The notes beneath the pieces are model-generated. The model worked only from the letters and a program-made list of their open reading frames with translations. It was not told the DNA's origin and made no database searches. A stretch of DNA of 63,231 bases, the filler included, from Stramenopiles sp. TOSAG23-2 (lineage: Eukaryota), in assembly GCA_900128395.1 (NCBI GenBank). It is 10 parts of 10 records of this genome, joined end to end, with 100 filler letters (N's around TTAATTAATTAA, not from the genome) between each part and the next. Parts side by side here need not be neighbours in the genome. Positions count along the whole stretch, not along the records: positions 37,785 to 45,220 come from LT650319.1; 9 more parts are not named here. The stretch is one strand, 5' to 3'. The translations under genes were made by a program, and so were the position numbers. Position 1 is the stretch's first letter. Each line of letters begins with the position of its first letter. Below are positions 1 to 63,231 of the stretch, in pieces.

Positions 1-746
1 GAGAACCACAACCATGAACCAATCTTACATTTTCCAAACACATGCCCTGTTTGATTTTAATCTGTGCAAATTGATTAGACTACATAAAAAATCCCCTATC
101 AAAACAGTCTCTTTTCTTTGCCGAAATTAAAATAGACTAATGTTTTCCATTTACATAATATAATGGGAATAGCAAGTAGCGATAAAAATACTATACGAAA
201 AATGTCGGAAATCGTAGCGGTCATATATGACCGCTTCCATCAATAAAGTCCCCCGACGAGAAGGTTAATATCATATAGCTCACTAGCCTGCTATCCAATA
301 CTATTTACATGCTAAATCAAGGAGTTAAACTCCCTCACCCAAAACGAATGAATAAATATTATTTATTTAAATAAATATATATATACATAACCAACACACA
401 CACCCCTTCGACGTATTGCAAGACGTGTCGAATATATATATTTGTGTAGACATTTAGCAACGCGTGCATTCATTGAACGGGTATATATATCTTTCATCTG
501 ACCTAGAAATATCGCTGCCGTGTTTGATTTTTTTCATCGTGTTGGGAAATATATATATTGTGTGTGGGTATCCGCGTTGGACTCTGATCCTCCTCGGCTT
601 TTCGGATGTTCGGTTTATTAATATCTTTTTGATAGGAATATTATCCATCAAGTATACGATTTAAGTATAACGGAAACAAATACGAATAATAACGGAATAT
701 TCGTATACTCAAATATCACATATAATATATAACAACAAACAGACAA

Positions 747-1394
747 ATGACAAATACATTTAGTAGCGATAAAGAATTTCTTTTCCAACGTATCGATGGG
801 ACGGACTGCTGGTTCAATAAAAATCAATATGATGCAAATGAACTACAGCAAATTGACAACAAGATTGCAAAGCTGAAACAAGAGTTACAAGGCAATGTCG
901 ATGAAGAAGGAAGACTAACACGAAAAAAAAGGGATGTAGAAGAGTCTATCGATAACGGTGAACTATCCGAAAACGAAGAGGAAATCAATAATGAATTAGA
1001 TGCTTTATCCGACCAAATTGGTAAAGTGAATTACAACCGTCCATCTATGGATTACCGATTAGAGAAATTGGAAGGAAAACGAAAAGATTTTCTTGACGCT
1101 ATAGCATACGTAACCAAAGAAGAGATTCCCAGCATGGAACAATTATCGATGTACCAAGACTACATGAACTATTCACAAAAAAATAGTAACGATTATACAC
1201 AAAGAGAATTTATGGGCGATGTTTACAAGCGTTATGCTTTTTTAAATACAAAGCCTTTGAAAAAGCGAAAACGAAAAGGTGGCAAAAAAGGAGAACAGGA
1301 TAAATTATGGGAAGTTGAAACATACGAAAACAATTTAGGCGCATTTAAAAGATACATAATCAACCGATATAACAAACAATTGCCTAAAATATAA
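747..1394 (+). CDS. Hypothetical protein, 215 aa: coiled-coil N-half, basic NLS-like patch (KKRKRKGGKK)
   Basis: Long ORF in AT-rich DNA with A-rich ATG context; E/K/L/Q heptad-like segment; no family recognised. Confidence 0.6.
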   Translation: MTNTFSSDKEFLFQRIDGTDCWFNKNQYDANELQQIDNKIAKLKQELQGNVDEEGRLTRKKRDVEESIDNGELSENEEEINNELDALSDQIGKVNYNRPSMDYRLEKLEGKRKDFLDAIAYVTKEEIPSMEQLSMYQDYMNYSQKNSNDYTQREFMGDVYKRYAFLNTKPLKKRKRKGGKKGEQDKLWEVETYENNLGAFKRYIINRYNKQLPKI

Positions 1395-1993
1395 GTATTA
1401 AAAGTATTTTAATTTATTATTATCATAAAAACAATATTTATATATCTCATAGTGAGGATAGTAAAATTAGCAGGTAAATAGGCCTTGTAGTACTAAGTAC
1501 ATCCTAAATAGGAAAAACGAGGAATCTTATAAAAATGGAATGGTGTCATAAAAATTTAACTATATTTAAGCTTAATTTTACACAATTTTTGCTCGTGCAT
1601 TGCACGAGCATTTGGATTTCATTTTTTTTTAAGAATGTAATTGTTTCTAAAAATCATTTTTCATTAGGGAAAGTCATGGAAATTTTTTTCTCTGTTCACT
1701 GTGATACTAAATATTACAAATGGACAAAAGAAAGGGAAAAATTGTAAATATTAAAATTGAATGAACAAATATAAATTATACATATATATATATGTATTTG
1801 CATTGTGTCAGAAGAAACTGCGAAAAGTTGTAATAAATGTTAATATCCATTAAAACAACGCGATATTGAAAACATACAATGTTAATATAAATATTGAAGT
1901 AACGTATTAAACAGTTTTTTAATTATATTTGTTTCTCAATTCATACAATGGAAATTTGAAGTATCTCCATCAAATATAGTTGGTGAAAAAAAC

Positions 1994-2422
1994 GTGATTT
2001 TTAGAAGAACAGAAGTAGCAAAAGTGATAAATGATGTATCATTTTATAATGGGCCTAGAAAAGGTCATGCTTATATACTCCCTGGTGGTAAACCAGGTAA
2101 AACAGAAATACAATCTAACTTCTTGAATGTACATGCAAATAAACCAAATATAGATGTTAACCAGCTAGAAAAGCAACTGGTTAAAGAACATGGGTACCAG
2201 GAGCATTTACGTACTGATCAAATTACTATAAGTCAAAAGGATAGTTTGAAGAAAAATACAAATAATAATAATAATAATAATAATGATAATAATAATGTTG
2301 GCAAAAGAGGCCGCCCAAAAAATGGCTATCGTAAATTTTGGTTAACTCCTCGTTTGCAACATAAGATATTAAATGCACAGGATGATGACAGTAGTGATGG
2401 TAGTAGTGATGTTAGCAAATAA
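1994..2422 (+). CDS. Hypothetical protein with poly-Asn and AT-hook-like KRGRPK; true start uncertain
   Basis: 142-aa ORF called from a GTG; frame stays open upstream to ~1910; (AAT)n tract and GRP motif. Confidence 0.45.
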   Translation: MIFRRTEVAKVINDVSFYNGPRKGHAYILPGGKPGKTEIQSNFLNVHANKPNIDVNQLEKQLVKEHGYQEHLRTDQITISQKDSLKKNTNNNNNNNNDNNNVGKRGRPKNGYRKFWLTPRLQHKILNAQDDDSSDGSSDVSK

Positions 2423-2685
2423 TTAAAATGCCACATTTTGGGTCAAAATTGACGAATATGAAGTGAGTAAATATGGCCAAATGAAGATAATAAAATATGA
2501 TTCAAAGTGAAGTATTGATGTAAAATTTTTTATTTAATTATTTCTAATACATTAAAAATGTTACGACACATTTAATTTTATGCTTGCATGACCCAAAACG
2601 CTGTAAACTACCTTGATTCATCACCTTTACTATGATATTGTTGATTGGAACGATCATGTCAATTACTGAGACTTTTCTTGAAAAA

Positions 2686-2874
2686 AGTAAAGCATGGCAA
2701 AAATGTGCTAGTTTTTCACGTTTTACGGATTTATGCAGGAAAAAATCAAAACACAAAAAACGTAGGAACATGGGGAAGCAGTTTCCCGGCGTTCCTACGT
2801 TTTTCTTTTTTTGAAATTTTTTTTTCCAAATTCGTAAAACGTGAAAAACTAGCACATTTTTGCCATGGATTACT
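2686..2874. repeat. Long imperfect palindrome (~190 nt) with perfect 35-bp outer arms
   Basis: 2693-2727 CATGGCAAAAATGTGCTAGTTTTTCACGTTTTACG is the exact reverse complement of 2833-2867; inner stem 2756-2769/2791-2804; GGGAA/TTCCC near the apex. Confidence 0.95.
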
Positions 2875-2931
2875 CATATGTCAATGTAACGAATGACTTG
2901 GTCAATAGTAGTTATTGTTAATTTTTAAACC

Positions 2932-3903
2932 CTACTCTCTAACCATCTCATTGACTCTTAGCTCAGTGCTCTCAAAATCTTTTAACATATATACATCAAG
3001 CATGTTTTCAGACTTTTTAAAAAGACGTTTGTACTCTTTCTTATTCACAGGAACACCAAAATATACTTGCAATCCTTCATTGCGTGGTGTTAATTCTAAG
3101 ACTTTAAAATCTTCATTTACAAGCCATGCGTGTGGCAAAGCCGTTTGTCTAATAATCGCGCCAATATAAATAGTCATTCCCTTTGACACTCCATCACAAA
3201 CATTTAAAAAACATTTTTTTGATTTTCCTATGGCATCGCTTTTTTTATTTTTATGAAAAAATACTTGTCCATTTGTGATTAAATGCGTTGAAAACGGTGT
3301 GTTCAATAATAACGGTTGCATTTTCCGTTTGCAGGATTCCAACACTTGGGTTTCGGACAACCATCCAATTTTCTCGATGGTAGAAGTTTGTGTTAAGTCT
3401 ATTTTCTTTATCTCTTCTAATGGATGAATTGATTTATACAATTGATACGGAACTTGCTTATGAAAGCCACTACTATGGTCTATCATAATTTCATACATAA
3501 TCGTTTTACTATATTCTTTCCACACAATAGAGTACACACAATTCATTTTATCAATCTTTGCATGTAGAAAGAGAACACGTTCATAATGAGGTACTAAATG
3601 CTTCATAGCATATTCAAAATTAGACACTACAGCATCCGATAACACAGATACTTGAGTACCTTGTTGAAACGCAAGTCGTACACTTTTATTTTTATCGTAA
3701 AAATGTATATCTACATCATTCACAATTGCATCTTGTAATGTCTGTGGCAACTCGTCTTTCATCATACTACGACATAATTTTGTTAAGAATTCTTTTTGTG
3801 AATCGATATTATTTATTCTACTGAGGGTCAGATCTACTGCCTCTTTACTTCTTTCTGGCGCTGATTTTTTATTAGTATTTTTTTGGACGTTTTCTTTACT
3901 CAT
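2932..3903 (-). CDS. Hypothetical protein, 323 aa, with C-terminal transglutaminase/papain-like Cys-His-acid motif
   Basis: CFLN...G...PHAWLV....VLELTP......YFGVPV motif order in the last ~95 aa. Confidence 0.6.
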   Translation of the reverse strand: MSKENVQKNTNKKSAPERSKEAVDLTLSRINNIDSQKEFLTKLCRSMMKDELPQTLQDAIVNDVDIHFYDKNKSVRLAFQQGTQVSVLSDAVVSNFEYAMKHLVPHYERVLFLHAKIDKMNCVYSIVWKEYSKTIMYEIMIDHSSGFHKQVPYQLYKSIHPLEEIKKIDLTQTSTIEKIGWLSETQVLESCKRKMQPLLLNTPFSTHLITNGQVFFHKNKKSDAIGKSKKCFLNVCDGVSKGMTIYIGAIIRQTALPHAWLVNEDFKVLELTPRNEGLQVYFGVPVNKKEYKRLFKKSENMLDVYMLKDFESTELRVNEMVRE

Positions 3904-4088
3904 AGTATGATCTTAATATCGTTTTGCGTATGTCGCTGTAAATGTTATTTTACAATTATTACAAGAACACTTTTTCGTTGTAAACTTGCTTTTATCTAGA
4001 TTTGGTCTTATAGTTGCGTTGTATGTTATCTTGTATGTATTTTTTCGATTAAAGTATTTTGGCATATAGGTATTCTTTTATTTATTTA

Positions 4089-4787
4089 TATATTGTTATT
4101 TTGGACCGATATCTATGTATATTTAACATTTATTCAAACTACGTATATTATTAATATGGTTGCTATAATAGGTGTACTACTTGTTACAATATTCATAGGT
4201 GCTATTGGAGTCATGTCATTATATATTCAATTACATACCAATTAGAACCGATATCTATGCTATTTTAATGTTAATAATATTTTCAATACAAAAAATACAT
4301 AATTAAGGTATATTGTTATTTTAGGACCGATATCTATGCTATTGTGCAAAAAAATTGTGAGACTGCTTCAAAATGCTCTGATTTACCATAGCCATACAGC
4401 TAAGAAACCCCCTATTGTATTCTATGGTGGCCTACCCCTAACAACCTTAATCAGAACAAATCCAAGCAAATAACACAGTGTAGTATACAGGAATCAAACC
4501 TATACAAAGCTATCAAGCTACTACTTAAGCTACAGTCAGTATCATATCAATTATCAAGCATTCGTGGTGAATTATTACACGTTGATGTTGTTTCAAATTC
4601 ATTGATTTTTTACATATAGCGAATTCCAGACTCTCAACACAATACTTCCGTAGCTTAAATGGGGGTTAAAGAGAGTGAAAAATTTATATATATATACCAT
4701 TATGAAAAATAGCATAAAAATACCATTATATCATAGGAATAGCATTATAATTAAGGTATATTGTTATTTTATGTCCGATATCTATGC
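4089..4787 (+). repeat. Four dispersed direct repeats with core CCGATATCTATG
   Basis: Copies at 4089-4117, 4247-4260, 4299-4343 and 4747-4787; the last two share ATAATTAAGGTATATTGTTATTTTA..CCGATATCTATGC. Confidence 0.9.
4156..4245 (+). CDS. Possible 29-aa single-transmembrane micropeptide
   Basis: Manual translation MVAIIGVLLVTIFIGAIGVMSLYIQLHTN*; lies between repeat copies 1 and 2. Confidence 0.3.
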   Translation: MVAIIGVLLVTIFIGAIGVMSLYIQLHTN

Positions 4788-4996
4788 AAAAAACACAAAT
4801 GAAAATGCGATGTACAGGCACTCGCTAAAAATCGTTGTGGTCATGATAATAAAATATTTTTTAGGTGTTTTTAATATTTTTAAGGATACTTCACAACGGT
4901 TTTTGAGAGCAACTATGTTTAACCAAAAAAAAAGTTTTCAATATAAAATGTTATAAGAATATTCTATATGTTAAATGTCTCCATAAAATAATTAAA

Positions 4997-5470
4997 ATGA
5001 ACAATACAATGTATTCACCATATTCTGAATATGAAAACGAAGCTGACATACCTGTATATTCTTTAGGTGCTATACAAAAAAAAGATGTATCAAACCCTTT
5101 TTATCCACCAAAGACAGAGTTTGAAGATTTTGTACGTGAATTAAAAAAAATATACGATAAAGACAATAGTTTTTTAAAAGGATTTAAACAATACACTCAA
5201 CAACAAAAGGAATTACAGCGGAAAAAAATGGGCAACACGATGTCTACACATACAGTTACCGATAACAACCAGACGTTGGATATGAATGCGTTATTACCTG
5301 GTTGTGTGGATATTATATTAGAAGCTCGCAAACGCATATTGGCAAATGAAGACGAGAAGGTTTCGATATCCGTATTATTTGTTGAATTATCCCAACTACA
5401 AAATTTGAAATTGTCCTGCCCCGGTGCATACGTGTCGCATGTACCGTATCCCGCGTTCCAGGTGCCGTAG
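4997..5470 (+). CDS. Hypothetical protein, 157 aa
   Basis: ORF with AAAATG start; in-frame internal ATG at 5228 (MGNTMS); no family recognised. Confidence 0.5.
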   Translation: MNNTMYSPYSEYENEADIPVYSLGAIQKKDVSNPFYPPKTEFEDFVRELKKIYDKDNSFLKGFKQYTQQQKELQRKKMGNTMSTHTVTDNNQTLDMNALLPGCVDIILEARKRILANEDEKVSISVLFVELSQLQNLKLSCPGAYVSHVPYPAFQVP

Positions 5471-5774
5471 CCGAGGTACTGAAGATTTGTTAATTTGTTT
5501 TGGTGGTTGAAACCTTATAGATATTTGTTGTTAATAAACTATCCCTCCAATTTGTTTTGTTTACTATACTACTTCTTTTCTTAATATATATTTTTAGTTT
5601 TATTTAAATTAATGAAGAAAAAGCTATATTATACCAATACTGTATAATATGTATAACCAAAAGTACTGCATTATATAATAGTGCTGTGTAGTAGCTACCT
5701 TGAAGTATCATAATTGTAAATGCCCAAAAATGGCAAAAAAAAAAATATCTAACTTGTTAAAAATACTTATTTTT

Positions 5775-5897
5775 CCTATCAAATCCGTAGTCTAATACTA
5801 CATCACTATAATTACCCTATCAAAATCCGTAGTCTTATGCCATAAGAATATACTGACCGATCAAAGTCCGTATTCTCATGCAATAGCACTATATTAC
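5775..5897 (+). repeat. Three degenerate tandem units of 41-bp period
   Basis: CC(T/G)ATCAAA(A/G/-)TCCGTA(G/T)TCT starts at 5775, 5816 and 5857, each followed by ~21 more variable bases. Confidence 0.85.
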
Positions 5898-6588
5898 CAT
5901 TGTAAATTAGCTTTAAGTTCATATTTTATATATTTTGTCTTCAAATACTTATTTATCTTGTTCAAACTAATTTTTCTCACGATTTTACAAAAATTCAACT
6001 AGTTGAAACAAATTATTTCCCCCAACTTCTTCCAGTCAATTCCTTCGTCAATTTGGTTTTCGCTAACAACTGAAGTCATGGTTGTAAAAATATGTATAAT
6101 ATTGTTGCGCGGCTATGATAAATGAATTATTTTTTTGGTGTCGGCAATGGTTAAAGGTAATTGCTTCAACAATGGTTACAAAAAATCTTTTATCAATTTT
6201 CTGTGGGTAGTTTATTTATGATCGTGCGCAAACTAGTTTATAATAATTTATTTTAAACTAGATAATAGAATTAATATAATCCATACAATTCATTTTTTCC
6301 GTCTATTTCTATCTAATTATTTCCCCCACCATGTCCATGCTGTCCCATGCTAATATTTCCTCCACTATTTCCGGAAAATATTATTTTATCTTCTTCCTCC
6401 TTTTCTAGTAGTTAATTGCTATAACAAATAATGCCTATATATTTTGGGGTATTTTCTAGAAATTTCTGTTTATTTTTATAATATTATTTTGTTTAAACTA
6501 GATTGTTGGAAACTGAAATTTTTTAAGGCATTTTTATTAAGGTGACTTAACAAAATTTTTACAGAAGATTTGTTGGGGGGATGATATT

Positions 6589-6738
6589 AATATTGCCGCT
6601 TTTTCTAATTTAGTCCTCATTTATTCACTACCATTTCTAATTATAATTAAAGGAATTAGTTGTGAAACAGAAATAGTTTTAACAACCATTAGAGCACGTT
6701 AGAATAAATTAGACTAAATTAGAAAAAGCGGCAATATT
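6589..6738. repeat. Inverted repeat with perfect 27-bp arms
   Basis: 6589-6615 AATATTGCCGCTTTTTCTAATTTAGTC is the reverse complement of 6712-6738; extra inner pairing ATTTATTC/GAATAAAT. Confidence 0.95.
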
Positions 6739-6809
6739 TATATATGTTTACACAACTTCGTTATTCCGAATAAAAAATACAAAGGCGTTAGCCCAAGAAT
6801 AAAAACAGT

Positions 6810-7474
6810 ATGGCTAATTTGTCAGTAAACAACAGCAAACTAAAGAACAGGGTACAGGAGGACCCAACGTATACGTTTTATAAAAATTATTTTTGGAAAC
6901 AAATTGCTGCCGATCATGCAACAAGCGGTCGAATATTAAGAACTATCTATTGTCAATTTGGAAACTGGTGCGTGGAAAAAGGGTATCTATTTGCCAATAC
7001 TAGTGATACCAAACGAATCTGGTTTGAAAGAATTGTCCCATTTTTGTGTTATAAAGAACCATGTGTGAAGATATTGAGAGGACATGCTGGTATTGTATGG
7101 TCAGTTGTAAAATTGAACGAGACCACGATTGTCAGTTTAAATGATGATAATACGCTGCGGGTATGGGATTTAACCAACGATACTTCACGGGTGTTGAACG
7201 TACCCTTTGTCAATTCACTTGTAAAACTGAACGAGACAGCGATTGTAAGTGGGGGTATGGATAAGACATTACGTGTGTGGGATTTGACCAACGATACCTC
7301 TATGGTTTTGAATGGACACGCCGGTTCTGTCTGTTCGGTGGTGAAATTGAACGAGACTGCGATTGTCAGCGGAAGTAGTGATAATACATTGCGTGTATGG
7401 TATTTGACAAACAACACGTCTCGGGTGTTAACTGGACACACCAATTGTGTTAACTCAGTCATAAAACTAAACGA
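6810..7474 (+). CDS. WD40-repeat protein, 3' truncated at contig end
   Basis: At least 3.5 similar ~40-aa repeats GH...V.SVVKLNET.IVSG..D.TLRVWD. Confidence 0.9.
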
Positions 7475-7574
7475 NNNNNNNNNNNNNNNNNNNNNNNNNN
7501 NNNNNNNNNNNNNNNNNNTTAATTAATTAANNNNNNNNNNNNNNNNNNNNNNNNNNNNNNNNNNNNNNNNNNNN
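7475..7574. other. Artificial contig spacer
   Basis: N44-TTAATTAATTAA-N44 (six-frame stop linker). Confidence 0.99.
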
Positions 7575-8311
7575 AGAAGATGCTGTTTGTAATAAGGATG
7601 TCATCTATTAAAACATTTGAAAGGACGAAATGGTATATATTATTTGTGAAACTAATTTTTTCTTTTACTTTTAAATTGTTTCATCTATTGTCATTCTCTA
7701 AACAAACAAAACAATTGAATACAATTATTACCTAAGCTAATACATATATACATTTTATAATAATAATTATTGTATTATTATTTTTTTTATTATTTCAGTA
7801 GGTAGTATTTTACCAGGTGTATTATTGGCATAAGTTAATAGTAATGTTTTAAAATGTCGTCAATCACCCCATCCTAAACAACCGATCCTAATCCAGGAAT
7901 CCGGAACTGAAGATATTTTTATTTTTATTAAGGGCGACACAGCACACTATAATACTGAACCAAGAAAAAGGAAAGCCTGGAAAGGCTCACAGCTCACAGC
8001 TGCTCAGCTTTAGACGACTAACAGCTGTTGCTGCCTTAAATTGGCAGCAACGTGCCAAAGCGGCAGTTATTTAGAAATCATCTATAATTCAATATTTCAC
8101 TATTTCTTGTAAATAATTGTGATTGTATTGAATGCGTGATTCAGAGAAATAGAAGCAATAAACAATATGTACATACAAACAAATATACGAATGTGGATGA
8201 AGAGGAATTAATCATATATGGTCATTAGACACAATTGCAATATATATACACATGCACACATACATATCCTGTATCATTTGAAATCATTTAGTTATAGATA
8301 GCAACAAAAAA

Positions 8312-9316
8312 ATGACATCAATATTTCGAACAATTTCTTCTCATTGTCGTACTATTTCTTCTTCTTCTTTCAAATGTTCCTTGAAACAAACCACTAAATG
8401 TCGTCATAAATCAACTGCTCAAGTAAACGTATTAGCAAAACAGAAATTAGGTAAAGCATTGACTTTATTGCAAGGGAAATCAAAAGATAATATGGAAAAT
8501 GAAATGTTTGAAGAACATATGTTTAAAATTATTGAAAAATGTCATCGTGACAAAGTATTATTTTTAGGTTGTGATATAAGTTCACGTGTTACAGGATATG
8601 GTTTATTAGGTGCGGATGGAAAAGGAATAGATTGTGGTGGTATTAAAACCGATACATCACCAGATGTTATTGATATTTGTAACGAAATAGAAGAATTTTT
8701 AAATAATGAGATTAAACCAATTATATGGACAAATAAATACAAAGGGTATGAATTAAATATTATTTTTGAAGATTGTATGACTAGCTATTCTCCTGGTCGA
8801 TTCAATGCGCGTGGTTTAATGAAATTGGCACAAGTAAATGGTATTGCACGTTTTGCTACTGAAAAATCATTTGGTATACGACCACAATTAATTCATCCAA
8901 GTGGTGCACGTGGCTTCTTTCAATTATTACGTGCAAAGAAAGGAGATAAAACAGTAATTAAAAAACGTGTGTATAATTATGTAACAGAATATGCACCACA
9001 TTTGCCATGGTTGGACAATGGCAAAGATTTAGCATATGATATGACCGATGGATATTTAGTTGCAATGTATGCAAGAGCAATGTATTTTAAACATGCAATA
9101 CTTGCTGATAAATTATTATGGGAAAGTGTTGATGTTCATCCATCTATTTTAGATAATAATATAAGGGCTGCATATGGCAAAGTAGCAATTGGTATATTGG
9201 ATAAAAATGTACAAGAATGGTTAAAAAAACGTAGGGGTGTAATTGGCTTAGGTTTGAAGGAAGAAGAGGAGGAGGAGGCAGAAGAAGGGATTGGAGATAG
9301 TGTTGTGAACATGTAG
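8312..9316 (+). CDS. RuvC-like (RNase H fold) Holliday-junction resolvase with putative mitochondrial presequence
   Basis: FLGCDISSRVTGYGLL (catalytic Asp), IIFED (Glu), YDMTDGYLVA (DxxD); N-terminus rich in Ser/Arg/Thr/Lys and lacking acidic residues. Confidence 0.8.
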   Translation: MTSIFRTISSHCRTISSSSFKCSLKQTTKCRHKSTAQVNVLAKQKLGKALTLLQGKSKDNMENEMFEEHMFKIIEKCHRDKVLFLGCDISSRVTGYGLLGADGKGIDCGGIKTDTSPDVIDICNEIEEFLNNEIKPIIWTNKYKGYELNIIFEDCMTSYSPGRFNARGLMKLAQVNGIARFATEKSFGIRPQLIHPSGARGFFQLLRAKKGDKTVIKKRVYNYVTEYAPHLPWLDNGKDLAYDMTDGYLVAMYARAMYFKHAILADKLLWESVDVHPSILDNNIRAAYGKVAIGILDKNVQEWLKKRRGVIGLGLKEEEEEEAEEGIGDSVVNM

Positions 9317-9583
9317 AAAGAGAAAAATATATGATTATATCATTATTATAATGCGGTAAATGGTGTATGATAATACACGCGTGTGTGATAATACGTACGA
9401 ATATGATTAATAACGTATGGTACGAGTCGTATTATATCACAGCTCATTATAATATATGAAATGCGCGTTAAAAAATGAAAAAACAAAAACACACTTCCTT
9501 TTAGATATTACATTATATGGCATATATATATAAAATACGTACATACAGTACGTACGAAGATCATAATACCAAGAGATTCCTTT

Positions 9584-10750
9584 TCACATCTTAGACCGGT
9601 ATTTCTCACCATCCGCATCTTGATCTTTGATCCATGCTTTTCGTTTTTCCCACCCAGTAATATTGATTGGAGATGCCATAAGCTGTATGCCTTTAAATGA
9701 ATTATCATCTGTAACTTCTGTCAACATATTTCTAGCATTGAGTTGTGGTTCATGTATTGCTTCTTGCAATGTATTTACTTTTCCACATGGTACACCAGCT
9801 TTACTGAACAATCCCATCCATTCATCAGCAGTTCTGCCTGATAATGCATCTTCCAACATTGGTTTAAATATATGATAATTTTTGCGACGATGACCAGATG
9901 TTTTAAAACGTTTATCCGCATCTGCTTTCATCTCTGGTTTATTTATAACATCACAGATACTTTCATAAAAATGTGGTTGTATACCGATTAATCCTATATA
10001 CGTATTGGATTTACATCTATATACATCAAATGGTGCACCTGATCTTGATGATGAACCCATACGTTGTGGCTGATTTCCATTTTCAAAACCAGGATGATTA
10101 TTCATCGTGCGTTGTGTCAACGGTGCTACAATGGAATTCATGACGTCTAACATACCTATGTCCACATAACTACCAATACCTGTATGTTGCCTGCCAAATA
10201 AAGCACCTAAAATTCCAATTGCACCATAAAGTCCTGCGGTAACATCAGCAATTGGTGGTCCAGCACCAACAGGTGGTTTATCATGATATCCAGTCATTGA
10301 CATTAACCCGCTCATGGCTTGAATAATTACATCCATTGCTGGTCTCGATGTCCATGGACCAGTTTGTCCAAAGCCACTGACACTGCACATGATTAACTTT
10401 GGAAATTTCTTATGTACAACATCCCAACTATATCCCATTTTACCAATCACACCTGGTTTAAAATTTTCAACTAACACATCAGAATGTTTTAATAACTCAT
10501 CCAATTGTTGTTTACCAAGGTCACTTCGTAAATCTAATGATATACGTTCCTTATTATTAATTATCCAAGCAAAGAAAGGTTTATTAGCTGCCACTGTATC
10601 TCCAGTAGAATTTGTCTGCTCCACTTTTATAACTTTTGCACCTAAATCAGCTAATACACGAGTTGATTGTGGTCCAGCTAATTGCCTTGTTAAGTCTACT
10701 ACGATAATATTATGCAATGGCCCCTCTTTTAATTGATTTGGTGTGAACAT
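9584..10750 (-). CDS. CaiB/BaiF family (class III) CoA-transferase
   Basis: VVDLTRQLAGP, LADLGAKVIKVE, DVLVENFKPG, SVSGFGQTGP, QAMSGLM, catalytic-type Asp in PIADVTAG; ends -SKM. Confidence 0.95.
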   Translation of the reverse strand: MFTPNQLKEGPLHNIIVVDLTRQLAGPQSTRVLADLGAKVIKVEQTNSTGDTVAANKPFFAWIINNKERISLDLRSDLGKQQLDELLKHSDVLVENFKPGVIGKMGYSWDVVHKKFPKLIMCSVSGFGQTGPWTSRPAMDVIIQAMSGLMSMTGYHDKPPVGAGPPIADVTAGLYGAIGILGALFGRQHTGIGSYVDIGMLDVMNSIVAPLTQRTMNNHPGFENGNQPQRMGSSSRSGAPFDVYRCKSNTYIGLIGIQPHFYESICDVINKPEMKADADKRFKTSGHRRKNYHIFKPMLEDALSGRTADEWMGLFSKAGVPCGKVNTLQEAIHEPQLNARNMLTEVTDDNSFKGIQLMASPINITGWEKRKAWIKDQDADGEKYRSKM

Positions 10751-11426
10751 GATCTTCTTTCTGATGATTTTGTCTTTCTATTCCCAGCTCTTTTTGATGA
10801 TATTGTCTTTCTACCTTAGATTGGTATATCGATAGATCAATAGCTGTAATTTATATGTATATGTATGTATGTGTATATATGTGTCTGTATTAGGAGAGAG
10901 AAAGGTGCAAAGATGATTGCCAGATGATTGATTGGACGGACCAACTTTTAGCCATCACCCATCTGGCCATCCACACACCACACAGGCACACAGGTCGACT
11001 TACTCCGGGTATTAATACCTGGTCTCATGGCCCCTTAAAAATACAAACACAGGTGCACATCGTAGACGACACTACGCACCACATACAGTACATTAGACTA
11101 CTACAGCACCTACTACTGTATAGCAACTGCTGTACATTAACCTTAAAAACAACTTAACTGCAACAACAACTCTAACTCTAACTCACTCTGCTGGGAGACG
11201 AGAAGAACTTAAACTCTCAGAACTACTCTTCTTTCTAAATAATAACGAATTATAATACATTAAAGTCTATCATATATTTATTATATTTATATAGACAACA
11301 TATTCCAATTTATATTGTTGTGAAATATAGAACAAAACTTTTCTTATCTTTTTCTTTTAGTTTTTATTGAAATATTATTTATATATATACACATATATAT
11401 ACCATACATCATATTTAACAAATATT

Positions 11427-12743
11427 ATGATGATGATGAAAATACAAAACATTTTTTTCATTTTTGCATTTATTAATAGTGTTTTTGTAGTTAGTGCTAC
11501 ATTACAAGCAGCAACTGTAGCACCTTGGATTTCAAATATGGCATTAATTAAACAGACGAACGACAGAAAACCTATTTCAGTGCCACGTTATACTGTTAAT
11601 TTAGATTTACCACCTGAAAATAGATGGACTGAAATTGCGAAGCAGCCACAATTTGCGAATGCTAGTACCAGCATTATCAATTATTTAAAAAATTCGGTGC
11701 CAAAACATATATTTCCACTAATAGCTAAAATTGGGAAGGATATACAGAATTATTTTCCACAAGAGTTAGCGTTGGAAATGTCAGGGCTTGCAAAAGCATT
11801 TGGACCACCATTACAAATCGGTGATTTGGTAGCAGTGAATCTTGTAATGCAATTGGAACATATCGCACTCAATTGTTCAAACTGGAATGATACAGGCCCA
11901 ACGTTACCAAACGATCCAGGTTGCATGGATGTTGATCCAAAACAAACATGGTGTTATTGTAAAAAACATAAAAATGCATTTACGACATATGCAAATATTA
12001 AAAAAGAGATGGGCTTATCAAATGATGGACCTGGTTTATGTACATCTGTTGTTGCGGAAGATCCAAGTGGTAAAATTTATCATGGGCGTAATCTTGATTG
12101 GAATGTTCCATACATATTGCGTAAAATGACTGCTGATGTTGATTTTCAAAAAGGTAATGAAACTATATTTACTGGTACAACGGTTCTTGGTTATGTTGGT
12201 GTTTTCAATGGAATGAAAAAAGGTGTATTTAGTGCAAGTATTGATGCAAGGGATAAAGGTGGTAAGATCTTTGGAAATCTTCTTCAAGCGTTGTTACATA
12301 AAAGTTTGACACCATCGCAACATTTACGAATGACACTTCAAAGCGAAGATTCTTCAACGTTTGATACAGCAGTCAAAATGTTAAGTACTGGGCATTTAAT
12401 TGATCAAAATTATTTTATTGTCGGTGGAGTTCAAAAAGGTGAAGGTGCAGTAATTGCTCGTGATCGTAATAAAGCTGTTGATGTATGGCGAATGAATGAA
12501 ACAAGTTGGTATCGTTTAGAAACGAATTATGATCATTGGAATCCTGTCCCAAAAGCAGATGATCGTAGGCATCCTGGCATGAAGAATATGGATACAATGG
12601 GACAAACAGGTATAGGTGCCAGTGGTAATGGATTGTATATTAATGTTATGACGAAATGGCCAACATTTAATCATCATACGGATTATACAGGGATATTTTC
12701 AGCTGTAGAAGGCATATACACGAGTAACATATGGAGCGATTAA
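11427..12743 (+). CDS. N-acylethanolamine acid amidase / acid ceramidase family Ntn hydrolase, secreted or lysosomal
   Basis: Signal peptide from ATG 11427; YTVNLDLPPENRW, autocleavage nucleophile CTSVVA, HGRNLDW, LETNYDHW, DDRR. Confidence 0.93.
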   Translation: MMMMKIQNIFFIFAFINSVFVVSATLQAATVAPWISNMALIKQTNDRKPISVPRYTVNLDLPPENRWTEIAKQPQFANASTSIINYLKNSVPKHIFPLIAKIGKDIQNYFPQELALEMSGLAKAFGPPLQIGDLVAVNLVMQLEHIALNCSNWNDTGPTLPNDPGCMDVDPKQTWCYCKKHKNAFTTYANIKKEMGLSNDGPGLCTSVVAEDPSGKIYHGRNLDWNVPYILRKMTADVDFQKGNETIFTGTTVLGYVGVFNGMKKGVFSASIDARDKGGKIFGNLLQALLHKSLTPSQHLRMTLQSEDSSTFDTAVKMLSTGHLIDQNYFIVGGVQKGEGAVIARDRNKAVDVWRMNETSWYRLETNYDHWNPVPKADDRRHPGMKNMDTMGQTGIGASGNGLYINVMTKWPTFNHHTDYTGIFSAVEGIYTSNIWSD

Positions 12744-13048
12744 AAAAATTTTTTTTATCTTTTTTTATATATTACACTTCGTAATAATATTGCATATTAC
12801 GAACGTATATATATATATATCAATATATGATATGCATATTTTAAAAAAAACATTATATTTTATATGTGGTGGATGATAAATACTTCGTATGATATAATAT
12901 TATAATACTTTCGTATTTCGTATGATATGATAGCACGATACGAATAAAAAAGAAGAGAGAGAAAATTTATCTGATTTTGAACAAAAACCTCTTCGTTACA
13001 GTGGTTTTATACGGAGAACGTTAAATATTTTTTTAAAAAAAAATTTAC

Positions 13049-14515
13049 CTAAATTCTACGCGTAGAAATCACTCCATTCATTTTTAAGTCATTAATTATT
13101 TCATCAATTAACTTCATTTTAAAATTTGCAAATGCGTTTACATTGGCACTATTACTGGATGCTTCTATATTAACCATTTTCTTCATTAAAGATGATGCTT
13201 GTTTCTTCTGTGCAATATCATATATTTCCTCTAGGCTTGCTGTATAATCATCATTACTTTTTATTTTGTATGGTACTTTACAATTATATTTTTTTAATAT
13301 TTCAATTACACTTTCTAGATTATTGCCAAGATAGGAACCGGTACACACGATTGATTCATTGTTACAGCTATTTAAGGCTTCCATGAAATTATGTCCACCA
13401 ACTGAATTATTATTTGTTAAAGCACCACCAACATATATTAAATGTCCATATTCATAAAAAAATGGCAATATTCCAAAACAATCAACTAGAATTATATCAA
13501 AATCACCAATAATGTTATCGTCCTCATTCATAATTGATGACCATAATGTATATTTCAAATTATTCTTTTTAACTACTTGTTCGATTGCATTTATACGATT
13601 GATTTTGCGCGGAGCAATTACAGTAATAAGTTTATTATCTGCCTCTTCTTGTTGATTTACATTTTTATTACTTCTTCGTATTGATTGATGCAATTGAAAG
13701 ATCATTTCCTCATCTTCGAAATATGTACTCCCAGCGACACATGTAAACATAATATTATTTTCTAAAAGTATTTCCCTCATTATCTTGCGTTCTTTTTCAA
13801 AGGAATTCGTTGCATCATTATTAGTAACAATTAATTTCACATTTCCAAACATTTTGACATTTTCTTCTATTGCACCTAGTTTCACAAAACGTTGCACATC
13901 TTGATCTGTTTGGCATTGTATTGTATTAAAGTTTAAAATCATATTTTCAAATAATTGTTTACCTAAAGTATATTTCTTCCATTTCAAATATGAATTTTCA
14001 GATATTCTTCCATTCAAAAGTGCAAGTGGAATTGAGCGATTGTTGGCGCCATTAATTAGATTCGGCCATAAGTCAGACTCAAGAAAAATCCCACATGACG
14101 GTTTCCAATATTCAAAAAATAGGTCAACAATATTTGGAATATCAATCGGTGCATATATACAATGTAGTTGAAAGTTGAATTTGTTATGTGAATATTTATT
14201 TTCTATTGCCATTCTAGCACCAACTGTTCCAACAGTTAATAAAACATTATCAGCATCGACGTCGCGGGTATGTTCATTTATTGTATTTACAATATCTAAT
14301 GCTGTCATCGATTCCCCTATCGATGATGCGTGTATCCATATCGGTTGCTGTTTTACATGACGATTATTGATGTAACTACTATAATAAATCCCAAACCGTT
14401 CTTGGAAACGAATGATATCTATATCTTCCTTTTTATATATATTACGTCTAACAATAGATACATATGAGCGTATTACGGGCGATAAAAACGCAGTGACTGA
14501 TTTGTAAATTTCCAT
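13049..14515 (-). CDS. waaA: 3-deoxy-D-manno-octulosonic acid (Kdo) transferase, GT30
   Basis: IWIHASSIGE, YAPID, ESDLWPNL, NGRISENS, GNVK, AGST, APR, YVGG and GGHNFMEA in KdtA/WaaA order. Confidence 0.9.
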   Translation of the reverse strand: MEIYKSVTAFLSPVIRSYVSIVRRNIYKKEDIDIIRFQERFGIYYSSYINNRHVKQQPIWIHASSIGESMTALDIVNTINEHTRDVDADNVLLTVGTVGARMAIENKYSHNKFNFQLHCIYAPIDIPNIVDLFFEYWKPSCGIFLESDLWPNLINGANNRSIPLALLNGRISENSYLKWKKYTLGKQLFENMILNFNTIQCQTDQDVQRFVKLGAIEENVKMFGNVKLIVTNNDATNSFEKERKIMREILLENNIMFTCVAGSTYFEDEEMIFQLHQSIRRSNKNVNQQEEADNKLITVIAPRKINRINAIEQVVKKNNLKYTLWSSIMNEDDNIIGDFDIILVDCFGILPFFYEYGHLIYVGGALTNNNSVGGHNFMEALNSCNNESIVCTGSYLGNNLESVIEILKKYNCKVPYKIKSNDDYTASLEEIYDIAQKKQASSLMKKMVNIEASSNSANVNAFANFKMKLIDEIINDLKMNGVISTRRI

Positions 14516-14542
14516 TTCATTTTAGTTTTGTCTACGGATATA

Positions 14543-14546
<4 letters not shown>

Positions 14547-14582
<36 letters not shown>

Positions 14583-14780
14583 CCAACCACCACCAACCAT
14601 ATACCATATATAACCATTAGTTATAGCAAACGAAAACGGTGCAAAATAAAAGTAAAAGCCAAACCAGGCCAGCAGGCAAAGGTTTGGCGTTGCTTTGAGA
14701 GAAGAAAAACACACTTTTTTTAAAAATAACTATATTATTTAAACACACACACACATACATACACACACACACACACACAC
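14547..14780. repeat. (TA)n and (CA)n microsatellites
   Basis: TA run at ~14547-14578 and CA run at ~14743-14780. Confidence 0.9.
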
Positions 14781-14865
14781 AAATAACAAATACGCGTAAT
14801 CTCCTTTGGTGTAAAATTTTACGATACAAACTACGAATTAATACACATCAGCACGGGATAACCTT

Positions 14866-15032
14866 TCAAAAATATGGTTTCAATTTACTGTTGAATGTTT
14901 CATAACATGCCATGGATATAGCTGTTGCAGGTCCATGGAAACCCATTCTTGCACCAACGCCTTTAAAGAGAGACAAAAAACCTTCATGTTTCACCATTTG
15001 TTTTAAGCCATCAAATAAATTACGATATGGCC
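14866..15032 (-). CDS. Mitochondrial carrier (SLC25) protein, C-terminal fragment; missed by the ORF track
   Basis: Manual translation PYRNLFDGLKQMVKHEGFLSLFKGVGARMGFHGPATAISMACYETFNSKLKPYF* matches the EG..SLFKG...R....P..AI....YE signature. Confidence 0.88.
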
Positions 15033-15132
15033 NNNNNNNNNNNNNNNNNNNNNNNNNNNNNNNNNNNNNNNNNNNNTTAATTAATTAANNNNNNNNNNNN
15101 NNNNNNNNNNNNNNNNNNNNNNNNNNNNNNNN
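15033..15132. other. Artificial contig spacer
   Basis: N44-TTAATTAATTAA-N44. Confidence 0.99.
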
Positions 15133-15184
15133 AGAATTTAGGTTGAAAATGATGATTTTGATGAAATTTGATGAAAAATATGCG
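15133..15184 (+). repeat. Interspersed repeat copy at contig edge
   Basis: 46/52 identical to the reverse complement of 60179-60230 on another contig. Confidence 0.8.
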
Positions 15185-15489
15185 AGTTGTAATGGTATGA
15201 CATCCTAAGGCATGTATGTTTGTCCAATTCATTGAAGAATACTGTAAGATCTTTGATGTGTGCCACAGTGTGCCGGTGTGCACGTGAAGAAAAGCACGTC
15301 GTCGTTGCAAAAAAAAAAAATGAATAATAATAGTCTAATAATAATAACAAAAAAATCATTATAAAATAAAATAAAATAATAACAAAATCATTTTCTATAT
15401 TTGATATTAAATCAAATGATCGATGGAAGATCAAGACCAATAATTACAGAGCAAGGGACACATAAATTATTCAAATTTAAAAGAGTGAC

Positions 15490-18400
15490 ATGTCGACAAA
15501 ACACAACCAACACCATCACCATCACCATCACCATCACCATCGTCGAATTGAATGTGCTGCATTATTCTCATATGCAGGGAGTGAAGAAAGTATATCTATT
15601 GCGTGCGGTGAAATTGTACACTCAAAAATAGACCCACTAAACGCAGACGATGGATGGATATATATAGAGAAAGAAGATGAAACTAACGGATTTGTACCAG
15701 CAACCTATGTTGAAGCTACAGAAGATGGAAAATGGATTGTAGGCCGAGTCTTGTATGATTATGAAGGTGTATCATTAGGTACCGTTTGCGTAAAACGGGA
15801 ACAAATTATATTAGTAAATATCACGACGCTAGAGAAGGACTGGGTTGCTATCAAACGCCCAGAGTGCAAAGGTGGAGCAAAAGGGCACATACCAAAGACG
15901 TATGTAAAGATAATAAGTAAGGTAAAAAAGGAAGAAGACGACAAAGTGAGCAATGTTAAAAAAATTCAAGAACATGAAAAGACAAAAATTTATAGACGTA
16001 GAAAAAGTACGGCAAGATATAGTATTATAAAAAATAATATAAATCAAGTATTGTTGGATACTGATGTAATAATTTGCAAAGCTCTATATAATTTTGACTT
16101 AGGTGCGATTGATGACAGTTATTTAAATGACCCGAATGAGCCTGATCTTATACCTTTAACAGCTGGTGAAATTGTTCAAACTACACGTAAAGAATATAAA
16201 AAGACAACAGAATCTTGGATTTTTATAACAAAATGGAAAGACAATATTATGAAGGATGAGGGATTTGTACCACGATCATATTTGGAACAAACAACCGTCA
16301 ATAATAGCATTAAAACTAACGAATCTCCAAAAAAAGAAGTGTCTACCTCGACACCCGTAATGAAAAATAGCAATGGAAACCCAGAAAAAAACAATACGGA
16401 TATAGCTAATGATACACCAGATAAAGGTGATTTTGAAAAACGGAAATCTTATTTATTGGATGGCCTTCCAAAGCGGAATCGAAGCAGCAGTAAATCTGAA
16501 CCAAGAATAGTGACGAAGCAAAAGCGGCCAAGCAAAAGCGTCATGGATTTGTTATCTGATACTGAAGAAGCTTCCAATTATGCAAGCCGGTCAAGCCGGT
16601 CAAGCCTTGCAAGAACATCAAGTTTTTCAAGAACATCCACTCTTTTGAGTAGCCGAACTAACAGTATTATTTCATCTGATTCGTTATCATCAAGAACAAG
16701 TAGCATTAGTTCCTCTCGTGGTCGTCGCAGTCGTCGATTTAGCACTGATGATGATACAGCAAAACAGGAAAGAGTATATCGATATGTAAATAGCAAGCGG
16801 AGAAAATCACGTTTTGCAGCACGCAGAACAGAGGTAAAATCTGTTATATTGGATGAGACAACGATCAATACTGCAAATACTGCCAGTTTAGACAAATGGT
16901 ATACACCAAAAGTAGGACGAAGAGTTCAAGTAATCGTGAACCGTGCCAAACGTAAGCAAGCATCTGGTATTATCAAAAAAGTTGGAATTGAAAATACATT
17001 TAAAGTACAATTCGATCGTGAATGCAAAATTGATAAACAAATTGTAAAGGAAATAGATAATGTACCTAGACAAGATATTATTTCCTCTAGTTGGGCTAGA
17101 TTTAGTGGTAATGTCCCTCCATCCTTTCTGTCTTGTATGTCTGGTGGTGGAGCTGGCGGGGCGGATCGACCTGTACGGACTGTGAGAGACGTACCATTTA
17201 TGTCAGCATTAGCTAGAAGTGCAAAAGAACAAGGAAAGGAAGTAAGTGATATTGATCTCCAAGGTATTTTTCAAGCTTTTAGTTATAAGCGTTACCAACC
17301 AAATCAGATTATATTCAAAGAGGGCAGCGCAGGTGAGGAAATATACATCATATTGACGGGTAAAATATCTATAAAAACAAGCGGCAAAGAAATCAATACA
17401 TTGTCGAGTGGTGCGTGGTTTGGTGAAATAGCACTGTTTCAACGGAGCAGCCGGACGGCTGATTGTATTTCGATTGGTCACTCATGTCTCTTATTTTTGC
17501 GTAAGAATGACTTCAGGAAGCTAGAGATGGAATACGACTGGTTGAGAGGTGCTATGACAGCATTGACCGGCCAGCAAACAATAAAAATTTTAGGGCAAGT
17601 CGATTTTTTCGCCAATTTATCATCTCAACTTATTAAACGTTTAGCAGGCCTTTTTGTATATGCAAGCTTCGATCAGGGAAAAGTAATTGTCAATGAAGGT
17701 GAGACAGGAGAACATTTTTTTATATTGGTTCACGGTACATGTGATGTTAGCATCGAACGTCATGGCACATCAACTACCATTCATACCCTAGAAGCAGTAA
17801 ATCATTTTGGAGAAATAGCACTTGTTGAAAAAATCAATCGTACGGCAACTGTAACTGCTGCAAGCGATGTGACTTTGCTAGTCATATCAGCATCTAAATT
17901 TGAGAATTTTCTGACTCTTGCGCCTGCGACATTACGGCAGAAAATTCGAGATCGGATTGATTCAACGAAATCAGGGATGGTGAGAAACATTCCATTTTTC
18001 AAAGATATACAAGATAAATTGCTTACCAATTTAGCCTCAATGTTCAAACTAATAAATTATGAGAAAGGCTCGATTATATTCCAAGAAGGAGATAGAGGAA
18101 CCGAATTTTATGTCATAATGGAAGGGGAGTGTCTTGTTACTTCAATGAACAATGGATTATTAGCAACATTAAAAGCGGGCGATTTCTTTGGTGATTTGGC
18201 GTTGCTAAGGCAATCGAAACGTACAGCGACAATTAAATGTAAAACTTTTTGTCGTTTATTAGTCCTGAAGGCTTCTGAGTTTACAAGATTCTTGTCTATC
18301 GCACCGGAGCTAAAGCAAAAAATCAACGCCCATGTCCAACAAATTTCGAGAGAATCCGTTTTAGGCTCTCCCGGTTATCTCGAACAGGGCGAAAGCGGAA

Positions 18401-21400
18401 ATTCTTTGATTGGTGTTGATATTGATGCGTTATGTGGCCTTGGAGATGAAAAGGCAGACGTTGCATTCAAACATAGCGTCGAATGGAAGGAGGCACCATT
18501 GATACCCGATGTAGACGATGGAGTGATTACTGAACATCTTCCAGCAAATATTTTGAACCCAAAACGGCTATTTATAAATAGTTTTGTGAACGAAGAATAC
18601 TACAAGCAATGGGAGAAGTCGCATTCTGTTGAAGTTTTCAATGCCAGAATTTTTTTAAGTCCGTCAATATTCGTAGGTGCATCTGATTTAGATAGCTTTG
18701 AAATTCCTTGTTATGTATCTCGTAAAGTTGAAAAAGTGATCGAAAGCATTTCTGATTATCTATCAAACAAATTGATGCATACTGAAGTTTCGTTGCCAAA
18801 TTTTCAAAACTGTGGCTTAAAGGTATTAAATAGGAGTGATTACTTAGTTGAAAGAGATCGTACTATCGGACACTATTCATGTGTCCAAGAAACGCTTCGG
18901 ACAAATTCTACTATTGAGTTCGTTTTGATTGTAATACCAAATGCGCAATTTCAGGACGAACTACTTGGTGATGGGGAAGATATTAAAGATTTTGTAAGAA
19001 ATTCCAACACCACAGAGAGTGTAAATAGCACTACTGAGTCCTTTGCAAGCATGCAGAAAAGACTAAAGGTGTATACATCTATGGTAATTGAAGATTTTAA
19101 TGGCGTCAAATTTAATTTAAGTGGGAGCAAGAAAACATATAATTGTTTAAATTTAAACGAAGGTTCGGTTATTTTAACAGTCTATCCAGATGAAGCAGCA
19201 TTACATGAGAAATGGTGTGGTGCTATTATTGGCGGAAGAATCGGCATGGTACCACAGAAATGTATCGAAAGACTGTACCTAACTCCATCAGAAGAGTATA
19301 ACGTTGAAAGTTACCTGCAACATGATCGTATAAACAGGAAACGTACAGAATTGTATAAACAATCTTCGTCTTTCAATTCTACAAAATCAAACACAAGTGC
19401 GAAAAGACGAAGAAAATCTTCTTACCATGTATCTACAGTCACAGAAAGTATAAGAAATACTCTCGACTTGGCCGATGACCATATGATGGATAAAGGTTTA
19501 TATATTGCAGACTCACATGCATTTGACACGGCAATAACTGAAGTTGAAAATAAAAGAAATTCGGAAACATTGTTTTCTACTGACTGGATTGATAAAGTTA
19601 ATACAGGCGCATCGCATGTATTACGTCAAATTAGCAACCACGTATCTGGAGTAAATATAGGAATAGCAACAGATGGCGAAATAGATGGCAGTTATGCCCA
19701 TTCGAATGCAAAGACATTGTCAATACCATATCGACTTCGATTAAATGTGTTAAAAAACATGAAATCGCTTTTTAAACAAAGCCAAATTTCAGATGAGTTT
19801 GAATCCAATCGAAAATCGCTTGAGTCCGAGGGCTCTGTATGCATTTTGATCGAAGTAGTAGATGCCGGCCTAACAATTTCTTCTTGTACATATAGATTCT
19901 CGTCAGAAGAGTTACGAGAATTGGATCTTGCAGATGATTGCCACATCATGTCGCCATGGTTGTACTTTGCGCATGACGTGAAACAAGAAGGCGCAGATAC
20001 AACAATGAATACTCCTACGAGAGATGGAAGCCAATCAACTCAAGGTATTAGGTCTAATAAATATTTAGAAATTCTAAATTTACCACTAGCAGCAAAACTG
20101 TGTTTCACTGTGAAGTATGTATCAACGAACAATAAATTCGAAAAAGCGCAACTTTCATGGCAGCGAGGTACGTTATTAGGTGGAGCAACGATGTCAATAT
20201 ACTCCTTTAAGCGTTTGTTAAATTGTGGAAAGCAACATTTAGTTCTGAACCTAAACAAATTACCAGAAAAAAAAATAACAGTCAAAGGAAAATATACGAA
20301 AGATTCTATTGTTTTAGAAATTGAATTTGATACATTTGCAAAACATGTTGTTCGACATTTCCCACCACTTTTAAGACGGTTTCAAGGAAGGAAAAACACG
20401 CGAGCAAAAGATGAATGGGCAAATTTAACGAATATACCAAAAAAAGTTTTAGATGGATACAAAAAAACTGCAGAGCTGGTCTTCAATGCTGGCCCATCAC
20501 ACAATTTTACTGCGGATGAAAAATCACAAATTTGGGCATATCGCTTTCATTTAATGACGGAAGCACGCGCGTTGCCATATGTACTTCTATCAGTAGACAA
20601 AACAGATCCCAAGCAAGTTGATGAAATGTACAATCTTTTACGCGATTGGACACGACCAAAACCAGTATGTGCAATGGAATTATTGGATTATCGTTTCAGT
20701 GATTATCGTATACGTCAATATGCAGTTCGGATGATGGAAGAATTATCGGATAATGAATTAGCAGATTGCATGTTGCAATTAGTACAAGTATTAAAATTCG
20801 AACCTTACAATCGTAGCCCACTTGCATTTTTCTTACTACGTCGAGCTCTCCATAATCCACAAATAATTGGGCATAAACTGTTTTGGTTTTTGCGCTCGGA
20901 AATCGGCACGGGGGCAGACAAGAATGAAAGGTTTGCTAGCCTTTTGCTGCCGTATTTAAGAAGATCAAAAGTCCACGTCCAACATTTGACTTTACAAAGT
21001 GATATGAATCATTATTTACAAAATGCTGTCTTGGAGATAATGGAAGCGTCGAAAAGATTAGGCGGGGATAGATTGCAAGATTTTGCGCGAAAACGTCTTG
21101 ACAAATTAGTTAATGAAAAGCTTTTAAATGGAAAATCAATTTTATGCCTAGGATCAGAATGGCAAACGCGTCGTTTAATTATCGAGAAGTGTAAAGTCAT
21201 GAATTCAAAACAGAAGCCATTGTGGCTTGTATTTGAAAATGGGGAAGACACGAAGGACGCAAAGCCAATGTACGCAATGTATAAAGCAGGCGATGACTTG
21301 CGCCAAGATCAAATTACACTGCAATTACTTCGGTTCATGGATCGGTTGTGGATGACACATAAAACAGATGATGGTGTTCCTAAACCCCTCGATTTACGGT

Positions 21401-22104
21401 TAACGCCATATGGTTGTATTTCCACAGGTGTTGATATGGGTATGCTGGAAATTGTTACCGAATCTAATACAACGGCAAATATACAAAAAGTTTTGGGCTC
21501 GATGGGGGCATTTAGAAATAAAAGTTTATTAGCATGGTTGAAAAATAAAAATCCAGATGAATTAGATTCTAATGGTAACTTTAAAAAGTCTTCGATTGTT
21601 GTTGACAATTTCATACGGTCGTGTGCTGGTTATTGCGTTGCATCATACGTACTTGGTTTAGGCGATAGACATGCAGATAATATAATGATGAAAGAAAATG
21701 GAAAACTATTTCATATTGATTTTGGACATTTCCTGGGAAACTTCAAAACAAAGTTAGGATTTAAACGCGAACGCACTCCTTTTGTATTTACACCTGAAAT
21801 GGCTGAAGTGATGGGTGGGGAAAAGGATGAAAGATATGAACAGTTTCAACGTCATTGTGGCCAGGGATTCAACATATTGCGTAAAAATGCAAGTTCACTG
21901 ATTATTATGATGAGACTGATGATACCAGCTGGAATGCCAGAATTGCAAAACGAAGCTGATATTGAGTATTTGGTTGATAAACTTTGTTTACATAAAAACG
22001 ATGATGATGCTGCGACATTAATGAAGAAAGAAATAAAAAAATGCCTCTCAGATACATATCGTAGAATTGATAATTTTATTCATAACGTGAAGACTGGGTT
22101 GTAG
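15490..22104 (+). CDS. Class I-like phosphatidylinositol 3-kinase, 2204 aa: poly-His, SH3x3, cNMP-binding x3, RBD-like, SH3, C2, helical, kinase
   Basis: Kinase motifs MNSKQKPLWL, KAGDDLRQD, DRHADN, HIDFG, KTKLGFKRERTPF; helical LQLVQVLKFE; SH3 ALF.Y..W..G.VP.TYV; three FG(E/D).AL....RTA cassettes; single uninterrupted ORF. Confidence 0.95.
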   Translation: MSTKHNQHHHHHHHHHHRRIECAALFSYAGSEESISIACGEIVHSKIDPLNADDGWIYIEKEDETNGFVPATYVEATEDGKWIVGRVLYDYEGVSLGTVCVKREQIILVNITTLEKDWVAIKRPECKGGAKGHIPKTYVKIISKVKKEEDDKVSNVKKIQEHEKTKIYRRRKSTARYSIIKNNINQVLLDTDVIICKALYNFDLGAIDDSYLNDPNEPDLIPLTAGEIVQTTRKEYKKTTESWIFITKWKDNIMKDEGFVPRSYLEQTTVNNSIKTNESPKKEVSTSTPVMKNSNGNPEKNNTDIANDTPDKGDFEKRKSYLLDGLPKRNRSSSKSEPRIVTKQKRPSKSVMDLLSDTEEASNYASRSSRSSLARTSSFSRTSTLLSSRTNSIISSDSLSSRTSSISSSRGRRSRRFSTDDDTAKQERVYRYVNSKRRKSRFAARRTEVKSVILDETTINTANTASLDKWYTPKVGRRVQVIVNRAKRKQASGIIKKVGIENTFKVQFDRECKIDKQIVKEIDNVPRQDIISSSWARFSGNVPPSFLSCMSGGGAGGADRPVRTVRDVPFMSALARSAKEQGKEVSDIDLQGIFQAFSYKRYQPNQIIFKEGSAGEEIYIILTGKISIKTSGKEINTLSSGAWFGEIALFQRSSRTADCISIGHSCLLFLRKNDFRKLEMEYDWLRGAMTALTGQQTIKILGQVDFFANLSSQLIKRLAGLFVYASFDQGKVIVNEGETGEHFFILVHGTCDVSIERHGTSTTIHTLEAVNHFGEIALVEKINRTATVTAASDVTLLVISASKFENFLTLAPATLRQKIRDRIDSTKSGMVRNIPFFKDIQDKLLTNLASMFKLINYEKGSIIFQEGDRGTEFYVIMEGECLVTSMNNGLLATLKAGDFFGDLALLRQSKRTATIKCKTFCRLLVLKASEFTRFLSIAPELKQKINAHVQQISRESVLGSPGYLEQGESGNSLIGVDIDALCGLGDEKADVAFKHSVEWKEAPLIPDVDDGVITEHLPANILNPKRLFINSFVNEEYYKQWEKSHSVEVFNARIFLSPSIFVGASDLDSFEIPCYVSRKVEKVIESISDYLSNKLMHTEVSLPNFQNCGLKVLNRSDYLVERDRTIGHYSCVQETLRTNSTIEFVLIVIPNAQFQDELLGDGEDIKDFVRNSNTTESVNSTTESFASMQKRLKVYTSMVIEDFNGVKFNLSGSKKTYNCLNLNEGSVILTVYPDEAALHEKWCGAIIGGRIGMVPQKCIERLYLTPSEEYNVESYLQHDRINRKRTELYKQSSSFNSTKSNTSAKRRRKSSYHVSTVTESIRNTLDLADDHMMDKGLYIADSHAFDTAITEVENKRNSETLFSTDWIDKVNTGASHVLRQISNHVSGVNIGIATDGEIDGSYAHSNAKTLSIPYRLRLNVLKNMKSLFKQSQISDEFESNRKSLESEGSVCILIEVVDAGLTISSCTYRFSSEELRELDLADDCHIMSPWLYFAHDVKQEGADTTMNTPTRDGSQSTQGIRSNKYLEILNLPLAAKLCFTVKYVSTNNKFEKAQLSWQRGTLLGGATMSIYSFKRLLNCGKQHLVLNLNKLPEKKITVKGKYTKDSIVLEIEFDTFAKHVVRHFPPLLRRFQGRKNTRAKDEWANLTNIPKKVLDGYKKTAELVFNAGPSHNFTADEKSQIWAYRFHLMTEARALPYVLLSVDKTDPKQVDEMYNLLRDWTRPKPVCAMELLDYRFSDYRIRQYAVRMMEELSDNELADCMLQLVQVLKFEPYNRSPLAFFLLRRALHNPQIIGHKLFWFLRSEIGTGADKNERFASLLLPYLRRSKVHVQHLTLQSDMNHYLQNAVLEIMEASKRLGGDRLQDFARKRLDKLVNEKLLNGKSILCLGSEWQTRRLIIEKCKVMNSKQKPLWLVFENGEDTKDAKPMYAMYKAGDDLRQDQITLQLLRFMDRLWMTHKTDDGVPKPLDLRLTPYGCISTGVDMGMLEIVTESNTTANIQKVLGSMGAFRNKSLLAWLKNKNPDELDSNGNFKKSSIVVDNFIRSCAGYCVASYVLGLGDRHADNIMMKENGKLFHIDFGHFLGNFKTKLGFKRERTPFVFTPEMAEVMGGEKDERYEQFQRHCGQGFNILRKNASSLIIMMRLMIPAGMPELQNEADIEYLVDKLCLHKNDDDAATLMKKEIKKCLSDTYRRIDNFIHNVKTGL

Positions 22105-22260
22105 AGAGTGTAAAATATATTATGATAATGACATTATTATTTCTATATCGAATATAGCAGTATGAGTAAATAAAATCTTTAACTTATAAATAAGAGAATT
22201 TTTTATATTAATGACACGCTTAAAATGTAAAACTTCATATCATATCATAATAATAATTGT

Positions 22261-22836
22261 ACTTCCCGTGGTGGAAATACACTATATGATACACTATATT
22301 ATGCTCAATACTCTATAATGTAATTATTAAATTTCAAATATATATATATATATGATTAGTCAATCCAACACTATTAAGAGTGTAAAATATACGAATTCGT
22401 ACAGTTATTGTATTCTTTCTGGAGAGTAGGAATTATCATATATATGAGTAAATTAAAAAATAAGTTATGCATTAATTATAATTATAATACGACGTACTCG
22501 TATAATATTATATCATTATATTGCGATTGAGTATTGAGCATATTACTTTAACACGAGAAGTGTAAAAATATTATAACTTAGATTTTAACCNNNNNNNNNN
22601 NNNNNNNNNNNNNNNNNNNNNNNNNNNNNNNNNNTTAATTAATTAANNNNNNNNNNNNNNNNNNNNNNNNNNNNNNNNNNNNNNNNNNNNAGTGTAAAAA
22701 TTATTATAACTTACGTACGTAGATTTTAACCATCGATATATAATATAATTGATGGTTAAAATCTAAGTTATTATAATATGATATCATAAATATTGATACG
22801 GGAAGTAAAATTATTTTATAACTTTAGATTTTAACC
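22261..22836. repeat. AT-rich dispersed repeat family with TAGATTTTAACC core and inverted arms, at the edges of two contigs (span includes a spacer)
   Basis: Core at 22579, 22720, 22754 (rc) and 22825; inverted pairs 22300-22313/22529-22542 and 22720-22734/22751-22765; another copy at 31967-31978 (rc). Confidence 0.8.
22591..22690. other. Artificial contig spacer
   Basis: N44-TTAATTAATTAA-N44. Confidence 0.99.
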
Positions 22837-22926
22837 ATACGTATCATTTTTATATAAAAATAAAATAACTATACTGATGTCTTTTTATCACCAATTCATC
22901 AAAACCTTCACGAGTCCACATTAGCA

Positions 22927-25900
22927 TTATCTATTATTACGCATTGGTGCCATTTCCACCGCAGCACTATCGTCTCTCAATCGTGTCGGTGTAAATTGCT
23001 TTTTTTTATTTGCCTTATTTTTTCTTTTGTTTCCAAATGGGTTTTTAACAAATCCACTTGCTTGACCTGCGTTCTTCTTTGCATTACGTAATCTTTCCAT
23101 TAACATTTGATTTTGTTGTTGTTGTTGTTCAATTTGTTTATCACGCGATGCAACTGCTTTATCGGCGTTTTCTTTATGCTTTTGCAATTTCACTGCATCA
23201 CCTGCCATTAAAGGATTGTTGTGAAACGATAAATCTGTTTTTGAATGCATAGAGGTACCATAACGAGCTAATCTACTTTGTTTTAGTTTACCAGCAAGCT
23301 TTTGCGCCCAATCAGGTATTTTACCATATAATTCACTGAAAAATACTACAAAATAATATACCAAACTACTGATTACAATGATAATGATAATGTAGGTAAT
23401 CATTTCTCGTTGCCATGCAAATGCATTTGTTTTGTCGTTAATGAATCGATCGGATTCAAACATAACACCCGCTAGTGCAACTAAAATTGCACAAGCCAAC
23501 AATACTTGTTCCACTGTATTGTAATCCCAAAAGTAAACATGTTGTTTTCTTTCTTTCTGTTTGAGCGACTGCTGCTGCTTCTTCTCGCCCAATTTAATAC
23601 CTTTTTTGCGTACTTTGTTTCGTTTCTCTTTCATTTTCTTAAATTCTCTAGCTTTCTTTATCTTTCCTGCTATTAATATATGATCTTTATCGCCCATTTC
23701 AACTTTTTCCGCATGATCTGCTAGTGCATGATCACGCGCTACGGTCGACATGTATGGTTTATGTTTCACTTGCATGACATATGCAATAAATAAAATTAAA
23801 AGAACAAATGCTAATTGGAAACCTGGATTTGCTCGAAATGTCAATGCAGCAGCTGCAATAGCACCTTTACGCAAAATAATATATGTAATCCAATACGTTT
23901 TACCAGGCAAAAAATGATAATACATTTTATGATAAGCTAAACGTGTTTGAAATGCTTCTGCATTTGCTGAAGATTCTAACGTATCCCCAACATCAGCTGC
24001 ACGTAGCAATTGGTCCATTTTAATTGACCACTTTTTTGAGCGTAATAATATGAACATGGTGAGTGGAAATCCAATTGTCATTACAATAATAGTTACTGCA
24101 GCTGGAACTTTCAATCCAACTTGAATATGCCTTGGATCATCGCATCGACATGGACCACTATCGCATTCAAAGGAAGTAAATGATGTATATAAATATCCAT
24201 CGTGAGCATCCCCTGGTAATGGATTACAATTAAATATATCAAATGCTTTTCGTGTCACCGTTACATATAAAAAGTACAACATCATTAAAAAAGGTGCAGT
24301 AAATAACCTTGCTGTAAGTGTCTTATCTCGATTGCTCCACTTAATACCTTTCCAACATAACATATGGCATGTTGACAATAGTAAAACTATGATTAATGCA
24401 ATTCCACAAGCAATTGGAGATAAAATAGTCATCCAAAATTTCAATTGATATGGAAAGTTTGGTACTAAACACTCTGGTGCTACTATATCAATATCAAAAC
24501 TGAACAAACTGAAAAATCTATACAGCGACTTCAATGCAGCTGGCCAACGTACATCAGCATCAGTAAACATAGACAATACTTGGAAATAATCCCAACCGAT
24601 ATTAACAAATGCTAGATTAAATTTACGTTTATCTAATTCATATAGACCAATTATTGCAAATATAATCCCTATAACAAATAAAGCAATAATTAATCCTGGA
24701 CTTTGTGGACATTCCTCGCATTTATTGTCTATACGATAATGTGTCCCAGACGTACATAATGAACAACGATAGCCAGCAGAGCATTCACATACACCATATG
24801 TTTTTCCAGTGGTTGAATTGACACGAGGTACACAGTATGAACAATCTTCTGGGTTATCACGGCCACATTCACTTCTTGCCATAACAGATTGAAGATTTGA
24901 TATCACATCAGCCTGGCGTCCTTTTAATGTACCACATGCATCCGTTAACAATGATGATTTAGCAGCATCCCGAATACAAGATTTCAAGCACGATAATCCA
25001 GTATAAACCTTTTCCCATTGAGGACCACATTGACAAACATCCTTAATAGCCTTTACACAAGTTTCTCCCCCTGATCGAGATCGACATTGCAAATCAACTT
25101 CACATGATAGCAATGGTGATAATTCTGGATTATCCCCTGAATCCGATCGTACTTTACTATCATATGTTTTACAATTCAATTCTTCATGTAAATATTCTTT
25201 TTCACAACGGTTTTTACCAAGACATGCTTCTTGTGGAATACAAGAAACAAAATCAAAACATTTTTCTCGTTGTTTTGCATTTGGATGGCTTGCTTTGATG
25301 GCATCTGTCAATAAACGCTCAGGTGGGCAACGAGTTGATGCTCGTAAAATATCATCACCTGCTTTTTGAGACATAATATCATCGACATCATCTAATGGAG
25401 TGACTGCTGTAATATCTAAATTTTCTCGCCAATATCCGGTAGTTGAATTTGGTTCTAACATTGTATTTGGTTTACATGTTGCACCCACTTTACAAATTGT
25501 GCATACCTCACCTGGACGACCCCAATAAATATCAGTCCTTCCATCATCATTCGTCTCCCCCATTTTACAAATACTATATGCAATGGAGTTATGGACAGAT
25601 TTCAACGCAACTACGGTTTCACTTGTTTGTAAAGCTACAGTTACAGAAATATTTTTTGTGCCAACAACCGTGCTAGGTGCTTTGCAACTAACATATGGCA
25701 ATCCGTCTTCTTCATGTGCTTTATGCCATTTGCTATCACTACATACTCTATTATGAAGTAAAACACTTGCAGGCGATTCAACACCTCCAAAGTCACTTCC
25801 ACGAACAACAATATCTTCACCTCTTGCATCATATGGTTTTGGTTGACTAGATGTAATTTTTGGACGATAAAAATTGTATTTCAATGAGCTATTTAGTACT

Positions 25901-28900
25901 TCGTTCCCAAAAACGCTTAACACAATTGACAAATTTTTACCAAATCCTACAGGGCTGCAAACATTAACCTCATTGTGACTAAATGTTTTTCGTGTTTCGC
26001 ATGTACAATACTCTTGACGACTTTGAGGATCAGCACAATTCAAGCTGCTTGTTGTTGGAAGGTTTACACCATCAAATGCAACAAATGGGCCTGTGCGTTT
26101 CCTCAACTCGCCACTTGATGCCTCTGCTGGTTTTGAGCATTTCACACCACTCCAAAAGCATATACTATTATCAATTAAATCGCATCCAACTTTGGTTTTG
26201 AAATCGCTACACTCTCCCATCCATACTTGAACATGATTACTGCTTGGTCCAAAATTGTCGCCTTTGATCTTCATCATATTCCATTCCTCACATCTTCTTG
26301 CATATTTTTGAGGATTTAAACGCTTTTCATCAGGTGAAACATCATCAATTCGCACTCGCCATGCTTGTAAATCTTCCCATTGGTCCGCTCCACATCCGTC
26401 AGTAGGCCCATCTAATGTCAATACTTCCGTAATGATAGGATTTAAATAACTAAACGGCATAGAATTTGTACTTTTACTACCACCAACAACAATACTTATC
26501 TCTAACTTTTGTCCAAATCCTTCTGGAATATGAAATGATAAATGTGTATGATTTTTTTCCCAACCAGATGCACTATGGTTCAATTTAGCAATACGACCAT
26601 TTTTACAATTTTCTGATGGTCCGTTACCATCAACATTATTACAATCTATTACTAGATGTGTAATTGATTTACTATCCGGTGGACCGAAATTTGTACCTTC
26701 TATTGTTACAAGTATTTTTTCGTTGTTTTCCAGTGCTGATGTTGGACTTCTTGAACGAGATATTTTAGATATTGTAGGCTCGCCGTAACTAAATACATTG
26801 TCTTTACGTTGTGTTACACGTCCAGCAATGTTGGCTTGCATCGTCAAGCCTTTTCCTTCACCTTCTAGCGTGTTACAATACATCACAGTATGTGCAACTG
26901 TTGCTAGTTCAATTGGGCAAGCGTATTCGTAATAACCAGGTAAACCGGAAAACAACTTGGCTGTTTGTCCACCTTGACACAAGGTATTAGACGAACAACC
27001 ACTAGCAGTGCACACTTGAGTTTTAGGGCATCCAAAATTTGTTCCAACAACCTTTAGACGTGTGCCACCTACAGTTGGACCAATTGGAGGATTTGAACTT
27101 CCTGGCAGTTCCACTCTAGAAATTGTAGGTGCATTGTATGATAATATAATATCGTCACTTCCAGTTCGTTGTTTTCCCACTTCAAGATTTAAATAAACCT
27201 GGGTGCCGGTGCCATTTTGACCTTCAGGTAATTCGAATTCAATGGTATCATGAGTCCATGATGATACCTTTCCAGCTTTAACAAGATCAACAGCACATAC
27301 TTGTCCACTTGGCTTGCATTTGTTTTCACTTTCACAAAAAATATTTCCAGTAGTACATACCGTGCTTTGTGTACTAGATAGTAATTTCCTACGTCTTTGT
27401 ATAGCAGAAAGAAGCCGTCTATTGCCATTTCCGTTGCTAGATGATACCAAACCAAACACTAACTTTCCTAGATATTTATCACCTAAATTTGTTCCAGTAA
27501 TTCGAATTAACTTGTTAAAACCATTTGTTGCAATTTGCGTCAACTCTTGATTACTTGATTTTACAAAGATTTTGTTGTTTGTAATAGTAGGAGGATCAAA
27601 ATGCAAAAATAATCGAACTTTTCCACTAGATGGTTGATCACCTTTCCAAAGAAGCAATTCTTGATTTCTACCAGCCCCTGTTGGTAATTGAAAAGCGACC
27701 GTTATAATTTCTGAACCAGGTCCAAATTTACGTACCGTATGTGTAACATTTGCCATTCGTCCGCCACTAGGGTTACTTGGATCGCAAAAATCATTATAAT
27801 CACAAGTTGCAGATGTTCTCACAGGACAATCTCCAACAGTCACACAGAGTTTATGCGCAAGCGAGTCAAGCTCAGTCCCAGCTATCCATAGTAGATCATC
27901 ATATGGTTGTGTCGTAAATCCAGTCATTTGATCAAGCGCTGTTTTGTTTTCAGAACTCAACACAGGGGCTAGCTCGGCAAATTCTTTTTCATTTGTCCAT
28001 CGCGCTTTGCTTCCATCTCCAACTTTTACTTTTACTTTTCCGCCTTTAGCTGTAATATGAGCGACAATTTCTGTATGAGTATGAGAAATTGAAGGTGTTG
28101 ATACATTATTTACAAATAATGTACCGCATGCACTATTAGCACAAAAATTTGTACCTGTAACCGTAATTTTACGTTCACCAGGATATGCACCAGCAAAATC
28201 TTCCACTCTTATTGTACTTATTGTTGGAGGATCATAATCAAACGTTAACGCATTAGTAGATACTACTACTTCTTTGTCCGGCGATGTTAACCTTACCGCA
28301 ATTGAGTGTCCCGCATTGAATCCATCTCCAATGTTAAACTCCAATGAAGCATTTCCACCATTAGTCGTTGGTGGTACACGCGTTATAGCTCTATTATCAT
28401 TAGGAATGGCTACACCATCCAACAATACCTCTACATTGTTTATGGTTCCATCTTTAGCGTATGAACCTAAGTTTTTCCCGATTAGTTCAACACCATTGAT
28501 ACCTGATGTTGGAGCATTTTTTGGTTTTAACTCATACAAAAATGGTTCTTCATATGAGGTCATAGCTGTTGCTGCACTACTTTTTGCCGATTGCTGGCTT
28601 CTTACTGTAACATACCAAAAGTGTGGTCCACCAATACCAGGACTTGATTTACATTTGATTTGTGTAGAATGAACAGTAATTTGACAATCCAACCCATCAT
28701 AATATTGACCAGCTTGACCATACGTTACTTTGACTGTATATTTCAATGGACCAAAATTAATTCCAGTTATTACAATTTCTTCACCACCTTGTTGTTTCAT
28801 AACTTGGTTATTATTTGAGCTTTTAACGCTGTCAATACGTGGGGGTCCGTATGCAGTTGTAGGATATACACTTTGCTGTTTTCCAATTATCAAAACCCAT

Positions 28901-30138
28901 TTCAATTTTTTACCAGCACCAGGTACCATTTTACAACGAATTTTCTCGTGTTTTGTTTGCATAGTACAATCACTAACATTAACATCATACTCCAATCCTT
29001 TTCCTTCCCCGTACGTAATTTTATTGACTCCGTCCATATTTGGTCCGTAATTTTTCCCAAGTATTTCTACAAATTGTCCTCCTTGTGTTATGAACTGTTG
29101 AATATTTACATTAACCTCTCCATAATCTCTAACAACTGGTGGAGAATAGCTTGTATTTGCTCTGTAAAGATTCGAATCCTGTCCACCAACATTGACTTTC
29201 CAAGCATGATCTTTACCAACACCTTCGTCAGTTTTACATTCCATAAATTTATCAGAGTGTACAATACAGCATTGTCCATTATAAATTGGGTTTGATGGAA
29301 TTCCATATTTTATTTGTAAATTTGCATATCCCTTAGCGTTCTGCTCGTCGGGAGAAGAACTAGGTGGAGTCATAATGGTACAAGGCGAGGCGCGAACATT
29401 TGTAAATGATGGGCCAAAATGCTCGCCGTAAATGAAAATTCCAACATTACCTGTGGTTGGAGATGCAATTGCGCCTGGACCTGATACACTTGTTATAATT
29501 GGTAACTTATAATTTAATTGCACCGCATTTGCATTCGTCCATACTCCAATCAAGCCATTGACAACTGCACGCAAAATATGTCCAGTCCCAACACCAGGTG
29601 CAGATTCGCAGAAAAGCCTTGTATGATTACTTACAGAGCAACCAACTTCGTATTTTACTGTCTGATCAGAGTTTTTTAAACCGTATTGCAATTTAACTGG
29701 CCAAAGTACGAACCAACAATTTCCAAATTTTGACCACCCGCACCATTTAGTTTTGGAGATGTGCCACTGACAAGTGCATTTTCAATATAAACGTCTGAAA
29801 TAGTGGATTTTTTATAACTTGATACATTTAACACTGGATTCACTGGAAATTGAGCGGATGTTTGTGATCCAACAGTTACTGCCCATTGTAACTCTGTACC
29901 AGATCCCTCTGCTGACTTGCATGATATGCGTGTGTGTGTCGTTGGTGTGCAACCTACTGCATTATACATTTGTCCATTATTATTCGCGTATTGTACAGTA
30001 ACAACATGATTTGAACCCACACCATCTCCAAAATTTGCACCATCGATATAAATTTGTGTTGGTGTTCCTGTTGCCATACTATTAAAACCTGGCACATTTG
30101 TAATAATTGGTGCTTTATATGAAAGCGGATCTGAGGAT
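22927..30138 (-). CDS. Giant IPT/TIG-repeat, Cys-rich, multi-pass (~9 TM) cell-surface protein; 5' truncated; apparent frameshift near 29700
   Basis: Many P.I..V....GG..I.I.G.NFG repeats; Cys-rich stalk; YFQVLS..WP and YW..I.LRK..KPY membrane module; ORF 29676-30095 has the same repeats and is open to the contig end. Confidence 0.88.
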
Positions 30139-30238
30139 NNNNNNNNNNNNNNNNNNNNNNNNNNNNNNNNNNNNNNNNNNNNTTAATTAATTAANNNNNN
30201 NNNNNNNNNNNNNNNNNNNNNNNNNNNNNNNNNNNNNN
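30139..30238. other. Artificial contig spacer
   Basis: N44-TTAATTAATTAA-N44. Confidence 0.99.
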
Positions 30239-30436
30239 CCAAAAGACCCATACTGGCCATGTATTATCTACTCACCAGCAATCGCACCGCCAAAGAATTT
30301 AGCATATAAAAAGTGGATGGGTATGTCAGAGGTAAAGCAAAGTAATAATTACATTGTTTATTGGTTTGGATACAACATGCAATTTTCATGTATATCCAAA
30401 AATAAGATAATATCTTTTAAAGAAAATGAAGACGAA

Positions 30437-31900
30437 ATGGTTAAAACGAAAGGAGGGAAAAAAAAGCTAAGTGCAAAAATGCAAGAATTGTTTGATGCAA
30501 GCATAGTTGAAGCGAAAACTGAATTAGAGAAACCAAAAGCAGCAAGAATGCAAGATAAACACTTGTCGATGCTTAAAGAGAAGAAGAAAAATAGACGTCG
30601 CAGGTTACCTGCCATTGAAACGTTAATCAATCGTCGAATAGCATTAGCTGATGAGGATGGAGATAAATTTCCAGGAAAAATTATCGAAGTGAAGACTGGA
30701 ACATCAAAAGAAGGCGTTGAAAAAGTAGTGTTGGTACGCGTTCAATACGACGATGGGGAAACGGATACGGATCTTGATTTAGCCGTAGAAGACTTTGAAT
30801 GGTTGAAAGAGGTAAAGAAGAAAAAAGTAAAAGTTGATGTAAAAGAGCCATCGTCTAGTGAAGAGGAAGAATCTTCAAGTGAAGAAGAAGAATCATCATC
30901 ATCAAGTGAAGAGGAATCTTCTAGTGACGATTATTCTAGTGAGGATGATAGCGATAGTTCAGAGGAGGATGTACCAAAGAAGCGAAGAGGTAGAAAACCG
31001 AAGAAAAAAGTAGTTAAGGTGTACGTGAATCTTGAAGAGAAAGGTGTAAAGAAAAAGCGAGCCTTTGAAAAGGTAAAAGCTTTTTTCGAAGAAGAGTTTG
31101 CGGGAGAACATCCATCATATGCCTACGAAGTGCCACAAAGGAAACCAGCGGCAAAGAAAAAGAAGAGGAAACCAAAAAAGAAAAAGAAAAGGAAAAAAGT
31201 TAAAGCCAAGTATAAGGGTATGTCAAAAGAAGAAAGACGAGCTGCAAGAAAGAAACATAATGAAGTTAAAGAACGCCGTCGAAGAGAACGTAAAAAACAT
31301 CAAGAAGAGGTTGAAGAGCAAAAATTAAAGGAAGAACGTGTAAACAATCCATCTGTGAAAAGAGTAAAAACCTTAGAAGCGGAGTCTGATGATGAGGATG
31401 AAGATTCGTTTGCAGATGATGAAGATGAGGAAGAGAGAAAACCAAAGAAGCGAAGTCGCCAGCAAATGGATGATGAATCTGAATGGGACCCGACGTCTGA
31501 AAGTAATGGAGGAGGAACACGAAAGCGAACTAGTAGGGCACGTGGAAGTTCATCCGCTAAGAAACGTGCAAGAGTTGATGATGACGGTGGTAGTAGTCAT
31601 AAAAAGTCGAAGAAAGATAAAAAAAAGAAAAAAGAGAAAAAAGACAAAGGATCCAATAGTTCAAATACGCTTGTACAATATAATGCAATACTGAAGGGAA
31701 TATTAGATGCAGCTGTGTTGGATAAGAAACAATTAAAAAAAGGATTGAAAAAATTAGCCCAAGTGGAAATATCTACTTATAGTGCTTTGCAAAAATCTGG
31801 TTTAGTAGAAACTATGTTGAGGATAAAAAAACATGGTGATAAAGATGTAAAAACCTGGGGGAAGGGTATAATTAATATGTGGAAAGCAAAATTTAAATAA
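30437..31900 (+). CDS. Nuclear protein with Tudor-like domain, acidic/basic low-complexity region and C-terminal TFIIS N-terminal-like domain
   Basis: FPGKIIE...VRVQYDDGETD (Tudor-like); LKKLAQVEIS...LQKSGL...RIKKH.DKDVK....II.MWK (TND); ATG 30437 preferred over 30317. Confidence 0.75.
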   Translation: MVKTKGGKKKLSAKMQELFDASIVEAKTELEKPKAARMQDKHLSMLKEKKKNRRRRLPAIETLINRRIALADEDGDKFPGKIIEVKTGTSKEGVEKVVLVRVQYDDGETDTDLDLAVEDFEWLKEVKKKKVKVDVKEPSSSEEEESSSEEEESSSSSEEESSSDDYSSEDDSDSSEEDVPKKRRGRKPKKKVVKVYVNLEEKGVKKKRAFEKVKAFFEEEFAGEHPSYAYEVPQRKPAAKKKKRKPKKKKKRKKVKAKYKGMSKEERRAARKKHNEVKERRRRERKKHQEEVEEQKLKEERVNNPSVKRVKTLEAESDDEDEDSFADDEDEEERKPKKRSRQQMDDESEWDPTSESNGGGTRKRTSRARGSSSAKKRARVDDDGGSSHKKSKKDKKKKKEKKDKGSNSSNTLVQYNAILKGILDAAVLDKKQLKKGLKKLAQVEISTYSALQKSGLVETMLRIKKHGDKDVKTWGKGIINMWKAKFK

Positions 31901-32021
31901 ATCATATAATCATAATTCGCGAACACGGTACGAAATATGATACGAAACGTCGTATATATAATGAAGGGTTAAAATCTACGAAGTAAGTCAGTATTTTAAT
32001 ATTATTTTTTAAATTTATAAT

Positions 32022-32640
32022 AACAAGATCAACTAATACATACAGCTCCAGTGTTACGTCCAACTAAACGTCGATCCCTTATTATTGAAACTCATAAAGT
32101 TAAAGTCAATGATACAGAAAAAAAGAAGAAATTAAATCAATTAAATTTAAGATTTCAAGAAGCTTTAAAGGACATTAAAAGACAAAAACAAAATGCGGCA
32201 GCGATGATAAAACGTAGAAATTTACAAATCAACCTACAATTAGAAACGGAAATTTTAATACAAGATAAAATTAAAAGAATTATGCGAATAAGTATGTGGA
32301 CGAATTGTTTGTGGAGTTTCACCAATATCCAGTCGTAAATGTTCTTTTAATAATTTTGATGTTTCTTTATCTTTTCGCATAATTCTTTTAATTTTATCTT
32401 GTATTAAAATTTCCGTTTCTAATTGTAGGTTGATTTGTAAATTTCTACGTTTTATCATCGCTGCCGCATTTTGTTTTTGTCTTTTAATGTCCTTTAAAGC
32501 TTCTTGAAATCTTAAATTTAATTGATTTAATTTCTTCTTTTTTTCTGTATCATTGACTTTAACTTTATGAGTTTCAATAATAAGGGATCGACGTTTAGTT
32601 GGACGTAACACTGGAGCTGTATGTATTAGTTGATCTTGTT
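32022..32640. repeat. 267-bp inverted duplication of coding sequence with 85-nt spacer
   Basis: 32022-32288 is the reverse complement of 32374-32640; the same peptide appears on both strands in the ORF track. Confidence 0.95.
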
Positions 32641-33634
32641 TTTCTTTCGATTTATATGGTGAGCCTTTTGCTGATGATGGTGAATTATTATTCTGTTTAT
32701 ATAAATCATGCAATTTGTTCTTTTTACTTTTCAAATTATCCTCCATCGTACTATATATTTTTGTACGTATAGTCTCATACTCTATTTCCAACGCAGATAT
32801 ATGATCATCCCAATCGCTATCTAGTCTTTCTAATTGATTTTTTAATGCTACTTTTAAATTATGTTTTTCATTTGAAAAATATCTACTTCTCTCTTGTTTT
32901 TCCATTTTTAGCACTTGAGCTTCAAAATCATCTTCATCGCGTGCAGTTTTCAATGCGATTTCTTCTAAATTGTATAATATATCCATTATTACTTTTTTAT
33001 TGTTCTTTTTTTCAATCAGTTTTTTTATTTTAGTCCAATCACTCTTCTGCTTTCGTTGTAAAGATATCCATTTTCTCTCTTGGGCTTGCAATGCACCTTT
33101 ATAATATTTTTTCATTGCATTCTTCAACATACTATCAACTTTGTCAGAAAAATGTTTATATAACTTACCTTTTTTTCTACGGGTTTCTTCTTCCATCAAT
33201 GTATCATTTAAATGTTGGCTAAATACTAAAGGTTCTGGATGCAACCCAATATCTACTTTTAAAGCATTTTGTTCAACTACATGATTAACGCTGGTTGTTT
33301 CAATTAGATTGAAAATTTCATGTTTACTTAATTCTATTGTTAGTGTTTTGTTTGAACTACTGCCTGCAGCATTATTTTTATTGTTTTTAAATTCTTCATT
33401 TTCGTCATATGGTTGAAACCAATCAAAAGCGAAGTTATCACGGTTTTTTGAACTTTTTGTATATCTGCTTCCAACTCTTTTTGATGGCGTTGCTGATTTA
33501 TTCATGTGTCGACGAGGCTTATGACTAGTTTTTACTCGGCGTTTGTTTACATATTTGCTTTTGATATTCCTTGAAAAGGGCATATTGGCTGTTGTAGTAC
33601 GAGCACGGTTTTGATGATATCGGTAGGTTTTCAT
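32255..33634 (-). CDS. Coiled-coil hypothetical protein; 3' end runs into the inverted duplication
   Basis: ~459-aa ORF from ATG 33634; extended E/K/L/Q helical segments. Confidence 0.7.
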   Translation of the reverse strand: MKTYRYHQNRARTTTANMPFSRNIKSKYVNKRRVKTSHKPRRHMNKSATPSKRVGSRYTKSSKNRDNFAFDWFQPYDENEEFKNNKNNAAGSSSNKTLTIELSKHEIFNLIETTSVNHVVEQNALKVDIGLHPEPLVFSQHLNDTLMEEETRRKKGKLYKHFSDKVDSMLKNAMKKYYKGALQAQERKWISLQRKQKSDWTKIKKLIEKKNNKKVIMDILYNLEEIALKTARDEDDFEAQVLKMEKQERSRYFSNEKHNLKVALKNQLERLDSDWDDHISALEIEYETIRTKIYSTMEDNLKSKKNKLHDLYKQNNNSPSSAKGSPYKSKEKQDQLIHTAPVLRPTKRRSLIIETHKVKVNDTEKKKKLNQLNLRFQEALKDIKRQKQNAAAMIKRRNLQINLQLETEILIQDKIKRIMRKDKETSKLLKEHLRLDIGETPQTIRPHTYSHNSFNFILY

Positions 33635-34227
33635 TTTGTTTTTCCCCAATTATTTTATTCTTTCTTTGCAAATATTTTAAAGATCTTCGTTTGGATAATA
33701 TAATATTTAGTAAATTGAATATTAATATTGATAATATAAATGAATATGAATTCTATGAGAATATTTTTGGTGTATTGTTGTATAATAGCCTAGTTATTTT
33801 TATGGTATTTTACATATATCTTTGTATTTTTTCTACGTGATATTTCTACTTGTTGTTATTGTGTATACTGTGTAATATATATATTTCGTAACCGTATTAT
33901 AAAAATTCTGTATACAAAAAATAATACCCACCTTCATCATAGTGTCACAATCTATATAATTCTATACTGTACCCTGGTATATTACTGTAGTAAAAGTATA
34001 GTAGAGTAGTATAGTAGTGTGGACGAATTTAAATTCTGAAAAAAGGAATTGCACAATTATTAGAACAATTCATCGAAGGAAAAAAGAAAATTATAAAAAT
34101 TCAATAACAAATATTATATATATATATATATTATCAAAACAATTATGCAATCAATAATATACCTGTAGCAAGGGGAGACGAGACGATTTTATGAGTGTAG
34201 GGACCGAGTAGACTAAAAGTATCCATC

Positions 34228-35739
34228 ATGTTAATATCAAAAGATGGCAAACAAATTATGAAAAATATTTTTGAGTTAGGTGGACCAGTTTGCTTACAAT
34301 ATTTATTAGGAATTTTTCCTCAGATGATGCCTAATTTTTTTCTCGGCCATGTTAGTGCAACTAGTCTTGGAGCTTATTCATTAGGAAATATGTTTATAAA
34401 TTTTTCTGGATTCGCTGTTATAGCTGGTTTTGCATCAAATTTAGATACACATTTATCTCAAGCTTTTGGTGCAAAAAGGTATTATCGATACCAGATTGTT
34501 ACGCTTCGAAATATTATAATCAGTATTATGATGGCATTCATTGTAGCCTTTGTTTGGTACTTTGTGCCAGAATATTTTTTTAATTTTGTTGGTGTAGACA
34601 AAGTTGTATCTTCAGAAGCAGTAATATTCTGTAGAACTATGATAATTGCAGTTTGTCCAATGTTTGTTTGTGAAGTTTTTCATCGTTATTTATCAAATCA
34701 AAATATTGTTATATTTCCATTGCTTGTAAAGATACCAAATATTATAATCTGTTTTTGTATAAATTATTTTTACACGGAAACTTATGGGGTTTTTGCATCA
34801 GCAATTTCTTGTATATGTTCTTTTTATTTCATATTTTTTTCATTTGGATGGTATATATTATGGAAAGGTACCCCCATCGTACAAGAAAGACAAAAAATCA
34901 GTTTCTTAAATTTGAAAAAGTCAAATATATTGTTTGAAGGATGGAAAGAAATATTTCGCTTTGGTTTACCTGGAATAATGATGATGATGATGGATTGGGG
35001 TACATTTGAAATTAATGCTACATTTGCAGGACGAATCAATGATGTTAATTTAGCTACACATGCTTTGCTTGCTCAGACTTGCACGTTGTGTTATATGGTA
35101 CCATTAGGTGTCTCAATTGCAACACAAATTATTGTTGGACAAAAACTTGGCGAAAAAAAGCGACATTTATCCATTTTGGCGGCAAAAATTGGATTTTTGA
35201 TTACATTTGTTTGTATGTTGCTAGCTTTATCGATTTTTTATGTTTTTAGATATGAATATTTTCATTTATGTACAAATTCTAAAGAAATCATTGATTTAGG
35301 AGTTAGCGTTATTCACATGCAAATTTGTTTCTCAGCACTAGATAGCGTACAATGTGCTCTCACCGCTATTTTAAGAGGTGTAGGAAAACAAGATGTCGCG
35401 TGGAAATTCATGATGGGATATCCATTAATTGGATTACCGTGTGGTTATATTTTGGCATTTACATTTGGTTGGCAATTATTAGGTGTCTGGTCAGGGATGG
35501 TAGTTGCCATTTTTACTGTTGATGTATGTTTATTTTGTTTGTTATATACAGTGGATTGGGAAAAAGAAGAAAGAAATGCGATAAATCGTGCAAAAGAAGA
35601 TGATAATGAAGAGTCATTGCTTGATGATGAGGAAGAAGATCAGTACAGTTTAATAGGAGTAGAAACAATTGGACAAAGTAGTGGAATGGAAGGAGAAGGA
35701 GAAGAAGAAGATGTCTTTTTAAAAATTGTAAAAAAATAA
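34228..35739 (+). CDS. MATE family multidrug/toxin efflux transporter
   Basis: ~12 TM; LGHVS...LGAYSLG, LDTHLSQAFGAK, GLPG.MM..DW.TFE, VPLGVSIA....VGQKLG, ILRGVGKQ, GVWSGM. Confidence 0.95.
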   Translation: MLISKDGKQIMKNIFELGGPVCLQYLLGIFPQMMPNFFLGHVSATSLGAYSLGNMFINFSGFAVIAGFASNLDTHLSQAFGAKRYYRYQIVTLRNIIISIMMAFIVAFVWYFVPEYFFNFVGVDKVVSSEAVIFCRTMIIAVCPMFVCEVFHRYLSNQNIVIFPLLVKIPNIIICFCINYFYTETYGVFASAISCICSFYFIFFSFGWYILWKGTPIVQERQKISFLNLKKSNILFEGWKEIFRFGLPGIMMMMMDWGTFEINATFAGRINDVNLATHALLAQTCTLCYMVPLGVSIATQIIVGQKLGEKKRHLSILAAKIGFLITFVCMLLALSIFYVFRYEYFHLCTNSKEIIDLGVSVIHMQICFSALDSVQCALTAILRGVGKQDVAWKFMMGYPLIGLPCGYILAFTFGWQLLGVWSGMVVAIFTVDVCLFCLLYTVDWEKEERNAINRAKEDDNEESLLDDEEEDQYSLIGVETIGQSSGMEGEGEEEDVFLKIVKK

Positions 35740-36201
35740 AAAAAAAATTACCCGATAATAATTCTTTCTCGTCTATTATAGTCACTAGGTCATAATAATT
35801 AAAGTACGCGTATTTTAAATAATTTTTATTTCTACCCATGACAATTCCTACTCCCACAAGAGGATAGAGTGTGATGTTTTTGAGCCAAATATAAAATTTA
35901 AATTTTACGCACACATATATAATTTATTTCTTTAATTTTTACTCACATGATTATAATTCCTACACCTCTCTTCTCAAAAGAATACACACAAAAATAACTG
36001 CGAGACAAAATAAATATCGATCCCACACTAGGGTGTTGATATTCTCATAATAGAGAATACCAATGAAGGTAAATAGATGGTATCAACTTTTGCAGTTGAT
36101 GAAAAACGGACATCATAAATATATATTATCTTTAAAATAAAAAAATATGTGTGCGATTGTCAATCACACAAACACACACAGACAATTCCACCTTCTTTAT
36201 A

Positions 36202-37155
36202 TTATACTTGCACAGTACTATATCCATGTGAATCTATATATGCAAGCTCCGCCTTCTTTTTAAAATCATCTTTTTCCAATAATTTTTTCACATTCTTCGT
36301 ATCATCATCAAGGCCTGAGTCAGCTTTGTATTCGGGTAAATTATTTCTTTCTTCAATAATATCTTTTCTTTTTTTACATATTCCAACAAATACACTTGAT
36401 ATAAATACAATTGTCAAAACCATTCCTACACTTTTTGCTAAATCAACAACTGGTTTAAATTTTTCTTGCATCCAATCATATATTCGCACTTGATATGTAT
36501 CATAATCAGAGCAACTGCTCCCACCTAATAAATTTTTCTTTTGCAAATTACCACACAACTTTTCCTTGCTCATTGCATAAACTGTTGATTTTTCTTGCCC
36601 CGTACATGTAACATTTTGATCTGCAACTGCCCTTCCATCTAGTCCATCGCAACAATACTCGAAAGAACATTTCACATATCGATCACAATGTTTAAATGAA
36701 CTTTGCAAATGGTTACCATCTTCACGAAATTTTGGTTCATTTAAATTTTTTATGAACCAATCCATACCAATTGCCATCCCGAGCGTTGCACAAGTTATGA
36801 TAAATACACATGTAATATATAAATACATAATTTTCAATTTTCTTCCTTTCATATGATTTAAATTACCATCGCTACGTTGCAATCGATTTGCACCAACGAT
36901 CCCAATGATACCGACAAATAATGTAAAAATTCCCATCAACAATAGAACTACAACATTTTGTTGTTGTCTAGCTAATTCAAGCCAATCTGAATATTCAACT
37001 AATGTATATGTAGTCCCTATCACGATGATATGTCCTAATATTAAAAAAATTGAATTTATAATATATAATATGATAAAACCAAAATCAACAATAGTATTGA
37101 TGCATTGAAATAGACGATATTCTGATTGCGCTAAGCAACCTTGTTTCTTTGCCAT
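36202..37155 (-). CDS. Tetraspanin-like protein
   Basis: Four hydrophobic helices, IGIIGIVGA motif, large Cys-rich loop (YCCDG) between TM3 and TM4; ATG 37155 preferred. Confidence 0.75.
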   Translation of the reverse strand: MAKKQGCLAQSEYRLFQCINTIVDFGFIILYIINSIFLILGHIIVIGTTYTLVEYSDWLELARQQQNVVVLLLMGIFTLFVGIIGIVGANRLQRSDGNLNHMKGRKLKIMYLYITCVFIITCATLGMAIGMDWFIKNLNEPKFREDGNHLQSSFKHCDRYVKCSFEYCCDGLDGRAVADQNVTCTGQEKSTVYAMSKEKLCGNLQKKNLLGGSSCSDYDTYQVRIYDWMQEKFKPVVDLAKSVGMVLTIVFISSVFVGICKKRKDIIEERNNLPEYKADSGLDDDTKNVKKLLEKDDFKKKAELAYIDSHGYSTVQV

Positions 37156-37684
37156 TGTTGTATATATATATATACATGTATAAATATAGTTTATATATAT
37201 TCTTGTTCTCATCCATTGAGATGACAGTTATATATATGTACAAAAATATTACATAATACTATATAAGAATTGTGCAATCCATGGATAATGTTACTTAGAA
37301 GATACCTGGTAGAATATTTGTCATCAAAACACAAAACACACACATGAATGGTGTGTGGTGGTGGAGAATGACAATAGCGTTAAGTACTACCACTAGTCTA
37401 GTACAGTATATAGCTATACCACCTGGTAGTATACCGACCTGTATATTAATATTACGTGGCCATACAAGAAGAAACTACGTGATGATGTGATGATGTGATG
37501 ATGTAAAAATACTAGAGCTATCTGCACTATACTAATAAGTTGTTTTATTAATGGTTTTATGATTATACAGTCTGGCAGTATCACCACATACACAAATAAA
37601 AAATGTAATAAATTTATTGATTGGCACACAGATAGATAGATAGATAGTCAAATTATAGATTCAATGATATACAATATTTTTTGA

Positions 37685-37784
37685 NNNNNNNNNNNNNNNN
37701 NNNNNNNNNNNNNNNNNNNNNNNNNNNNTTAATTAATTAANNNNNNNNNNNNNNNNNNNNNNNNNNNNNNNNNNNNNNNNNNNN
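37685..37784. other. Artificial contig spacer
   Basis: N44-TTAATTAATTAA-N44. Confidence 0.99.
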
Positions 37785-39030
37785 CTTTATTGATATCAAT
37801 CGATTCTTGACTTAACAATGCATTTACTATATCTGTATGGCCTTTAGAACATGCAAGACAAAGTGGTGTCCAATTATCATCTGAACATACTTTATTGATA
37901 TCAATTGATTCTTGATTTAACAATGCATTTACTATATCTGTATGGCCTTTGGAAAATGCAATATAAAGTGGTGTCCAACCATACTTTGTTGTTGTTTTAT
38001 CAATATCAATCGATTCTTGACTTAACAATGCATTTACTATATCTGTACGGCCTTCATTACATGCCATATGAAGTGGTGTTGCACCAGTTTCTGTATTTGC
38101 TTTATTGATATCAATCGATTCTTGACTTAACAATGCATTTACTATATCTGTATGGACTTGAGAACATGCAGTATAAAGTGGCGTTCCACCATCATTTGTT
38201 GTTGCTTTATTGATATCAATCGATTCTTGACTTAACAATGCATTTACTATATCTGTATGACTTTGAGAACATGCTACATAAAGTGGTGTTCGACCACCAT
38301 CTGTTGTTGCTTTATTGATATCAATATATTCTTGATTTAACAATGCATTAACTATATCTGTATGGCCTTGAGAACATGCAGTATAAAGTGGCGTTCCACC
38401 ATCATTTGTTGTTGCTTTATTGATATCAATCGATTCTTGATTTATCAATGCATTTACAATATCTGCATGGCCTTCTTGACATGCAATATAAAGTGGGGAA
38501 GCATCATTTGTTGTTGCTTTATTGATATCAATCGATTCTTGACTTAACAATGCATTTACAATATTTGTATGACCTTTAAAACATGCAGCATAAAGTGGTG
38601 AACAACCATCATCTGTTCTTGCTTTATTTATATCAATCGATTCTTGATTTAACAATGCATTTACTATATCTGTATGGCCTTGAAAACAGGCACTATAAAG
38701 TGGTGTTCGACCACCATCTGTTGTTGCTTTATTGATATCAATCAATTCTTGATTTAACAATGCATTTACTAAATCTTTATGGCCTTCTTGACATGCAATA
38801 TAAAGTGGGGAAGCATCATTTGTTGTTGCTTTATTGATATCAATCAATTCTTGATTTAACAATGCATTTACTAAATCTTTATGGCCTTCTTGACATGCAA
38901 TATAAAGTGGTGTTTCACCATCATTTGTTGTTGCTTTATTGATATCAATAGATTCTTGAATTATCAATGCATTTACAATATCTGCATGGCCTTCTTGGCA
39001 TGCAATATATAGGCCAGTGCACCCATCAGT
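37785..39030 (-). repeat. Tandem 102/105-bp ankyrin-coding repeats, at least 12 units
   Basis: Repeated (T/S)PLY.AC..GH.DIVNALL.QESIDINKATT with near-identical DNA. Confidence 0.95.
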
Positions 39031-42000
39031 AATGCTTCCGTAGTTAAGTTCTATGTTGCCACTGCCAATCAATAATTTTACACAATCAACATGATTTAAG
39101 CTGCATGCTGTCATTAATGGTGTATCTAGATTTAAATTTTCTTGAGAACCTAAATAAATATTTCTTTTCAATACCCCATCATCAATTAGATACTTCAAAC
39201 ATTTTACAGAGTTGTATTTACATGCCAAATGAAATACATTTTCGCCACCACGCTTATCAGCTTCTACTTGTGCTTTTTCATTATCACACCAAACTGTTTT
39301 CAAAATATCAATAGCATCACATTCGCATGCATAATGTGCAAATGTGCAGCCGTTTGTATCGGCCAGCATTGTGTCAACTTTTAAATTCCATAACATTTTC
39401 ACAATATCAAAATTATGCTCTGAAGCTGCAATAAATACAGGTATATCTTGCGCTAGTGCGTTTCGTATTGGCAATAAATCTATATTACTCAGTGTTTGGC
39501 TAACAGTGCTTTGTTCGTTGTCTTTAAAATGGGTCATTCTCATAATAATAATTCCTTTACATTCCTCCTTTTCATCTTTCCAATGTTCATCGCGTATAAT
39601 ACGAATAGAGGGAAACCATGAATTCACTACATTATTATTAACAGTTTCTGGCAATTGTTGATACACAGTCTCTTGTTTTATATGGGTATTATCTGTTGAT
39701 AATGGAGTGATGTTATATTTGGCTATACCAGAAAGTGGATTGTAGAAACATTCGATTCGATATCGATCAATTGTTTCAATTGCATTTGGTTTATTATTTT
39801 TCTTATGGTTGCATAGGAGCTTACTATCTACAAATTGCATTTGTATTTTGCATTTCCCTGTTTGTAAATCCGGCATACTAATAACTTTACCTATGTTTGT
39901 GTAATCGGATTGAAAGAAATATCGTAAAAATGAAGGAAGATCTAAGTCACCCCATGTATCGCCAAACAATTCTAAAATAGAATTGATTATGTTTTCACTA
40001 AAAGACGTTTCTTCATTTGTATTCAAGGACTTCATAGTATTTTTATTTATATATTCATTTCCTTCGTAAGTTTCCTGCTTCAGTTTCAACCACTTAAAAA
40101 ACTCGGTTGCGCCATACTTTTCTATTGCTTGATAAATACATTGCACTTGTAAATTTTTAGTAAGTTTTAAGTAAGTCTTTAATATTGATGCAGATATTAT
40201 CCCGTTTCCGTTACTGAAACAATTCAGTATTGCATCTACATGCGCATCCTTTAAATCACTGCTTAATGCTGCAAAAAGTGATTTCAGTGAGCTTATATTG
40301 AATTCTTCATTATCACCAAAGGCTTGTTCCAATTTACTGTCATCACAATTTTTGAGTATTGTTTCTATGTGACTAGTCACCGTTTTCATATCCATATCGA
40401 CAAACGAGCCAAATTCTTTTGTACCCTTATCATCTATTTTACAAATAGATTGCTTACACTGTTTACTGAATGAAGATTTTAGTTTAATTTCATCAAACAC
40501 CTTTACATCATTTATTTTTGTATCTTTTACAACATTCAAATTAATATCAAATATACGATTACCATCCGGCCATAACACTTGTTCCCCATACAATGTTTGC
40601 AATATGTCAACATAATCACCAAACGTGTCTTTGTATTCACCATCGGTGGTTCCAGCTATAACGCCAACACAATAATGATCAGCCATAGACCCCGGATATT
40701 TCATTTTAGTAAATGGCTTCAGCATTTCGTCTTGCCTGAATCTAGATGCCCATGAGGTTGACGGTGTCCATCCAACCATCACAACCGCTGCGCAATCATT
40801 GCAATTAATATCAATACTAAACATAAACTCTACTTGATCATCGATTTCTGCAATATTATCTGCTTTTTTTTTCTCTACATTTACCGCCATATCAGGTACC
40901 ATAACTTGTCCAATCCAACCACTATTTTCTTTTAATGTCAACTGCATCTCATCCTTTGAAAATAACACACCTGGTGTTTTTCTGAGTTTAGAGTTGTTGG
41001 ATTTTGTGTCATCTCCTACAACAACAATGTCCAACTTCTTTGTTTTTGCTTTTATCATTTTATCTGCACTTGCCGTCAACAATTCTCTGACACATTCCGC
41101 GTGTCCTGCTTTAGCTGCTACAAATAAGGGTGTACGATCAAATGCATCTTGAATGTCTACATCTAAACTGCCTTTATCTATTTCATTTAAAAATGATATT
41201 GCTCGTTTAATGATATCGCGTTTTCCTATTTTAAATATGTAACAAAAGTAAAAGTTAGTTTTTGTTACTACTACAGAATCAAAATATGTATTTATGTATA
41301 ACTTACCAAACTTTGCCGCTTCATGCAACAACGTACCAGCCCCATCCCGTTTAGGCAATTTTGTCGTATATAAATCTCTCACATTCCCCTCCACCATATC
41401 CAAATCATCTTTACCAAACGGTCTTCCATATGTAGCAACACGTGCAACAATGTCAATCATACGCGGTATTGTGTAATCTTCGCCAACCATGCAATCCACT
41501 AAAAAATCTAATATAGCTTCCTCTGCTCCAATAAATATTCGATTCAATGGCGAACGTTCAATAGCAACAAACATATCAATCAGACGCTTACTATTTCCAA
41601 CATATTTCTGTCGCAGCTGACGTTGTTTTGATGAGTCTTTGTTAGTTGCGTATGTCCTTTCCAACATTTTCAATTTTGCCTCTGCCATCTTTAACTTCGA
41701 CGATGCGTCCTTTGCATCTACAAATAAATTTGCTACTATCTTCCTATCATCACCTGTTGGTCCATGCCCTTCTTTCTCTATAAATGCAGTACGCCAATCT
41801 TTTACTTTATTCCGACAGATTTTCTTTTGCTGTTTTAGCTTACTAATTTGTTCTTTTGCTTGGATTATAGAGTCGCCCAACGATTTAATATATGCTTTTC
41901 GAGATGGTGAACCACCAGGTGATGATGATACAGGGCTTGCCATTGGACTACTTATTACACTTCCGCGTGGAGATAATATTTGTGTTTCTACGTCAATGAT

Positions 42001-45000
42001 CGCATCTGCCATTTTACTAGCTAATTTACTTCGTTCCATATTATTCTGCATAGAATCCAACTCATAATTATTGCTACGCCTTAAATTTTCTATCTTTCTC
42101 ACAAATACATCCAATTCATCTAATGACATCAACGTCTCTTCACATGCATTTTTAATTGCGCGAACAACTTCCGAGGCTGTTAAATACTCTTGGATAGACT
42201 TGTGTATAAATGAAAATATACCAACACCTGGATATTTATATCATGTTAGTCCAAATTTGTTTGTTTTAAAATTCTTTAATGTCATAACTTACCTTTTTGA
42301 ATTGGTGCAACTCGACGTATCATCTCCATCGCCTCGCTAGTACCACCTAAAAATCGTTCCCACCGATTTTCTTCTCTAAATCGATGTTGACCTTCTTCAT
42401 ACCGAACTTTTGTTAAATTTTCTTCTGTCATTTCCAATGCCAATTGCGTTGACAATTCATATGCTTCGTTATTCAATCCATTGACAGATATAGCATTTGT
42501 TTGTTTTCGTCGTGCTTCAGCATCTATATAATGACGGATGAAGGTTTTATATATACGGTATCTATCAACAGGTGTACGTTTTAAAATCTTTAACAATGCA
42601 TTATCTTTCTTCAACATGTCACTTATGTTCTTCTTTAATGCTGTATCTTCGCTATCTGTTTTCTTTTCTACATAAACATCGATCCATTCTTGTATCGATT
42701 TCAAATTGTCTAACATACCATTTTGTTTTATTCTTTGCCACATTTCATCCGCTGTTTTTTTTATTTTCAAATCTTTAAACTTATCAGAATGAATTGCGGT
42801 ACTAAATTTACGCCGCATCGATAAACCTTTCTCTTTGGAATCTCGTTTCTTTTGAACTAATTTGGTAAATGTTGATTCAACATGATGTCGTTCTTTACTA
42901 GCAAAAATAGTTCGTTCCTTGATCCGTGCAGGAGTTGCGCCCATAGCACGAAGTAAATCTATCACATCCGTGCAAATTTTTAACATAAATGGTGTTTTTG
43001 TTAATTCTTCCAATTCACTCATACGTTTAAATGCATCTTGGAATTCTGATATTGGCCATACAATACTACGACCTTTTATGGCTAAATCTTGAATTTGTTG
43101 CCAGCAATTCTTGATATCGGTATCTGTAAATTGATGATTATTTGTGTATAATGTGCTTAACAGTATGGACAATATAAATGCCCGTTGTTTGTCGTTCTGT
43201 TGATTTTTTTCCGATGTAAAACTATCTGTGTGCTTAGCTTGTAGCCTACTTGCAATAGATTTGAGTTGTAAATCATACTTCGAACCAGAGCACTTAGCGT
43301 AAGATAAAAGGTTTTGCAGTTGCACATCTTTGTCTTCCTCATCATCAGAATTAGAATTGTCCTCGTCCTCCTTCTCCTTATCATTATTTGTGGTCTTTCC
43401 ATGTGTATCTTTTTTTCCTTTATCATTTCTTTCTCCCTCACTCAAAACAAAATCGTTCTTATCAACATTTAATACATCACAAATTAAATTTGCAAAATTC
43501 CTTGTAACACGAGCAGCAAAATATTCTTCACGTTGTGTTGTGTCAAAAGATGCAATTAATCGTTCCATCAATAGACCATCTGCTTTTATATCTGTCCCTG
43601 GCCTAAACCATTCACGATATGCATCAGGTTTAGTTGCTAAAAATTCCGTTCGGCACAAATAAATTATCTTAGGAAATAATTTCTTTTGGCCATCATTTTG
43701 TCCAGCAGCTCTTTTTGCAGTGTTTTCAGTCTTTTTCTCTTTCCCATCTCCTGTTTTTGTCTCGTCTGCATTTACATTTTTACTGGCATTTACCTTCTTG
43801 CTATTATCTTCATTTTTAGACTTATTTTCGTATGATTGCTCCTTTACACCCTTAACCATTTCATCACTTGACTTTTTCTTTTCAATTAATTTCTCTACAA
43901 CTGCTTGAACATAATCTTGCAAATCATTTGTCTCGTACAAATTCGATCCAAGATGTTCTTGTCGTAATTCATCATATCCATCCAATACAAATAATGGAAC
44001 AATCGTGCCATTCTCTACCTTCTCACGGAATTCACTTAGTTCTTTTTTCCCTTCACGGCCGAAGATCTGTTTTAATGCGTCATTCACTAAATCCGTTAAG
44101 GGATGTTCTAATGCCGGTAAAGTGCAGAGAAGTGGTAGATAGCATATCGAAGCTTTATCTTCAGTATCACTTGTTACTGCTTTTACAACATTTTTATTCG
44201 TTTCATAATCTTCCCATAATTTATTAATTAAACGTTTTGCAAATGTTGATTTTCCAGCGCCTGTTAAATTGTAGTTAATAATATGTGTTAGTTACTAATA
44301 AAACGGGCGTAATCATAATAAGAATTCCACTTACCAGCCAATCCATGTATCAATAAGGTCGATTTATCACTACCCTTTCCCAAAAACGTTTCCACTTCCA
44401 TCATCAAATCAAACGTATCCGTGCCTAATTTCTTACCAGATTTAATATGAAACGAACCATCTTCATCCCAATCACCACGTTTCCAACATTTTATCGGTAC
44501 ATACACCTCATTTCTCAACTTTTCCCGTTGTTTCTTCTCCCATTTAATATGATATTGCACCGCTTCATCAAACGTTCTTCCAACCAACAATTTCAAATCA
44601 TGTTGCATATCACTCAACGTATCTTGTATTTGATCTAATTTTGCATCCATCTTAAATAATTGATTCTGTAGTCCATCTAGAAAATCTAATACAATACCCA
44701 ATTGCGAGCCTATATTTGTACAATTCGTTAAACATTGCTTTAATTTCTGTTTACTATCAGCATATTGTTGTTTTATCGCAAGTGCTTTTTCACCACCCGG
44801 TTCTTTTTTCTCTGCACTCTCATATGCAACAATTAATTCATCTAATTCTTTCTTTTGCTCATCCATTTCACGTTTTATACGATCTTGTTGTCCTTCCCAC
44901 TTTGCATTCAACGCTTCGTTTACAGCATTTGTAATTTCAGGATGGACTAATAATTGTTGTACCGCTGGATTTGGCTCCATTGCTTTACGCATAACCAATA

Positions 45001-45220
45001 TTGCTTCAATATCATCTTTCATATGTAATGAATCCTCCTTCACATTGGTATCTTGTGCATTAACAATATCATATTTATGTGTACAAAGTTGAACAAACTG
45101 TAAACTGAACCACAACGCTTGTTCTCGTACTCTCCATGCTTCTTTTCTATTTTGTTTTTCATTTGTGTTGTTATTTAAAAACAGTTTTGTACTTTCATAG
45201 ACCATATTTGCTGTAGAGTT
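37785..45220 (-). CDS. NACHT/STAND NTPase with ankyrin repeats (NLR-like); 4 exons: 45220-44335, 44260-42293, 42227-41307, 41225-37785; both ends truncated
   Basis: Splicing introns 44261-44334, 42228-42292 and 41226-41306 joins three ORFs in frame and restores Walker A GLAGAGKST; Walker B LFVLDGYDEL, IIYLCR, KTPFML, FSFIHKSIQEYLTA; C-terminal ankyrins. Confidence 0.9.
41226..41306 (-). other. Spliceosomal intron, 81 nt, in-frame and stop-free
   Basis: GTAAGT...ACTAAC...TAG; removal restores ankyrin LLHEAAKFGKRDII. Confidence 0.8.
42228..42292 (-). other. Spliceosomal intron, 65 nt
   Basis: GTAAGT...ACTAAC...CAG; removal joins APIQKG to VGIFSFIHKS. Confidence 0.9.
44261..44334 (-). other. 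Spliceosomal intron, 74 nt, splitting the P-loop
   Basis: GTAAGT...ACTAAC...CAG; removal gives HGLAGAGKST. Confidence 0.92.
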
Positions 45221-45320
45221 NNNNNNNNNNNNNNNNNNNNNNNNNNNNNNNNNNNNNNNNNNNNTTAATTAATTAANNNNNNNNNNNNNNNNNNNNNNNN
45301 NNNNNNNNNNNNNNNNNNNN
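45221..45320. other. Artificial contig spacer
   Basis: N44-TTAATTAATTAA-N44. Confidence 0.99.
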
Positions 45321-45473
45321 ATTCTTATAATAATTTCAAATAACACGTAAATAGAAGAACTTATACAAAATATACTACATATACATATACAAACTCACAT
45401 ATATAGCATTGTATGCATTTGTTGTGCCATATCACTTTAAACAAGTAATACAAAAAATTATTTTTTTTGAAAC

Positions 45474-46806
45474 ATGGAAACAATTAAGTCGATACTTGTT
45501 GGCGGAATTAGTGGTTATGAGCATACCACCACCACTACCAGCACTACAGAGACAAGAAGACCAACTGTTAATTTTATAGCCGTGAAGAAAGATGAATCCA
45601 TCGAGTTTAAAGTAACAAGTCTTATTAATACTAATGATGTGTGGTGTGGTAAATTTATTGGTCAAACAAACTTCAGGAGTGGATCTAGTACTTCTTTAAC
45701 GGATGAGGAAATCCGTCGAAATGTATTTTCCAGTCTAAATAGTGATGTATTTAATAGTAATAATCTTAACAAAATGACTAATGATAATGTAGGTAATTTA
45801 TCAGATTGTATATTATCTTTAAACAATGACAATAATTTACTATTCGAAGGTGAATATAATATTAGTAATGGCATATCGTTTACAGTACGGTGTACTTTGA
45901 CTGTTGCAAACAAAGACGACTATGTTCATTTATTATGCGAACTTTCAGATTGTATTCAAAAACTTGTTTCCACTGTAAATAAATCAACTACAGATACAAT
46001 AAATTTACAAAATGCGTTAACCGACGCTGAAACTACCATGAAAAAGCAACAGGATTGTCTTGCCACACGGGAAAAAAACATGTTGGAAAATTTTGTAAAG
46101 GTGTTGAATAGCAAGAAAGCTAAATTAAAACAATTAAAAGAAGCATTAAATCATAGTTCCAATGACTCTTCAGGCGATAGCCATGGAAACGATTCTTCAG
46201 ACTATAGCGATGGAGATGGTGATAATAATATCAATGGACGTGGAAAATTTTCAAAACCGAGATCAAAAAAAAGAAGGAGAAAGAAGAATGGAAACAATAA
46301 TGATAATAACAAAAAGTCATACGTTAAACCGAAAAAAAAATATCGTCAAAATACAACATCATCAAAAAAAAGTAAATTTAATACGCAACTTGCTCGACAT
46401 AAGAAAACTAATGCTACTGATTCAAGTGAGGAAGAATCATATGTAGGATCATCCAATTTTGTCTTTGATGATGATGAAAACAGTACTCAAATTTTAAGTA
46501 TAGAAAATCCAAGTAGTAACAATAACGCAACTTGCTCGACATAAGAAAACTAATGCTACTGATTCAAGTGAGGAAGAATCATATGTAGGATCATCCAATT
46601 TTGTCTTTGATGATGATGAAAACAGTACTCAAATTTTAAGTATAGAAAATCCAAGTAGTAACAATAATTTGCAGCAAAACATATCATCTCGTCAACAAAC
46701 TACGATTTCCAATACTACTAGCAATGGAGTTAGAAATCATGTCCCAAATGTTGGAAATAGTCAGTTGACTCAAGAAAGCAATGATGTGCTTGATGAGATG
46801 TGGTAA
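45474..46806 (+). CDS. XRCC4: XRCC4-like NHEJ protein; as assembled it stops at 46544 because of a 142-bp tandem duplication
   Basis: Beta-rich head (VWCG), coiled coil and MLENFVKVLNSKKAKLKQL resembling the XRCC4 F..VLN.KK.K.R.L motif; removing one duplicate gives 396 aa ending DVLDEMW*. Confidence 0.75.
46383..46667 (+). repeat. 142-bp direct tandem duplication
   Basis: ACGCAACTTGCTCGAC... starts at 46383 and 46525; copies appear identical. Confidence 0.95.
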
Positions 46807-47300
46807 AAGAATTAGGGAGGACACGAATGATGGTATATTAACATATATGACTGAATCACAGACAGAGGAACAATCTTTTGAATACTAAATAATTTTTACT
46901 AAACTTTGTAAAAATCATTTTTGATTTGAGATGTTAATGAATGGGAGTAAAAGAAATTTATATAATATATGAGTAAGAGAACATTTTATATATCATATAT
47001 GATATTATCATAATATGATATATTTATGATATGCATATATACGTATTATAAAACTTTTTTTTTATTTTTTTTATTTTTTAATATAATATATTTTAAAAAT
47101 GTAAAAAAAAAAATGATTATTTTAATACGAACTCGTATTTTTTACATATTTTTATCAAAAGATTAATTAATATTATATGATTGAACACACCCATTTTTCA
47201 TCAACAGAAGGTTGATAAACTTTTTAGATTTGAACCATCATTTTGACATCATACACGTGCTTCATATCGTAATAAACACACACCAAAATTAAATTTCCAC

Positions 47301-47510
47301 TTGAATCACACATTTTCAATGGAGACAGTATTTTGTCCATATTTTTTGCCAACCCAATCTGTTTTAGGGTTTTTAGGCTCAATTTGTGCCCCTGGTTCTT
47401 TATTTTTGAATCACACATTTTCAATGGGGACAGTATTTTGTCCATATTTTTTGCCAACCCAATCTGTTTTAGGGTTTTTAGGCTCAATTTGTGCCCCTGG
47501 TTCTTTATTT
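47301..47510 (+). repeat. 105-bp direct tandem duplication at gene 3' end
   Basis: TTGAATCACACATTTTC... at 47301 and 47406; one A/G difference seen. Confidence 0.95.
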
Positions 47511-50500
47511 CGCCAAGGATACCATGATGGTTCATCTGTTTTAAAAGGTTCATTCGGTAAGCCTCCTTTTCGAGGTTCATTATAAGCTGCGTGATGAAGT
47601 ACTTCTGGATTTGGATTATCATTTCCCTCACCATTATAAATATTTTCAGGGATTTTTGGTATAGGTGCAGGATATGGTGTACCTTGGCATTTTCCATCGC
47701 CCATACCAAATCCGCATAACCGATGCTCTGGTACTGATTTCAAATCATGTATTAAAAAAGTATCAGCAAATGTTACCCAATCTCGTTTCATATTACTACT
47801 ATCAAGAAGACCACTTATCTGAACATTTGCCTGTGAATTCAATTTATCCCCAGGAGCAAATGCATTGGACGAGCCATTATTAATAGGTAAACTTCCATAT
47901 CCCCCAAATAAAAGATATGTATCTCCATCTTTGAATGGGCCGGCAGCAGCCATTGAACGCCTTGGCAATGGGGGCTTACCAGCCATACAAACAGCATTTT
48001 CCCGCAACCATTCCATTATAATTCCTTGAAAACGTATCGGGCGTTTTGACAACGCTTCTCTTTCAGCCTTATTAAGATGAACATTTTTTCTACTTGGGTG
48101 TATAAAAAAAGGTCGAAATGCTTTCACAGGTGTCAAAAACTCTGGTATTCTAGCGCCAAAGTTACCCGTAGTTATCTTTGGATCAATTTGCTGAAAACGC
48201 ATTTGCTTTGCAGTCAAGTTTTTCAATGGTAGTAAAGGTTCCCACTTTTCATCAAATGGAGAACGAGGTATAAATCTATGTTCGCCGTTTGTATTATTGT
48301 TGGGAGATCCAATCAATTCATTTTCCTCAATGCAACGTAAGTTTAATACTTGTTTCAATGCAATGCATTGGTTACGGCTGGTTTTCGAAGACATAAAATA
48401 TTTAGAAAAAAGATGAACATTATGATACAGATGCTGTTGTCCCTCATCTTCAATTGATCGTTCCTTTTCCTTGATTGAATCAAGATCATTGTTATATTCC
48501 ATACAACGACTTAAATATCTTTCACGTTGTCGTTGGCAGCCTGTTTTCCAAGCATAATGAGACAATGCAGTCTTGCATGTACCAACTATCTCCTTGGTTG
48601 ATAGGAACCCACGAGCGTTCGCTCTAGCCAATATACCGTCGCACCCACATGAAGGTTGAACAAGTACCATGTTGCCATTATCGGTAATTAAATCTTCAAC
48701 ATGACAGTCACTCGGTATCGGTAAATCCAGACCTTGCTTAGATCGTAAATCACTTACAAAATTAGCTTCCTTCATTCGTAATGTTTCTATCACTTCCTTC
48801 TGGTTTTCATGATTTTTGTAGCTCACCTCAGATTTATGTTCCATTTGTTCAATGTCCCCATTTTCCACATCCCCGTTTCCCACATCATCACGACTATCAT
48901 CATCTCTTCCTTCGTTGTCATCAACGTGAATTAATAACCGCCTTCGCGTTCCCCCTCCTTCATCATCAGGGAATTGCACTCTGTGTATATCTCGTTTCAG
49001 TTCTTTTACAAAGCTCTTGGCTTGCGTATAAGCATGTTGGGTTTGAAAACTTTGTGCTCTAAATGACGCACGATGGAGCCTATCCCGCGCAACTTCAAAA
49101 TTTTTTATGGCTGTATGTAATTCAGACAAATCGTCTTTGGCATCTAGAATAGTTTTCATGATTCTCGTTAAATGTTTTTTTGCCATATCATAACGTTGTG
49201 ATGCTGTGACTTTTTCAGTAAAGTTCAAATCAATGCCAAGCTCTACAATTGTTTCATTTAATGGACATACCAAAGGGTGCCAAATACCCATAGAGCTATC
49301 TTTTAACATCGGCGGGGCTTCCACCAGAGTGAATGGGGCCGCATTTGAATATTGACCCCCTACTTTAACTATTGCACCGCCTTGTAATGGCGAGCCATCG
49401 ACATCTTTTTTACTATCTCCGACGCAAAGACATATAACGGCCTGCGGAGATACATGGAGCCAATTTAAACATGGGGCACCCCCGAATACAATATTCTGAA
49501 TTGCATTTTGACTAATTCCAAAATTAGTGCCTAACAATAAAATAGGTCCACGGGGAATACAATTATCTAATAAACCTTTCCCAGCACAAAAGTCTAACAG
49601 AAAAGGGGGCACCACAGAGAAAATTCTGGGTGGATCATAACTAAATAAAGCATTACCAGGCTGTGAAACTTGATTGTTAGCATAAACAACTATGTCCAAG
49701 TCACGTCCAGAACCAGGACTAACCGTGCATTCTATCTCCGATTTAGATATGTACTTCATCGGCATGCAAGGGAACGGCCCACTGTTGCCATTTCCAATAA
49801 CGACGCCGATGGCATGATTTCTGTCCTCCTTCCTTCCAAAATTTTGACCTCTAATTGTGAGTTTAATGGGTTTATATGGAGCGGATAAACTTCGACCAGC
49901 ACTTGGAACAGAAACTTCTGGGCAAGTTGCATTCGGAATATCGAGGGAGGATTGCGTATACTCGTCAAATACCCACTTTGGTACCCGTGGGCGAAAAAAT
50001 GAATACGGATCGGCAATCGTTTTGCTATATGCGTTTACTTTTGCGAACGTAACAACTGGTGATTTAACATCAAGGATGGCATTGTCGTTGCGAAATCCAT
50101 TTTGGTCAATATCATCAAGCCAATTTCCATAGTCACCACCTGTGGAATATCCGGTTATCACCATTGCCTTTGGGGAGATCGGATCAAGTGCGAGCATAAC
50201 ATGCCCCCATCGTGCTTTTGGCGGGGTACCTATGGCCTTAACAGGGCGCCAAATCATCGGTTTCAAAGGAGTCTCGCAGTATTGCCTTCCATATTTTGGA
50301 CTACCTGGCATTCCAATATGACATTTGGTATCTAGCATATGCAAGTCGTTTAAAACACCCATGCCGACATCGATACCGCCAAAAATGAGGATGCTTGTGC
50401 CCCAATTCATCATAGTATGACCCGATCGAGGAGTTGGGAAAGTTCCTTCCACAGCCCATTTGTGATTATGATACCTCATGGTGCCACCTTGCTTACACGC

Positions 50501-52756
50501 AATAGAAATTCCTAACTCTTCGGAACATTTTTCCCCCCGATCATTCGATGGGGCATATTTCCCGGTGTCTACCCACGTCATTGTGAATGTGTTCAAAATG
50601 TGTAAATCATTCAACAACCCATGCCTGCCATGTCCACCAAACAAAATGTAATATTGATCCATCGTCGTTGCAGCGTGCTTATATCTTCCTGGCGGGATGA
50701 TTCCGTGTGGCGCAAACGGCATCCAAAGGGGTTTATGATCCCAAGGTTTCCCTACGCCAAAGTAGGCAGCTAGCTCACCATGATCCTGGGTCCATGTCCT
50801 TAACGTAGTATCTGCATCCCATGGCAATGGCATAGCAGGATTAAATGATGGTTTGCATGGACCGTGTCCATGTGTACAACCCTCTCTTTCCTTGTCATTT
50901 TTTTCTTTCATGTATGCTTCATCGTATCCACTTATATGTTCCACGGAGTTGCTACCGGCCAGTTTAGCTAGATTTATTTGAGCCTTTTGGTGCCAGGAGT
51001 AAATTAATTCAGTCTCCTCTTCGCTTTGTTCAATGTTGATCAAAACGTGCATATCATTTAAAATACCATGCGGCCCAAGACCATCATAACCTCCGAATAT
51101 TAACATCGCTTTCATTCGTTTTGCCCCTAGAACAACAGCAGTTCCGGTGTGAAAGGCACGAGGTCCAGGTTGTGTTGCCCCTTGAAATTCTTTTAATGGT
51201 CCATACCAATGCATCCCAATAGGCTTTAACCGCCTCTGTTCATCATCAAATTCTGCTGTGAACCAAAACAGTTCGTCGGAATAAACTGTATCACCACCAT
51301 AATCATTTTTTTTCTTTTGGACTTGTTCGCCACCAAAAACGATGACAGATTGACCGTCACCAGTCATTATAGCACTTGCACCGGCTAAAGCTCTTGGTTT
51401 TGTTTCAGGTGCACTACCAGGAGATCCCGTTGGTGGCTTGCTATCACCCCATCCAGGACATCCACATTTTTTCTTTTTGCCACATTTAGCTTCTGGATCA
51501 CCCATGGCGCAATCTTTAATATTGCCAAATTTTTTTTTAACCTTAGACCATGACGCAGCGTGTGCCCCAAAGCCACCAAAACGATGAGTCAATAGTACAC
51601 GTCGTGAGCCCTTCTCAGATTTAATTAGGTTTTCCATCTCAACCGAGACATCTGCAAAACGCTCTTTTCCATATGGCGCGTCGTCTTCAAGCAGCGCATC
51701 TAATTCATGTTCTAGTCTCTGTATTTTTTGAGCTTCTGTTTCTGCATCGTCCATAATAATAATCATGCCTTCCATGGGAAGGGTGTCATCATCGATAGTT
51801 ATAGATATTGGTTCGCCCTGCAGGTATCTTTGTATCGTCCTTGGATTGTCATTTTTTGGTGGCCATTCTATTTTATTTGTAATATGCATTGTTTCAGATT
51901 TTTCCTCAATGAAGCCCATTGGTCTAATTGTCGGTTTCTGAATCTTGTTAATTATGCAATGTAAAAAAAAGACCGGATTTGTATTTGGATCTGGATCGCA
52001 ATCTCCATGAACTGGTGGTGCTGCTGGTGCTGGCTTCTTTTTTGGTGGTGGGGGTGCTGGCTTTTTTCCGGATGAAGATGAGGAAGATTTCTCACCCTTT
52101 TCCTCCTCATCTTTCTCCTTCAAGTCTGGTGGAAGTCCTTTCTTTGGATTATTCTTTTTCAACTTGCCGATTATCTTCTTCAACACATCCGGCTTCAGTT
52201 TATATTTTTTTATCAATACATTTTTGCACCCATATGGTTTTGTTGTGCTGTATTTATTATCTTTAGCAGAAACGCAAGCTAGATCAGAAGAAGACGGCTC
52301 TGGTTTACCACAGCAGCAAAATTCTTTTGTTTTTGGATCACAAATGATAGAGGAACGACTTACTCGAAGAAGTGGTTTACACCCACCCCGAGCACCAAAA
52401 TCTTGTGTTGCATCTATAGGTTTACATTCCCATGGTTTGATATCCTTCGACTGTCCTGAACCGCTTCCTGAACTACTTCCAGAGCCACTGCTTGAACTAC
52501 TACTAGAACCTCCTGAAGTACTTCCAGCGCCACCTCGTGAACTACTGCTTGAACTACTACTAGAACCTCCTGAAGTACTTCCAGCGCCACCTCTTGAACT
52601 ACTGCTTGAACTACTACTAGAAGACCCAATGCTGCCATCGTCTGACTCTCCTAAGCTGCATTTGCATGAAACAAGTGCTTCGGGTAAATTTACACCACAT
52701 GAAGTATTGCCAGCAACTAGCCTTTGTTTATCAATTCCGTTTGATCCATCCCAATT
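47411..52756 (-). CDS. Large Kelch-repeat and IPT/TIG domain protein with Cys-rich and Ser/Gly-rich segments; 5' truncated
   Basis: Kelch R..H.....(L/V)FGG.....LND repeats; TIG LTIRGQNFG and LLGTNFG; frame open from TTG 52216 to the contig edge (NWDGSNG...). Confidence 0.85.
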   Translation of the reverse strand, partial: NWDGSNGIDKQRLVAGNTSCGVNLPEALVSCKCSLGESDDGSIGSSSSSSSSSSRGGAGSTSGGSSSSSSSSSRGGAGSTSGGSSSSSSSGSGSSSGSGSGQSKDIKPWECKPIDATQDFGARGGCKPLLRVSRSSIICDPKTKEFCCCGKPEPSSSDLACVSAKDNKYSTTKPYGCKNVLIKKYKLKPDVLKKIIGKLKKNNPKKGLPPDLKEKDEEEKGEKSSSSSSGKKPAPPPPKKKPAPAAPPVHGDCDPDPNTNPVFFLHCIINKIQKPTIRPMGFIEEKSETMHITNKIEWPPKNDNPRTIQRYLQGEPISITIDDDTLPMEGMIIIMDDAETEAQKIQRLEHELDALLEDDAPYGKERFADVSVEMENLIKSEKGSRRVLLTHRFGGFGAHAASWSKVKKKFGNIKDCAMGDPEAKCGKKKKCGCPGWGDSKPPTGSPGSAPETKPRALAGASAIMTGDGQSVIVFGGEQVQKKKNDYGGDTVYSDELFWFTAEFDDEQRRLKPIGMHWYGPLKEFQGATQPGPRAFHTGTAVVLGAKRMKAMLIFGGYDGLGPHGILNDMHVLINIEQSEEETELIYSWHQKAQINLAKLAGSNSVEHISGYDEAYMKEKNDKEREGCTHGHGPCKPSFNPAMPLPWDADTTLRTWTQDHGELAAYFGVGKPWDHKPLWMPFAPHGIIPPGRYKHAATTMDQYYILFGGHGRHGLLNDLHILNTFTMTWVDTGKYAPSNDRGEKCSEELGISIACKQGGTMRYHNHKWAVEGTFPTPRSGHTMMNWGTSILIFGGIDVGMGVLNDLHMLDTKCHIGMPGSPKYGRQYCETPLKPMIWRPVKAIGTPPKARWGHVMLALDPISPKAMVITGYSTGGDYGNWLDDIDQNGFRNDNAILDVKSPVVTFAKVNAYSKTIADPYSFFRPRVPKWVFDEYTQSSLDIPNATCPEVSVPSAGRSLSAPYKPIKLTIRGQNFGRKEDRNHAIGVVIGNGNSGPFPCMPMKYISKSEIECTVSPGSGRDLDIVVYANNQVSQPGNALFSYDPPRIFSVVPPFLLDFCAGKGLLDNCIPRGPILLLGTNFGISQNAIQNIVFGGAPCLNWLHVSPQAVICLCVGDSKKDVDGSPLQGGAIVKVGGQYSNAAPFTLVEAPPMLKDSSMGIWHPLVCPLNETIVELGIDLNFTEKVTASQRYDMAKKHLTRIMKTILDAKDDLSELHTAIKNFEVARDRLHRASFRAQSFQTQHAYTQAKSFVKELKRDIHRVQFPDDEGGGTRRRLLIHVDDNEGRDDDSRDDVGNGDVENGDIEQMEHKSEVSYKNHENQKEVIETLRMKEANFVSDLRSKQGLDLPIPSDCHVEDLITDNGNMVLVQPSCGCDGILARANARGFLSTKEIVGTCKTALSHYAWKTGCQRQRERYLSRCMEYNNDLDSIKEKERSIEDEGQQHLYHNVHLFSKYFMSSKTSRNQCIALKQVLNLRCIEENELIGSPNNNTNGEHRFIPRSPFDEKWEPLLPLKNLTAKQMRFQQIDPKITTGNFGARIPEFLTPVKAFRPFFIHPSRKNVHLNKAEREALSKRPIRFQGIIMEWLRENAVCMAGKPPLPRRSMAAAGPFKDGDTYLLFGGYGSLPINNGSSNAFAPGDKLNSQANVQISGLLDSSNMKRDWVTFADTFLIHDLKSVPEHRLCGFGMGDGKCQGTPYPAPIPKIPENIYNGEGNDNPNPEVLHHAAYNEPRKGGLPNEPFKTDEPSWYPWRNKEPGAQIEPKNPKTDWVGKKYGQNTVPIENV
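52489..52622 (-). repeat. 57-bp coding tandem repeat (Ser/Gly linker)
   Basis: SSSSSSSSSRGGAGSTSGG repeated just over twice. Confidence 0.85.
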
Positions 52757-52856
52757 NNNNNNNNNNNNNNNNNNNNNNNNNNNNNNNNNNNNNNNNNNNN
52801 TTAATTAATTAANNNNNNNNNNNNNNNNNNNNNNNNNNNNNNNNNNNNNNNNNNNN
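52757..52856. other. Artificial contig spacer
   Basis: N44-TTAATTAATTAA-N44. Confidence 0.99.
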
Positions 52857-53806
52857 GTTTACCAGGTGAACCAAAAATTAAATTTCTAAACAAGCATAAA
52901 AAGCAAAATAATAGTAATATCAATTCCCTAGGTGGGAATAGTAGTAGCAACAACGGTGCACTCAATAGTAATAATACGGAAGAAGATGCTGCAGATACAT
53001 TACGATTAGAAGCAAAAAAGAAGAAAAACAAAAGTTACAAGTTACAACAATTAAAGGCAAAAATTAAATTGGAAAAAGAACGGAGACGACAATTAAGAGC
53101 GGAAGGAAAAAGTGTTAAAAATGTAAATAATTCAGATTCATCAAGCGATGATGATGATATGGATGGTAATAATAAAAAAAAGCCATCTAGAAGGACGGAG
53201 GAAGGTAAATTAGAACGTATGTTAAGTCGTAAGAATGATGGTGTTTTAAGTTCGGTACGAGAGAAGATGCGAGATGACGATGAAAATGATAGTGGTGATG
53301 ATGTGCTAGTATTGAAACGAAAGATACCATATGAAAAAGATGATGCGGCAAATGATGAAGTCTTGCAGGAATTCTATTCGTCTCAAATACCAAAAAAGAT
53401 TCGTACATCTGGACATGGAAAAAATAAAAAGATCAAATTTGATGATGATGGTAATGCAATTACTGCATTTGAGAAGTTAGTAGCAGAGAAAAATGCAACA
53501 AATGATGTCGATAATTTGTATGTACATGATGTGAAAGGTCAATCTGAATTATATGCTGAAAAAGTACGCCAACGTTTAGCTTTGGAAAGTAAGGCTGACA
53601 AAGAAAGGAATCGTGAAAGAATCCAAGAGAAACGTTTGAAACGTAAAGAGAAATTGAAGGAAGAACAAGAGGAAAGATTAGCTGAAGGGGTTGTTGCACA
53701 ATTAGGTAGTAGAAATGATGAGGATGAAGGGGATAGTAGCAGTGATAGTGACGATAGTAGTAGTAATAGTAGTAGTAGTGATAGTAGCAGTAGTGATAGT
53801 GATTAG
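52857..53806 (+). CDS. DDX10: DEAD-box RNA helicase DDX10/Dbp4, C-terminal fragment
   Basis: Frame open from contig edge: LPGEPKIKF; KLERMLSRKNDGVLS, KKIKFDDDG and DKER.RERIQEKRLKRKEK resemble Dbp4 C-terminal motifs; helicase core not in window. Confidence 0.7.
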
Positions 53807-54450
53807 AGGATAAAATACGATCTTCGAACGAAAGTAATCAGATAATTTCTCCCTTTTCCAAATATAATCAAATATTGTTTCCCTTCGAAACATCATTAAA
53901 ATATTTAACGGGCCATCTGCTAATTACGATAAAATATAGATCCAGTTATACCCGTATATCGTGTTGAGTATTTATACATGTACGAGGAGAGAGTAGAGAG
54001 TTAGAGTGAAAGAGAGTGGCTCGAAATGCGAAATGATGATCGAGTTGATTGGGTATAAATAAGAACATCTTTTATACATTTCTGTATCTCTCAATACATC
54101 AGTATCAGAGAGATCTAAACCTAAATTCCTTAAAAATAAAGCTTCCTCCCTCCTTAATTTTTCACACATTAATATGTTTTCAGCACTATTACAATATGGC
54201 ACTACTAAATAGCACTAGATTCTAGATTGTACTCTATTTCGAAAAAAAGATATATAATCATTGCACCGCACCACCCATTATACCCTGTACTCTGTAACAA
54301 ATTTGATTTGTTGTAATAGAAAAAAACAATTCTTCCGCATCCATCATCCATCTACTTATTATTTATTTTAGATTATTATTTTACAAATTAAATAAAGTAA
54401 AAGTCATCGAGACAAAAAGAAAATTTATAACAAAATAAATAATTAACAAC

Positions 54451-55335
54451 ATGGTATGGCGTAGAATGGTTTTTATAAGATGGAAAGAAAATGCACCAAA
54501 AGGTGCAGTGGCAAGAGCCCAAAATATCCATCAATCTTTCGCAAGACTTATTCCATCTGTACTCTCAGTTACAGAAGGGTTTACATTTACCTCTCTTGCG
54601 GATGGTTCCGGTGCGTACCCTGGAGTTCAAGTTGAAGAGCAAAACAGAGGGTATCATAGTGCTATTGAAATAATATTTAAAAATTGTAATACTCCTGAAG
54701 AATTAGACGAAGAATATTTTAAACACCCAGTACATGTTGCAGCTGCAAAGATTATTGATCCTCTAATTGAATCTACTTGGGCAATGGATTGGCTTGAAGA
54801 TACGGACAAAGTAGTAGTGCCATCTTCCTCTACACCGGTGATGAAACATATTTGTTTCTTTAAATGGGAACATGGAACAACACCTGAGCAAGAAAATGCA
54901 CTCTTTGCAGCTTGGAAAACATTGCCACAGAATATGGAACATTGCTTGGCTGTTTCGTGTGGATCTGCTATACGATGGAAATATGGTGAACAATTGGGAT
55001 TTGATGCAGCACTTGTTGTTGATTTGGAATTATCTAGTAGCGATGGTGTTTCAGAGATTGCTACTTACGCTACCTCTGATACATATCAAAAGATTAACGA
55101 CGAATTTCTTGCTCCAATTCGAAATAAATATGTTGTAATGGACTATGCAGTACATCCGATTCTTTTTAATCCTCATCGACATCATGGAAAAACGAAGAAG
55201 ATAGTAAACATCATACAAAAAAGAAAGGGAAAAAAACATCATAAAAAAAAGAAACATGGAAAAAAACATCGTCGTGGTAGTGCTACAACTACTAGTAGTG
55301 ATGATAAAAATGATAATATACAGAGCAAATTGTAA
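54451..55335 (+). CDS. Tandem stress-responsive A/B-barrel (Dabb) protein ending in PTS1 -SKL
   Basis: Two domains: RRMVFIRWKE...IPSV...GYH...YFKHPVHV and MKHICFFKWE...LP...GFD...Y. Confidence 0.8.
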   Translation: MVWRRMVFIRWKENAPKGAVARAQNIHQSFARLIPSVLSVTEGFTFTSLADGSGAYPGVQVEEQNRGYHSAIEIIFKNCNTPEELDEEYFKHPVHVAAAKIIDPLIESTWAMDWLEDTDKVVVPSSSTPVMKHICFFKWEHGTTPEQENALFAAWKTLPQNMEHCLAVSCGSAIRWKYGEQLGFDAALVVDLELSSSDGVSEIATYATSDTYQKINDEFLAPIRNKYVVMDYAVHPILFNPHRHHGKTKKIVNIIQKRKGKKHHKKKKHGKKHRRGSATTTSSDDKNDNIQSKL

Positions 55336-55884
55336 AAAAAAAGAATATTTTACGCACACATTTATTATATAATATGTCAAAATACATAGAAATTTAAAGT
55401 ATCATATATGTGCATATATATGATATATAAGCATATCATATCATATGCATACTACTAGTATGATATCAAAGTTAATGTTTTAATGTACACACGACCACAT
55501 ACTTTTTCTCTCTCTTCTCTACGTGGTTTAAGCTTAAAAATTCCCTCTCAAATAGCAAATTTTCTTTCCATTGCGAATAGAAAAAATGTGAAGAGTGTTA
55601 ACTAAGGATTTTAAATAAAATTTTTAAAAAACTGTAAAAAATCATATTGTGGTGCGTGTGGTACAATATTTTTTTACAGCAGTGTAGTATACGTACAAAA
55701 ATTTTGTGTTTTATTTTTATTAAAATAAAAATCAAAAAGATAAAAAAAATTTCTTTTGATTTTTTAAATTTTGAGATAAACTTGTTTTCTTTATATGATA
55801 ATATTAATATACTGATACTACAAATTACTACCATAAAACATTACCTTCTTAAAGGCCATGGCTTGAAAATTTTTAAACCAATCA

Positions 55885-56124
55885 TCATGTGTTAAATCTA
55901 CGCAACCCTGGTGACGTTTTACCGCCAACGGTAAACAACCCTACATGTATTAAAGCCGCAAGAGGAACCAGTCTCGAATACACTCCTCGTTCATATTTTG
56001 TTCGTTTTGTTATTGAAGTCTTGGGCAACTTATTAATTGTATTTGAACTCAATCTTGTGAAATAATATATTGCTGCTACTGCCGTAGCGCAAACCGTGAT
56101 TCCAGCAATGTCTGCTTTATTCAT
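55885..56124 (-). CDS. Small membrane protein, paralog A, 79 aa
   Basis: MNKADIAGITVCATAVAAIYYFT N-terminal anchor homologous to the neighbouring ORF. Confidence 0.65.
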   Translation of the reverse strand: MNKADIAGITVCATAVAAIYYFTRLSSNTINKLPKTSITKRTKYERGVYSRLVPLAALIHVGLFTVGGKTSPGLRRFNT

Positions 56125-56546
56125 TCTTTAATGTTTATACTTGTGTATATTTTTTATCTTTTTGTTATTTTTGTTATGTTTCTTTTTATGTTTCTTTCTT
56201 TTTGCCACCGCGTGTGTAGTATACAATTTTGTCCCATTTGTATCATATGTGTACATATGCATGTTTGGTTTTCTACATAGTACTAGTATTTATACAAATT
56301 TAAAGCAAGAAGTGAAAGACGACAAGTTTTTAGAGGAGTGCTGGGCACCTGGAGTACTACTCTGTTTTGTTGGTGCTCGATTGGCGATTGGCTATCTAAT
56401 TAATTATGATAATCTTACAAGTACAACAATAATAGCATCTGCATTATACGCTGTAACTTTAAACTTTAGATTTTTTAAAATTAGACTATAATAGAACATA
56501 TTTATATATATGTTTAACAAACAGAAAATTTTAAAATATATTTCTA

Positions 56547-56825
56547 CTACCGTCTACGTAACGGTAATCGACTTCTCTCGCCATAATCAAAGTTACGTAA
56601 AAGTGGCCCATAATCACTTTCTTCTTCATCAGCAAGACATGAAGCAAGTAAAACTGTACTAATACCGAGAAGAAACACATAGAAACCAGTATTACTGTTT
56701 CTTGCCTCCTGCCAACTTCTTCTTTTTATTCTTGGTGTATTATTTGCCTTCGTGAAACAATAAATTGCTGCTATACCCGTTGCGCAAACAGTGATTCCAG
56801 CCGCAATGTGTGTTTTATTCATCAT
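56547..56825 (-). CDS. Small membrane protein, paralog B, 92 aa
   Basis: MMNKTHIAAGITVCATGIAAIYCFT; second hydrophobic segment; upstream DNA also duplicated. Confidence 0.65.
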   Translation of the reverse strand: MMNKTHIAAGITVCATGIAAIYCFTKANNTPRIKRRSWQEARNSNTGFYVFLLGISTVLLASCLADEEESDYGPLLRNFDYGERSRLPLRRR

Positions 56826-57303
56826 TCGTTTTAATGTTTTTGCTTGTGTAGATTCTTTATCTTTTTATTACTTTTGATATTAGATTTGCCCACGTGTGTA
56901 TACAATTTTGTCCATTTGTATGCATGTTTTGGTTTTCTATTTTCTAATACTTGAGACGACTAGTAATTGAAAAATGAACTTTATCAGCCAGCAAGCCCAG
57001 GCATATACTGTATATATAGTATGAGCTACTGAAGAAGTGAAAGACAGCTTTTTATTTCAGTAGCTATAATTTATAATATACTAATGCTGTGTTGATGCTA
57101 CGAGTTTTTTTTTAATGATACTCTTACAAGTACACAACCAGCCAACCTTATAAGATTTTACCAGGTAAACAATTTATTAGAAATAGAGAGGATCCTCTCT
57201 AATTAGAAATCAGATCTTCTATATATACATATATCTATTTAACAGGTATATTCATATTTTACGTACGCAAACACAAGAACATGAGCATTCACACATCTTT
57301 TTT

Positions 57304-59880
57304 TTAGAACAATCCAACTTTTTTCTTTGCTTGTTGTTGTTTCCATTTTGCTAAACCTTCAAAAGCTGACTTTTCCATTCCGAAAACTGTTTTAAAGTCT
57401 TCATCACTTAGAAACTTCTCTTTCTGATGAGGTCCAACACCAGGTGGGAGGCTACTTTTCAATTCTTCGTATGAAAAAGTAGTACCGGGTGCTGTTACAG
57501 CAGCTACTTTACCTGATGTATCTGGTGCCTTTGGGGCATCATCGGTATCTTCCACTTCTTCCACTTCTGGGATTTCTTTTGCCCACGATGCTGATTGTGT
57601 CTTTTTCATGGTTTTTTTATTTGCCAATGGATCAACAAAATCTTCATTTTTCTTTACGGACCAACTAGCTTTCGTTTTAAAAGATTTTAATGACTTCAAA
57701 CGTTCAGCATATGGATCATCAAATGTATTAGCTTTTTCTGAATCCCAACCTAAGAAATGGCAGGTAAACATAGGCGGCTCTGATCCAGCTTCAATGCGAA
57801 TTATTGGACATTCTTTATCACGACCATCCTCTGCACTTGCAATGTATTTGGTTGCAACATCTGCAGCCATTTTCTTTTCTACATCATTTGATTCTGTACC
57901 AATCCAGACATATACTGCTGTGTACGTATCAAGAAGCATTACATCATCATCAATTAAATCATCTTGACAAAAGTTATAAATCTCTTCGACATCAAACGCA
58001 CCCGTTTTGTTTGTGCATTGAAACAACCGCGCTTCCGCAATTTGTAAAACAGCATCACCGTCTACTTGAGCATATTCGCCTTTTCCACCAATGAAACCCC
58101 AGAATTCGTCTGTTTCACTTCCTTCAGCAAAAATTTCAAGTTTACGATCGCCTTTTAAAAGTTCGCATATACCATTTGCCGTTTCTTTCTCATCGGCATT
58201 CGAACCATTTCCTTGCCAACAATATACGGTTTTTGGAGATACTAAGATAAAGCAATCGCCGGAAAATAAAGAAGATGCTTTTTCCTCCACTTGAACTGCT
58301 CTCGTGTTTGCTTTTTTCGTTCCTTTGCATTGATAAAGCATGACGCCGTCTGTATCATATGTATCTTTTTCTGTAGAATTTTTAAAACCAGAAGCTAGAC
58401 CACCTGCATGAATAACCATTTTTCCTTGGAACAAGGAACAGAAATGTAATGGTTCCTTCCCTTGTGTGACACGGCATTGTACGGGTCTTCCACCAAGCTT
58501 GTTGTCCATCTCTGTCGTTAATAGTGCACTAGCACCTTTTTCATCTCTTGTAGAGTTTCTACCTTGCCAAAAGTACAACATGTATTCCTCGCGATTTTTT
58601 GGCTTATATGTATACAAGACAATATACGAGTCACCAGAGAAAAATTGGCCAAAAGTATCTTCCGCAACAGCAGCTTTCTCAAAATTCTCAATACGCCACA
58701 TTTCAACTTTACCGGTTCCATCATCAACTGGCAAATCATCTGTTTGTGATTGTATAAGAAGATTTGCAACATCAATTTCTTTTTGCTCTGGAGTTTTTGC
58801 AATTTTCGAATCCCGTTTGAAATCTCCCGGTAAACGAGGTGGGTTCCATTGGAAGAAATATGCTTTAAATTCCGCAGGTTCCCCCATTTCGATGATCGAA
58901 GTCACCTGTGTCCATGCAGGCCTATTATTGTTTGCAATGAAATCTTGAGCTAGCTTTAAGCTTTCCTTCTTCTGCGTTTTTGGGCAACCTTTGCCAACCC
59001 AGAGATACAAATTAGATCCAGTGTCTAATAAGTATGATCCATCCGTGGTGCACATATTTCGTTTTAAATGACCTTTTTCTTTTTCCACTTTCGTGAAATC
59101 TGGCAAACGATATAATTGTAATTCTGCTTTTGCTTTTTTTTCTTCAGCAGCATCACTACCACCATCATCAGCAGATGTAATTGAACCTTTGCCTCCTAAT
59201 GCTTCCCAAAACGTTTCGCTTTCATCATCAGTGCCACTTTCAAGAATTTTCATTTTTGGCTTACCCCCGCGATCGTTTCTTAAACGCGTACAAACTTCTA
59301 AACCCTTTGCTTTTTCCATTCTGTTTGCACCAGATCCGTTCCATTGATATATCATTAAGCCAAGATCCAAGATAAATACATCTCCTTCATTCAATGATTC
59401 GCATTTGCACTCAACTTCCTTAACTCGGACGTTTCTACGGCCTTTAAGATGTAATAGCCTAGTTGGGTATTCTTTGCCTTCAACATGCCTAAAGCCTGCC
59501 TCCATGCCGCCTTCCAAATACATAACACCACCTAAATTTTTAAAGACACTTAAAAATTTATTAGACTCGTGGTCTTGCGTTTCACGAAACTGTGTTGCAA
59601 ATCCACCTAAAGCTCCATCAAGCTCACAGGTTTTATAAGCACATGCGCCCATTTCATCTTGTGTGGTTTCTTTCCCTAGCCAGAAATGAATGTCGTATGA
59701 CAATGTATTAGATCTCGCATTTTTTTTATAAGTGTTTAAAACAATATACGAATCTCCAGTGAAAAATTTACCATAAGTTTCCGCTGGTACTGGTACAGGT
59801 AGTAATTTCTCAATTCTCCATATTTCAAGACCAACTTCTTTTCCAACAGAACTGAATGCAGGATCAATAGCAGTACTCAT
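57304..59880 (-). CDS. Villin (six gelsolin repeats plus headpiece)
   Basis: [61 protein letters not shown]; headpiece [12 protein letters not shown]...KWKQ...KKKVGLF. Confidence 0.97.
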
Positions 59881-60178
59881 GATTGTTGTATCAAACGAAT
59901 TTGTTGTTATTCTGAAATGTTGTGTCGATATGTGTAATATGTTTATATATCAGTAATTTGTTATATGTCTTCTTTTCTTATATATACATGTATATATATA
60001 ATATATATTATATATCATTTCATTCATTATTAAGATTCATATCTTCTTCAAGTTATAAGTGCAATATTTTGTGATATTATTTAGCATTGAAATAGGCTTA
60101 CTGGCTTACAAAAGCCAACTAGACAACTGCATTTCGCGAATATAAGTTGTATCTTTAATCTGTGGCGCATCTGTGTGG

Positions 60179-60230
60179 CGCATATTTTCCATCAAATTTC
60201 GATAAAATCATCATTTTTGACCTAAATTCT
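60179..60230 (-). repeat. Interspersed repeat copy near contig edge
   Basis: Reverse complement is 46/52 identical to 15133-15184. Confidence 0.8.
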
Positions 60231-60279
60231 TGATTTACATCTACAATCATATGGATTTTTCATTTCATTACATGAATTA

Positions 60280-60379
60280 NNNNNNNNNNNNNNNNNNNNN
60301 NNNNNNNNNNNNNNNNNNNNNNNTTAATTAATTAANNNNNNNNNNNNNNNNNNNNNNNNNNNNNNNNNNNNNNNNNNNN
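60280..60379. other. Artificial contig spacer
   Basis: N44-TTAATTAATTAA-N44. Confidence 0.99.
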
Positions 60380-60822
60380 CTCTCCCAAAAACAGGCGTGG
60401 TCTAATTAGTACAGATTTAGTATACTATAAATATTTGATAGGTAGATCTTGGAAGATAATAAATTCATAAAATCCAAAAATGACCAATGTTTAATTTGGA
60501 TGAAAATATCTAGAATATCCGATTTTTGATCTTATTATCCAATAAATTATTCACTTCTTCTTTTCCACAACAAAATAATAAACATAAATCTAATAAATGT
60601 TGTTGTTTGAATTTTTATTTTTGTTTTTAGTTTTATTAGACGACGTAGTGCCAATAATGGTATATTCCATGTGAAAACAGAAAGAGGTATCTATTTGTTC
60701 TATCTTATAATAATAGAACTTAATAATCTATATATATATATATATATATTGTGTATATCGGTGAATTAAATTATTTGTTTTGTGGAGGTGTTGTAGAAAA
60801 AATAATAATACATTGAAAAAAA

Positions 60823-61755
60823 ATGCGGTCGTATAATAATAATAATAATAATGATACAGAATATTCAACACAATATCAACGTGTTTATAACGATGATATG
60901 TATGGTAGCGCTGATCCTGGCACTGTCGTTACACCCGCTTTAAGGCATGCAAGATTAGCCGCGCTTGATCGGGAAGGTGATATTTTAGATAAAAGCAAAA
61001 CAGAAGGTAGTGCATGGACTGCATTTGCATTTACAGTGAATTTTATTTTTGGTGCTGGTGTCTTATCTATACCTTATAGTGTTGCACATGCTGGTATTGT
61101 TGGAAGTTGTATTTTCATGGCATTTACAGCATTTGTATCTGGTATATCTATGATATGGTTAGTAGAAGTGTGCGGACGTGCTGAAGGTTTGTTACGCAGC
61201 CGGGAGGAAGATCAATTGCGTTCCCCAACATTGAAAACATTTGGTAGCCGAGAAGAGAATCAAGGAGTTTCTGCATTTCGTATCTCAAAAAGACGTTTGG
61301 AAGTCAATGAATTGACACAACTCATTTTAGGAACAATACCAAATTACATATATACAGCTTCAGTGACCTGTTTTTGTGTATCATCCATGTGGTTTTATGG
61401 TGTTATCTTTGCGTTATCATTTACGCAAACGTTGCCACTTCCATTTTACCCCGATACCTATCATATATGGTATCAAGGTAGCACTTGCAATTTTAACAAT
61501 GGATTAAATTCGATTGGTGAGGGTTGCCGGGAGACATATACAATTTATTTAGGATTCTTCATCGTTTTAACAATGTTTGCTGCATGTTTTGATTTAGCAG
61601 ATCAAAAAAAGCTTCAAGCATTTTTTACTATTTTAGCAATGACGTGTATTATGTGCATGTTAATAACATTAGGTGTATCGATTAGCTTACACCCATATGA
61701 AGGGGAACAACCATCTTCACCTTCACATTCAGGGACGAATCATAGTGTTCATCCG
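60823..61755 (+). CDS. Amino-acid transporter (AAAP/Aa_trans, TMEM104-like), 3' truncated
   Basis: AFAFTVNFIFGAGVLSIPYSVAHAG TM1 signature, RLEVNEL, multiple TMs. Confidence 0.88.
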
Positions 61756-61855
61756 NNNNNNNNNNNNNNNNNNNNNNNNNNNNNNNNNNNNNNNNNNNNT
61801 TAATTAATTAANNNNNNNNNNNNNNNNNNNNNNNNNNNNNNNNNNNNNNNNNNNN
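61756..61855. other. Artificial contig spacer
   Basis: N44-TTAATTAATTAA-N44. Confidence 0.99.
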
Positions 61856-62269
61856 AAAGTTGTAGGAAAGTTGGAATTACTACCACACAGCATATGCCCA
61901 ACTTTGCCGAAAAAGTCCCACAACGCCAAAATTGAACTCATCGAACTTTTTCAGGCCAAATGTGACATCAAAGATTGAGTGATATTCCACGTGTATTTTT
62001 ATCATATACCGATTCGCCCCCCCCTATAATTGTTGGCTTGTTGGCAACAATCTCTAAATCGGCAATCCGATCCGGCAATCGGCAATCCTCCGAATATTTA
62101 TTTATTATTTTTTTTTAATATAATATTGCAAAACCAATTCTGTGTAGTGTTAAAATTTTGTGTCTTACACCCGAAGACCGAAGACGTTATTTTTTTTATG
62201 GTTTTTTTTGTTGTTTTTTTTTTTTTGTTGTTGTGTGCTTGTTTGATGAAAATCTATAAAAATATATAT

Positions 62270-62310
62270 NNNNNNNNNNNNNNNNNNNNNNNNNNNNNNN
62301 NNNNNNNNNN
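62270..62310. other. Scaffold gap with overlapping flanks
   Basis: 41 N without linker; AAATCTATAAAAATATATAT occurs on both sides. Confidence 0.9.
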
Positions 62311-62353
62311 AAATCTATAAAAATATATATACTACTACTGGATGGTATTGGCC

Positions 62354-62596
62354 ATAGCTGTATGTGGATAATTCTATACTTTGTTCTCGGAAGTCTTATA
62401 TATCCTCATTCTTTATTTTAATAGCTGTATGTGGATAACTATACTTTGTTCTCGGAAGTCTTGTATATCCTCATTTTTATTTTTTTTTTCATTTTGCTTT
62501 ATAATATATCTAATTTAGTGATTATATTGGATATAGATAATTTCCATTTTTTTTTTATTGCTTTATATATCTAATTTAGTGATTATATTGGATATA
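62354..62596 (+). repeat. Two pairs of short direct repeats upstream of the MFS gene
   Basis: ATAGCTGTATGTGGATAA...GGAAGTCTT..ATATCCTCATT twice; ATATATCTAATTTAGTGATTATATTGGATATA twice. Confidence 0.85.
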
Positions 62597-62664
62597 AACA
62601 TTTTCACATTTTCATTTTTATTCATATATATATATAAAAGAAAAAAAATTGAAAGTACATCATC

Positions 62665-63231
62665 ATGACGACGGTTGAAAATAAAAAAACAACGAGATTG
62701 CAAAAATATATTACCGGCCCAGGTCCAGCATATTCATTAGTGTATTGCGATTTTTTTGGACTAGGATGCATTATACCATTGCTGCCATTTTTTTGTAAAG
62801 ATTTTGATCAACCAGGAGTATGGCTTGGTGGAATTATGACATCCCAAGCTGCTGGTGTTATGGTTGGTACAATTTTAGTAGGCACATTAGCAGATTGTTT
62901 CGGTAGAAAAAATGTTGGTGTTTATTGTATGATTGGTGATGCTATTTTTTTCGCATTAGCTGGATTTATGGAACAACCATTACCTATGTTAATAGTTCGT
63001 TGTATTACTGGGTTATTTTGCCCATTGCCTTGTGGTCTTGCATGGCTTATTGACGTTTCCCCAGATGAAAATGTACGTGCACAACGTATTGGTAAAATAG
63101 GAGCAGCAATTTTAGGTGGAATGTTTAGTGGCATTGTTGTTGCAGGTCTTGTTGGTGAATTTGCTGGATTTACAGCTGCGTTAATGATTCCAGCCGTATT
63201 TGCATTATTAAATGGACTTTTTATTGCATTA
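62665..63231 (+). CDS. MFS transporter (DHA1/TetA-like), 3' truncated; missed by the ORF track
   Basis: Manual translation MTTVENKK...CDFFGLGCIIPLLPF...GTLADCFGRK (motif A)...LIVRCITG...IDVSPDENVRAQRIG. Confidence 0.9.
   Translation, partial: MTTVENKKTTRLQKYITGPGPAYSLVYCDFFGLGCIIPLLPFFCKDFDQPGVWLGGIMTSQAAGVMVGTILVGTLADCFGRKNVGVYCMIGDAIFFALAGFMEQPLPMLIVRCITGLFCPLPCGLAWLIDVSPDENVRAQRIGKIGAAILGGMFSGIVVAGLVGEFAGFTAALMIPAVFALLNGLFIAL

Follow-up and report, generated by a model that had tools for sequence, protein, structure and literature searches.

A candidate membrane-tethered NACHT-ankyrin receptor encoded by a spliced, expressed gene of a marine stramenopile

A gene with the layout of a NACHT-type STAND receptor was identified in the window, a stretch of 63,231 nt joined from ten records of Stramenopiles sp. 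TOSAG23-2, a stramenopile and thus a protist host as the first-pass annotation had stated. The gene is real, spliced and expressed, and its product is ~3,600 aa or more. The probability that this product is a STAND receptor that sits tethered to a membrane and senses foreign proteins was put at about 0.5; an immune or non-self role, read from the architecture and the pattern of ankyrin variation, may equally well hold or fail.

Positions 37785-45220 are one whole contig (G000:C2903), flanked by N44-linker-N44 spacers. Adjoining genes in the window were rejected as genomic context because they sit on separate contigs. Joining of four exons on the minus strand (45220-44335, 44260-42293, 42227-41307 and 41225-37785) gave 2,405 aa with 0 stops, in line with the annotated product of >2,400 aa; both protein ends are missing because the contig stops at artificial spacers on either side. 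The introns (74, 65 and 81 nt) are all in phase 1 with GTAAGT..AG borders, and each has a CTAAC-type branch site 22-33 nt upstream of the acceptor. GC content was 20-27% in introns versus 33-38% in exons. The coding strand of the contig contains only 3 GTAAGT, all used as intron donors. Three separately listed ORFs had been proposed to fuse by removal of three introns; this held for introns 1 and 2, which separate the listed ORFs, while intron 3 lies inside the third ORF. There it keeps the frame open without a stop, so its support comes from paralogs and not from the window alone: the paralogs C7443 and C2355 are interrupted at the same position by introns in which read-through meets a stop.

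Table 1. Features of the gene and its contig, in window positions.
Feature	Position	Strand	Remarks
Spacer between contigs (artificial); gene broken off at its 5′ side	45221..45320	.	
Exon 1 (its 3′ portion; residues 1-295 of the 2,405-aa model)	44335..45220	-	first half of Walker A, preceded by a helical/coiled-coil stretch
Intron 1 of 74 nt in phase 1, interrupting the P-loop	44261..44334	-	same site in C2355, L055
Exon 2: NACHT nucleotide-binding domain, HD1, most of winged helix	42293..44260	-	long charged inserts
Walker B with NACHT D[GAS]hDE signature	43965..43985	-	
Conserved-Arg motif, presumably sensor-1	43644..43661	-	R203 kept almost throughout 28 family rows
TPFML, which we take to be the HD1 proline motif	42981..42995	-	family alignments
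Intron 2, 65 nt, phase 1	42228..42292	-	same site in C188, C7443
Exon 3: winged-helix His motif (42184-42210), then helical linker and start of first ankyrin repeat	41307..42227	-	
Intron 3 of 81 nt in phase 1, in frame without a stop	41226..41306	-	paralogs
First ankyrin pair, spans intron 3	41044..41337	-	conserved across the family
Insert of 533 aa between ankyrin repeats 2 and 3	39445..41043	-	relatives carry SPRY at this site
Degenerate EF-hand-like pair within the insert	40174..40308	-	hhalign
Ankyrin array, runs off the contig end	37785..39444	-	few degenerate repeats, then 12 near-identical units
Spacer between contigs (artificial); gene broken off at its 3′ side	37685..37784	.	

Splicing was checked against RNA contigs, as had been suggested. 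An RNA contig of 375 nt joins exons 2 and 3 precisely, lacking intron 2, with 142 nt on its shorter side. Intron 1, correctly annotated as splitting the P-loop, was confirmed by way of a sister copy: an RNA loose end at 44258 continues into the exon-1 sequence of that copy, whose transcript skips the intron. No joint over intron 3 was present in the RNA contigs, which also leave 39769-40264 without cover; neither gap was weighed against the gene model. All three intron sites were found again in paralogs, with conserved sites in five other contigs. Transcript pieces of the gene were detected in 4/4 seawater runs from 4 studies.

The missing N-terminus was located on contig C1271, which has an exact 55-nt overlap with the window contig, and in the independent contig L055 the N-terminal region runs as one continuous exon. 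The recovered upstream part (757 aa) is helical and begins with a myristoylation-type motif; the helical region as a whole measures ~1,000 aa. Both complete copies open with Met-Gly and have Ser and Lys-rich residues there; among 20 long relatives with a Met start, 7 begin MGCG. The protein probably carries a fatty-acid membrane anchor, as read from the motif itself. The missing N-terminal part that the first-pass annotation had proposed to recover is an unannotated helical domain and not a recognised effector. Pfam scans of this region gave no recognised effector or enzyme domain, and a homolog search among longer proteins was empty, which is weak evidence. The AlphaFold model was unusable (pLDDT 45), and Foldseek with this model gave 0 matches at E<=0.001. 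An RTX/haemolysin lead from the ESM Atlas (0.80, below 0.9, amid unrelated matches) was not used as evidence. With a profile containing Paramecium P0058 the domain gave a match (E 4e-5, probability 70%); no match was obtained with a 3-sequence Mycoavidus-type profile. This unnamed, conserved helical domain is a candidate for a new effector.

All motifs named in the annotation were found in order, with Walker A at aa 293, Walker B at 388, LCR at 497, TPFML at 718 and FIHKSIQEY at 958. The intact Walker A P-loop arises by splicing of intron 1. D[GAS]hDE is the NACHT Walker B signature according to Kibby et al. (10.1101/2022.07.19.500537). After the NTPase core come the HD1 and winged-helix motifs, in the expected order and, judged from sequence only, conserved across the family alignments. 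Exon 2 alone scored 15.6 bits with Pfam NACHT (PF05729) versus a cut-off of 26.7, and the Pfam NACHT search of the genome matched 6 other places and not this gene. A profile built from 16 outside NACHTs gave 78.5 bits (E 3e-26), and 67.6 bits on the spliced P-loop region versus 42.0 on exon 2 alone. In a profile search of solved structures, STAND matches were not significant, the best (NLRC4, E 0.016) ranking below helicase/Rad24 P-loops. The dN/dS of exon 1 was 0.09 versus paralog C2355 and 0.11 versus L055. On the switch it was 0.08-0.11, and the switch is kept by purifying selection; across the gene comparisons the range was 0.08-0.36, an out-of-frame row (insert versus C2355) having been left out.

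Exon 4 contains 14 Ank stretches by Pfam, and 12 near-identical units, each of 34-35 aa, lie at 39018-37785. The 18 ankyrin units compared share 84-89% DNA identity, and their diversity is concentrated at six DARPin-type variable positions (4/100,000 permutations). Ankyrins in general are most variable at these face positions. At nine binding-face columns pN was 0.32 versus a pS of 0.27, and in the other columns 0.065 versus 0.14, giving pN/pS of ~1.2 on the face versus 0.45 elsewhere (pairwise counts). Because these counts are non-independent and the face columns were fixed after the units had been seen, pN/pS does not establish positive selection. The repeats are homogenised yet variable on their predicted binding face. 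Homogenised repeats varying on the concave face and hairpin are described for fungal NLR ankyrins in PMC4986451, where the Dyrka criterion for highly conserved repeats is >85% internal identity across 100 aa. By this measure, internal identity was 81% for the window part versus 92% for the C1271 part.

The insert had an ordered SPRY-motif score of 49 versus 27 +/- 7 for shuffles, and 0/200 shuffles reached 49. Blocks 2-4 were at the expected places and blocks 5-7 elsewhere. No SPRY match came from a Pfam scan of the insert, and its hhalign comparisons with SPRY profiles, canonical or from the family, did not reach significance. An expanded and degenerate SPRY/B30.2 domain is the probable identity of the insert, an assignment that is only moderately supported. 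For the EF-hand-like pair, hhalign gave E 4e-4 and a probability of 33%, with a score of 25.5 versus a shuffled maximum of 15.9; an EF-hand lead from the ESM Atlas (0.80, below 0.9) was not used as evidence. The AlphaFold model of the insert was unusable (pLDDT 33), and the homolog search among longer proteins was empty (weak evidence). Purifying selection acts on the insert (dN/dS 0.18 versus C130).

The paralog count proposed earlier gave at least three family copies in this genome. Three copies, a lower bound, would be few for a repertoire of receptors. Their ankyrin arrays differ strongly: that of C2355 has 78-81% DNA identity to the window copy, and the repeats of C130 are degenerate. C2355 reads in frame from ankyrins into PP2C and cNMP-binding domains, and the stand-alone 5′ end on C4073 reaches just 95% identity. 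The fusion may be an artefact, because the two halves of the C2355 gene are joined in opposite orientation, as amplification chimeras join their pieces according to PMC1855051. The assembly is fragmented into 9,146 contigs, and inversions occur in the related contigs C1271 and C2355.

A tree of 49 rows and 331 columns was built after 7 duplicate or near-duplicate rows and 1 long branch had been taken out; its rows are NACHT-type only, with no non-STAND outgroup, no named fungal sequence (HET-E) and no animal NLR. The window NTPase was nested in a 21-row NACHT-ankyrin clade (support 99/97) with Cymbomonas and further sequences, which together with the Walker B signature and the domain order agrees with the annotated NACHT/STAND identity and NLR-like layout. 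The two points on which that annotation had staked its reading came out in its favour: splicing was seen, and the NTPase falls among NACHT proteins in this NACHT-type set. The closest relatives found are the Cymbomonas protist clade and endosymbiont NACHT-WD40 proteins, not the fungal HET/NACHT-ANK NLRs or tested antiphage bNACHTs whose layout the annotation had compared. Neighbouring branches hold Paramecium NACHTs and endosymbiont NACHTs (Mycoavidus, Coxiellaceae), with an unsettled sister relation (86/90). In a mixture-model tree of 57 rows, the window gene and a paired sequence were at the base, their position not resolved. The Pfam NACHT cut-off was passed by 13/24 scanned relatives, and 15/24 had ankyrins. 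Relatives are patchily distributed; particular lineages have expanded the family, and the C-terminal repeats are exchanged for one another (ankyrin, WD40, SPRY, MORN). The nearest bacterial kin are multi-copy NACHTs, e.g. in Mycoavidus and a Coxiellaceae genome. This nearness would fit the published idea that NACHTs passed repeatedly from intracellular bacteria into eukaryotes, though the direction of transfer in this case may differ.

The family is multi-copy in Cymbomonas tetramitiformis, whose unannotated NACHT-ankyrin(-SPRY) proteins (KAK3258584.1, KAK3248290.1, KAK3240453.1, KAK3254034.1, KAK3261438.1 and KAK3277479.1) are database entries on which a literature search found no paper. They share with the window protein the NACHT clade, a NACHT with long inserts, the NACHT-ANK-SPRY-ANK order with SPRY at the same site after the first ankyrin pair, and a long helical N-terminus, often with a Met-Gly start. 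However, identity is only ~25-35%, the host belongs to another supergroup, and the window protein has an insert about twice as long and degenerate and a near-identical ankyrin array. The putative NACHT-pentapeptide-WD40 receptors of Mycoavidus cysteinexigens/Mortierellomycota and the NACHT-WD40 proteins of Paramecium, on neighbouring branches, have the same motif set and long helical N-terminus, but a WD40 sensor in place of ankyrins. These proteins are described in 10.1101/2022.03.16.484565 and 10.1101/2021.12.02.471044. Fungal NACHT-ANK NLRs, compared outside any common tree, resemble the window protein in tripartite layout and homogenised, concave-face-variable ankyrins, whereas they are far smaller and, according to PMC4986451, have named effectors (HET, HeLo, PNP_UDP, SesB) at their N-termini, none of which was detected here. 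Bacterial antiphage NACHTs, as described in 10.1101/2022.07.19.500537, share the NACHT signature and a "hybrid" sensor of repeats plus an extra domain, but the window protein is eukaryotic, with introns and a lipid-anchor motif. No nameable tested bNACHT was among the relatives found.

Following known STAND biology, the receptor would rest on a membrane in an ADP-bound, autoinhibited state. Its variable concave ankyrin face would bind an altered or non-self protein, derived from prey, an intracellular bacterium or a virus, perhaps helped by the SPRY insert, and nucleotide exchange would then drive oligomerisation. The output, assigned to the helical N-termini because no enzyme domain is fused, would be membrane damage or recruitment of a partner by the clustered lipid-anchored domains.

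The main rival is a non-immune membrane-anchored STAND scaffold, e.g. for flagellar/phagosomal trafficking, with a fixed host partner and repeats homogenised by recombination. NPHP3, a myristoylated coiled-coil STAND-TPR protein, and the TANC/NWD proteins are comparable scaffolds. The lack of a toxic or enzymatic domain in Pfam scans, helical and NACHT parts under strong purifying selection, expression in all seawater runs, few copies and a face pN/pS near 1 would suit it. The patchy distribution, lineage-specific expansions and repeat swapping, the strongly divergent arrays of the three copies and the multi-copy bacterial kin argue against it, and we regard it as unlikely, though with appreciable weight.

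A wider form of the receptor reading, slightly more doubtful again, is that phagotrophic protists of different supergroups share an undescribed clade of giant, lipid-anchored NACHT receptors, exchanged with intracellular bacteria, that would watch membranes by self-diversifying ankyrins and SPRY and kill or signal by a new helical effector. It would take in stramenopiles and Cymbomonas, with kin in ciliates and diplonemids, and the plasma or phagosomal membrane. If true, it would mean NLR-type cell-autonomous immunity in unicellular ocean grazers. To our knowledge, research on NLR-type immunity has centred on animals, plants, fungi and bacteria and has barely touched uncultured marine grazers, which eat much of the ocean's bacteria and encounter giant viruses; PMC9004412 and PMC4083563 had nothing relevant to protist NACHTs. 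The gene is a complete, spliced, expressed candidate NLR-like receptor from such an uncultured protist, and relatives in cultivable Cymbomonas and Paramecium make the question testable.

Alternatively, the SPRY/EF-hand insert could be an integrated bait or host-protein tether, the receptor firing when a pathogen effector disturbs it. We consider this guard or decoy arrangement improbable: the site of the insert is conserved in the family, and in this protein the insert is degenerate and far larger, but it is under purifying selection and its SPRY assignment is moderately supported. The ankyrin-PP2C-cNMP fusion of C2355 would be a second integrated domain, and the 95% identity to C4073 would favour it, but its inverted, chimera-like halves may be an artefact. 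Lastly, a pseudogene or a chimeric single-cell assembly of unrelated ORFs, which the contig number and inversions might suggest, is largely refuted by the RNA joints, the conserved intron sites, the independent contig L055, the domain order kept in Cymbomonas and the dN/dS values.

The window was found to be unrelated contigs strung together by N44-linker-N44 spacers, and the NACHT-ankyrin gene region coincides with exactly one of them, G000:C2903 (7,436 nt). The first-pass annotation had proposed that three ORFs fuse after intron removal, and this held: excision of three introns joined the minus-strand ORFs of 326, 669 and 1,503 aa into a stop-free reading frame of 2,405 aa. All three introns are AT-rich with a branch-site motif, and they use the only three GTAAGT on the coding strand of the contig. 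From its frame and lack of stops it follows that intron 3 is not required by the window sequence alone. The sites are kept in paralogs (intron 1 in contig C2355 and in the independent metagenome contig L055, intron 2 in contigs C188 and C7443, intron 3 in C7443 and C2355), and because read-through of intron 3 meets a stop in C7443 and C2355, its removal is obligatory there. Moreover, the P-loop region scored 67.6 bits when spliced, versus 42.0 for exon 2 alone, against a profile of 16 outside NACHT domains.

Introns of the NACHT-ankyrin gene, in window coordinates
Feature	Position	Strand	Phase	Boundaries	Remark
Intron 1	44334-44261	minus	1	GTAAGT..AG	
Intron 2	42292-42228	minus	1	GTAAGT..AG	65 nt
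Intron 3	41306-41226	minus	1	GTAAGT..AG	in frame, stop-free

RNA was checked in 4 runs from 4 studies, out of 24 runs, all 24 with small shares. The 65 nt of intron 2 were exactly absent from one 375-nt RNA contig. A loose end at 44258 ran on into exon-1 sequence closer to C2355 than to the window, indicating that intron 1 is spliced in the sister copy. RNA bore out the predicted splicing of intron 2 directly and of intron 1 through a sister copy, while for intron 3 no joint was seen in these runs.

The ORF of contig C1271 ends in an exact overlap with the first 55 nt of the C2903 gene and adds 757 aa. L055, the one confirmed among 59 metagenome candidates, encodes the homologous N-terminus plus exon 1 in one piece, 1,073 aa long, up to the same intron; this confirms the 5′ join. 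Past the overlap the strand of C1271 flips, and an ankyrin array follows whose repeats belong to the family seen in the window (86% DNA identity between their units, 84% within the window). The first 38 nt of this array are the last 38 nt of C2903; since the 38-nt word is present four times in each array, the 3′ join is likely, not proven. Judged from sequence, the C1271 array likely continues the gene, and the protein would be ~3,600 aa if the join holds. The strand flip, of a kind also carried by C2355, resembles an amplification chimera; over 85% of these are inversions, according to one study (PMC1855051). At the inversion junction (L036, G000:C1271, 5394-5589), where the N-terminal ORF gives way to ankyrins on the reverse strand, a 98-nt unit is exactly duplicated, probably an assembly artefact.

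The missing N-terminus was recovered as sequence; its N-terminal ~500 aa gave no Pfam match. The predicted fold of this part is all-helical but poor (pLDDT 45). Against a profile built from the N-termini of six relatives, Paramecium P0058 among them, a stretch of it scored 45 (E 4e-5; shuffled maximum 17), and that profile matched the Cymbomonas N-terminal profile (97%), indicating a family-wide helical domain without a name. The C1271 and L055 proteins both start with Met-Gly, then Ser and Lys/Arg, which we take to be the usual myristoylation-plus-basic pattern; an MGCG start was found in 7 of 20 Met-starting long relatives. The N-terminus of P0058 (Paramecium sonneborni) opens with a ubiquitin-tail-like LRGG that runs straight into a GCG start, and cleavage there could unmask a lipidation glycine.

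The Walker A, Walker B, sensor-1 Arg, HD1 Pro and winged-helix His motifs are all intact and in order, and Walker B fits D[GAS]hDE, the NACHT signature according to Kibby et al. With exon 2 as query, 130 relatives were retrieved among 1.84 billion representatives. Among 24 relatives scanned with Pfam (two seen in part), at least 13 passed the NACHT cut-off, 4 fell just below and 5 had no NACHT listed; ankyrins were present in at least 15. Species were known for 10 of the 25 clusters looked up (six Cymbomonas, two Paramecium, two diplonemids), and a prokaryote genome scan confirmed 7 of 153 candidates (two Mycoavidus, one Coxiellaceae, three Gammaproteobacteria, one Myxococcota bin). On a tree of 49 rows and 331 columns, the C2903 gene and C2355 fell inside a 21-row clade (99/97) with Cymbomonas proteins, adjoined by an endosymbiont-type clade (99/99) and Paramecium, the order among them not settled; two other NACHTs of this genome fell far away. 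A mixture-model tree of 618 columns placed the C2903-C2355 pair nowhere firmly, and no STAND structure was matched significantly in a profile search of the PDB. The gene is a NACHT-type STAND with an NLR-like layout, as had been proposed from the motifs; the phylogeny, built from NACHT-type rows with neither HET-E nor animal NLRs among them, groups it with NACHT proteins.

Fungi, corals and bacteria are known to carry NACHT-ankyrin receptors. No description of the protist clade was found in literature on Cymbomonas NACHT and marine stramenopile NLR immunity, in which subscription journals were sparsely covered. An endosymbiont/Mortierella NACHT branch has been described, its function not known, in two preprints (10.1101/2022.03.16.484565, 10.1101/2021.12.02.471044). 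L079-L084 (viral_contigs) are NACHT genes of the endosymbiont type whose contigs are filed as viral; on the tree they fall with Mycoavidus, and they may represent bacterial islands. The gammaproteobacterial genome G003 has 35 NACHT matches with ~16 in one tandem array (contig C2, ~1,142,000-1,217,000; L075, L103, L106, L108, L112, L114; frames 1,150-3,000 aa). The related proteins P0004, from Cymbomonas, and P0035 hold two tandem NACHT modules per chain. This genome also holds the NACHT-type genes L001-L005 (G000:C649, C620, C5574, C1524, C4267). At least two of them end in WD40-like repeats, and two were placed on the tree, both distant from the C2903 family.

A SPRY domain separates the second and third ankyrin repeats in several relatives (P0157 by its UniRef name), and the family SPRY profile matched the SPRYs of this genome (94.6%). 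The 533-aa insert of the C2903 gene occupies this site. Direct profile tests of the insert against SPRY failed; in an ordered-motif test it ranked above 200/200 shuffles and 25/25 real control stretches, owing mainly to three N-terminal blocks. By its sequence, the insert is probably a degenerate SPRY. Within it lies an EF-hand-like pair (E 4e-4); the calcium loop of this pair looks degenerate. A short exon-3 motif (window 41700-41830, minus strand), kept in C188 and absent in C7443, gave no Pfam match; we take it to recall FAM13A/Sld2-type helical hairpins.

Across 18 complete ankyrin units (10 window, 8 C1271), 15 of 35 columns were invariant, and diversity was concentrated at helix-1 and hairpin positions. 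Only 4 of 100,000 random sets matched or surpassed the diversity at the six positions that are randomised in designed ankyrin binders. In nine face columns, chosen after the units had been seen, pairwise counts gave pN 0.32 and pS 0.27 (elsewhere 0.065 and 0.14). With pairwise counts and post hoc columns, binding-face variation as in fungal NLRs is suggestive only. According to Dyrka et al. (PMC4986451), fungal NLRs show the same ankyrin variation pattern together with positive selection. Against the 85% criterion of that study, the C1271 part reaches 92% but the window part 81%.

Each of three separate gene regions is represented on three different contigs (C2903 with C2355/C3313, with C188/C7443 and with C2355/C130), which puts the gene at three copies or more. 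With one out-of-frame comparison excluded, the helical and NACHT parts had a dN/dS of 0.08-0.11, the insert 0.18 and the N-terminus 0.36. Arp2 of this genome had its best named matches in Hondaea (77%), Triparma and oomycetes; the host is therefore a stramenopile, and we infer an uncultured marine heterotroph.

The C2903 gene is expressed and encodes a conserved STAND switch followed by variable repeats; a receptor function is proposed for it. With a probability of about 0.5 for the steps taken together, Gly2 lipidation would tether to the membrane a receptor that is autoinhibited at rest; a ligand would bind the ankyrin face, nucleotide exchange and then oligomerisation would follow, and the output would come through the clustered N-terminal helices. 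A non-immune scaffold, for which we take NPHP3/TANC as the model, is a less likely reading of the same protein, and a guard receptor with integrated bait is more doubtful still. An artefact is scarcely credible: the spliced NACHT-ankyrin gene is a real gene.

At L024 (G000:C2355, 4003-6957, minus strand), the reading frame of paralog ankyrins continues through PP2C phosphatase and cNMP-binding domains, and contig C4073 carries a 95%-identical 5′ end that stands alone. The joint is a genuine integrated-domain fusion or else an amplification chimera. The neighbouring contig, unrelated to C2903, has a ~140-nt direct duplication (window 46379-46660) near the end of ORF 45471-46544, whose N-terminal beta/coiled-coil layout recalls XRCC4/XLF.
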